DNA of 64,000 nt from contig NC_092672.1 in assembly GCF_964355755.1 (NCBI RefSeq), positions 37,330,437 to 37,394,436 on the forward strand, in the 5' to 3' direction. A program made the position numbers and the translations under genes. This document shows positions 1 through 64,000 of this stretch, in pieces. The notes beneath the pieces are model-generated. The model did not search any database and had not been told where the DNA came from. It was given only the letters and a program-made list of their open reading frames with translations. Each line of letters opens with the position of its first letter. The stretch's first letter is position 1. The stretch comes from Antedon mediterranea. Taxonomy: Eukaryota; Animalia; Echinodermata.

Positions 1-2
1 AG

Positions 3-3000
3 TTACTACGACCACGCCCTCTTACACGTCTGCGCATGCACGAGATTAATCACCACCCGTGGGTTCGGAAACAGGTCATGAAATTTGACCCATCTGATTA
101 CGTAAGTTTTTTTGGTTCTTTTTTTTTTTTTTTTTTTTTTTTGAAGCATCAAAAAACTTTATAATGAACAACAAATGAATGAGAATAAACTTGATGTGTT
201 TAATTATTTCAGGGATTTACTAGGCCGATAAACGGTGCTGGAGAACCTGGTGATGAGACTCAGTCAGACGAAACAATAGAGTTACAAAAGACGCCACCAC
301 CCAAAGAACAGCATGTGATGGTCTTACTACCGAATGGTGAAACAACACGCAAGAAAATCAACGAGTTGACTCCACAAATACGTTCTCCACCAGGTGCGTG
401 TCAAACTTACTGGTCTCCACTAGGACGCAACGCAAGGACGTACGTGCAATATAATTTGACCAATCACAATGGACAGCTCGGATGATCAATTACTTTTCAT
501 TAGTCATTTTATGCGTACGTCTTTGCGTTGTGCGTATGTTCGTTGCGCTATAGTGAGAACCAAGCTATAGCTCTGTCTACACTAGACTTGCCCCAAGTCT
601 GTATTGTTTTTTTATTTATTTGTTTTTATTTCGACCGCGATTTTTGTCTGAAAATACAGACTTGTGAAACACGTATAGAAATCGATTTGCAGACCGCAAA
701 CATCCGATAATAATGACGTAGGTTATCATACCGTATTTGGCTATATGGGGCGGGCGGTATGTAAATATGGATTTCGAATCAACCAATGATCATTTTGTTT
801 CAAAATGAAAAAGATCGAGTAGGCCTATACGTACAGTGCTGAATGTACGATCGAGTCTGTTGAAATATGAAATCGTGTTGCCAAGTTGTTTTGTTTATTA
901 ATTGTTTAGTCCTTAGCCTAGGTCTCCTTCGTAGGTCCTACTCAACTCGCACGTACGACCTGCCAAATAAAACGCCAATAAGGTAGGCCTACATAATACC
1001 ACCACCGGCACACAACAGGATTCACACACAACACAGTGCTACACCACTACACAGAACAGGCAGTGGTGGCGCCAGCGGGGGGGGGGCGCTACGGGGGCTC
1101 TAGCCCCCTCGTCGGGGAGCCTAGCCCCCCCCCCCCCCCCCAGTCGGGGAACACGGGTACTTTTTGTCGGGGAATATAATATACACTAAAAAACGTTCGC
1201 GTTCACTACATATAGCTTCAGCGCCTAGAAAACCACGACGTTCCATTGACCGTGAGAGTACGTCAGAGGGCTATTATGCACTTATATGCATTCATTTATT
1301 GCCAGCGATCTAACTTACTACTAAACATTAGCTAGGTTCGCACTTGTCTGGCGGTATCCCTTTGTACGAATCGTTCAACGTTGGGTCGACACGCGTGATA
1401 TCAAGTTCCATCCAGGGACCAAAATGTGTAATGTAGTTATTTTCCAGGCGAAGTTTACTGACGGTTACGTCGTGTACTGCGTCGACGTACGCTACACGTA
1501 ACACTACAGCAAAAACGAATTATGTTAATTGTTCGTATGTTCACCAATTTTTTAATTTACAAGTAACATTCTGTACCGTGGGGCACCTAAAATAAATTTT
1601 TCATCCATTACTAAACAAAAAAACATGCCATTTTCGCTTAGCCAACATCTTATTATAGCTAAGTTATTACATTTTCAATGTCCTCCTGTATGTCATGAAT
1701 TTCTCACCACTCGGAAGTCCAGATGGTACGCACGCATACACTTGGGAGGAATAAACTTATTTCCCCGACTGAAAAAGGTCTACGCTTGCGTTTTTTAAGC
1801 CTCTAGGCCGGATATTTCAGCTCTAGTTTTAAACAGTTTCTTAGTTCAGCCCCAACAATAAAGCTGGTCATATTTCGAAGTACAAGAAGTGCATTTTCCG
1901 GGACGTAACATCTCTATTTTTCAAACATTTCTTAGCTCAGTCACAACCTTGATAGGGACTTATATATTTTGTTTCATGTTTTGAAGTATAATAAGTCCAA
2001 TTTCCGGGACCTCCAACTCTATTTTTCTAAATTTTCTTTGAACTTTTATTTTTTAAATTGAAAAATATGGATTAAAACAGTCATCGCGCATCGTTTTTTT
2101 GCACGCAGTATACGTGGGAATTAAATCAAATTATCTCCGCGTAATATTAAATGATCCATATAAAATCCTTTCCAAACTTTCATCAATGTACCCAAGTACA
2201 CATTGTCTAAACGTAACATAGCGCATGCGTACCATCTTAGTTGTTGAGTCTTTGAAATTCTGAAATATGAATATTAAAACGGTGTACGAGTGAGTAGCCA
2301 ATCGCATGCAGCTGAAACTAGTCAACTGGATAATCTATGCACCAAGAATTCTTGGTGTCAAACCACGTGACTTTTGCGTGTTTCCCCAGACGGAGTATCC
2401 AAACTCAAGTAATACACGTATGAAACGCCATATGTGCAAAAATATTTATATTTTTACTAATATTAAGAAAAAACTCCGTCTGGAACCCAGACTATGTCTA
2501 CACTATCAAACTAGTTTGACAAAACAAGTGTGATATGCTTAAATATGGTAGTGATATGATCACCATGTCCATTTTTGGGCACATCACATTTTTGTTGTAA
2601 CATAAAATTTGATAGTGCAGACAGAGCTTAGATGTATAGAAGAACGAGTGTACATTGTGTCGTCAATAGTTTATATATAATGTTTGACTACCCACTAATC
2701 TCATTTATTTTCAGAAAAGTCAGTTGAAATAGCCGAAGCTCACCAGAAAACAAAAGCGCGGGAAGTCGTCAAGACATGCGCACAACACCCAAAATCAATA
2801 CTAAAAAACCGAACAGATTTAGTTTCTAGCAACGCGGCGGACACTGAGGAAGCACGCACCAGAATGAAGAACTTGTATCGAAGAATTCTACAACCACCTC
2901 TAAGAGAAGACTACGTATTTGAAGTTGTAGATAAGCACAAATACAGACAATACGATCGTAGGTCTGCATGTTCATCTGTAAGTCCAACAAAACGAACAGA

Positions 3001-3592
3001 TTCTCCTACAAAATTGCGCCTTTCTGACAGACTCAACTCAAGAAAATCGCCTACTAAAAAATCATCAAAGAAACACGTTGTTGTTTCTACGCCGGTGGTA
3101 AACCCAGAAGCTACTGCGTTGACACTAATACCTGTATATAAGCGAGAAGTACAATCAAAACAAGCATGTCAACCGGATTTAACGCGAATCACCTACCGGC
3201 TAGGTCACCCTCCAGGTCAAGCTCCCTGCCCTACACCTACTAAATGGGACGGCTATAAGAGCCTTCCTAAGGAATCACAATCACCTGCTGTTAGTCAGAA
3301 AAAAGATGTTGAAATTGAAGAAGCCCGACCAGAGGCAAGTAAAGCATCTGCTATCAAGGCTAACAGGAACGAGTTCCAAGGTACGCCAGTTGTGGCACGT
3401 AGTTGGGATTTGACCTTAGACTCACCAAGTCCAATGAACAGTCCGATACAGAGTCCGGTCAGAAGCCCTGACCTCTCTAGTACACGCTATATGCTGCTAC
3501 GACGTCGCGCAACAAAACCACCAAAGAAGGTCAATGACCCTAAAACTGAACACATGTTTAGAAGACTATGTGGCTTTCCTAATTTAGGCTAG
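3..3592 (+). CDS. 3' part of a Ser/Thr protein kinase with a long S/P/K-rich C-terminal tail (exons <3-101, 213-393, 2715-3592)
   Basis: GT-AG junctions join in frame into the 2864-3592 ORF. The first exon reads LLRPRPLTRLRMHEINHHPWV, resembling kinase subdomain XI (P..R...EI..HPW). AATAAA at ~3638. Confidence 0.65.
408..567. mobile_element. PIF/Harbinger-like MITE family B (AGCTTGGTTCCCACTAG...CTAGTGAGAACCAAGCT)
   Basis: Inverted termini. Related copies at ~52935-53295 (left end tandemly amplified), ~63245-63379 and ~63798-63940. Confidence 0.55.
1061..1170 (+). mobile_element. GC-rich left end of a probable hAT-type non-autonomous element
   Basis: Starts CAGTGGTGGCGCCAG followed by G/C-run hairpins (GGGGGCTCTAGCCCCC). 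No matching right end identified. Confidence 0.35.
2489..2630. mobile_element. PIF/Harbinger-like MITE family A
   Basis: TIR AGCTCTGTCTACACTATCAAA...TTTGATAGTGTAGACAGAGCT (left end degenerate here). About ten copies in the window. Confidence 0.7.
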
Positions 3593-3850
3593 ATTTTAAA
3601 TGCCACACAAATTACCACATGGGTTTAAAAAACGGCAATAAAATGTATAAATTATATGTCTTCTTGGTTTATATTTTATTTACGACTTTAAAAAACAACA
3701 ATGTAAACATAGTTAAAGTTTTAATAGCTGAAGAAATTGAAAGTAAAACATATTTTTGTACAATCAACTGAAAATCTGTAAAAGAATTTACAAAACAACT
3801 ACCTCTAAAATATCAAATTGAAAGATTTCAGTTTTTAACATCGTGAAGAA

Positions 3851-3935
3851 ATTCAGAATAAGTTGTACAACTTCAGGATCAAAACGTAAGCTTTTACTTC
3901 TTGAGTTTTTCTCCGTCATAATAACTCAACAGAAT
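3851..3935 (-). promoter_or_regulatory. SECIS element of selenoprotein H (type II)
   Basis: Minus strand: ATGAC-GGAGAAAAAC-TCAAG-AAGT-AAAA-GCTT-AC-GTTTTGATCC-TGAAG. This gives the AUGA/GA core, helix II, unpaired AA, an apical mini-stem, and helix I GAGTT/AACTT. Confidence 0.8.
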
Positions 3936-3994
3936 CACTTTATGACGTGGTAAACTGAAACCTACAAAAACAGATAGAAACTAGTAGATATCAA

Positions 3995-4270
3995 GGTAAT
4001 GGTTCGAATCCTGCTGCTGCCCTAACTAGTCATTCTTTCATATACTTTCCTAATTACTGAATGCAACACCTTATATTTGTGTATCAATGTTTGTGTAATA
4101 TTGTTCTTCTTGAATATCAAAAAATACTTATTTTGGTCTCCTTCTGCACACTTTTTTTTATACTAGTATAATTTTGTTTTTTCATTGCAAATGTTAATTG
4201 TTAAGTGTGTGTGTGCAGAGAAACAAGAAAAACAAACATTGTGTGTGATAATTCAATAAAGTTATTCATA
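3995..4270 (+). mobile_element. tRNA-derived SINE-like relic
   Basis: B-box GGTTCGAATCC at ~4001 and a LINE-like AATAAAGTTATTC 3' end. Confidence 0.35.
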
Positions 4271-4385
4271 ACCGTGTACTATGCGTGTGTAACAAACTTC
4301 CAAATTTTGCTAATGTGATTGAATTAGATAATATTAAGAATAAGAGCATGTACCTTTTTCTTAAACAAAAATACTGTATGACTTA

Positions 4386-6614
4386 TTACTGGATCTCTTT
4401 CTTGAGGGCGCTAAGAATGATGGAAGACTCTGGGAATTTGAGCTTTCTTGGCGGCCCTTTCTTCAATCCAGTCCAAATGCTAATCTCTAATAATAATGAA
4501 GCAAAGAACAGAAATGTTATGGTACTACTGGTAGATAACTGTTTAGTATCATCGTCTGTTTCTCAGCAGTGTGTATTGCTTGGTTCCATGACCTAGGCCT
4601 TCTGTCCTCCACTTAATTCACTTCTTAATATCTTTCTTTGCTTTTCCCCCTATCCTATGGTCATTGGTCTGTCAACTGGTCATTGATCTGTCAACTGGTC
4701 ATTGATCTGTCAACTGGTCAAAGATCTGTCAACTGGTCAAAGATCTGTCAACTGGTCAAAGATCTGTCAACTGGTCATTGATCTGTCAACTGGTCATTGA
4801 TCTGTCAACTGGTCAAAGATCTGTCAACTGGTCAAAGATCTGTCAACTGGTCATTGATCTGTCAACTGGTCATTGATCTGTCAACTGGTCATTGATCTGT
4901 CAACTGGTCATTGATCTGTCAACTGGTCATTGATCTGTCAACTGGTCATTGATCTGTCAACTGGTCATTGATCTGTCAACTGGTCAAAGATCTGTCAACT
5001 GGTCATTGATCTGTCAACTGGTCATTGATCTGTCAACTGGTCAAAGATCTGTCAACTGGTCACTGATCTGTCAACTGGTCAAATATCTGTCAACTGGTCA
5101 TTGATCTGTCAACTGGTCATTGGTCTTTCAACTGGTAATTTACAATATAATAGACAATTACCTGTGTCATTTTTACATAAGATGATTTCAAAACTTTTTG
5201 AGCGAGGCTTTTTAGGGTTTATGTCAAAGGTCAGGTTTGGAAATTCTTTCACAATATCTTCTGAAAGCCGTACTGCATTTTTCTTGTAGACGTGTCATGA
5301 TTTACTACAACAAAACATTTATAAACAAATATAAATAATATTAAGCCTTGGCTAAAGATACGGTACCGAATCCTAACTTCCGTTTTCAAAAGGTACAGTA
5401 AAATTGCATTACGTCATAGTCAGCCAATGGGGTGCTGGTACGTGTGTGACGTCATCGTATTAAGGACTTGGGATTTTTTTTCATATCGCGAAAACAGTGA
5501 TCAACCGGCGGCTTAACATTTTCTTTATTATGCTTCATTTATCGCTATTATCCCTGTCGTCTGACAAAACTAAATGTAGCCTAGGCCTACGTCTGTTATT
5601 ATTGATAGGCCAAACAAAACATGTTGATTTTTTTAGAATACAGAAATTTACATTTTCAAAAAAGGCCTACTACGTACTATAACCATGCTATAGCCTCGGT
5701 ATATGAGGTTGTTTGCCAGGCTGGGGCCAGCTGCATGTGTGCGCTGATTTCTGTGACTAAGACCTGGGGCTAGGCCTATTGTCTAAATCAAAGTATTTGA
5801 GGGCCCCTTTATTGTCCGAATTTGGTTTTTGTTTATGGTCACCATCTGTAAACAAAGTTTTTTTTTAAATATAGGCCTAAATAGGCCATTTGGAATAAAA
5901 ATAAAACCCTCATAGTAACTATAGGCCTATGGACGAATGAACTAGATGCAACACAATTTCCAACATTTAATTAAACGGAAGTTAGGATACGGTACTGTAT
6001 CTTTAGCCACGGCGATAATATTAATAATAATATCTTAAATTAAAATTAATTAAGCCTACGGCCTATATAGGCTAGGCCTAGTTATTTTTAGTAAGGCCCA
6101 CCAGTAAGCTTTATTTCTACCACCACTACTTTAGGCTAGAGTAGGCCTCCACATATAGTATAGTGCTAGTAGCCTACTTATTAATTACTGGGCCTAGTAG
6201 GCCTACTATACCTAACTACCGTCAACTGTAACGTAAGCGTATGTAGGCCTAGGCCTACTAGCTAGGCCTAACTACTTCTACTAGCATTAATTAGTTAGAT
6301 TGGTTTGGCTAAAGGTAAAGATAAAGATCTGAGACCGCTAATACCTTCAAGAATCGCATCGACACAATGTAGTTGATATGGGGTTTAAAAAGGCACATCG
6401 CCTAAACTTTCCCATTATAACTAAACTAAACTAAACTAAACTAAACTAAAGCAGGAGTTTCTTACCAATGTTCAATCATAACCCTAATGTTTTCCTTGTC
6501 TTTAACTTTTTCCTCTTTTGCTTTTTTAGATGGAATTTCTGTTTCTACTACCTCTGGTGGTTCATTTATTTCGTCAGATTTTGCTGCACGTTTTCGTGTT
6601 CTGCGCGGCGCCAT
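4386..6614 (-). CDS. SELENOH: Selenoprotein H (exons 6614-6466, 5304-5162, 4486-4386; Sec UGA at 5297-5295; 130 aa)
   Basis: Spliced product MAPRRTRKR...VMIEHCKSUHVYKKN...INPKKPRSKSFEI...IWTGLKKGPPRKLKFPE has the CxxU motif and the characteristic SelH C-terminus. A SECIS lies downstream. Confidence 0.95.
4659..5136. repeat. 19-bp minisatellite (GGTCATTGATCTGTCAACT)n, ~25 copies, in SELENOH intron 2
   Basis: Direct tandem repeat with ATT/AAA variants. Confidence 0.95.
5344..6014. mobile_element. MITE with ~41-bp TIRs and a probable 9-bp TSD (Mutator-like)
   Basis: GCCTTGGCTAAAGATACGGTACCGAATCCTAACTTCCGTTT matches the reverse complement at ~5973-6013. ATAATATTA flanks both sides. Confidence 0.7.
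6328..6450 (+). mobile_element. Extremely 5'-truncated CR1-type LINE copy with (AACTA)n tail
   Basis: Near-identical to 29491-29600, the 3' end of the larger CR1 fragment. Confidence 0.9.
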
Positions 6615-8224
6615 GTTTTTAAAAACACCGTGGTTAGGATTCCGACACAACTGCTGCCTAGCGTTAGGGAATGCGACACGCTATTGCGCATGTCCAGAGC
6701 GAGGTAATTGGCGACTCTGAAGTGTGCAACATGCAATGCACGCGACGGTAATTCAACAAAACAAAAATTATGAAATACAAACAGAGCTAGCACACAAAAC
6801 CTACTTACTAATTTTAATATTTCTAAATTTAGAAAACTACAATTATCACCTTTGATAATTACAATGTTAAATTTAAACTATCCAGATGCGAATTTTAGGT
6901 TGAGTTTTAAAAAACTTGACTTCATATGCTTCAATTTCGAAGATTTTTATTTATTCTACCATAAACTTTTATTCACAACATAATATCAGTAGGCCTACAA
7001 TACAATATCTTGCATGAAACGGATATTTAAAAATACACTATAATGTGTAATGGTAGAATTATAATTATAATGTAAAAGATTAACAAAATAAAAATTGAAC
7101 AGTGTTGTGTGTTGATTGCGAATGACTAACTAACAATACCATCTTTCCCACAGCACATGTGCACACTCATTTGCATAACAAACGCACGACATACCAAACT
7201 ACGATGAGATAAAATTAATTCTCTTCTAAACACGTAACGAAGAGAATTAATTCCCTTTTCTAACATTAAAATAAATTGAGGGCGCTAAACATAAAATTTA
7301 TACCATCAAAGCAGTTGGCGAGAGCCGAAAAAAAAATATGGTAAATGTGCTCTCCCTGCCTCAGCACTAAGGCCCTGCCAACTTGTACAATATACGTACC
7401 CACTTATTTTCTCTTGTTTTGTAGGCAGATTCTGTAGGTCATACTATATTAAGTACTCTTTATTCGCGATAATTAACATTTATTATAGAAGGGTTATTAT
7501 AAAGCTATGATTGATTAATTATCATCTTGGACCCCATAAAATATTTGAAACAAATAAATAAATTTGTATACTATTTTATTCATATCCTGATGATTCATAG
7601 TTTTATTGCCTTTATAAATTAGGCTAAAGTACGCATATTAATTGACCTGGAGCGAGGTGGGTCGAAATTAATTGAATGCTCTGTCTATACCAACGATAGG
7701 CCTATCGCCACCTATGATCGTTATGATAAATGTTAACATTTCAACTATCCAGATGCCTCAGCACTAAGGCCCTGCCACAGCCTTTTGGGGTCGTTTCCAC
7801 CACATCACCAGATGCATTGATGTTGTCGCCTCATGATGTGTGGTGGAAGGGGGGGGGAGGGTGGGGACGTATTATCTGTGAACCTCAAACACAGTGGCTC
7901 GCATAGCCTTAACTCTATTCCACCGACCAGCGTGGGAATCGAACCCAAGGTTAATAGGATATTTATGACGTAATGATGAATTACGTAATACACGTATAAA
8001 TAGACTATTATCAGCTCTTCAGTCGAGTCATGTTTCAGTTTGTGGTGCAACGGGTAATGCCCAGTTTTGAGTGCTATCGGCTGGGGTTCGAACCTCAACG
8101 GATATTTTATTTTTTTTTATATATATATATTTTTTTTAATATTGTTTTTTTTTTAATAGAGATATGTGACACTGTATTGTCGAACATGTATGGTTCCATA
8201 CCGGTAGGTATTCAAATATGCTTA

Positions 8225-10563
8225 ATACGAAAAGATATTAAAATTCAGTGACTTATTTCTATTTTATATCACTGTGCTCCACTGGCTCCAAGTTGGGTCC
8301 ACTTGAGCACAGTGTATTAACATACGAAAAGATATTAAAATTCCGTGAATTATTCCTATTTTATATCACTGTGCTCGTCTGGTACCAAATTGGGTCCACT
8401 TGAGTACATTGTATTAAAATACGAAAAGATATTACAATTCAGTGACTTATTTCTATTATATATCACTGTGCTCCACTGACGCCAAATTGGGTCCACTTGA
8501 GCACAGTGTATTAAAATACGAAAAGATATTAAAATTCAGTGACTTATTTTTATTTTATATCACTGTGCTCCCTTGGCTCCAAATAGGGTTCAATTGAACA
8601 AAGTGTATTAAAATACGAAAAGATATTAAAATTCAGTGACTTATTTCTATTTTATATCACTGTGCTCCCCTGGCTCCAAATTGGGTCCACTTGAGCACAG
8701 TGTATTAAAATACGAAAAGATATTAAAATTCAGTGACTTATTTTTATTTTATATCACTGTGCTCCCCTGGCTCCAAATAGGGTTCAATTGAACAAAGTGT
8801 ATTAAAATACGAAAAGATATTAAAATTCAGTGACTTATTTCTATTTTATATCATTGTGCTCCCCTGGCTCCAAATTGGGTCCACTTGAGCACAGTGTGTA
8901 TTAACATACGAAAAGATATTAAAATTCAGTGACTTTTTTCTATTTTATATTACTGTGCTCACTGGCGCGCGCGCCAAATTGGGTCCACGTAAGCACAGTG
9001 TATTAACATACGGAAAGATATTAAAATTCAGTGACTTATTTCTATTTTATATCACAGTGCTCCCCTGGCTCCAAATCGGGCCCACTTGAGCACAGTGTAT
9101 TAACATACGAAAAGATATTAAAATTCCGTGAATTATTCCTATTTTATATCACTGTGCTCGTCTGGTACCAAATTGGGTCCACTTGAGTACATTGTATTAA
9201 AATACGAAAAGATATTACAATTCAGTGACTTATTTCTATTATATATCACTGTGCTCCACTGACGCCAAATTGGGTCCACTTGAGCACAGTGTATTAAAAT
9301 ACGAAAAGATATTAAAATTCAGTGACTTATTTTTATTTTATATCACTGTGCTCCCCTGGCTCCAAATAGGGTTCAATTGAACAAAGTGTATTAAAATACG
9401 AAAAGATATTAAAATTCAGTGACTTATTTCTATTTTATATCACTGTGCTCCCCTGGCTCCAAATTGGGTCCACTTGAGCACAGTGTATTAAAATACGAAA
9501 AGATATTAAAATTCAGTGACTTATTTTTATTTCATATCACTGTGCTCCCCTGGCTCCAAATAGGGTTCAATTGAACAAAGTGTATTAAAATACGAAAAGA
9601 TATTAAAATTCAGTGACTTATTTCTATTTTATATCATTGTGCTCCCCTGGCTCCAAATTGGGTCCACTTGAGCACAGTGTGTATCAACATACGAAAAGAT
9701 ATTAAAATTCAGTGACTTATTTCTATTTTATATCACTATGCTCCCCTGGCTCCAAATTGGGTCCACATGAGCACAGTGTATTAACATACGAAAAGATATT
9801 AAAATTTAGTGACTTTTTTCTATTTTATATTACTGTGCTCACTGGCGCGCGCGCCAAATTGGGTCCACGTAAGCAGAGTGTATTAACATACGGAAAGATA
9901 TTAAAATTCAGTGACTTATTTCTATTTTATATCACAGTGCTCCCCTGGCTCCAAATCGGGTCCACTTGAGCATAGTGTATATTAAATACGAAAAGATATT
10001 AAAATTCAGTGACTTTTTCCATTTTATATCACTGTGCTCCACTGGCGCCAAATTGGGTCCACTTGAGCACAGTGTATTAACATATGAAAATATATTAACA
10101 TTCAATGACTTATTTCTATTTTATATCACTGTGCTCTCCTGGCGCCAAATTGGGTCCACTTGAGCACAGTGTATTAACATACGAAAAGATATTAAAATTC
10201 AGTAACTTTTTTCTATTTTATATCACTGTGCTCCACTGGCTCCAAATTGGGTCCACTTGAGCACAGTGTATTAACATACGAAAAGATATTAAAATTCAGT
10301 GACTTTTTTCTATTTTATATCACTGTGCTCCACTGGCGCCAAATTAGGTCCACTTAGCACAGTATATTAACATACGAAAATATATTAACATTCAGTGACT
10401 TCTTTCTATTTTATATCACTGTGCTCTCCTGGCGCCAAATTGGGTCCACTTGAGCACAGTGTATTAACATACGAAAAGATATTAAAATTCAGTGACTTAT
10501 TTCTATTTTATATCACTGTGCTCCCCTGGCTCCAAATTGGGTCCACTTGAGCACAGTGTATTA
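8225..10563. repeat. 97-bp satellite array, left part (~24 copies)
   Basis: Unit ACGAAAAGATATTAAAATTCAGTGACTTATTTCTATTTTATATCACTGTGCTC...CCAAATTGG...GAGCACAGTG. The array resumes at 15971. Confidence 0.95.
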
Positions 10564-11354
10564 CATTACGCGGACCAGGCTACGTTAGCGTTACGGTTAG
10601 GCAATTTGGTTTTGACAAGCAATTACTGTCAGTGCTTTGTAAGTTATTGTGATTTTATTGCCCTGGAGTGTCATTTGAGCCACAAGTTCTAACTACAAGT
10701 CCTGCCCACTGGAGGTTGGTCTAACCTGAGATGATTCGCATGGAAGAGCTTGAGTCATTCTCTTAAGTTTGGCCTCGATGACCTTTGCGCAGGCTACCTA
10801 GAATTCTCATGGGCCATTAAATATTCAGTTTCAACTTTTAGATTTTATGTGGTTTGAGACTTTGTTGAGCATTTTTTTAAATGTGTATAGGCCTACTACA
10901 GTACATAATATTAATATTTAATCAAAGATAAGAACAATAATGCAATATACATTGAGATATAAATAATGTAAAATAAACCATAAAGATTAATACAATAAAC
11001 TACAAATAGCCAATTTTTTAGTTTTAATGGAAAAAAATGATTGACCTATGAAAGAACCCTAAAATAAACATATAAACAAAAATAAACGCCAAGTGATGAT
11101 AACCAATTTAAATTAATACACATTCAAAAGTTTTATCATCATGTAAATAATTATCTTAAATTAAAAATGAAAGATATATTTAGGTTAACAAATTGAATAT
11201 AATATGTTTCCTTTTTTCTTATCACTCTTGAAAAGTAATGTTATCTGTTATCTGCCAGAGTCACATGTTCTGACCCTTTCCTTCATTTGTTTAGCTCTGT
11301 TGATGAATACTCTGATACTTTTTTTCGTAAAATGCTACAAATAAGTGTGTATGT

Positions 11355-12925
11355 TTTTTACCCTGCCACTGTTTTAGTACAACACAATTTTGTGTACCCT
11401 GCCACTGTTTTGTATCCCTGCCACCGTTTTTGTATCCCTGCAATCTTATTTTTTCACAGAAACTTTGTATACAACACAAGTTTTTGTATCCTAGATCATT
11501 GTTTTGTACCCTGACACCGTTTTTGTTCCCTGCTACTGTTTTTGTACCCTGCCACCGTTTTTGTACCCTGCTACTGTTTTTGTACCATGCCCCAGTTTTT
11601 GTACCCAGCTGCCATCGTGTTTGTACCCTGCCACTGTTTCTGTACCCTGCCACTGTTTTTATACCCTGCCACCGTTTTTGTACCCTGCGACTGTTTTTGT
11701 ACCCTCCCACCGTTTTTTTTATCCTGCCACCGTTTTTGTATCCCTGCCACCGTTTTTGTACCACTGTCATCGTCTTTTTTCCCAGACACTTTGTATACAA
11801 CACAAGTTTTTGTACCATAGACCACTGCTTGTCATACCCTGTCTCTGTTTTTGTACCCTGATACCGTTTTTGTACCATGTCACCGTTTTTGTACCCTGCC
11901 ACTATTTTTGTACCTTGCCACTGTTTTTGTACCCATCTGCCATCGTTTTTGTACCCTGCCACCGTTTTTGTACCCAGCTGCCATCGATTTTGTACTGCCA
12001 CCGTTTTTGTACCCTGCCACTTTTTTGTACCCTGCCACCGTTTTTGTACCCTGCCACTGTTTATGTACCCTGCGACTGTTTTTGTACCCAGCTGCCATCG
12101 TTTTTGTACCCTGCCATCGTTTTTGTACCCTGCCACCGTTTTTGTACCCTGCCACCGTTTTTGTACCCTGCCACCGTTTTTGTATCCTGCCACCGTTTTT
12201 GTACCCTGCCACTGTTTTTGTACCGAGCTGCTATCGTTTTTATACCCTGCCACCGTTTTTGTACCCTCCACTGTTTTTGTACCCTGCTCATTTTTTGTAC
12301 CCAACTGCCATCAATGTTGTACCCTGCCACTGTTTTTGTACCCTGCCACTTTTTTTGTACCCAGCTGCCATCGTTTTTGTACCCTGCCACTGTTTGTACC
12401 CTTCCACCAGGGCCTTCCAGCCTTTTAAACACTGCCTGACATACAAAGATATTTTAAGTCATTTTGTGAAAAATATACATTTATTTAATTTAATGGAATA
12501 TCACAACCACTAAGTATTTATTCCTGTATAAGGTCAGCAATCAGATTTCCCGCGAACTATTGTATAAAATTAGTGACGCTGTTTTTGTACACTGCCACCG
12601 TTTTTGTACCCTGCCACCGTTTTTGTACCCTGCCACTGTTTTTGTACCCAGCTGCCATCGTTTTTGTACTCTGCCATCGTTTTTGTACCCTGCCACCGTT
12701 TTTGTACCCTGCCACCGTTTTTGTACCCTGCCACCGATTTTGTACCCTCCACTGTTTTTGTACCCTGCTCATTTTTTTGTACCCAACTGCCATCGATGTT
12801 GTACCCTGCCACTGTTTTTGTACCCAGCTGCCATCGTTTTTGTACCCTGTCGCTGTTTGTGTACCCTGCCACTGTTTTTATACCCTGCCACCATTTTTGT
12901 ACCCAGTCAATGTTTTTGTACAAAA
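11355..12925. repeat. ~20-bp minisatellite (TGTACCCTGCCACCGTTTTT)n inside the TIR element
   Basis: Two blocks of degenerate tandem units. They account for the many spurious six-frame ORFs here. Confidence 0.95.
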
Positions 12926-13934
12926 CAATTTTTTTTTACAAGTGTTGTACCCAGAAACGTTTTATAACAATTTTATACAATGCAAAATAGAACAAAATAC
13001 GTGATAATTGCAAATAAATATAATTTCATTTTCAATTTAATTTTATTTCCTCAATATAATAACATACATACAGGATAATACATGCAATGAAGTAATCATG
13101 TGGGGAGAGAGTCATAATAAGTCAGTCAGTAAGTTTGACCCACCACGAAATATAACATTAAATACGAATACGAAAAAAAAATATATATATATACATAAAC
13201 TAATAATAAATAAAAGAAAACAAAGCTACAATTTATGCATATTCTCTGTTATACTCATTACTTACTAAATGTTTACTGTTAACATGATATTGTTCTCATC
13301 CTTTAACATTAATATTAATATTTTTGTTCTTTAATGTTTACAAAACTTTTATTTCCAGCAGATTATCCTTTTTTTGCACTATAACTTCTTAAATTTTCAT
13401 TTAACTTTTTTACTTTCTTCTCTTATGTGGATTCATTCCACTTTTTTTTAACTTATTTTCTTTAAAAAAACTATTTCCATATATCATTTTGTTTATACAT
13501 ACATTATCATTTAACCACATTGATTACATAGTTTCCTCTTTTTATACATAATTATTATCTATTACACATTTTCATTAACAAAGCTTATTTTTTCTTACAT
13601 AGTTGTTTTTTTTCATCTACATGGATATTTATTTCATACAATTATAATATACGTTTATGTTTACTAAATCCATCCCATGGGTTTGTCCCATTTTATTTTT
13701 CTTTGGATTTATCTATGCAAACATATTTTCATTTAAACAATGCATATTCTCTGTTATACTAATTACTTACTAACTTTTTACTGTTAACATTATATTTTCC
13801 TCATCCTTTAACATTGATTTTTTTGATCTTTAAATGTTTACAAAATTTATTTCCAACAGATTATCCTTTTTTGCATCTACAGTATAACCCATCAAAGTTT
13901 CATTTAACTTTTTTTTTCTTATGTGGGTTCATTC

Positions 13935-14147
13935 AATTTTTAATTATTCATGATCTAACGTTATTACATAAGAAATTACTTCTGGTGCAGTCCATGGAAA
14001 GCATTTCTTCCACCTAATCTTCTCCTCCGATGACAACTTTAAAGGAGTAGGCCTACTCCGTCCGGTCCGAAACGCCTTGCCATAATCTATTGTTACAGGT
14101 ATAAATTAATTTTACCATCAATCATGAAGCACGTACCACGTTATTAC
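13935..14147 (-). pseudogene. Decayed protein kinase exon (subdomains VIb-VIII)
   Basis: After an acceptor at 14148: (G)NNVV, then stops/frameshift, then FIPVTIDYGKAFRTG...EEKIRWKKCFPWTAPEVI (DFG-like and APE motifs). Confidence 0.65.
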
Positions 14148-14283
14148 CTGTAAGAGAAAAGACAATTGGGAAAATGAGAAAATAATTGTAAAATAATCAC
14201 TGAATTGTGTATGGTATAATTGAATTTAATGTATGATAATGAAAAATTAGTGGCTTAATTTAAAAAAATTACGCATAGGCCTA

Positions 14284-14735
14284 TAACATATGACTAGAAG
14301 TAGTGTCAATGGTTTTTCAGTTCCTAAATCTGATAGTCAGATATCTAAAACGTTTTATTATACAGGCATAAAGGCATGGAATAACCTACCTCATTCCATT
14401 CAACAAATAGAAAACAAATTTAATTTTAAGAAAAATGTTAAATCACATTTCTGTTCTACCAAATAATTTTATAAGTCAATCATAATCTTTAATTTAACTT
14501 GTTTTTTATATTATTGTTTTTGTAATATTTACGTGTTTAATGCAATACTTTGTAATGTTTATATTTTTTATTTTAGATTGTAAAAGGATCCCAATGGAAA
14601 TAAGCTGATAAGCTTTTTGGGCTATCCTGGAAAGTCTTTTATAAATGTATTATTTGTAATGTCCGTAATTTGTGTTATCACTTTGTATGTATTTTTTATG
14701 ATGATTTTCCAAATAAATTCAAATCAAATCAAATC
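14284..14735 (+). mobile_element. 3' fragment of an L2/Crack-type LINE with (ATCAA)n tail
   Basis: MTRSS...TFYYTGIKAWNNLPHSIQ...FKKNVK* resembles an ORF2 C-terminus. AATAAA plus microsatellite tail. Possible ATAACA TSD. Confidence 0.7.
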
Positions 14736-15970
14736 ATAACAGATTCTTATTATTGATATCATTATGGACATAATCCTGAGTTGTGGAAATTAGGATATTT
14801 TATACGAATATATATTAGGCCTACTGATATACTGTAAATAAGACCTCTTTAGTCCTACTTCACACGTTTACGTAGATCTATCTGATAAGAATTTGTTAAT
14901 TATTTTATTTTTATCGGCACGTTGATTTCTACCTACCATGCAAACGCATGCAGCAAGTCAGATTTTCCTCCACAATGAATCTTCCGAGAAAGATCTTTTA
15001 TTTATTTTCGATGCGCTTCCATTCAATTTTAAAATCGCTTTGATGCCTGCCGCCTCAATCCATCAAGAGGAATGGCGGGGGATATTTGAACTCCGTGGTA
15101 TATCTGGCTTAGGCCTAACCCTTTTGCGATTAATTCTTTCTAATAGTTCTGTTGTAGGCTACATTTTCTTTCACGGGCTCGTCGTTTATATTATCAAGTA
15201 GACGGTCATTGATGACCGAGTCTACGCATTTATCTCGTATAAAATCGCGTAGAGTTATCAAATTTAAATTGTGTTTATTTGTATCAATTATGTATGTTTG
15301 TTGCTGCTGTACATTGTCTACAAGATGTCCACCACCCAACAACAGGAGAATAAAACATGAAACACTAATATGCTTTCGTGATACATTAGCACTGTTCGGA
15401 AGTACTCATGATTGACTATCAATCCATTTTGTTCCCAAAAATGTGAAAGATATATGCTTTCCCATTAAATTTAATAAATTGAATATCACATGGCCATCCC
15501 AATTCCCTAACAAAACTATTGTTCATGTTTAAAAGTATTTATTTAATGTGTCTGTAGTTCTAGTTAAATTGCTTTGCATAAAGCAGCATTGAGAAATATT
15601 TAGATTATTATTATAAACAACCACTAAAGTATTTATTCCTGTACAAGGTCAGAAATCAAATTTCCCGCAAACTATTTTATAAAATCAGTGACCTATCTAA
15701 TAGTACATTGATTGGTTAATACCCAGTCAGTGAGGACCTGATTGACAAGCAGTGCCTGTTTGCTATTGGTCATTGGTAAGAGGAAGTTGAAAATGGACAG
15801 CAAGTTATTCTTAACACTTGCAGTCTTAAATAAACACGCTGGCATTTTTATTACACCACAGAGTATTATTCCTGTCAACTTATACCACAATTGACATGTT
15901 GAGGGGATAGGTCATCCACTGATTCAGTGGATGCCAAACGTAACGCTAAAGTAGCCTGGTCCGTGTAATG

Positions 15971-16160
15971 TAACATACGAAAGGATATTAAAATTCAGTG
16001 ACTTATTTCTATTTTATATCAATGTGCTCCTCACTGGCGCCAAATTGTGTCCACTTGAGCACAGTGTATTAACATACGAAAAGAATATTAAAATTAGTGA
16101 CTTATTTCTATTTTATATCACTGCGCTCCACTAGTGCTAAATTTGGTCCACTAGAGCAGC
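15971..16160. repeat. 97-bp satellite array, right remnant (2 copies)
   Basis: Same monomer as 8225-10563. Confidence 0.9.
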
Positions 16161-16915
16161 TACCGTAGTACTATTTCTATTTCGTAAGTAAATAAAGGCA
16201 TAAATGGCGCTCCGTAGAAGTAGAGAATGCTCGATCGTCGAAATGACGCTCTGAATATACCTCAATGACACTCTGAATATACCTCAGAATTTGAGGGCGC
16301 TATTTATGATTGACAGAGCCATTACAGTATAAAAATACGGCTTTCTTTGATTTCATGAACACGTCCTTCAATCTGTCATCTTGGTGCCAAAACTTTCCAA
16401 AAGAAAGTACGCCTTTTTTCAATCATTTGATCGACTATAGAATTAGCATCACGTCACAATTATCTCTTAATAACTACACTGTACAAATAATTTAAAACAA
16501 GCATTCATATAGAAAGATGAAACCAGAAAAAACTTCTGATTTTTAACTTTTTAATAAATACAAAATGTGTATAAGACAACAGACAACACTCAGTAATACT
16601 GTATTTTACATCAGTAGGTATGGTATTATGGACTCCTAGCTGAAGCTTTGACAACAAATCTGCATGCTCAGGGAAAGCCACTGGTTGTTTTTAAGATCAT
16701 TTCTAGGATCTCACCAAACTACCGGTTTATTATTTTATCAGATTTTTTTTTTCTTCTTTCAGTTTGCCGAATCTATTTCTTTCATCTTTTCTTTTGTCAT
16801 CTTTTGTTATATTAGTGTTTTCTTTCACATGATTTGTCTTTTCTTTCACACGACTTCTTTTTGTTCCAACTTGTCATCCTCTCGTGATATGTTTCAATTG
16901 TTCATCTTTCTTCTT

Positions 16916-19900
16916 TCACCTTCTCTTCGTTTCTTTGACTTGTACCACGTATCGTTGAGCAACTTTTAATGGCGGTGAGTAACCATCAACATACGAAGTA
17001 TCTTCAAATAAAACTAAATATTCGTCTTGTGGCTGTTACAAAAAAAAACAAATGTTTACACAATTTATCATTATTAATTTGATTCGGTAAAAAGATACTA
17101 AAGCTCTGTCCACAACATCAAACTAGTTTGACAAAAAAAGTGGGATGTGCTTAAATATGGTAGTGATATGACATCATGTCTATTAAGCTCTGTCTACACT
17201 ATCAAACTAGTTTGACAAAAAAGTGGGATGTGCTTAAATATGGTAGCGATATGACATCATGTATATTAAGCTCTGTCTACACTATCAAACTAGTTTGACA
17301 AAAAAGTGGGATGTGCTTAAATATGGTAGTGATATGACATCATGTCTATTAAGCTCTGTCTACACTATCAAACTAGTTTGACAAAAAAAGTGGGATGTGC
17401 TTAAATATGGTAGTGATATGACATCATCACATCCATTATCACATTAGATTTTTTTGTTACATAACGTTTGATATAGTGTAAACAAAGCTTAATGTAATAA
17501 TTTTAGAATTGAAATAACTTACCCCAGTAGGAGGTGCATTAACAATTGCTCTATAAAAACAAGTGGTTTGTGGATACAATGCCATCACAAGCTAAAATAA
17601 TCAAAGAAAATAAAAAATACATTTTTTTCATTTTTACACTGCAGAACATACTACTCAAATATTTTCATATAATTGTTTTCTTTTGAATGATCCAAAAATA
17701 TCTATTTATTTAATGTCTTTGTGGCCAAGGATTACCAATAGTAAATTAATAACTGTTCTATCAGATAGGTGGTAATCCCCCAGGGGCTATTTTGTAAACC
17801 CCTATTTGACTCGAATGATGAACTGGGTTCTTTAAAGTACACACAGGTTATAACTGTGTACACTGGACCTATGATTTATAGTCCTTATCCGAGAAGACTT
17901 GTTCTACCACCAGAAATGTACACACATATTTTTGTCTATGGATTGTTACTTACTGTTCCTTTACTAAACAGTGCTTCTGGGTTTGTCTCTGGGTTTGTCT
18001 TCATCAAAGGTAGTGGTAAAACTCTTCTTTTAGATAAAAGATGTCTCCTGAAATCCAAATAATAATAAAGAAAATTTGTCATTTTCAATTGTGTGTATAC
18101 CTCCCTGCCTTTATCTTAACACTAAATGTTTTATTTGAATACTATGATCTATCCCACAATTTTAATTATTTCAGAATTTAATCATCAAGTGGTTTAAGTT
18201 TAAAGCTCTGTCTACACTATCAAACTTTATTTGACACAAAAAGTGTGATGTGCCCAAATATGGTAGTGACATACCCAAATATAGTAGTGATATGACATCA
18301 TCATGTCCGTATATGGGCACATCACACTTTTTTTGTCACATAAAGTTTGATAGTGTGGACAGAGCCTTAGCAGTCAATATTTGTTCCTTGTCATTAACAA
18401 ATAATTTGACTCACTCTTTTCCCTCTTCATCGATATCTTCTACTTCATATTTATTTGTGTTTACATTAAACATATCGACCTCAGCCAGAATCCAGTTCTC
18501 ATCTCCATCTGACCCTCGAACTCTTGCGGCGACCTTATCACCCTTCTTTGCAACGTAATTATTTTCGGCAGCAATTGCACCACACAATGGTGGTGGACTG
18601 ATTAAAAACAAATTAAAAATAAAAACAATTGGAATCAATTATTCATCTAAACATTTACTATGTCCAATTGGTAGAATTAGAAAAAATATGGTACAATATA
18701 CAATTATTATATCATAATCAATTCTAATTAAACTAAAGGCTATAAGACATTAAACTTAACAATCCATTTCTATTTGAACTCTAAAACTCTGTTATACCAG
18801 GGTAACTCTTCCCTGGTTATACTGACCTTTCACCTGGCTTTCCCACCCACAATGGAAGCAAGAGGGCGCTCTGTTGTAACATCGTCATCAGCACGCCTCT
18901 TCTCATTGTTTTTCTAGGCCCATCCGATTCATTAAAGTTACCACTGAGTCGAGCTTGAATCCGGTGCTCATTCTGGATATTTCTCACTTGTTTAATTGTG
19001 TCCAACGCTTTCCACAAAACTCTAAAAATCATCAATATCACAATTTAGCAAAAATATTTAAAAAATGATTTGCTGTAATTTAGATGGGAATCTTATACAA
19101 ACTCTATGTACTCCTTTTCTGCCATAAATGGGACAATCTATATTATTTATTTACAATAAAACAAATTTAGTTTTGTTGTAAGAGAATGAATAAAATAATA
19201 GATGAATGACAATGAATGACTATACCGTGTATCCTCTGGTATAATTCCACCCCCTAGAACACTAATTGAGGCCTACTTTGGGGTGGAACTACACCCGGGG
19301 AAATCTTGATTCAGAAAAAAAAAGTAATAAGTATTTCTTGTGAAAACTCATCTAAACTGGCTAGAGAGAGACCTACATCCAGACCAAAAGTCAATACTGG
19401 GACTATACCTGGGGATATGCTGTTTGTGAAATCAGACATAAAGTAGGGGTATGGATTAAACCTGAAGTGGGGTTAAACCCAAAGTGGGATTATACCTAAG
19501 GATATACGGTGACAGTGACTTACTCTGCCTCATTTTCTGCATCTGACATAGCATTTGTGTAAAGAGTCTTGAGTTTTGTTTTATAGTAAGGAGTAATCTT
19601 CTGCTCTGTCTGCATCTTTTCATGTGTTTTAGTAATGTTGCCCAGGTTATGATCTCCCTTATCACGTTCTTCCTATAGAACAGAAATGAAAAGTTTTTAC
19701 ATTAAATTCATTTATAAAACATCTACAAAACATAGAGTAGATTTTCAGTAGAAATAAACAGCAAAGACTGTCAAATAAAACGCTCTACAAAAAGGTCAAG
19801 ACAGCTATCAGATGAACTTTAACCTTAAACTCTATCAAACTTTATGTGACAAAAAAAATGTGATGTTCCCATATATGGACATGATGATGTCTTAAGATTT

Positions 19901-20128
19901 GAAAAATGATTTTAATATTTTATTCTACTAGTCTACTAGCTTTTATTCATTTATTGTATTAAAAACATGCATTTATACCTGTACTTGTTTAATGAGTTTA
20001 TGTAACTCAACAAGATGTTCTTGGATGGTGCTTGTTGTTTCTTGTGCAGTTAGAGCAGGGGATGGCACAGACGCTAGGCTGATGGGGGTGTTGTTGTTGG
20101 CATTCTTGCCTCTTCTAGCTGAACTCAT
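16916..20128 (-). CDS. SGF29: SAGA-associated factor 29 (exons 20128-19979, 19672-19524, 19021-18827, 18597-18415, 18047-17954, 17591-17523, 17032-16916; 318 aa)
   Basis: MRRGVLMTMLQQSA..LPLWVGKPGE, PPPLCGAI, VAARV..ENWILAEV, ALYPQTTCFYRA, LFEDTSY.DGYSPPL.VAQRYVV (tandem Tudor). Exon phases are consistent. Confidence 0.96.
17100..17491. mobile_element. MITE family A with its left ~83 bp tandemly amplified 4x
   Basis: Four AAGCTCTGTCTACACTATCAAACTAGTTTG starts and one degenerate right end. Confidence 0.8.
18203..18366. mobile_element. MITE family A, full copy
   Basis: AGCTCTGTCTACAC...GTGTGGACAGAGCC flanked by TAA/TTA. Confidence 0.8.
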
Positions 20129-20399
20129 CTTCTTGTTTTAAGTCAATCAACACATATTCTAATAATAATGAAAACAATGAATAATGTATTTTCCACTGTG
20201 CTCTGTGGTGCTATATTTATTTATAAAAAAATATAGGCCTAGGCCTAGGCCTAGATTAAATTAAATTATATAAAAAAAATATTGTATAATTGGATCATAA
20301 TTAAACAGGCCTACCATACTGGGTATATTTACTAAAGAATCTTTTCGATAAACATCATGATGAGTATGCCTGTCACGATATAAATTATATGAATTAATC

Positions 20400-20791
20400 T
20401 AGGCCTACCAAAGTGAGCCCAAGTGAGCCAGTACGGCACAGGTTCGCCTATCAAAATGAATTTACTTCGCTAGAACGTTAAGCCAAACAAAACAAAAATA
20501 TATCAAAGAAGGGCTTAGCTTATTTGGCGATTTCACACTACCCTTACAACTGTGCTTTCTGTATTTTTAACACTAATCTAATTCTTAACGTTTTGCTTTA
20601 TAATTAGGCCATTTATTTCAAAGTAAAGTTAAATAAAATTGTTAAAAAATCACCTTTTAGAAAAGAAAACAAAAGAAGTACGAGTGTATTTACGACGCTC
20701 AATAAAATTGTGTAAACAGCGCCACCAATTTGTAAACATTTTGTGAAAACAGCGCCACCAATCGTTTTGATTTTCCTGGCGTGAAAAAAGA
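20400..20791. promoter_or_regulatory. Probable bidirectional promoter SGF29/GTF2H3
   Basis: Head-to-head ATGs 664 bp apart. Duplicated AAACAGCGCCACCAAT motif at ~20715 and ~20747. Confidence 0.5.
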
Positions 20792-23700
20792 ATGTCTGAC
20801 GGTAAATGTTAGCTTTAATTTTCACATTTCAATACAAATAGCCGATTATTTACTTCAAACTACGTCAATAATACTGCAACAAGATTTTTGCTAAGTACAG
20901 ACAGATTCATAACAATCCTTAATATTGTAAAATCTGACTGTACACTGTATTGTATTTTGTAGGCCTATTATTTACTGTTACTGTTCAGTCAAGCATGACA
21001 AATAATTTATATAGGCATTTTCTTTTGTATTGTTTTCTGTTATGGTTTCTTAATTTTAGAGGAGGACTGTGATTGTCTGGTGGTTATTGTTGATGTTAAT
21101 CCCGTCTGGTGGGGTCAACGTAGCAAGTCATCACATCAGGTACGGTATATACGCCGTACGGATATCAAATCAATATTAAATTCCAATTTCTGTTAATAAT
21201 GCAATAATAATGCAGTACCTTAATGTTTAAATTTCTTTTTCTTTTATAGATTACACTCACAGAATGTATAGAGAATGTATTAGTTTTTGTTAATTCGCAT
21301 CTAATGATGAAGCATACAAACCAAATAGCTATAATAGCAAGTCATACACATGAGAGGTAAATATGCACACAGTTTTTATATGACTGCTGTCGTCTAACTT
21401 ACTCAGATAGTACTGTAGTATATCGCCCTCATCGTACCACTCCTTATCTTCTACTTTGTTTATTCGATAAATAATTGTGTTGTAATTTTTCACTTTAAAA
21501 TGTTTATAGCCGATTCTTATATCCGCGACGAAATAGTGAAAGCACAGATGCGACAGATGAAATAAGATCAGCCGATGGGAAATACGAGTTGTTTGCTTTG
21601 GTTGATAACACAGTCATGGAGGAATTTAAGAAACTTATGACTGAAAGTAAGTTACATGTCTCCGTCACCATCATTTATATCATCATCACAATCACCATTA
21701 TCATCATCATCACCATTATCATCATCATCATCATCATTTAAATCATCATCATCATTTAAATCATCATCACCATTTAAATCATCATCACCAATACCATCAT
21801 CATTATCATCATCACAATCACCATTATCATCATCATCACCATTATCATCATCATTTAAATCATCACCATTACCATCATCATTATTATCATCACAATCACC
21901 ATTATCATCATCATTATTATCATCATCATCAACATCATCATCAATAATTATAAAAGTTAATATTGTAAACCACATCATTAAAGTACCTACATTTTTAGAA
22001 TATCAGTATAGTATAAAAAGATTGTTAACTTGGTGAGGGAGACTTGTCACATACAAACTAATAGATCCACAAATAGAAACAGTAAACAAACAAAACAAAA
22101 ACAGAAATTGCACAAAAGACCACAATGAAATGATACCATCTTTTGATTTATCTTTTCAGGTCACACAGGCAGTGTCCATACAGACACGTTGCTATCAGGG
22201 TCTTTAGCAATGGCATTGTGTTATATAAACAAACTCGACAAAAAAAGCAAAGGTATGTTGTAATACTGATTGTTTTATTATCTTAGCATCATTCTTGTTT
22301 TGTTTTTTGTTTGTTAGTTACAACATCATTTATTTTTTATTTCATTTCAGTTGGAGTAAAAAGAAGATCAAGAATTCTTGTAAGACATTTATTTCTATAG
22401 TTTAACAACAAACTGAATATCCTTATCTTTTGCTTTGTGATTTTAGAAATTTAGCCCCCTGACGCCACTTCAATCTGAATCTATGACAGCCCCACTATCA
22501 GACATGGCAAATGCTATAAAATGTTATGTGACAACAAATATGATGTGCCCATATGGACATGATGATGTCATATCATTACCATATTTGGGCACATCACTAC
22601 CATATTTGGGCACATCACACTTTTTTTGTCAAACTAGTTTTATAGTGTAGACAGAGCTTTATATACATACCTACCCATACAGTAAACAACCACTATAATT
22701 CATAAACCTTGAGGAAAGTTCTTGAAATTGTGTCATTAATTTTGATGTAATATCATTCAGAAATGGTATAAAATGTAATCATTACTAGGTTATCAAGGCC
22801 TCGGATGACAGTGCTTCTCAGTATATGAATTTTATGAACGTCATATTCACGGCCCAAAAGCAGGTACTATTATTGGTTTTGTATATTATGTAGTATTTAA
22901 ATGAAATTAATATATAATACTTAATAGTGAGGGAAGTATTAGTTGTAAATGTTAATTTTACAAGAGTTTCTTAATCAATTTTTCATTTATTGTTTTTACA
23001 GAATGTTTTAATTGATGCATGTGTCCTTGGTAATGACTCTGGGTTGCTACAACAGGTAATTGATTTTATAGTTACTATGGTTACTGTGGTCCACAGTTTC
23101 TAAAGGGAAGCTTACAGACATACCATATTTTTTACAGACATACCATATTGTGTAAATTAGTCAAATATTAGCTATGTTACTTCCCAAGGCCGTAGCGAGA
23201 GGTTAAAAACAGATGAGGCAAAGATGCTTTAAATATAATGATTAAATATAAAATATGCAATCTGTGCTGGGGAATTTGGGAAGATGAGCACGATGGCCCT
23301 GCTTCCTACTAACAGACACTGTTTGTTGTTGTTATAGGCATGTGATATAAGTCATGGAATCTACCTGAAGATACCACAAATCAAAGGACTAGTACAGTAC
23401 TTATTGGTGAGTAAATACTTAGATACTGCGCAAGTAAGGACAGTACTTATTGGTGAGTAAATACTTAGATACTGTACAAGTAAGGACAGTACTTATTGGT
23501 GAGTAAATACTTAGATACCGTGCAAGTAAGGACAGTACTTATTGGTGAGTAAATACTTAGATACTGTACAAGTAAGGACAGTACTTATTGGTGAGTAAAT
23601 ACTTAGATACCGTGCAAGTAAGGACAGTACTTATTGGTGAGTAAATACTTAATTACTGCGCAAGTAAGGACAGTACTTATTGGTGAGTAAATACTTAGAT

Positions 23701-24837
23701 ACTGTACAAGTAAGGACAGTACTTATTGGTGAGTAAATACTTAGATACCGTGCAAGTAAGGACAGTACTTATTGGTGAGTAAATACTTAGATACTGTACA
23801 AGTAAGGACAGTACTTATTGGTGAGTAAATACTTAGATACCGTGCAAGTAAGGACAGTACTTATTGGTGAGTAAATACTTAATTACTGTGCAAGTAAGGA
23901 CAGTACTTATTGGTGAGTAAATACTTAGATACCGTGCAAGTAAGGACAGTACTTATTGGTGAGTAAATACTTAGATACTGTGCAAGTAAGGACAGTACTT
24001 ATTGGTGAGTAAATACTTAGATACCGTGCAAGTAAGGACAGTATTTATTGGTGGATAAATACTTAGATACCGTGCAAGTAAGGACAGTACTTATTAAACG
24101 GCGTCATGTTCTTTCTTTCAGTGGGTGTTTTTGCCTGCTGCTAGTTTGCGTGACACACTGGTACTGCCCCCAGCTATACAGGTTGACTATAGGGCAGCTT
24201 GCTTTTGCCATCGAACGCTGGTAGATGTTGGATATGTTTGTTCAGTTTGTTTGTCCAGTAAGTTAATGAAATAAAGACCAGTTGTATATTGCTAGACTGT
24301 TTTATTATTTGGTGGTATGGTAAATATAAGTAGTAGAAGAAAAACATAAAATTGAAATGTATTAATATGTGGTGTTTGTTCTTTTTTTATTTTCAGTTTT
24401 TTGTCAATTTAGTCCAATTTGTTCAACATGTCAGTAAGTAGACTACATTTTTTTTTTTTTTTTTTTTACCATATTAAATGAGGGTGATCCAATTGCTGAT
24501 CATTAGGGACCCTCAGAGGTTGACAAGACAAACAGATACACAAGATGCTCTACATAAACAAATTATTACAAGTCTTTGGGAGTGGAGTTGTAATTTTGTC
24601 CTTACAAAAAAAACTTGACATGAGACGGAACTTGAACCCAGGACTATTGGAGTGGTAGCCAAGCATCATAACCACCAAGCCACAACTCCACAGATCATTA
24701 TTATTACATTAATACTGACACATTTGAATCCAAATTGTATCAAATATTAAATTTCCTTTTCCAGTACTGCATTCAAGTTTATGGGACCACCATCGATGAA
24801 ATCAAAGAAGAAAAAAAGTAGTTTGCCGGCTAGCTGA
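20792..24837 (+). CDS. GTF2H3: TFIIH subunit p34 (12 exons: 20792-20801, 21060-21139, 21250-21356, 21510-21646, 22160-22252, 22351-22379, 22789-22863, 23002-23055, 23338-23406, 24122-24257, 24397-24433, 24765-24837; 299 aa)
   Basis: [75 protein letters not shown]. All phases are consistent. Confidence 0.96.
21665..21945. repeat. Degenerate (ATC)n microsatellite in GTF2H3 intron 4
   Basis: ATC/ACC/ATT triplets. The poly-D and poly-S ORFs are artefacts. Confidence 0.9.
22515..22660. mobile_element. MITE family A copy (reverse orientation)
   Basis: Ends ...TAGTGTAGACAGAGCT. Shares the internal ATATTTGGGCACATCAC. Further copies at ~19825, 25072, 27674 and 53724. Confidence 0.7.
23395..24095 (+). 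repeat. 46-bp tandem repeat (~15 copies) containing the GTF2H3 exon 9 donor site
   Basis: Unit CAGTACTTATTG|GTGAGTAAATACTTAGATACTGTACAAGTAAGGA. Confidence 0.95.
24447..24692 (-). mobile_element. tRNA-derived SINE with poly(A) tail
   Basis: Minus strand has A-box TGGCTTGGTGG and B-box-like GGTTCAAGTTCC, and ends in an A run of about 21. Confidence 0.6.
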
Positions 24838-25719
24838 CAAGAAAAAAATAGTGTAAAATGAAGGAGTGCAGAGAGTGGAAGATGAAGAGCCTCAGTATTG
24901 AAGAATAGAATAAAGTGGACAAGAAATGAGATGAAATTAAAAAAATGATCATCTAGATTCTAAAAAAAAACATATTTCTTTGTATATTGTGTATATTTAC
25001 GTACAGAAGTTTGTAATAAACAAGAATTCAGCACAAAAAAATAATACAGGTAATTTTCAAATTATTGGTGTAAAGCTCTGTGTATATATCAAACTGTGTG
25101 ACAAAATAATGTGATGTGCCCATATATAGACATGATGATGTCATATCACTACCATATTTGGGCACATCACACTTTTTTGTCAAACTTGTTTGATAGTGTA
25201 GCTTTAGATTGTGAAAAAAGGTGAAGAGTTTCCAGGAATTTGTAGTTTAAGCAGGGATTTCACTTTTGTCTGGTTTAACTTGATTGCTTCCACTTCTTAC
25301 AAAAAACATGTTTGTGTTATCTCTTCAAATCAATCGATGAGTCATTATCATACACCAAGTTGTCTGGTGGTCACATGACTAATCCTCCTACTCACACAAG
25401 TCACCTGATCAAACTTTGTGCACACCAAGTCATCTGATCACACCTTGTGCGCACCAAATCACCTGACCAAAACAATGCAAGCACCATGTGATTTTTTCCA
25501 ACTGTTGTTTATGTTCATATGAAAAACACAATGGTATTTGACAAAGTATTTTATTTCAAATAATCGCCTTATATTATTTTAATAAAAGAAATTGATTGAA
25601 TATATTTGTTTTTCATACAATATTATAATATTTAAATCTACATAGATAGATGGATAATACTACTAATGATTAGCATGTAGATAAATCAATACACAGGGAT
25701 TAAAATAAACGAAAACTTT

Positions 25720-25940
25720 CTGTACTGTATCTCAACATATTCAGTCCAGTATCCTGGGACAATTCTGTGATACAGTGTCACACATTTATCACATGTGGCA
25801 ACTCTATTATAATTCATATAGTTTGTTATAGGTTCTGTGTTATTTTAGAAATATGCATGTGACCTGATACAGGTATCACGATGTGCTACTGTATCACAGA
25901 ATTGGCCTATGATACTGGACAAATTATAGATACTGTACCA
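25720..25940. mobile_element. Degenerate MITE / inverted repeat
   Basis: GTCCAGTATC..AATTCTGTGATACAGT vs ACTGTATCACAGAATT..GATACTGGAC. Confidence 0.5.
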
Positions 25941-27395
25941 TCACCAGAATAGGTTTAAAAACTACATTTTCACTGATACCCTAATGGTTACTACTATTTC
26001 TAAAAAAAAAAATATATATAATTGATGGAATAAAATATAGTAACAATTGACGTACACTAAGAAATTATACAAAAACTGTTTAGGCCCTACTAATCACATG
26101 ATTTGTGTGCGTTTGTACTCTCTATCTTCATCATTAAATAACATACTTTGGGATCGTTGCCAATAAATAATCTCAGTCACTAGAATGCTTAGGTTTAGCT
26201 ACAACATAATTTACATACTTATGTTTCTCTACAAAATTTCAGTATAAAATTAACAAAATAAAATCCATTTTGTATTCTTGGCACTTGCAATAAAGAAAGT
26301 GCTCATTATACATAAACATCAAAATTAATATTTTTAAATATAACTAATATATGTCCAACAAGTGTATATATTCCATATTACAAAAAAAAAATTAAAATAA
26401 TTTTGTAAAATACCTTCTACTTGCCAAATTTAAAAGGAATTTTTAGTTTGAACAATATCAACTAAATCAGGCTATACCCATTACTAATTTCAGTACATTA
26501 AAAGCTCAGGTAAATTCCTGGTAATTTGCTATCAAGGTTATTGTTCAAAGGTACAATCAGAGGGGGAGGGGGGGAGTTCCAGGATTTGTTTGAGAGGGAG
26601 GGGGAGGGAGGACTAACTAATAACAATACAGTAATAGCCTGTTAAATATACTGTAGATCAAACAAAGTAGTTCATTTTAGCGGCAGAACCGCCCCTGATA
26701 AACAGAAAGATTATGCTATGGGAATTCAATGAAATTTACATTGCTTTTGTTTGCCAAGAAGTGTATATTGAAGGTAGTGTTTTGGGGACGAGGCCAATAT
26801 TCACTGTAAATCATGTTTATGTCAACAACACATGTAAAAAAAACATTACATTGATGTGCTGCTGAGTTAAAATAAATACTGTATTAATGATTGCCATTAA
26901 CAAGCTCACTACAAAGGGTGTCTGGAAAACTAAGATATCTTGCAGTATTAAACTACTGAAGGCATTAACTTTCTAGATACCCTACTACAAAATAGCTACA
27001 AATATTATAATCTACTCCGTGTTACGACCCTGGTTTGACAATTAAGTAGCATTAATTTACTCACAATACAATTTAAATTCTTGTACTCAAGATGATTGTT
27101 TTTAATTCACAAATAACTCGTGAATAACAGTGACTCCCACCAATTTTTTCAATTTCAGATTTTAAACTTTAAAACAGCCATGACCAAACTCACTTCCGTT
27201 TTTCATGAAATAATTTGCTACTCGTCTTAGGTGGAAGAGAATTCAACCCAGAGGGTGTGGGCTTAATTGAGCAACCCCCTCATATCATACATTTTTTTTA
27301 CTCCTACTAACTTTAAAACCATAACCAGATGTGACATTTAGAGATTACAGTACAAACATGAACCAAACACCATACAATACAAGCTATTATTACAG

Positions 27396-30300
27396 TTACC
27401 AATGTGCTTCCAGACGTGTTGCTACCTTCTCTATAAACGATATATGACTGGCATACAGGGAAAGGTCAGAGCCTATATCCGTCCAATGAACGTCGGCTGC
27501 ATCATCGCCGGCATGCAACGTAAACTTTCCTACACTCTTTCCTGTGTCATCGTGGAAGTTGACAGCGACGGTTTCCATCCATGCATTGTCTGTATTCCGT
27601 GGGTCATCCACATAGCCTCTATAGACCTGAAATAATTGAGATGTATTGTATTAAATGCAATAAATATTGTGTAAAGCTCTGTCTACACTATCAAACTTTA
27701 TGTGATAACAAAAATATAATGTGTCCATATATAGACATGATGATGTCATATCACTACCATATTTGAGAATAATACTACCATATTTGGCCATGTCACATTT
27801 TTTTGTCAAACTAGTTTGATTGTGTAGACAGAGCTTCAACCTCACACCACCATTTAAGTATATTCAATGCCAATCGCATATAGTTGCAGCCATTAACCGT
27901 TAATTTTTCTATTTAAATACTTTAATATGTACCTCAATTCCATGGCGAAATAATTTGGCAACTTCTTTTTCCAAGGCCTTCTTCTCTTTTCCTGTGGCTT
28001 CTAAGGAATTCATTGCTTCTTCTCCAAATTCTCTTTTTAACGTTGCTGATACCGTGTCGCCAGCATCTACCATTCCCTGTCATTGGGTAATAATAACCAT
28101 TTATTAACCAACATATGCAGAGAAAAATTAAGGAGACACAACCGTATCTCTGACATACTTTTTTAAATACCTTCAAACATACTGTACTGTACAGAGAGCT
28201 ATTTAAAACATCTCTGGTATCAACAACAAAGGCACATGCCACGCATATATGTATATAACATCTCTGGCATCAACAACAAAGGCACATGCCACGCATATAT
28301 GTATATAACATCTCTGGCATCAACAACAAAGGCACATGCCACGCATATATGTATATCACATCTCTGGTATCAACAACAAAGGCACATGCCACGCATATAT
28401 GTATATAACATCTCTGGAATCAACAACAAAGGCACATGCCACGCATATATGTATATAACATCTCTGGCATCAACAACAAAGGCACATGCCACGCATATAT
28501 GTATATAACATCTCTGGCATCAACAACAAAGGCACATGCCACGCATATATGTATATAACATCTCTGGTATCAACAACAAAGGCACATGCCACGCATATAT
28601 GTATATAACATCTCTGGCATCAACAACAAAGGCACATGCCACGCATATATGTATATAACATCTCTGGCATCAACAACAAAGGCACATGCCACGCATATAT
28701 GTATATAACATCTCTGGTATCAACAACAAAGGCACATGCCACGCATACAAAGATCTACTCAGTAGTTAACAACAGAAATGATGGGCAATTATTACAAGAA
28801 TCTTTAAACAATGCACTGCAGTGGAGTAAAGAATGGATGTTGGCTTTTAATAAAAGCAAATGCATGGTGATGCACTTTGGGCATTCAAATGTTCATTTTA
28901 AATACCAAATAGATGAAGTTGAACTGGAAACAGTTGAGAAAATAAAGGACCTAGGAGTACTAATTACTAATGACTGTAAACCAAGCCAACACTGCGCCAA
29001 AGTATCTCAGCGGGCCATGAACTGTTTAAGAAGCATCAGAAGGACTTTCGTATATATGGATAAGGATTGTTTTAACGTCATCTACAAGCATTATGTACGC
29101 CCACATCTCGAATTTTGTGTTCAAGTATGGAATCCGTATCTTCAAAAGGACATAAATGTAATTGAAAGAGTACAACGTCGTGCGACTAAATTAGTTCCAT
29201 GTATCCGTTCATATTCATATGAAGATCGTTTAAAGTTTCTTGGCCTAACAACCTTGTATGACAGAAGAATTCGAGGTGACCTGATTGAAGCATATAAAAT
29301 TGTTAAAGGTTTCGAGGGTGTAGCCAAGGATGACTTTTTCCAAATGAGAAGTAACATTAGCAGAATTACTCGAGGGCATCACCTGAGATTTTTCAAGCCT
29401 ACTTTCCATAAAGGATTGAACTGTAGAAGACATACCTTCTCGCAACGAGTAATAAACCATTGGAACAGTTTACCAGCCGACGTTGTCAATTCTGAGACCG
29501 CTAATATCTTCAAGAATCGCATCGACACAATGTAGTTGATATGGGGTTTAAAAAGGCACATCGCCTAAACTTTCCCATTATAACTAAACTAAACTAACTA
29601 AACTATATATGTATATAACATCTCTGGTATCAACAACAAAGGCACATGCCACGCATATATGTATATAACATCTCTGGCATCAACAACAAAGGCACATGCC
29701 ACGCATATATGTATATAACATCTCTGATATCAACAACAAAGGCACATGCCACGCATATATGTATATAACATCTCTGGTATCAACAACAAAGGCACATGCC
29801 ACGCATATATGTATATAACATCTCTGATATCAACAACAAAGGCACATGCCACGCATATATGTATATAACATCTCTGGTATCAACAACAAAGGCACATGCC
29901 ACGCATATATGTATATAACATCTCTGGTATCAACAACAAAGGCACATGCCACACATATATGTATATCACATCTCTGGCATCAACAACAAAGGCACATGCC
30001 ACACATATATGTATGTAACATCTCTGGCATCAACAACAAAGGCACATGCCACGCATATATATATCTAGAAGAGCATTTGATTTTTGGACGTATTGGTACA
30101 AATACTCACCCCTGGTATAGCCCATAGGTGTATAGCCCATAGGTATTTAGCCCATGGTATTTTTGGACGTATTGGTACAAATACTCACCCCTGGTATAGC
30201 CCATAGGCCGGAATCCTTACGCTTTATTGCTACAAACTGTAAAATGTTTTTACCATCAGAATGTTTTACTTTATCTGAATTGGTACTTCGTTTCCACCTG

Positions 30301-33300
30301 AATATAAAAAATAAAATTAGGATATAAATTAATAATCCTAAATTTAAGGTTAGTAAAATGTGTACATATACAGTAGTAGTACTGTAACTGTTTAAAGCCA
30401 AAGACAGAAACAACTTATTAAAGGCAGAAAGAAATGCACAGAACATTATCAGTTGTTACACCAACCACTCTCTCTCACCCACATACCTTGTGACAATAGG
30501 ATCTGCTGCGTGATTCGGACCCCATTTTCCTAGAGTTCCACGACCTTCCATACCTGTCCTTCCACAAGGATTCCTATTGATAGTTTAAATAACATGATAA
30601 TTGTTGGTAAAAAAATGTTTGCTTGATATGCCCCTTACATTAATCCATTGAGGTGCTATTATATGTTGTCTTTTAAGTAGAGTAGATACATTAATTAACT
30701 AAATAATTAAGTAACTGTATATGTAGACTTTGTGTGTTACAGTACTTACTGTGGTAAACTATCTTGCAGTCTGTACTTTCCCATGTGACTTCTTCGATTT
30801 ACCTTTCCATCTATTTCATTGAATTTTAGTTTATTTTTACTGTTTTTGCTACAAAAAAATCAAATCATTTTTAAACAGAGTCTTAAATGATACCACAATT
30901 CAGTTGAAAATGAATGCATTTGGTTATTAATTATACTAAGTATCCGTGATAAAATTATGATAATGTTTGAGCCATTGATTGGTTTTATAGTTTTATGTTT
31001 AATCACCAAGTGCCATAAACAAATATGCAGAACAAGTTCTCATTTAATTGGCTTTGTACACATAAATTATTAATATGTTATTATATACATACAGTAATAA
31101 TTTATTAATACTGAGTGATAAAATACTACTAATTAAGATACCTGATCCGGGGCGTTTCTCAAATGTATTTTAAACACTTCCATTTACAATTGCGTTTTTT
31201 CTGATAATTTTGATACTTTATGTGTATGGGTTCATGGTGCAATTAGCAGAATTGTGTATAAACGAACAAACAAACAGCTTAATTACTGTATGTAGTGAAA
31301 ATTAGTGGTTTCAGAAGCCATTTTGTTCGTCAATTTGGATTCAAGAAGAAGGATAATTTTAAAATGTACAATTCAAACTCTCTCTTTCTCTTATATATTA
31401 TATAATATATTCCATTTATAATAATATTATAATGAAATATATTTAACAATAACATATTACATGATACTGTAACAAATGATAAGCAATGTAAATACTGTGC
31501 TGGTATTAGATATAGCCTGTAAATTGCTGCTATTATCTGGAGTGTCAAGTGTTTATGACAAACTATTACTATGAATAAAGTCACATTCAAGTTGGGGAAA
31601 AACCAGATTCTAGAAAAGGAAATGCTTATAATAATACAGTGTACATTATATTTTAAAACTACCAGATATACATACTGTTAAGACTATGCTAAACACCTAT
31701 GCTACAGTAGTTGATCAACCAAAACAATAATAAATTAAAACAAATTAAATTATGACTATAATTTAACATCTACTGTAGTGTTAGTAAATGATAGTTCAAT
31801 AGCACTGATTATAAATTACTGTAGATGTATTATTTAAGATGTACTTTTAATCCTTATATTAGTTTTCTATGAAATGAAGATATGGTAGTGTACTGTACTG
31901 TAAAATCTATGATAATACGTCTGCATACTAATGATGTTGTTTTGTTCATATTTCATTAGTCTATACCAGCAAATACAACAAATAATAAAATGAAAATTCT
32001 AAAGAGTGAACAAATCTGATATTATACAATATTTAGACAAATAATATTTCTTTACATGACTATGACACCGTAACTGATTGAATGAACTGCCTCAAGGCAC
32101 AGCAGGGGTGTACATGTCAAATGCATACATACCTCAGATCTGGATCAGCCCATACTGGTTTTGATAAAACATGATCTGTCGTAAATTCAATTGGTTTATA
32201 TTCCAGCCAATCAACCTCCCACGGTACTTTGTCGTCCGGTACAGGGAAACGTTTAACTCCTCCAACCGGGTACGGGGTTTGCCTCGCCTTGCAATGCAAT
32301 GGAACACGGAAGGCTGACTGTGTTGTCAGCGACATCTTATCGCAGACTAAAAACCGGGAAAGTATATTACTCAAAAGAAACAATCTGAAATAGAAAACAA
32401 AAGCACAGTTTAGAGGTATTAATTAACAATGTGCTGTAATAATGTTAACTTCCTTCTAAGTAAATAAATCAAAATACAACTAGATTTGAACTCGTCACTA
32501 CGGACGAGTTAGGTTATCCGCAGTCCTAAAGCCACGTGCACGTCATACGTTGGAATATTGCGCGCAGAAAAACGATTACGCCATTGAAAAAATGTGAGTG
32601 CGCTCTCTATTTTGCGTCACGTCAAAGTGTATACGGTATACACTATATACCGTATACGTACTACATACAGTTCAGAATAGGTGAAAATAAGTGACCAAAG
32701 TTATTGACGCTTTTGCACATGATGACGTCATAACAATTTTTAAAATGGTGAATCATGCGAAAGATAATTGATTGACATAGACAATATAAAGAAATGGAGG
32801 GCAATGGAATACGGATAAGTGGAGATGCGCTCTATTAAATCTGATGAGCTATACGAAAGAGACAAAAATCCTATATTTTATATTCGAGTGGCCATACGAT
32901 GACGTCACAATGTCCTGATATCCATATTGATACATGATTCGATATCTACAACTCATCTACTACCAGAATATGTAATTATAAAAAAGTTTACCACGTAGTT
33001 TAGAATCTATGACTGTTTAAAAAAAGGCATAATTTTGACAAATTTTTGGACTTTTTCATCAAAATTGCGCGCAAATTGTTTAATTCTACGTGCTCGTATG
33101 ACGAGATTTTAAGGCAAAATTGATTGAAAATTGGTAAATTTATTATAAAAGACAGAAAAAAAAAAAATCAAGCAAAAAAAAGATGTTTTTGCGCTACGTG
33201 CGCACGGGCGCGTAAAAAAAGTGCGCACGCGTGGGAATTTTTGAAATGCTCAAAATGACATGAAACGCGTAGAAAGTTGATTAGAAATTGATTTTTCGCA

Positions 33301-36300
33301 ATTTAAAATTTTAAACGCGCGTGCGCGCGTAACTTTTTGTAAAACATGCCATTTTTAATCCACAGAAACTTTGCCCTTGATATGACTTAAAAGTTCACTA
33401 AGTGTCATTACAAAATGACTTTTAGTTTTTAGTCTATGTTAAATACGCGAAATTCATTAAATCGCGCGTAACTTACGCTGCGCGACTCTAAATTAAAAAA
33501 ACGAAACGTCCTGCACTTCTACAGATAGAGGTCAATCTTCTGACAAAGTTATACGATGTAATGTTGATAAGAATTTGAGATACACGTGACACAAAATTCT
33601 GGGAAAGAAAGAAGAATAAGATAGAAAAAAAAAAAAAAAAAGATCCTGACAATAACAAGAGGTTATCCGCCAAGTGCGGATAACCAATAATTCTTTACTT
33701 TCTATTCTAAGTTAAAACAATATCAAATTAGCTAAAATGGCCCATAGACTAGCACCATAATATGTTCTATAAATTGATTTAAAAATATATAAATTTATAA
33801 AACACCTTAACAAAAATGAAATTAAAAATTCTAATGTGCTTTCATCAAATACTGTTCCACTAAAAGTGAAGATCCCAAATAAAGATTATTATTTTATAAA
33901 CTTGACTAAATAAAGTTTATCACCAAATAATCTATTCTTAGAAGTCTGTTAAGCACACACTATGAAAACGCCCACAATGTTTTCCAACTGTGGTCACTTT
34001 CACAAGCTCACCTAATTTAATGACAACTGTTGATTGAGATATCTCTTAATATTAAACCAGGAGATATCAGTCATAGATTCCCAGAATTTATCTAACATTA
34101 AACTTTATCCTGGATTTGAATTTGAGAAGGATTTTAACATCCTTTTTATTACCCAACATATAAGCAGGGAGTTGTTATTAGATGGAGTAACAACAAATTT
34201 ATCAACTGATCTACAGCCAATAAGCGACGAGCGGTATACAGGAACCTCAAAGGATTATGCAGTCAACTGGCACTAATTTCCTGCCTTTTGTTTGGAGTCT
34301 ACTTTGCCGACGATGCCAGGCCCTCTATCGCCGGGATTCGTCCATTTTGAGTAAAGACTTCCGATGCATTCCTGACAAACAAACATTGTAGGCATGCGCA
34401 GATGATTCCTTCTTCGTCTATAGCGAGCTATATATCCAATACCAAATTGGCGAGTAAATCATGTTTTACTTTAAATTAAATGTATACGCTCTTCCACAAG
34501 GTAAATTGTTAGTTATACATACAGACTATATTAAAACAATGATTTTGAACACGTAGGGCATTTCTTTGAATTCTTTCCTATTGTCGTTTTGTGGTAATTT
34601 ACAGCTTTTTATATGTTTAACAAACGTACATAATCAATTGCGTCTGCATCATGCTAGACTACAACTTCCGGTAGTGACGTAATCAGCATATTTTTGGTAA
34701 TAAAACTTTTTCACTAAGCTAGGGAATCTTCTGATATCAATATTCATTAGACCGTACTTTAGTTAGCCAATCAAAATAAACGTATAAACAATTTTGCGGC
34801 GATGTTGTTGAAGTAAAATATACTGTGTTTTACAATAACCAATTTGGTTAGAGTAAAACACAATGATAAAGAATAGGAAACATTTAATAATATGATAAAT
34901 GTCATTACATAGCAATTTATCACTGTGTTTTACTATAACCAATTTGGTTAGAGTAAAACACAATGATATAGAATAGGCAACATTTAATAATATGATAAAT
35001 GACATTTACATAGCAATTTAGCACTGTGTTTTACTATAAACAATTTGGTTAAAGTAAAGCAGAATGATAAAGAATAGGAATTCAATAATATGATATATGA
35101 CATTTACATAGCAATTTAGCACTGTGTTTTACTATAACCAATTTGGTTAGAGTAAAACACAATGATAAAGAATAGGAAACATTTAATAATATGATATATG
35201 ACATTCACATAGCAATTTAGCACTGTGTTTTACTATAACCAATTTGGTTAGAGTAAAACACAATGATATAGAATAGGAAACATTTAATAATTTGATAAAT
35301 GACATTTACATAGCAATTTAGCACTGTGTTTTACTATAACCAATTTGGTTAAAGTAAAACACAATGATAAAGAATAGGAAACACTTAATAATATGATAAA
35401 TGACATTTACATAGCAATTTAGCACTGTGTTTTACTATAACCAATTTGGTTAAAGTAAAGCAGAATGATAAAGAATAGGAATTTAATAATATGATATATG
35501 ACATTTACATAGCAATTTAGCACTGTGTTTTACTATAACCAATTTGGTTAGAGTAAAACACAATGATAAAGAATAGGAAATATTTAATAATAATGATTAT
35601 TTACATAGCAATTTAGCACTGTGTTTTACTATAACCAATTTGGTTATAGTAAAACACAATGATATAGAATAGGAAACATTTAATAATATGATAAATGACA
35701 TTTACATAGCAATTTATCACTGTGTTTTACTATAACCAATTTGGTTAGAGTAAAACACAATGATAAAGAATAGGCAACATTTAATAATATGATAAATGAC
35801 ATTTACATAGCAATTTAGCACTGTGTTTTACTATAAACAATTTGGTTAAAGTAAAGCAGAATGATAAAGAATAGGAATTTAATAATATGATATATGACAT
35901 TTACATAGCAATTTAGCACTGTGTTTTACTATAACCAATTTGGTTAGAGTAAAACACAATGATAAAGAATAGGAAACATTTAATAATATGATATATGACA
36001 TTCACATAGCAATTTAGCACTGTGTTTTACTATAACCAATTTGGTTAGAGTAAAACACAATGATATAGAATAGGAAACATTTAATAATTTGATAAATGAC
36101 ATTTACATAGCAATTTAGCACTGTGTTTTACTATAACCAATTTGGTTAAAGTAAAACACAATGATAAAGAATAGGAAACACTTAATAATATGATAAATGA
36201 CATTTACATAGCAATTTAGCACTGTGTTTTACTATAACCAATTTGGTTAAAGTAAAGCAGAATGATAAAGAATAGGAATTTAATAATATGATATATGACA

Positions 36301-39300
36301 TTTACATAGCAATTTAGCACTGTGTTTTACTATAACCAATTTGGTTAGAGTAAAACACAATGATAAAGAATAGGAAATATTTAATAATAATGATTATTTA
36401 CATAGCAATTTAGCACTGTGTTTTACTATAACCAATTTGGTTATAGTAAAACACAATGATATAGAATAGGAAACATTTAATAATATGATAAATGACATTT
36501 ACATAGCAATTTATCACTGTGTTTTACTATAACCAATTTGGTTAGAGTAAAACACAATGATAAAGAATAGGAAACATTTAATAATAATGATTATTTACAT
36601 AGCAATTTAGCACTGTGTTTTACTATAACCAATTTGGTTATAGTAAAACACAATGATAAAGAATAGGAAACATTTAATGATATGATATATGACATTCACA
36701 TAGCAATTTAGCACTGTGTTTTACTATAACCAATTTGGTTAGATTAAAACACAATGATATAGAATAGGAAACATTTAATAATTTGATAAATGACATTTAC
36801 ATAGCAATTTAGCACTGTGTTTTACTATAACCAATTTGGTTAAAGTAAAAAACAATGATAAAGAATAGGAAACACTTAATAATATGATAAATGACATTTA
36901 CATAGCAATTTAGCACTGTGTTTTACTATAACCAATTTGGTTAAAGTAAAGCAGAATGATAAAGAATAGGAATTTAATAATATGATATATGACATTTACA
37001 TAGCAATTTAGCACTGTGTTTTACTATAACCAATTTGGTTAGAGTAAAACACAATGATAAAGAATAGGAAATATTTAATAATAATGATTATTTACATAGC
37101 AATTTAGCACTGTGTTTTACTATAACCCATTTGGTTATAGTAAAACACAATGATATAGAATAGGAAACATTTAATAATATGATAAATGACATTTACATAT
37201 CAATTTATCACTGTGTTTTACTATAACCAATTTGGTTATGGTAAAGCACAATGATATAGAATAGGAAACATTTAATAATATGATAAATGTCATTACATAG
37301 CAATTTAGCACTGTGTTTTACTATAACCAATTTGGTTAGAGTAAAACACAATGACAAAGAATAGGAAACATTTAATAATAATGATTGTTTACATAGCTAG
37401 CAATTTAGCACAATGTTTTACTATAACCAATTTGGTTATGGTAAAGCACAATGATATAGAATAGGAAACATTTAATAATATGATAAATGTCATTACATAG
37501 AAATTTAGCACTGTGTTTTACTATAACCAATTTGGTTAGAGTAAAACACAATGATAAAGAATAGGAAACATTTAATAACATGATAAATGACATTCACATA
37601 GAAATTTAGCACTGTGTTTTACTATAACCAATTTGATTAGAGTAAAGCACAATGATAAAGAATATGAAACATTTAATAATATGATAAATGACATTTACAT
37701 AGTAATTTATCACTGTGTTTTACTATAACCAATTTGGTTAGAGTAAAACATTTTAACTATGATAAATGATATTTAGCACTGTGCTGGATACAGTAAAACA
37801 CAAATTAAGAATAGGAAACATATAATAATATGATACATTTACATACAAATTTAGTATTGTGTTTTACTATAGCCAATTTGGTTACAGTAAAACACAATGA
37901 TAATGAAACATTTATTATATGATATTATTTACATACCAAAATATTATATTAAACATATCTTATTATCTAAACGTTATGAAAAGAATAGGATACATATAAT
38001 GTAATAATATAATAAATACAAGTTACATAGTTTATCATCTTGTTTTACAGTAAAAGCAATTTGGTAACACAGTTAAACACAGTGGTAAAGAATAGATACT
38101 GTTTTAGGTTATATAACCCTAACCCTAGTTTGAAGCGACATAATAAATTCATCGCGAAAAAGTACGTATCGTATTCAGAAACTTTTGAAATTTGTTAGAT
38201 ATGTTTAATAGGTTCTTACGTCTATAAAACAAACAAAAAATATAAATTTCACAAAAAATTCGTGATTTTAATAATTTGCATTTCTAAAAATGTACACTTA
38301 TGAAATACTATACATTTTCCAACACATTTTTACTTCATTGATGATTCCCAGAAATCAAAATAAAACAAATTATGATATTTCTTTTACATTATAGATGTAA
38401 GAACCTATATTGAACATGTACCAAATTTCAAACGTTTTTTAAGACGATACGTATTTTTATCGATGAATTAAGTATGTGATCGCTTCAAACTAGGGTTAGG
38501 GTTAAATAACCTAACAGTTCATTCTTTAACACTGTGTTTAACTTTTAACCAAATTGGTTTTAGTACAACACAATGATAAACTATGTACATTTTATTTTTC
38601 ATATTACATTATAGGATACATATAATGTAATAATAATAAATACAAGTTACATAGTTTATCATCTTGTTTTACAGAACCAATTTGGTTACACAGTTAAACA
38701 CAATGATAAAGAATAGACACTGTTTTAGGTTATATAACTCTAACCCTAGTATAGTTTGAAGCGATCACATACTTAATTCATCGCGAAAAAATACGTATTC
38801 AAATTTGGTAAATATGTTCAATAGGTTCTTACGTCTATAAAACAAACAAAAAATCAAAGTTTCAAGACAAATTCGTGATTTTAATAATTTGCATTTCTAA
38901 ACATTTACACTTATGAAAGACAATACATTTCCAACACATTTTTACTTCATTGATGATTCTCAGAAATCAAAATAAAACTATTAGGATATTTCTTTTGCAT
39001 TATAGATGTAAGAACCTATATTGAACATATCTACCAAATATCAAACGTTTTTCAAGACGATACGTATTTTTAGCGATGAATATTAAATATGTGATCGCTT
39101 CAAACTAGGGTTAGGGTTAAATAAACTAAAACAGTTCTATTCTTTATCACTCACTGTGTTTAACTTTTAACCAAAATGGTTATAGTAAAACACAATGATA
39201 AACTTATATGTCAATTTTATTTTTCATAACATAAAATGTTTGATATTCTTTATAATATTTAATATTATATTTTAGGCCTACTATTAATGACGTATAAATG

Positions 39301-42300
39301 CACACTACATCTGAAATAACTTTCTACTTCATTGGCGATTTTTACCAAAAAAAAGAACTAATTTTGTTATGTATATAGAGCAACCTATTATAACATGTCT
39401 TGTATGATTTTTATCTCGTTTCAATGACATTTTATACTACAATTCAAATGAAAAAGCATCACAAAAAAATACGTCTGGTATTCAAAAAGTTTCTAAACTC
39501 GGTACACAGAAAAAAGGAAATGTTGAAAATGTATGGTCTTTCATAAGTGTGAATTTTTTGAAATGCAAATAATGGAAATCATCGATTTGTCTTGAAATTT
39601 ATAATTTGTTTTGTCTTATTGAACATATCTATACAAAATGTCGAACGTTTCTGAATACGATACGTTTTTTATCTCGATGAATTTATAATGTCGCTTCAAA
39701 CTAGAGGGTAGGGTAGTAACCTAACAAGTATCTATTCTTTATCACTATGTTTAACTGTGTAACCATATTGGTTCTAATAAAAAACAATGATAAACTATGT
39801 AAATTGTATGTTTCATATATTACATTTTTGCCAAAAAAAATTATTGGGAATGTTAAATTTCTTTTTCATGACATATATCTACAAATTTCAGAAGCTTTTG
39901 AGTACGAGTATTTTACGCGATGTTTTTTTATCCTCATTTTAATATTTTGGTAATGTAATTCACATAAAGTTTTGTATCCAAAAATTGTTTATTCTTGGGT
40001 AGAAATGAGGAAATAAATAGTATTCCTGTATAATATAATAATCAATAATAAAGTATAAAAAAAGTGTTGTGTAAACGAACGTTTTTTACGCTTCGAATTT
40101 TCTGTTACATTATGTTTGAATTGAAGCTACAGATATTGAATCATGGACCTATAAATTAGTAATTTATAGGTCCATGATTGAACATATCGTCACTCACCAC
40201 ACATTTTTTGTTTTGTATTTTGAAAGTATTTATTCTAAAGAACAATTGATGCAAACATCAACTGCGTAACTTATTTCATTAATTAATTATATTAATTATA
40301 ATTTGGCGATTATTCGTCACACGAAGAGTCGAATATCGATTCGTCTCGTCATGGGCCGGAAGAAAACGTGCATTGCGCACACTGTTTACGCGCCTCAACA
40401 ATAAACGGCGAATATGCGATTCGTCACTTATGGAACGCCGTTTTACACAAGTTTTTGGCGATGATAAAAATTGCGTCGATGATGAAATTGCGTCGATGAA
40501 AATTGCATCGACGCAATGTAGATTGCGTCGATGCAATGTAGATTGCGTCGACGCAATTTACATTGCGTCGATGAAAATTGCATCGATTAAAATTGCGTCG
40601 ATGAAAATTGCGTCGATGAAAACTGCATCGATGAAAATTGCGTCGATGAAAACTGCATCGATGAAAATTGATGTGATGAATTTAATTGATTATGAAAATT
40701 CCAAATGGTTTTAATTCAATCAATGATGAAATGACTACTAGTAAAGTAAATGATGATGTTAATAATGATGTTAATAATGTTATTATGTTGCTAAAAATTG
40801 ACGGTTTCTGAATATTTTGATATGATAAACATGTTTACCGCTTGCGCTAGCGCGCGTTATAGACAAGCGCACAGTGATCGCGCACTAAAACAAGGTTGAA
40901 ATATATGCACTGATTAACATTTTAGTGATTTATTGTCAACACATTTTAGCAATGGATCCATTATTGTCCTTTCGGACACATTATATCTTCTAGCTAATTG
41001 CTTCCGTTAATCCACCAGTTCAGTACATAAAATCCAGAGGTCCAGCATCCATGACATCATATTCAAATCATACCGGCAGGGAGATCGCAATTTTCATCGA
41101 TGAAAACTGCATCGATGAAAATTATTTTTTTTTTCATCGATGCAGTTTTCATCGATGCAGTTTTCATCGACGCAATTTTCATCGACGCAATTTTCATCAC
41201 ATTAACGCAATTTTCATTACATCGACGCAATTTCATCGACGCAATGTTCATCACATCATTATATCAATACTATATTCATCGACGCAATTTTCATCACATC
41301 GACGCAATTTTCATTGCATCATCGACGCGATTTTATCATCGCCTAAACTGGCATTCCACACTAATTGCGTGTGATCTGATTGGTGTATTATAAATAAATT
41401 CATCGCGATGAATTTTTCAGTAGATGTAATGAGACAGTTCAGTAGATGTAATGACAGTTAATTTAATTGTTCTGCTCTTTTTGTACAAATCTATACTACT
41501 TTATATTATGGATTTTGTAGTACTGTTAAAATTATTAAATCTCTGGAAGTGTGTTTTACGAGTATGTCCGCAAATTTATGCGTTTACGGTTTTAAAATGT
41601 GAGTTTTAAATAGCGAACATGATCTTGTTGGTGCACTACGCACGCAGTATTCCAAAATGTCTTACTAATTGGGAGAAAATCATATTGTATCATATCATAT
41701 TATATCCATTCTTTAAATTCATATTCTTTATCCAAAACTAAATTGGTATAGTAAAACACAGTGCTAGCAATTTATCATATTATTAAATGTTTCATATTCT
41801 TTATCATTGTGTTTTACTCTAATCAAATTGGTATAGTAAAACACAGTGCTAAATTGCTATGTGAATGTCATTTATCATATTTTTAAATGTTTCCTATTCT
41901 TTATCATTGTGCTTTACCATAACCAAATTGGTTATAGTAAAACACAGTGCTAAATTGCTATGTAAATGTTATATATCATATTATTAAATTCCTATTCTTT
42001 ATCATTGTGTTTTACTCTAACCAAATTGGTTATAGTAAAACACAGTGATAAATTGCTATGTAAATGTAATTTATCATATTATTAAATGTTTCCTATTCTT
42101 TATCATTGTGTTTTACTCTAACCAAATTGGTTATAGTAAAACACAGTGATAAATTGCTATGTAACTGTAATTTATCATGTTATTAAATGTTTCCTATTCT
42201 TTATCGTTGAGTTTTACTCTAATCAAATTGGTTATAGTAAAACACAGTGCTAAATTGCTATGTAAATGTTATATATCATATTATTAAATGTTTCCTATTC

Positions 42301-45300
42301 TTTATCATTGTGTTTTACTCTAATCTGATTTGTTATAGTAAAACACAGTGCTAAATTGCTATGTGAATGTCATTTATCATGTTATTAAATGTTTCCTATT
42401 CTTTATCATTGTGCTTTACTCTAACCAAATTGGTTATAGTAAAACACAGTGCTAAATTGCTATGTAAATGTCATTTATCATGTTATTAAATGTTTCTTAT
42501 TCTTTATCATTGTGTTTTACTCTAACCAAATTGGTTAGAGTAAAACACAGTGATAAATTGCTATGTAAATGTAATTTATCATATTATTAAATGTTTCCTA
42601 TTCTTTATCATTGTGTTTTACTCTAACCAAATTGGTTATAGTAAAACACAGTGATAAATTGCTATGTAAATGTAATTTATCATGTTATTAAATGTTTCCT
42701 ATTCTTTATCGTTGTGTTTTACTCTAATCAAATTGGTTATAGTAAAACACAGTGCTAAATTGCTATGTAAATGTTATATATCATATTATTAAATGTTTCC
42801 TATTCTTTATCATTGTGTTTTACTCTAATCTGATTGGTTATAGTAAAACACAGTGCTAAATTGCTATGTGAATGTCATTTATCATGTTATTAAATGTTTC
42901 CTATTCTTTATCATTGTGCTTTACTCTAACCAAATTGGTTATAGTAAAACACAGTGCTAAATTGCTAAATGTCATTTATCATGTTATTAAATGTTTCTTA
43001 TTCTTTATCATTGTGTTTTACTCTAACCAAATTGGTTATAGTAAAACACAGTGCTAAAAATTGCTATGTAAATGTAATTTATCATATTATTAAATGTTTC
43101 CTATTCTTTATCATTGTGTTTTACTCTAACCAAATTGGTTATAATTTATTTAATTTCATTTCAAAAGACATTTACCTAAATTGCTATTTAAATGTCATTT
43201 ATCAAATTATTAAATGTTTCCTATTATTTATCTGGTTATATAGTAAAACACTGTGCTAAATTGCTATTGTATTAAGGACGAGTTCCGAGAAGATGTATTC
43301 AAAGCTACAACCAATCAGAACAGTGTTAATCAATATAGTCCATGGCTACAGCCAATCAGAAACGTCCAAATCGCAATAACCCCTAGGCTAATAGAAATTA
43401 TTGGTCCGAGTAGCCTTTTCAACCAGACGTTGCGAGGTTTAAAAAGTAAAACATGATTTACTCGCCAGTTTGGTATAGTTTATATACCTGCTATAGCTTT
43501 ACAATTTGTTTACGTCATTAGAGAATTCTGCAATATATATTTTACAAAAAACCGCTTTAAATTCCAACCTTTCGTTAAAAAGTTACGATAATTCAAAGTG
43601 TACGTTCATCTGTTTGTTTGTAGACCTTCTTTCGTGATTTTCAGAGACTTTTGGTAAGTTTTAAAGTTAATATTTGATATTTTCCGCACGTTTCTCCATT
43701 TTAACACCAGCGCTAATATTTAAAAGAGTATGTCTTCTATCATTCTCTTGATATCTTATTTTCTTACAGTTTCTTACATAATCGTAATTTTGGTTAAAAT
43801 ACAACATGTTTTTATAGGTGTGGGCATGTTGTCAGTAGTGATAAACGCCAGCGTGTAATCTGGGTAATTAACACCCTCCGATCGTATGTTTGTTGGCGGC
43901 TGGAATCGCCGATTCTGGTGATGCAATAGGTACACCACCAGGGCCTAGGCCTAGCCAGGGAGATGGTCTAATAACAAATCCCTGGCCTAGCCCTCTCCCA
44001 TAAATAGGCCTAGGCCCCTGCACGTATGCTAGGCGGGGAATTACCTATACAACTAAGCATAGCCTATAGAATAGGCCTATATAATTATAGGATGTCCACT
44101 ATAAATAATATTTAATATTAATACAACTCTATGACTATGTATGAATGTACTGACTGTAATTTATTTTGTTGTCTTCTTGTTATTCATTATAGGAATTTGT
44201 ACTGTAATAATGGAAATACAGGCTATTTGTCATTTATGTGGGCGAGAGACTGCTGCATCTGACTCAAGACGTCTAATTTTGAAATCTGATTATTCAGATT
44301 TAATCCAGCGTGCACTACAAGTAGATGTGAACACGGATATTCTCCCACCATACAGTTGTAACAACTGTAGAGTAAAACTTGACACATGGAAGAAGAATAT
44401 GCGCTCTAAAAAGAAGGATGTAAAAATTGGAATAAACCTTGCTGATTTTGATTCCAGTGAAAAACAGACAGAAGAATCTTTTTTCTGTGAGGCAGCAGTA
44501 GTTGCATTGCATCTCAAATGGGATACATTCTTTGGAAAGAAGGAGAAGACAAACACATGTTTACAAACATTGTTATTTGTACATGTATTTATTTTTAAAT
44601 ATGTATTTAATACAAAGAATTAAAAAATGACTCAGTATATCGATTATTTTTATTTACAGTATATCATTCATTAAAAGCCTTGGTTACATTTAGATATAAA
44701 GTACTGTACAGTACTTGATTTTTTCTTCTGCACTGTAGCCCCTTTCTTCTTTGTCTGTGCAGGGAGTTCCCTGGTCTGTGCAGGAACATCTTTGTCTAGA
44801 ATTGAAAAAAAAAAACAATTAACATAACTCCCTGGTCATACATTTAATCAGGCGTTGTCAATTTAACTCCCGGCATTTGTTAACAAATGAAAAATACATA
44901 AATCTTCCCAATTGTCAGTAGTGACAACCCAGGTCATAATTAATAAATGGAAATAATACTGCATCATCAGAAAGTTGTTTTTATTGGGGTAGGCCTAGCC
45001 CCTAGTTGACCGTCCCTCCCTTCCTTCCTGATGAAATATTAAAGTTCAATGAATAAATACCTGTAAAAAAAGGCAACGTAAAAAAGGCCTCCTTTCTTTC
45101 CTAGAGATTCTAGCTAGGAACGGTAGGCTGCAGTAGTATCAAATATTGAATAGGCTACACCAGTTACTAACCTGTTTCTTGAGTAGTAGTACTACTACTA
45201 GGCCTAGGTCGCTTAACACTAGGCCTACTTGAGCCAGGCCAATGCCCAATATTATTAACGTCGTGTTGTTGACAGCATTGCTCACAAACCCATTTGCCAG

Positions 45301-47991
45301 CTGGAACTTCAGAAGATGTGAGCTTCACACATTCAAAATGGAACCATTCATTAGGACATGCTTTTCCTTCACAAGCGATCATTTGATCGTCAGAACTTTC
45401 CCCACATGGGCAATACATTGGCACATTTTCATTTAGATCAACATCTTCTAAATCGCTATCATCTAAATCGGAAAAGTCTACGTACGTACATCGGTATAGA
45501 AGTCGTCAGTTGTCATTGTGTGTCGCGATTGTATCATCTGGCTTTCTGAAACACCATGACGATGTGTGACGTAGGCCAGAGTTATTCAAGCGGCGAAGAG
45601 CGAAGCAACTTTGACTTTTCTGCGCATGCGCGTGTCATTGATTACGTCAGGGAAAATTGTTTATTTGATGAGGAACTGTTTATCGGGGATTAAGTCTTAT
45701 CTATTTTACTTCCTGTCGGAAAAGTAGACTGATCAAAAGAACATACTATGATGTTACTCCATCTAATAACAACTCCCTGATATAAGGAAGTCAATGGCAT
45801 GATCGAATGTACTTCCTTTAGTACAATCAGGAGGGAAGAGAGAGGAATTCCCATCAGAGGTAATTTTTTTCATCATATGTTTTTAATCTAAAAAAGGAAG
45901 TGTATGCTGTAAATGTTTATTCAATAATTAAACTTATAAACTTATTTAATTTATTCTTAGAAAGAAATTCTAAACCACCCTGTAATTATTTTTATTGAAC
46001 ATACTCTTTAAAATAAATATATATTTAAATGGCTAGAGCAAGGCAATCTACTGTATCAACAGGATGCTCAGGGCCGGAGATCAAAGGGTTTATCTGTGGC
46101 TGCAACATGATCAGTTCCACACCCCTTAAGAGATCAAAGGGTTTATCTGTGGCTGCAACATGATCAGTTTCACACCCCTTAAGAGATCAAAGGGTTTATC
46201 TGTGGCTGTGACAGGATGCTGAGCTCCAGAGATCAAAGGGTTCATCTGTGGCTGTGACAGGATGCTGAGCTCCAGAGATCAAAGGGTTCATCTGTGGCTA
46301 CAACAAGTCAGTTCCACCTGCGCGCCTCAGAGAATTATGTACAGTACCGGACAGAATTATTGCAGATTTTTGCAGTTTCACGCCCCTTCAAGAGATCAAA
46401 GGGTTTATCTGTGGCTGTGACAGGATGCTGAGCTCCAGAGATCAAAGGGTTCATCTGTGGCTACAACAAGTCAGTTCCACCTGCGCGCCTCAGAGAATTA
46501 TGTACAGTACCGGACAGAATTATTGCAGATTTTTGCAGTTTCACGCCCCTTAAGAGATCAAAGGGTTTATCTGTGGCTGTGACAGGATGCTGAGCTCCAG
46601 AGATCAAAGGGTTCATCTGTGGCTACAACAAGTCAGTTCCACCTGCGCGCCTCAGAGAATTATGTACAGTACCGGACAGAATTATTGCAGATTTTTGCAG
46701 TTTCACGCCCCTTAAGAGATCAAAGGGTTTATCTGTGGCTGCAACATGATCAGTTTCACGCCCCTTAACCAAGGAGTTTTGAACTGCACAGCGGAGAATA
46801 TGTAAATAGTAAGCCTACCATACTGTGTTGGTATTTGTCGCAGCCAGACATAAGATCAAAGGACTGTTATGAGTTCCTAGGCGAGCTCAGTGTCCTCTTG
46901 TTGGACTGGTTAAAAACACTATTACCACGAAAATAAATGTTCTGCTTGATATATACAGACATCAATAATTTGACCACTGTAGGTTCAATGCGAGTTCATG
47001 ACAGATTTTTTTCACCAATACAGTAGCTAAGTATGATTTAAAATTATATTTCTATATAAAAAATACAGTACTGTTGTTCAACGAGAAAGCTTATTGACTG
47101 AATTGAAATTTTAGATGACAAAAATATATTTCTATACAGATCAATGACCTTTATTTCACAGTTTTATAATGCAGGGTGTGATTCTGTATAAAAAGAACAA
47201 ACCATACTTGTAATACAAATAATAGCATATTCAGTCTATAGACTAAATGTGTGACAATAGCCTTTGTTAGATGCATTGTGTTAAAACCAATCAATATTTA
47301 ATAATATATTAAGTATGAAAAACCAAGAATAATTAAATATTGTGATTGGAAATTTTAAAAACCGATTATGTGTTAATACCGTACCTACCACCTGCGATTA
47401 AATAAAAAAAATGTAATCATGCAATACAAATTGAATACTGTTGATAAGAAGTTAGGGCCCTCTCATACTGGGTGGGCCAGACAGAGCATATTATTTAATT
47501 AAATTTAAAATGTTCATATTTCAAAATGCGAAATCCAAAAATGCCTACAATACAACCATACCATCATGATGATATTGATGGGTGTATTCTGATGATCCTT
47601 TATTAGTTAGTCTTCTGACACAGTGAGTATTATTATGCCTAGGCCTAGTAGGCCTACTAGGCCCTAGTTTAGTTAAGGCATAATAAGCTGATGTTAAAAC
47701 TCATATTTCACCATTGTCATTGACATTACACGTCACCTAACAACATACTGAATTCTGTAGTCTGTCGCGGCGGTGGTTCGGCGATCAAGCCCTTGGGGCC
47801 GGGCCTTGTCTTGTTGTTGGCAGGTGGTGGTGGGTTGGTACTTATAATAATACTCTCCATCGATTCCCAGCCCAGCCTACACACAAAACGGGATACAAAC
47901 GCCTATCAAAAATTGCAAAACGATTTCGTAAATTTAAAAACAATTGGCATATTTACCTCTTAGTAGACAGGTGAACAACTCCGCACACCAT
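27396..47991 (-). CDS. NUDT9: ADP-ribose pyrophosphatase, mitochondrial (exons 47991-47957 [putative], 32384-32133, 30848-30750, 30573-30487, 30297-30189, 28076-27933, 27626-27396; ~318 aa)
   Basis: [60 protein letters not shown] (NUDT9 Nudix box), [21 protein letters not shown]. Exon 1 is inferred from phase match and a transit-peptide-like sequence. Confidence 0.93.
28209..30063. repeat. 50-bp minisatellite in a NUDT9 intron, split by a CR1 insertion
   Basis: Unit CATCTCTGGCATCAACAACAAAGGCACATGCCACGCATATATGTATATAA on both sides of the LINE. Confidence 0.95.
28747..29603 (+). mobile_element. 5'-truncated CR1-type LINE (RT C-terminal part, 3' UTR, (AACTA)n tail)
   Basis: [82 protein letters not shown] open to 29535. 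Confidence 0.92.
32479..33690 (-). mobile_element. Non-autonomous Helentron/DINE-1-like (HINE) element
   Basis: Minus strand begins TTATTGGTTATCCGC-ACTTG-GCGGATAACC (subTIR plus inverted copy). It ends GCGGATAACC, hairpin ACTCGTC/GACGAGT, CTAGTT. Confidence 0.75.
34820..37910. repeat. ~101-bp palindromic satellite, left arm (~30 copies)
   Basis: Unit contains CACTGTGTTTTACTATAACCAA-T-TTGGTTAGAGTAAAACACAATG. A ~796-bp higher-order repeat is visible. Confidence 0.95.
40142..40176. repeat. 35-bp perfect palindrome with near-TSD
   Basis: CATGGACCTATAAATTA-G-TAATTTATAGGTCCATG flanked by ATTGAAT/ATTGAAC. Confidence 0.8.
40455..41345. repeat. Inverted pair of 15-bp tandem arrays (GTCGATGAAAATTGC)n
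   Basis: Array at 40455-40680 and its reverse complement at 41085-41345. Confidence 0.85.
41735..43265. repeat. ~101-bp palindromic satellite, right arm in inverted orientation (~15 copies)
   Basis: Reverse complement of the 34820-37910 monomer. Confidence 0.95.
44210..44623 (+). CDS. Truncated transposon protein with RAG1-N-terminal/Chapaev-like C2C2 zinc finger
   Basis: [11 protein letters not shown]...[32 protein letters not shown]. Acceptor at 44192, upstream donor at ~43634. The C-terminal end runs into AT-rich sequence, consistent with a deletion junction. Confidence 0.6.
   Translation: MEIQAICHLCGRETAASDSRRLILKSDYSDLIQRALQVDVNTDILPPYSCNNCRVKLDTWKKNMRSKKKDVKIGINLADFDSSEKQTEESFFCEAAVVALHLKWDTFFGKKEKTNTCLQTLLFVHVFIFKYVFNTKN
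44670..45516 (-). pseudogene. Acidic tract plus ING-type PHD-finger gene (exons ~45516-45172 and ~44796-44670), frameshifted near its start
   Basis: [53 protein letters not shown] is a C4HC3 finger. The upstream ATG is out of frame across a GTAC repeat at ~45478-45488. Confidence 0.7.
46060..46770. repeat. Composite tandem repeat built on AGAGATCAAAGGGTTTATCTGTGGCT
   Basis: Short ~47-54-bp units combine into a ~162-bp higher-order unit repeated three times. Confidence 0.9.
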
Positions 47992-48308
47992 AAACAAGTG
48001 AATGTTGTCATACACTAACCCAAATAATGATCTTTTTTACTGAACAAAAATGTCATTTTGCGAAAAAACATCAACAATAATGAATTTGAGTGTTGGCGTG
48101 GCGATAGAGGGGGCTATATACAAAAAAACGGTCTAATATATAGAGCACCCTCTATATAATACCAACATTATTTTGTTACTATCGCGACGTACGTCTACAA
48201 TAATAATAATATATCGTTGTAGTTGTATCTTTTAATCTTTAAAAAAATTACAAAAATAACGTTCAGTGATAGTGAAACAGTCAGAATTCTTTTTTTTTAA
48301 ACTTTAAG
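47992..48308. promoter_or_regulatory. Probable bidirectional promoter NUDT9/CCDC65 and CCDC65 non-coding exon 1
   Basis: Inverted ATAGAGGG.GCT motifs at ~48104-48154 and a donor AAG|GTAGGT at 48308. Confidence 0.45.
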
Positions 48309-48629
48309 GTAGGTGTCAGTTGATCATTTTTACTATGAATATAAACAATAACTGATATAAAGAGCAATATAAAATGAATAGGCCTAGCTAGTAGTAGTAG
48401 GCTAGGCTAGGCATCAGAGAGGAGGCCTAGCCTAGTAGTACTACTAGCCTACTAGGCCTACTACTAGTCTAGACTAGAGGCTTAGCCAAGCTTGGCCTCA
48501 GTCAGGCTCTGCGCTTCTCCCTCTGATGTATGTTCTCAATCTCACCATCGAGGTCTAGCCTCTAGGCCCTACCTAGCTAGAGGCCTATTATTAGCTAGTC
48601 TTGCCTGCTACAGGAGTGTATTCTAGGCC

Positions 48630-49473
48630 GGGTGCAGGTCAAGTCGGCCCCAAACCGTCCCGGCCAAAGTCAAGTCGGCCCCACGTCAAGTCGGCCCCAA
48701 GTCAACTCGGCCTCAAGTCAACTCGGCCTCAAGTCAACTCGGCCTCACGTCAACTCGGCCAAAAACTAATCGGTCAACTCGGCCACAATAAAGTATGGAA
48801 CGCAAAAAGTACTTAATATTATTACGATTCTTACTATCCACGTTTTAAAAAAAATGAAGAAATAAAAAATATAATATCATATAAAAAAAATGAACTCATT
48901 GCCGATATGAATAGAAGTACCCGCGTGTTACAAAAAACACGTGCAGGTACCGTATTTTAGGAAATCGAAGACGGAGGCCTACGTTCCACCATTTGGCCAT
49001 AGAAAAAATGATCGTACATCGTTTTTGTGCATGATTTGCGTTTTAAAAAAAGGGGAATCCCCCGGTCAGCGAAAACACGTAGCAGTTGTAGATATCGAAA
49101 AAGCTGGCAAACGCACAGGGAGGCTCAGCTACGAAATTTTATTAAACGTAAATAAAGGAAAGTTGGTGAAATCATTCCTATTTTTTTTTGCTAAATATAT
49201 TATTGTCTAAATAATAGTATTCATTAAAAGTCAGAATTATTCATAGTTAAAAAATTGTGAAGAAATATTATTTTATCAATCCCCTTTATTTGCACTTTTT
49301 GCGTTCCATACTTTAATGGGCCGAGTTGACCGATTATTTTTTGGCCGAGTTGACGTGAGGCCGAGTTGACTTGAGGCCGAGTTGACTTGCGGCCGAGTTG
49401 ACTTGAGGCCGACTTGACTTGGGGCCGACTTGACTTTGGCCGAGACGGTTTAGGGCCGACTTGGATCGAAACC
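48630..49473. mobile_element. Mutator-like MITE with ~190-bp TIRs made of 15-bp subrepeats
   Basis: (AAGTCAACTCGGCCTC)n on the left and its reverse complement on the right. 9-bp TSD TTCTAGGCC/TTCTAGACC. Confidence 0.85.
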
Positions 49474-49513
49474 TTCTAGACCTAGAAACTTTATGTTTTT
49501 TTTACAGATAAAA

Positions 49514-52500
49514 ATGGCTCCCAAGAAGAAGAAAAAGTCTGGAAAAGGCAAATTAGCAAAGATGACGGAAGAAGAGAGAATTATTTACCTGGAACAAAAG
49601 GCATTGCAAGAAGAAGAGATGAAGAAGAAAAAAGAGGACATGCTCAATCAATTTCTTAAGGTTATCTAATTTGAATAAAGATTGTGAAAACAAGATTATA
49701 CTGTACATCATTAATAAAATACCTGTATAACAACGTAATATTATTTTTACAATACAAAACAAGACTTAAAAAATATGTTGTTTTTCTTCTTTTAGGATAA
49801 ACTTGTGAAGGAAGAGCGAAGTGCACATTTTAATCTTTTCAAATTAAACCACCAATGGCGAACTATCATGAGAACAGCTAAATCAAAAGAACTAAAAAAA
49901 GATATTGAGATTCTTAGTCAGACATTTGAAAGAGTCGTGGACCGTAAAGACAGCGTAATCAAGTCGTTAGTTAAAGATCTTGGAGAGGCAGAAGAGCAAT
50001 ATTCCATGGCATTGAGAAGTCATTTACAAAATATGGATCATTTAATAGGTAAATATGTTATCAGAAATGGAGTAGTAGTCAGTATCCAGTATAAAGTGTG
50101 GCTTATCATACACTTCCATAATTTTATTTACTTTTTTTTAACTGTTTTATCATGTTTTAATGTAATATAAATGAGCACCTACTGTTTTATCATGTTTTAA
50201 TGTAATATAAATTAGCACCTACTGTTTTATTTTTTGTTTTATAGGCTGCCTCATACATTATTTAATATTATATACTTATAGAGAGAAATAAATGTTACTT
50301 TGATTGATTGATTGAAACACCAACTTTCAAAATTGAATAACTATATATATTAAACAATTGGTTAATGACAAATTTCAAAGTTACAACGTACTTTAATCCT
50401 CATACAGAATCCTTATGACCATGCTATAGTATAGTATTCATAGTGGTATATTTAATACTTAGCTGCATAAAACCACTCATTTTGAAGCCTGATGTAGATG
50501 TAAATCTATTTTTAGATCTTCAGCGATGTCGTCTTGAAGTGTTACTAAGTGAATACGAGGAAGAACTAAAAGTGCTCAAGAAAGAATTTGACACAGAACG
50601 ACAGATGATCGTAGAACAACATAAACAAGAGATGAATGACCTTCAAGATATTCTATTTGCTATGGAAGAGAATGCTAACGAACGAGAAGCAGAGGCTAGG
50701 CAAGACTTTCAGAGTCTGAGAGATGAGATCAAAAATAAGGTTAAGATTTCATGGCCTGTCACTTTAATTTTTAATTGCTCTTTTTACTTTATTTATTTAT
50801 TTCATAGATTACTTTTATTTTTATGTAAAGCGCATAGAAGTGTTATGCGTTATGCGCTTAAAACTCTAAATTTATTATATTTGGACTTGTTGGGTGTAAC
50901 AATAGTACATTGTCTAAACTCTATTCTAACCATACTTAATTACCCGAACATATATGACTAGATTCCTACATAATTTCCTATCTGCCATTGTGACAGCCAG
51001 TTCATCTCTCTGTTTACCAGTATCCATCTCCAGTACATCAGTATATGTGAGAGCTGGCCTTCATAGAGAAAAAAAAACAGAGCTTTTCCTTCACCAAACC
51101 CCACTTCATCTAATTACCAATACTTTTTCAAAATGTTGGTTCAGCTGTTGTTGCTCACTCTCTTATATTTTCATAGCTCTGTACATATTAGTGTAAATCA
51201 AAACAGCATGTTTCTTATTCCTATAGAACCTTGAGGAGAAGCATGCCCTGCGGATCCAACTGGAAAGCCAAGTGGAAGATTTATGGAAGCAATTTCAACA
51301 GGCTTTGAGGAATTACAACGAAACAACGGAAGAAAGAAAGGCAGCGTTTGAAAACCTTCGTGATAAAGATGAAAAAAGTGCAAAAGAGATTGAAATGCAG
51401 ATGAGGAAGTTACAAAGAATATCTGTAAGCCTGAGTTGTTGTGATTTGTAGATGCTCTTCTATTAGTGTGCTATGTACAGTTCCTAACACCAAGATCATT
51501 TTCATTGTATAGTATATTATTAAAATGAAATGAAAGGTTACTTACAGTATACCAGGATTACTGATCAAATAAATAATGTAATGTACATGTAATGTACAGT
51601 ATGGATAATGTACAGTATGGATAATGTACAGTATGGATAATGTACAGTATGGATAATGTACAGTATGGATAATGTACAGTATGGATAATGTACAGTATGG
51701 ATAATGTACAGTATGGATAATGTACAGTATGGATAATGTACAGTATGGATAATGTTTATCATTTATTAAGCTCTGTCTACATTATCCAACTAGGTGGTGA
51801 TATGCCCAAATATGGTAGTGATATGACATCATTATTTCCATATACATTTGTCTGGTGCAACTCTTATCCTTCCAGTATTAAAAAACTTCAAACTCTTCAA
51901 AAAAAGGCCATCAGGGTTATATCTGGCGCCCCACCCCTGTCTAATTCATCTCATCTTTTTTCAAAGCTTAATCTTCTCAAAGTCTCCGATATCAATCTAA
52001 CCCAACAAGGCTCGTTCATCTTTTCTTCTATTAATTCCAACCTTCCCAAACATCTCTGCTCCATGTTCACTCCAAATTCTTCAATTCATTATCATAATAC
52101 CCGTATTTGTTCAAAATTACATATTCCAACCCATAAAACCAACCACTTTCAACACAACATTAGGTATTCCGGACCCACTTTTTGGAACGATCTGCCACTC
52201 CCCATCTTAAACTCTGTTTCTAGTTAATCATTTTTATCTTAACTTAAAAGTCACCTTATTGCCAAATATTAACTTTTCCTCGGTCAGTTTTTTTATTTAT
52301 TTATTTTTTTATTTTTGTATTTTTTTTATTTTATAAATTTTTATTGTCTGTGTCTGTAATAGGTACGTCCTCCACAAGATGTGTTTTTCATCTTTCTGGG
52401 CGTGTACCTTCTTCTTTCGAATTTTGTTTACATATTTATTGATCACTGAAATCTATTTTGTATATGAAAGGAGAAAATAAATGTTGCTTTGAATTGAATT

Positions 52501-54416
52501 GAATTGATATATGGGCAAATCACATTTTTTTTCACATAAAATTTGATAGTGTAGACAGAGCTTAACAATGTTGGTTATATTTTCAGGATACAATTGCGCA
52601 GTTGAGAGCTAAGATGGCTCAGAATTCAAAAGAAAGCGAGGAACGAAATCGTGAACTACGTGACCAGCGTGAGGTCATTGCTCATCACTTCCATGAACTG
52701 AAGAGCCAGATGAATAGATTCCGTGAGAATGAACGAGCCAGACTGACGCAGTTAACGCTTCAGAGTAGTGCTGCTTTGAAGGAACTGCAAAGAAAAGTTG
52801 ATAAGGTTCACATTTTAACTTTTAAGTATTAAATTTAAGTACAGTATTATCATAATATAAAAATATATATTCAAGCATCTTTTGAAATTTGCCAAGAAAG
52901 AATAAGTGACAACACATCAACTTTCAATACTGCTAAAGCGTGGTTCCCACTAGAACGCAACACAGTGACGTATCAAGTGCTGTATTGCATGGCAAATACT
53001 GCTAAAGCGTGGTTCCCACTAGAACGCAACACAGTGACGTATCAAGTGCTGTATTGCATGGCAAATACTGCTAAAGCGTGGTTCCCACTAGAACACAACA
53101 CAGTGACGTATCAAGTGCTGTGCTAAAGCGTGGTTCCCACTAGAACGCAACACTGTGACGTATCAAGTGCTGTATTGCGTATGGCAAATAATGTTGTCGC
53201 CCAACTACAAAGGTTTGATTTCACACAGGCGAGGCAAACACAATGAATTTTCTTATATTGCATTGGTTGAGTTACATGCTAGTGGAAATCATACTTAAAG
53301 TATAAGATTATCCTGAATTAATAAAATAATAATGATGACTAAAAGATAATTTAAAAATAATATCCTATTTATAAGACTGTGTAAATGTATAAATTATTAA
53401 TCATCTGCTAAAAATAATGAATTTCCTCTTTTTAGGGTGAGAGAATTTTAAAGTTAGCTGAACAATGTAGGAAATTGGAGACGGAGGAGGAGAAGGTATT
53501 GCCTTTCTACGCCTCATCGCTGACAGAGGAAGAACAGCATGATGTTTCAGCAGCTGTTGCTGAAGCACCTTCAGAACCACTAGCAGAGGTAACATATTGC
53601 AGCAATATTCAGCATACTGTCCCTGGCCAGTGTCCAAATAAATGTATTAACTTTTAAGTGTAGTTTTATCTTGATAGTTGAGAACTTAAGTTTTGAAACC
53701 AAACTGGAAATACAAGAAAACTAAAAGCTGTCTACACTATCAAACTAGTTTGACAAAAAAAAGTGTGATGTGCCCATATATAATGGTTATATGGCCACAT
53801 CACATTTTTTTGTCACATACAATTTGATAGTATAGACGGAGCTTTAATTTCTCATTTTCTTTGTTGAAACTATTATTTTCTCCCTTTTTCCAGATAATGC
53901 ACGAGTACACGTCTCTGGAGAACTTCTGGAAACGATACAACAAGGTACTTCTGGATAAAGTGGCACTAGACAAAGAAAAGAGCACTTTAACAGACGAGAA
54001 TCAGAGGTTACGTGCTATTCTTAAGCAGTATCTGGATGGCATCTCTGTCAATGATGAGATACTTAGCCAACATAACCCACTGTTTGTGGTCAACCAACGG
54101 ACAAATGTTCAGTAAGTTGTTTTATTCGTGCTCATTCTCTCGCAAATTTTCGAAATAAATGTGGTGTGCTCACTTTGGCGCAGGCACCTGCACGACACCC
54201 CATTTGTTTGCCATTGTAGACATTGACTTTTAATTGACGTCTTAATATGTAATCATATGAAATCATTTTGTAGTTGTAAATTTTATTTATCTACATATAT
54301 ATATTGTTTATGTTTTTCTCTTTTTTAGAATGTCTATCCCTGTATTGGACCCTAGAATAAAACGACCAACACAGACTGTGGTAGAGGCTGCTCATGTCAT
54401 TAAACACACCATCTAA
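49514..54416 (+). CDS. CCDC65: Dynein regulatory complex subunit 2 (exons 49514-49660, 49796-50048, 50516-50739, 51227-51424, 52587-52805, 53436-53588, 53894-54111, 54329-54416; 499 aa)
   Basis: [86 protein letters not shown]. Phases are consistent. Confidence 0.95.
51590..51754. repeat. 16-bp tandem repeat (AATGTACAGTATGGAT)n
   Basis: About 10 perfect copies. Confidence 0.95.
51769..52562. mobile_element. MITE family A interrupted by an L2-type LINE 3' fragment (~51845-52506, +)
   Basis: MITE halves flank [28 protein letters not shown] and a (GAATT)n tail. ATATA duplication. Confidence 0.85.
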
Positions 54417-54804
54417 ACAAGTAGTTTACAATCCACTGCTATAAATATCATTTTAACAAACTATGTATTTTGGTTTAAAAAATCTGTGCATTTTTATTGA
54501 CTGAAAATATTTAACATATATGTTGTAAATAAAATTGTTATTAAAGTAATATTGTTCATTTTATTTATTGTTTAGAAATTAATGTATGTAAGAAAATACA
54601 ATGGTCGAAATTATGCCCTTTAAAAATACGAAAATACATCAAAATTATGCCCTTTAAAAATACGAAAATACATCAAAATTAGGCCCTTTAAAAATACGAA
54701 AATACATCAAAATTATTCCATATGGTGACTCAACCAATAACAGTTGCAACTGCATATAAAGCTCTGATTACACTAGTGATTTTACACTTTACATTTGTTT
54801 GTAC

Positions 54805-55790
54805 TATAGTACAGGAATTTTTTCGAAATATCCATTATTATTATGCGATAAGATTGCTATATATGCGTATATATTGCGTTATAATCATCTTATAGAGTGT
54901 TTGTAAACAGTTTAGTCAAAAAAGAAAAGGGTAGAAATTACAGGGAAATTTCCGAAAAATGGCCGATTTTCGACCCTTTTATTTGTTGACATAAATGGTT
55001 ACTATTGCATAATAAACATGTTTATTATTTTTTACGGAGTACTATCGACCCTTTTATTTTTTGACATAATAAACAAGCGCAGAGTCGACTAATGGGTTCT
55101 GCGCATGTTAATTGTGCTATCATAACCACTTTTGACATAAATGGTTACTATAGCACAATTGGCATGCGCAGAACCCATTATTCGACTCTGCGCATGTTTA
55201 TTATGGTATAGTAACCATTTATGTAAAAAGTGGTTACTTTTGACATAAATGGTTACTATAGCATAATAAACATGCGCAGAGTTGACTATGGTTTCTGCGC
55301 ATGTTAATTGTGCTATAGTAACCAGTTTTATCGAAAGATAAAAAGGTCGAAAATTTTGTCAATTTTTTTGAAAAAATCCCTGTACTGTAGTACATGGAAA
55401 TTTCCGAAAAATGGCCGATTTTCGACCCTTTTATTTTTTGACATAATAAACAAGCGCAGAGTCGACTAATGGGTTCTGCGCATGTTAATTGTGCTATAGT
55501 AACCAGTTTTATCGAAAAATAAAAAGGTTGAAAATTGGCAATTTTTTTGAAAAAATCCCTGTACTATAGTAGTGTTTGTAACCAGTTTTGTCGAAAAATA
55601 AAAGGGTCGGAATTTGGTCATTTTTGGAAAAAATCCCTAGTACAGGGATTTTTTTCCAAAAATTGCCAAAATATCCACTTTTTAAAATTCAATTATTATG
55701 CGATGATATTGCTATATATGCGTATATATTGCCTTATCATCATCTTATAGAGTGTTTGTAACCAGTTTTTTCGAAAAAGAAAGGGTCAAA
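54805..55790. repeat. Complex direct/inverted repeat cluster, probable decayed non-autonomous DNA transposon
   Basis: Repeated GCGCAGAGTCGACTAATGGGTTCTGCGC hairpins, and TTTTCGACCCTTTT modules in both orientations. Confidence 0.6.
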
Positions 55791-56067
55791 TTTGAAATGA
55801 TTGAACCAGCCTACAATATAGTGACTCAAATATTTAATTATATTGTGCAGAGCATAACATTCGAAAAAAATGGATGGAAAATAAATTATTTAGCTAGCAC
55901 TGTTAACCTGCCTTTAAATATTACTAAAACACCAAATTAAACAAAAAATCTTGGAAATGTTGAATTGATATATATAAATCCAAAGGCAAATTACTGAAAA
56001 AAATTACAATGCTGTGGGTATCAGTGGCTGGAGCTAATCAAAACGAGAAGTAAAACAGCCAGACAAG

Positions 56068-56110
56068 TTAGCAGAGCTTTCGGGCAACACTAGCCCTTCA
56101 TCAGTGCAAA
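56068..56110 (-). ncRNA. Minimal type I hammerhead ribozyme (Penelope-like element terminus relic)
   Basis: Minus strand TTTGCA-CTGATGA-A-GGGC-TAGTGTT-GCCC-GAA-AGCT-C-TGCTAA has the conserved core, helix II, palindromic helix III and short helix I. Confidence 0.65.
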
Positions 56111-57775
56111 AAAATCATACGGGCGGTTTAGAATTAATGTTCTTTGCCTCTTGTGTTTATATATATATATATATATAAAATCATTTATAATAAAGTATAA
56201 AATACTGTAAATTGGGTATAATACTTTTACATACAAATTAACATATGAAATGATGTAAATAATAAATAATATTCAGTTAATGGTAAGTGAAATATAATTT
56301 ATATGAAATGATACATTACAATTATAATATGTAATTAGGCTGAAAGCCAATGGAATATATTAAACCTATATTTAAACATCTTTTCATTTCAAATTTTGAA
56401 CAAAACATTCTAACAAATAACTTAATACAAAGTTATTTAAATTATTTTAAAAGAATTATTAACAAAAATCAGAATACTGTTATATACCCTTTTTTAGAAA
56501 TAAACAATTCAAAATACACAATTAGTAAGTCTATCCACAACTAAAGCATTTAGTAGGTCTATTACTTATAAAACTAGAAAATTATAAATGATTTTTTAGA
56601 TTGTGAAAAATATTATATAGGCTAATTTGCATAATTTGATCTCTATACTAATACATAATGTAAACTTATCAACATTTATTATTATTATTATTATCAATAA
56701 TTTATATCTCACAGGTCAGGTGCATTTTATCTAGTATAACTATATAGAAATCAGCATAACAGTCAAATAATGATTGAAATTTAACAGCTTTAAATGTGTG
56801 AATAACATCCAAAATGAGATTTAATATCGAATCCTTCCAATGCTGTACTATTTAAAGGATAAACTTTAGTGAATTTATCACTTATTTACCTTGTTATAGT
56901 GCTACCTATGAAGTAATATTACCAGAGTACACCAGACCCTCTAGATACAAACACAGATCTATCGCATTTATTGCACAAACGTTTGCATATAACTGTACAG
57001 TAATTTACAATGTAAAATATTACCAAATAACATGAACAACAAGCACATACATAATACCTGTATGATGTAAAGTTACATTCAATGGCGGATCCACGAATTC
57101 AAAAAAGTGACAAATATTTTGTCTTTAAACCACTGTCACGTCTAGACCATTTTTGCGACACAACAACTTATCTATCACTCTCACCATAGTTTACAGGGCA
57201 CGTAAAATCGATTTTGATAGCTATACCATAAACAATCTTACGAAAACACACGCTAAATATAATTATTTTTAAATGACTCGTATTCAATATATATCTACTT
57301 AAACTTTCTATTCTCATTATTGCATTATAAAAAATAAAATTACTATTGAACTATAAATTAATTATTAGTTTAAAATAATAAACATTAATAATATAGTAAG
57401 CTATTTGGTCTTTAAGTGAATTGGCCCAAACTAATGTATTACAGCATTCTTTCTACCTAATCTTATAATTAAAAAGTAAATTACAATGTTTTTTAATGCT
57501 ACAATATATCCTGATAATATATTTAAGTACGGTCTTAATCTAATGGAAGAATTAGGAGCCTAGCACCTAAAGTTTGATATTTTAATATGGAAGTAAGAAA
57601 TCAAGGAATACACATTATACAATAAACATCCAGGTACCTAATATTTAGCATCCAGGGTTTTGTTTTGTTTCAAAATCATCTCAATTATGACACATGTAAC
57701 ATATAGGCAACTGAATTATAGAAATATAGCATATGAACATGTTCATTGAGTTTCTACACATTTTCTCTCAAATTG

Positions 57776-58045
57776 TACATCCAGGGACCTCACACTTATA
57801 CATCCAGGGACCTCACACTTATACATCCAGGGACCTTGTCATTTTACATCCAGGGACCTCACACTTATACATCCAGGGACCTTGTCATTTTACATCCAGG
57901 GACCTCACACTTATACATCTAGGGACCTTGTCATTTTACATCCAGGGACCTCACACTTATACATCTAGGGACCTTGTCATTTTACATCCAGGGACCTCAC
58001 ACTTATACATCTAGGGACCTTATCATTTTACATCCAGGGACCTCA
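57776..58045. repeat. 23/26-bp minisatellite (CATCCAGGGACCTCACACTTATA / ...TTGTCATTTTA)
   Basis: Alternating tandem units. Confidence 0.9.
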
Positions 58046-58475
58046 ACTTGGGTGCCTCCTATTCTAGTAGAAATATAGAAGGCATGAACAAAAACCAATG
58101 CCATTTGTGCATCCAGGAACCTCTAAATGTACATAGACAGAGCAACATCACAATTTACATCTAGGGACCACATATTTTACAAATTATTGTCTATTACATT
58201 TTATGAATAATAAAAAGTAAGAATAATGAAATAAAAAATTGTTGATACTGTTAAAAGAAGTTTACCAGAATACATTGATGAAAACAATTTATGGCAAAAG
58301 CACATTTGGATACTGCAATCTAAAACAAACCACAAGCTGGAGCTGTAGATAAGTAGCAAATTAACACCGCTGCTGCAGCTAATCAGGGAACTGATCATAG
58401 GTTGTAGGTGAATGGGTGGGATTGTACTGGAGACCTCCACACGCCAACTGGCAGACAAACTGGCTGTTGAATCGT

Positions 58476-63579
<5,104 letters not shown>

Positions 63580-64000
63580 CTAAATGGTACAGAAGTAAAT
63601 ATAACAAGTTTGAAATCAATCAGGAAATGGGTTCAATGAACTTTAATAAAAAGTAATGAAATAAAAACAAAGATAGATATATTGGATAGACAAAGAAGAA
63701 GGGTGGAGTTTATAATGCATGGCAACTTTTACGTTAGAGAGTGAAGGGTGGGGAAGGGGAATATGCCATTACTCTTGCTGATACATGACATCTCAGAAGC
63801 TTGGTTCCCACTGGGATGCAATGCAAGGATGTAAGCACAACGCAACCGAATTGACCAATGACAAGCGACAGTTCAGATAATCCATCGCTTATGATTGGTC
63901 AAGTTACTTACGTTGCGCTTATGTCCTTTGGAACCAAGTTTAAATTGCAACTGTAGGAAGGGGGCCGTTAAACCCCTTGATACATGGAACCTTACCTCTG

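Follow-up and report, generated by a model that had tools for sequence, protein, structure and literature searches.

The window, by which we mean the whole 64,000-nucleotide stretch of DNA analysed here, contains at 34165–45779 a transposon-like element within AT-rich animal sequence (33.5% GC). The question raised by this locus is to which transposon superfamily the element belongs and how it is related to RAG, given that it carries a gene with a RAG1-like zinc finger (gene A) and a gene with an acidic stretch and a PHD finger (gene B). A sequence-only reading had noted that such ends and TSDs typify the P superfamily, had left the superfamily unproven, and had offered two options, a possible donor of RAG modules or a convergent chromatin-targeted transposon.

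Ends of the element and insertions within it

The window was compared with five sequencing runs (X1, X5, X6, X10 and X13). The features that define the element and the insertions in it are as follows.

34158–34164, left TSD ATATAAG, 7 bp, present as a single copy in the empty-site contig
34165–34192, forward strand, left TIR, 28 bp, beginning CAGGG; a contig of run X10 (organism C) also begins at 34165
34418–34424, left TSD of the foldback, CTATAGC, from contig comparison
34425–43490, nested non-coding foldback, specific to the window copy; foldback-free contigs in X5 and X10
43491–43497, right TSD of the foldback, CTATAGC, from contig comparison
43956–43984, 29-bp remnant built from the two TIR ends and flanked by a separate 7-bp duplication (GCCTAGC), from repeat comparison
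45752–45779, reverse strand, right TIR, 28 bp, a perfect match to the left TIR
45780–45786, right TSD ATATAAG, 7-bp duplication

The results confirmed the perfect pair of 28-bp TIRs (34165–34192 and 45752–45779) and the 7-bp TSD ATATAAG described earlier; the duplication is exactly 7 bp, since lengths of 6 and 8 bp fail, and an 8-bp TSD was rejected. The 18-nt TIR end occurs three times in the window, where 0.06 occurrences are expected, and 0 of 100 shuffles reached three. The related subterminal motifs that had been reported are present as a similarity between the two ends, and this similarity is weak and short. The search for an empty site was successful: a contig of run X1 (3,083 nt) matches 33721–34164 and 45780–46050 with a 7-letter overlap, and because it covers both flanks with a single ATATAAG, it represents the empty site. 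One contig of run X10 (organism C) also covers both flanks of the element. In run X1, contig depth was 156–186 on the element and 8.98 for the flank contig, which suggests that the element is multi-copy, with roughly 10–20 copies by depth, a measure that is not identical to copy number.

The consensus for the TIR ends of the P superfamily is CANRG. The window element has the CA..TG ends of this superfamily on its 28-bp, CAGGG-starting TIR, and its 7-bp TSD, supported by the empty site, lies within the superfamily's range of 7–8 bp. Similarly, Drosophila P transposase (6P5A/6PE2), Galileo, 1360 and THAP9 have CA..TG TIRs of ∼30 bp and internally deleted, non-autonomous copies, and the TSD length of the window element is that of Galileo and 1360, for which 7 bp is given as typical in the accessible part of PMC3698922.

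Most of the length of the element is a foldback. In run X5, one contig passes directly from 34424 to 43491, overlapping by 7 letters, and a contig of run X10 likewise joins 34424/34425 to 43491; because both bridge the site, the 9-kb foldback is a later insertion, and its removal leaves 2,542 bp, in agreement with the ∼2.5 kb estimated earlier. Its ends are imperfect (∼55 bp), and its contents include inverted 101-bp tandem arrays at 34822–37750 and 41769–43143, 613-bp repeats, and an inner hairpin of 15-bp repeats at 40453–41347. It is likely a Galileo-like, non-autonomous P-type element. The termini of the foldback are unequal (GAGC.. on the left, CAGG.. on the right), its contig depth in run X1 is ∼430, and the inner hairpin may be a further insertion.

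The 29-bp remnant consists of 18 bp from one TIR end and ∼11 bp from the other, inside its 7-bp duplication; in run X10, its right-hand 18 bp match the TIR end exactly. This single example is likely a P-type excision footprint, and it would fit repair after a P-type cut with a 17-nt stagger. A 17-nt stagger has been described for P-type end cleavage (PMC7776569). The remnant predates the spread of the family, because it is unchanged in run X1. Separately, copies of the element differ at 44576, 45317, 45460 and 45479 by local duplications of 4–10 letters that resemble insertion-excision footprints.

The zinc-finger gene and its relatives

As had been claimed, two tail-to-tail genes are present, with both ORFs converging. 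Their features are as follows.

43653–44192, forward strand, GT-AG intron of the gene A 5′ UTR, boundary ±1 base (joint 43652→44192 in run X5)
44210–44558, forward strand, gene A, the truncated 5′ end of a putative transposase gene (∼116 aa) with a RAG1-NZD/Chapa-like finger, ZFa half only
44558–44606, internal deletion junction, approximate (660 extra letters in X10; layout of L004)
44715–44795, reverse strand, gene B exon 2, a lysine-rich mini-exon with a D-K start and a candidate 3′ donor at 44715, placed from L004
44796–45171, reverse strand, gene B intron 1, phase 1, GT-AG (joint 44795→45172 in X5 and X6)
45172–45484, reverse strand, coding part of gene B exon 1: acidic tract, ING-type PHD (∼45275–45412) and Ser/Thr linker

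Gene A by itself gave little in direct searches: Pfam returned only a weak zf-AD match, word-based protein searches gave no relatives of longer or near length, no convincing match was obtained in the PDB, and no relatives were found in viral and prokaryotic sequence collections. Among its ESM Atlas neighbours, PF12560 (RAG1_imp_bd) occurred in 11–33% of the members. A full HMMER scan identified 11 relatives (E 4e-7 to 8e-4, 32–44% identity over ∼80 residues), and the closest of these are the N-termini of P-type transposases from echinoderms and a hemichordate; the named sources are Apostichopus, Anneissia and Patiria (echinoderms) and Saccoglossus (hemichordate). The P RNase H domain PF21787 was above the cut-off in 4 of the 11, the other seven being shorter proteins without a core, and no transposase family other than P was matched among them. 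Through a profile search, the set was extended by full-length sequences of Acanthaster, Patiria and Diadema, with PF21787 in 21 of the 23 matches, a count biased by the inclusion of the core in the profile. No THAP match was found in gene A or its relatives, which matched zf-AD or PF12560 instead. The closest relatives contain PF21787, PF21788 and PF21789 (RNase H D-D-E and GTP-binding insertion). In the window copy this catalytic core is deleted, consistent with its reported absence, and with the CTD exon, which is likewise missing, the loss amounts to ∼4 kb when compared with the L004 locus (described below).

When the gene A-family profile was compared with the PDB, the top two matches were Drosophila P transposase and the mouse RAG1 NZD; the match to the latter (21WB) had E 7.3e-4, and its alignment covers both fingers. 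Furthermore, a single protein, P0026, matches both 6P5A_A (Drosophila P transposase, E 3.9e-23) and 21WB (E 3.4e-5). Both CxxC pairs are conserved in window protein A and in all 27 N-terminal rows, four of which are near-copies of P0011. Window protein A has the four Cys and the D-x3-I-h-P-x2-C motif of ZFa; the His and His-Cys-Cys of ZFb are missing from it and from L004, which have the first finger only. Thus, of the RAG1-N-like finger reported earlier, the NZD/Chapa link is real, but of the eight zinc ligands of an NZD, gene A retains no more than four. All eight type I ligands are found in 7 of the 27 rows, four of these (L001, P0002, P0026 and P0028) on a P core; the pattern search had flagged eight rows, and P0020 was rejected as a loose match. 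In P0011, P0007, P0019, P0022 and P0024, a His and a Cys precede the first CxxC and the end has only a CxxC, so that these NZDs resemble the two-plus-two type II Chapa pattern.

Judging from these relatives, gene A is what remains of the 5′ part of a P-type transposase gene, with an NZD/Chapa finger where THAP would otherwise be. The simplest guess is that the NZD would take over the role of THAP in binding the element ends. The element might instead be a derivative of Chapaev or of a RAG-like (Transib) transposon with unusual ends, as the PF12560 hits among the Atlas neighbours and the convergent gene layout could indicate. Chapaev (CMC group) likewise has an N-terminal Chapa/NZD finger, and both the type I and the two-plus-two (type II-like) forms occur among the P relatives. 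However, Chapaev has another core and no second gene, and its ends are CAC..GTG with a TSD of 3–4 bp (accessible part of PMC4079192), RAGL/ProtoRAG has CAC ends and a 5-bp TSD (accessible part of PMC7204232), and the window element has CAG ends and a 7-bp TSD. In addition, wherever a core could be recognised among the relatives, it was of the P type. On the basis of the ends, the TSD length and these cores, membership in Chapaev or Transib was excluded, and we regard such a derivation as largely refuted and extremely unlikely.

The PHD gene and the C-terminal domain of the transposase

The PHD of gene B matched best, among PDB entries, ING1–5 and Yng (E 5e-16 to 1e-9; ING4, 4.8e-16), with which it shares a C4HC3 finger and the aligned Tyr, Met and Trp; no RAG2 PHD was among the best 60 of the 89 matches. 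Its Cys/His spacing, x1-x10-x4-x5-x2-x14-x2, is unlike the RAG2 and RAG2L patterns given in the accessible part of PMC7204232, and a RAG2-type PHD was ruled out by this spacing together with the ING-type sequence. The acidic tract comprises 20 residues, of which nine are D/E, and is poorly kept in L004 (two D/E in 14); the hinge of RAG2 is ∼60 residues long according to the accessible part of 10.1101/2023.08.20.553239. The three aligned residues Tyr, Met and Trp are, we assume, the positions of the H3K4me3 cage, and the PHD is predicted to bind H3K4me3.

Both genes had been read as apparently starting near the TIRs. For gene B of the window copy, four extra letters at 45479, absent from runs X1, X5 and X6, put the upstream ATG in a different frame from the acidic tract and PHD; these three runs have instead seven extra letters at 45317, which break the PHD. 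Run X5, whose status as RNA is a guess, skips two GT-AG introns, one per strand, and both genes are therefore likely transcribed and spliced. Because run X6, presumed to be DNA, also shows the gene B joint, an intronless DNA form may exist. In run X6, a single contig (44224–45521) links gene A with spliced gene B. In the deleted form, there may thus be overlap or read-through between the two transcripts, which could yield dsRNA or short repressor-like products.

A metagenome scan with four transposases as queries gave 31 related loci. Among them, L004 encodes a complete P transposase of the NZD type and has, in convergent orientation, a PHD gene whose layout is that of gene B in the window: a PHD exon, a phase-1 intron, and a K-rich mini-exon with a D-K start (84 nt, compared with 81 nt in the window). 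The finger spacing x4-x5-x2-x14-x2 is also common to the two. In L004, gene B continues in frame into a long helical exon and encodes in total 456 aa with a PHD, a K-rich stretch and a helical CTD; no kelch domain was found in it. The RAG2-like acidic hinge and PHD that had been proposed for gene B were thus not borne out: the PHD is of the ING type, kelch is absent, and the relatives continue into a P CTD.

These findings also bear on the possibility that gene B is mere cargo with no part in transposition, a fragment captured from an ING-like gene of the host. This explanation would fit the ING1–5/Yng matches, an ING4 alignment that reaches into the acidic stretch, the absence of CTD sequence from the window copy and the broken PHD of the majority copies. 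Against it, the exon layout, the intron phase, the D-K start and a finger loop longer by two residues are shared with gene B of L004, which runs in frame into the CTD, and we consider cargo very unlikely. Compared with ING1–5/Yng, gene B has no ING N-terminal domain and lies inside a transposon, and the PHD of its relatives is fused to a transposase domain. Probably, the PHD was taken from an ING-like source long ago, but it is fused to that domain.

The identity of the helical domain was examined across the related loci. Homologous convergent ORFs are present in five of them (L001, L009, L016, L018 and L021), and fragments of such ORFs in L029 and L031. Seven loci have a finished core followed by at least 950 bp past its stop, and in six of these a convergent CTD ORF was found; the exception is L025, with 981 bp. 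Intact cores of the relatives stop 66–88 aa after the third catalytic motif (QDPLE), compared with 262 aa in the canonical L023. Leave-one-out CTD profiles gave E values of 1.8e-10 to 4.5e-30 for the best ORF in the four groups with long ORFs. For the last exon of L004 gene B, the top PDB match of the trimmed profile was 6P5A_B (E 0.0013), with the YxAGY and GGL motifs aligned. In a comparison of the L004 CTD model with 48,161 chains, 6P5A_B ranked first with Z 10.5 (next, 7.5). The L018 CTD model (pLDDT 83.8) had 6P5A_B at Foldseek rank 1 (probability 1.00), and its comparison with that chain gave Z 10.5, rmsd 2.5 and 114 of 118 residues (next, 5.2); the two models come from members that are 20% identical. 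Both Z values lie in the range below ∼13 that can be generic for helical bundles. By profile and model comparison, the last exon of the convergent gene is the CTD of the P transposase.

Based on these results, we consider, with a probability of about 85%, that the window element is a non-autonomous, core-less deletion derivative of a two-gene P transposon whose transposase is split between the convergent genes. The following points weigh against this reading. The link of the window element to P comes from the relatives found in the HMMER scan, at the identities given above, together with the ends and the TSD, and no full-length member of its exact family was recovered; the TIR of the window is absent from the 31 related loci, around which no TIR-plus-TSD pair was found. 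The PHD occurs in 1 of these 31 loci, L009 and L018 having a C2H2 finger in its place, and L025 has no CTD ORF. Regarding the CTD, its profile against the in-chain CTD of L023 gave an hhalign probability of 2%, the untrimmed profile had no match in the PDB, all Foldseek E-values for the CTD models were > 0.001, a low-confidence L004 model had no Foldseek match, the ESM Atlas returned only generic helical matches under 0.9 for the L004 CTD region, and no Pfam family covers the CTD exon. The second genes of the THAP-type split elements (L009:3732–4886 and L018:2758–3984) have an acidic start as well as the C2H2 finger.

In the full form of such a split P transposon, as seen in L004 and presumed for the window family, gene A would comprise the NZD/Chapa finger, a linker, HTH, RNase H (D-D-E) and the GTP-binding core, and gene B an ING-type PHD, a lysine-rich stretch and the helical CTD, which in the Drosophila enzyme belongs to the same chain as the core. 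Protein B would supply the CTD in trans, both proteins would likely assemble into a P-type transpososome, and the PHD may anchor the reaction at active chromatin or set its timing there. The window copy has kept its two ends and the first part of each gene, whereas neither the core nor the CTD exon is left in it. It would then have been mobilised in trans, an empty site having been seen; the foldback was inserted later. Like P elements, the relatives have an HTH, an RNase H D-D-E domain, a GTP-binding domain and a CTD homolog. They differ from canonical P/THAP9 in having an NZD/Chapa finger and no N-terminal THAP, and in having the CTD not in the same chain but on a separate convergent gene, together with a finger of the PHD or C2H2 type. 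A further difference from P elements, in the window copy, is the lack of a core.

Origin of the finger and relation to RAG

RAGL/ProtoRAG and RAG1-RAG2 likewise have two convergent genes, an NZD-type finger heading the catalytic gene and a PHD on the partner. In contrast to them, the relatives of the window element have a P core and not a Transib core, the partner is a transposase CTD and not a kelch propeller, the PHD is N-terminal and of the ING type, and no RING was seen. The link to the RAG1 finger is real and the link to RAG2 is not. The option of a convergent chromatin-targeted transposon fits the data, and most likely the RAG-like two-gene geometry arose independently.

The alternative is that this lineage donated the RAG non-core modules: RAG1L/Chapaev would have received the NZD from an ancestor of the two-gene P elements, as might RAG2L the convergent PHD gene. 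The seven N-termini with all eight type I ligands, four of them on a P core, and the alignment to 21WB across both fingers would agree with a donor role, as would the named hosts, which are ambulacrarians, where RAGL-A also occurs (accessible part of 10.1101/2023.08.20.553239). The NZD was also not inherited from the RAG1/Transib ancestor, according to the accessible part of Hong et al. (10.64898/2026.01.24.700457). On the PHD side, the spacing and PDB results for gene B and the kelch-free L004 gene B argue against donation. In addition, in a quick core tree of 44 rows, none of them from RAG1L or Chapaev, with a midpoint root and SH-aLRT as the sole support measure, all 17 NZD rows, two of them labelled from partial sequence, fell within one 24-row clade (SH-aLRT 92) adjoining THAP-bearing split elements. 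We therefore consider this alternative unlikely, and a donor role possible for the NZD only.

The tree, from which L015, L026, L029, L030, near-copies of P0011 and proteins with too little core were left out, places the NZD clade beside THAP families with a second gene (L008/L009 and L010/L017/L018, L010 being THAP by Pfam). Because of this position, the split looks older than the NZD, and under the midpoint root the tree suggests that the NZD is a later gain within P. A more far-reaching reading, which we put forward tentatively and find rather doubtful, is that the lineage of the window element is the P-type source of the NZD of RAG1L, which is absent from Transib, and also a natural two-subunit, chromatin-guided P transposase.

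In previous studies, the Chapa domain was stated not to be encoded by other known transposable elements (Kapitonov and Koonin, 2015; PMC4411706, accessible part), and Chapaev was described as the only lineage consistently retaining the NZD (Hong et al., 2026; bioRxiv 10.64898/2026.01.24.700457, accessible part). The main text of the latter, as far as it is accessible, makes no mention of the P element or THAP, and its supplementary hit table may list such proteins as uncharacterised. In the literature searched, which stops short of Repbase, Dfam and most subscription journals, we found no description of NZD-bearing or split P transposases. Given a coherent clade of P transposases in which the two-zinc motif is complete, models of the origin of the NZD must include a third lineage, and phylogeny could be used to test in which direction the domain was transferred. 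The split P transposase, whose CTD subunit carries an exchangeable reader, either PHD or C2H2, offers a direct test of CTD function, and the PHD-bearing subunit a test of whether a transposon steers by histone marks, in parallel to RAG2.

Elsewhere in the window, exons of an NYD-SP28 (PF14772) sperm-tail gene, presumably CCDC65/DRC2, lie at 49796–50961, ∼4 kb from the element. ORFs at 28609–29535, 51721–52227 and 58575–59954 resemble fragments of LINE reverse transcriptases, and many tandem arrays are present.
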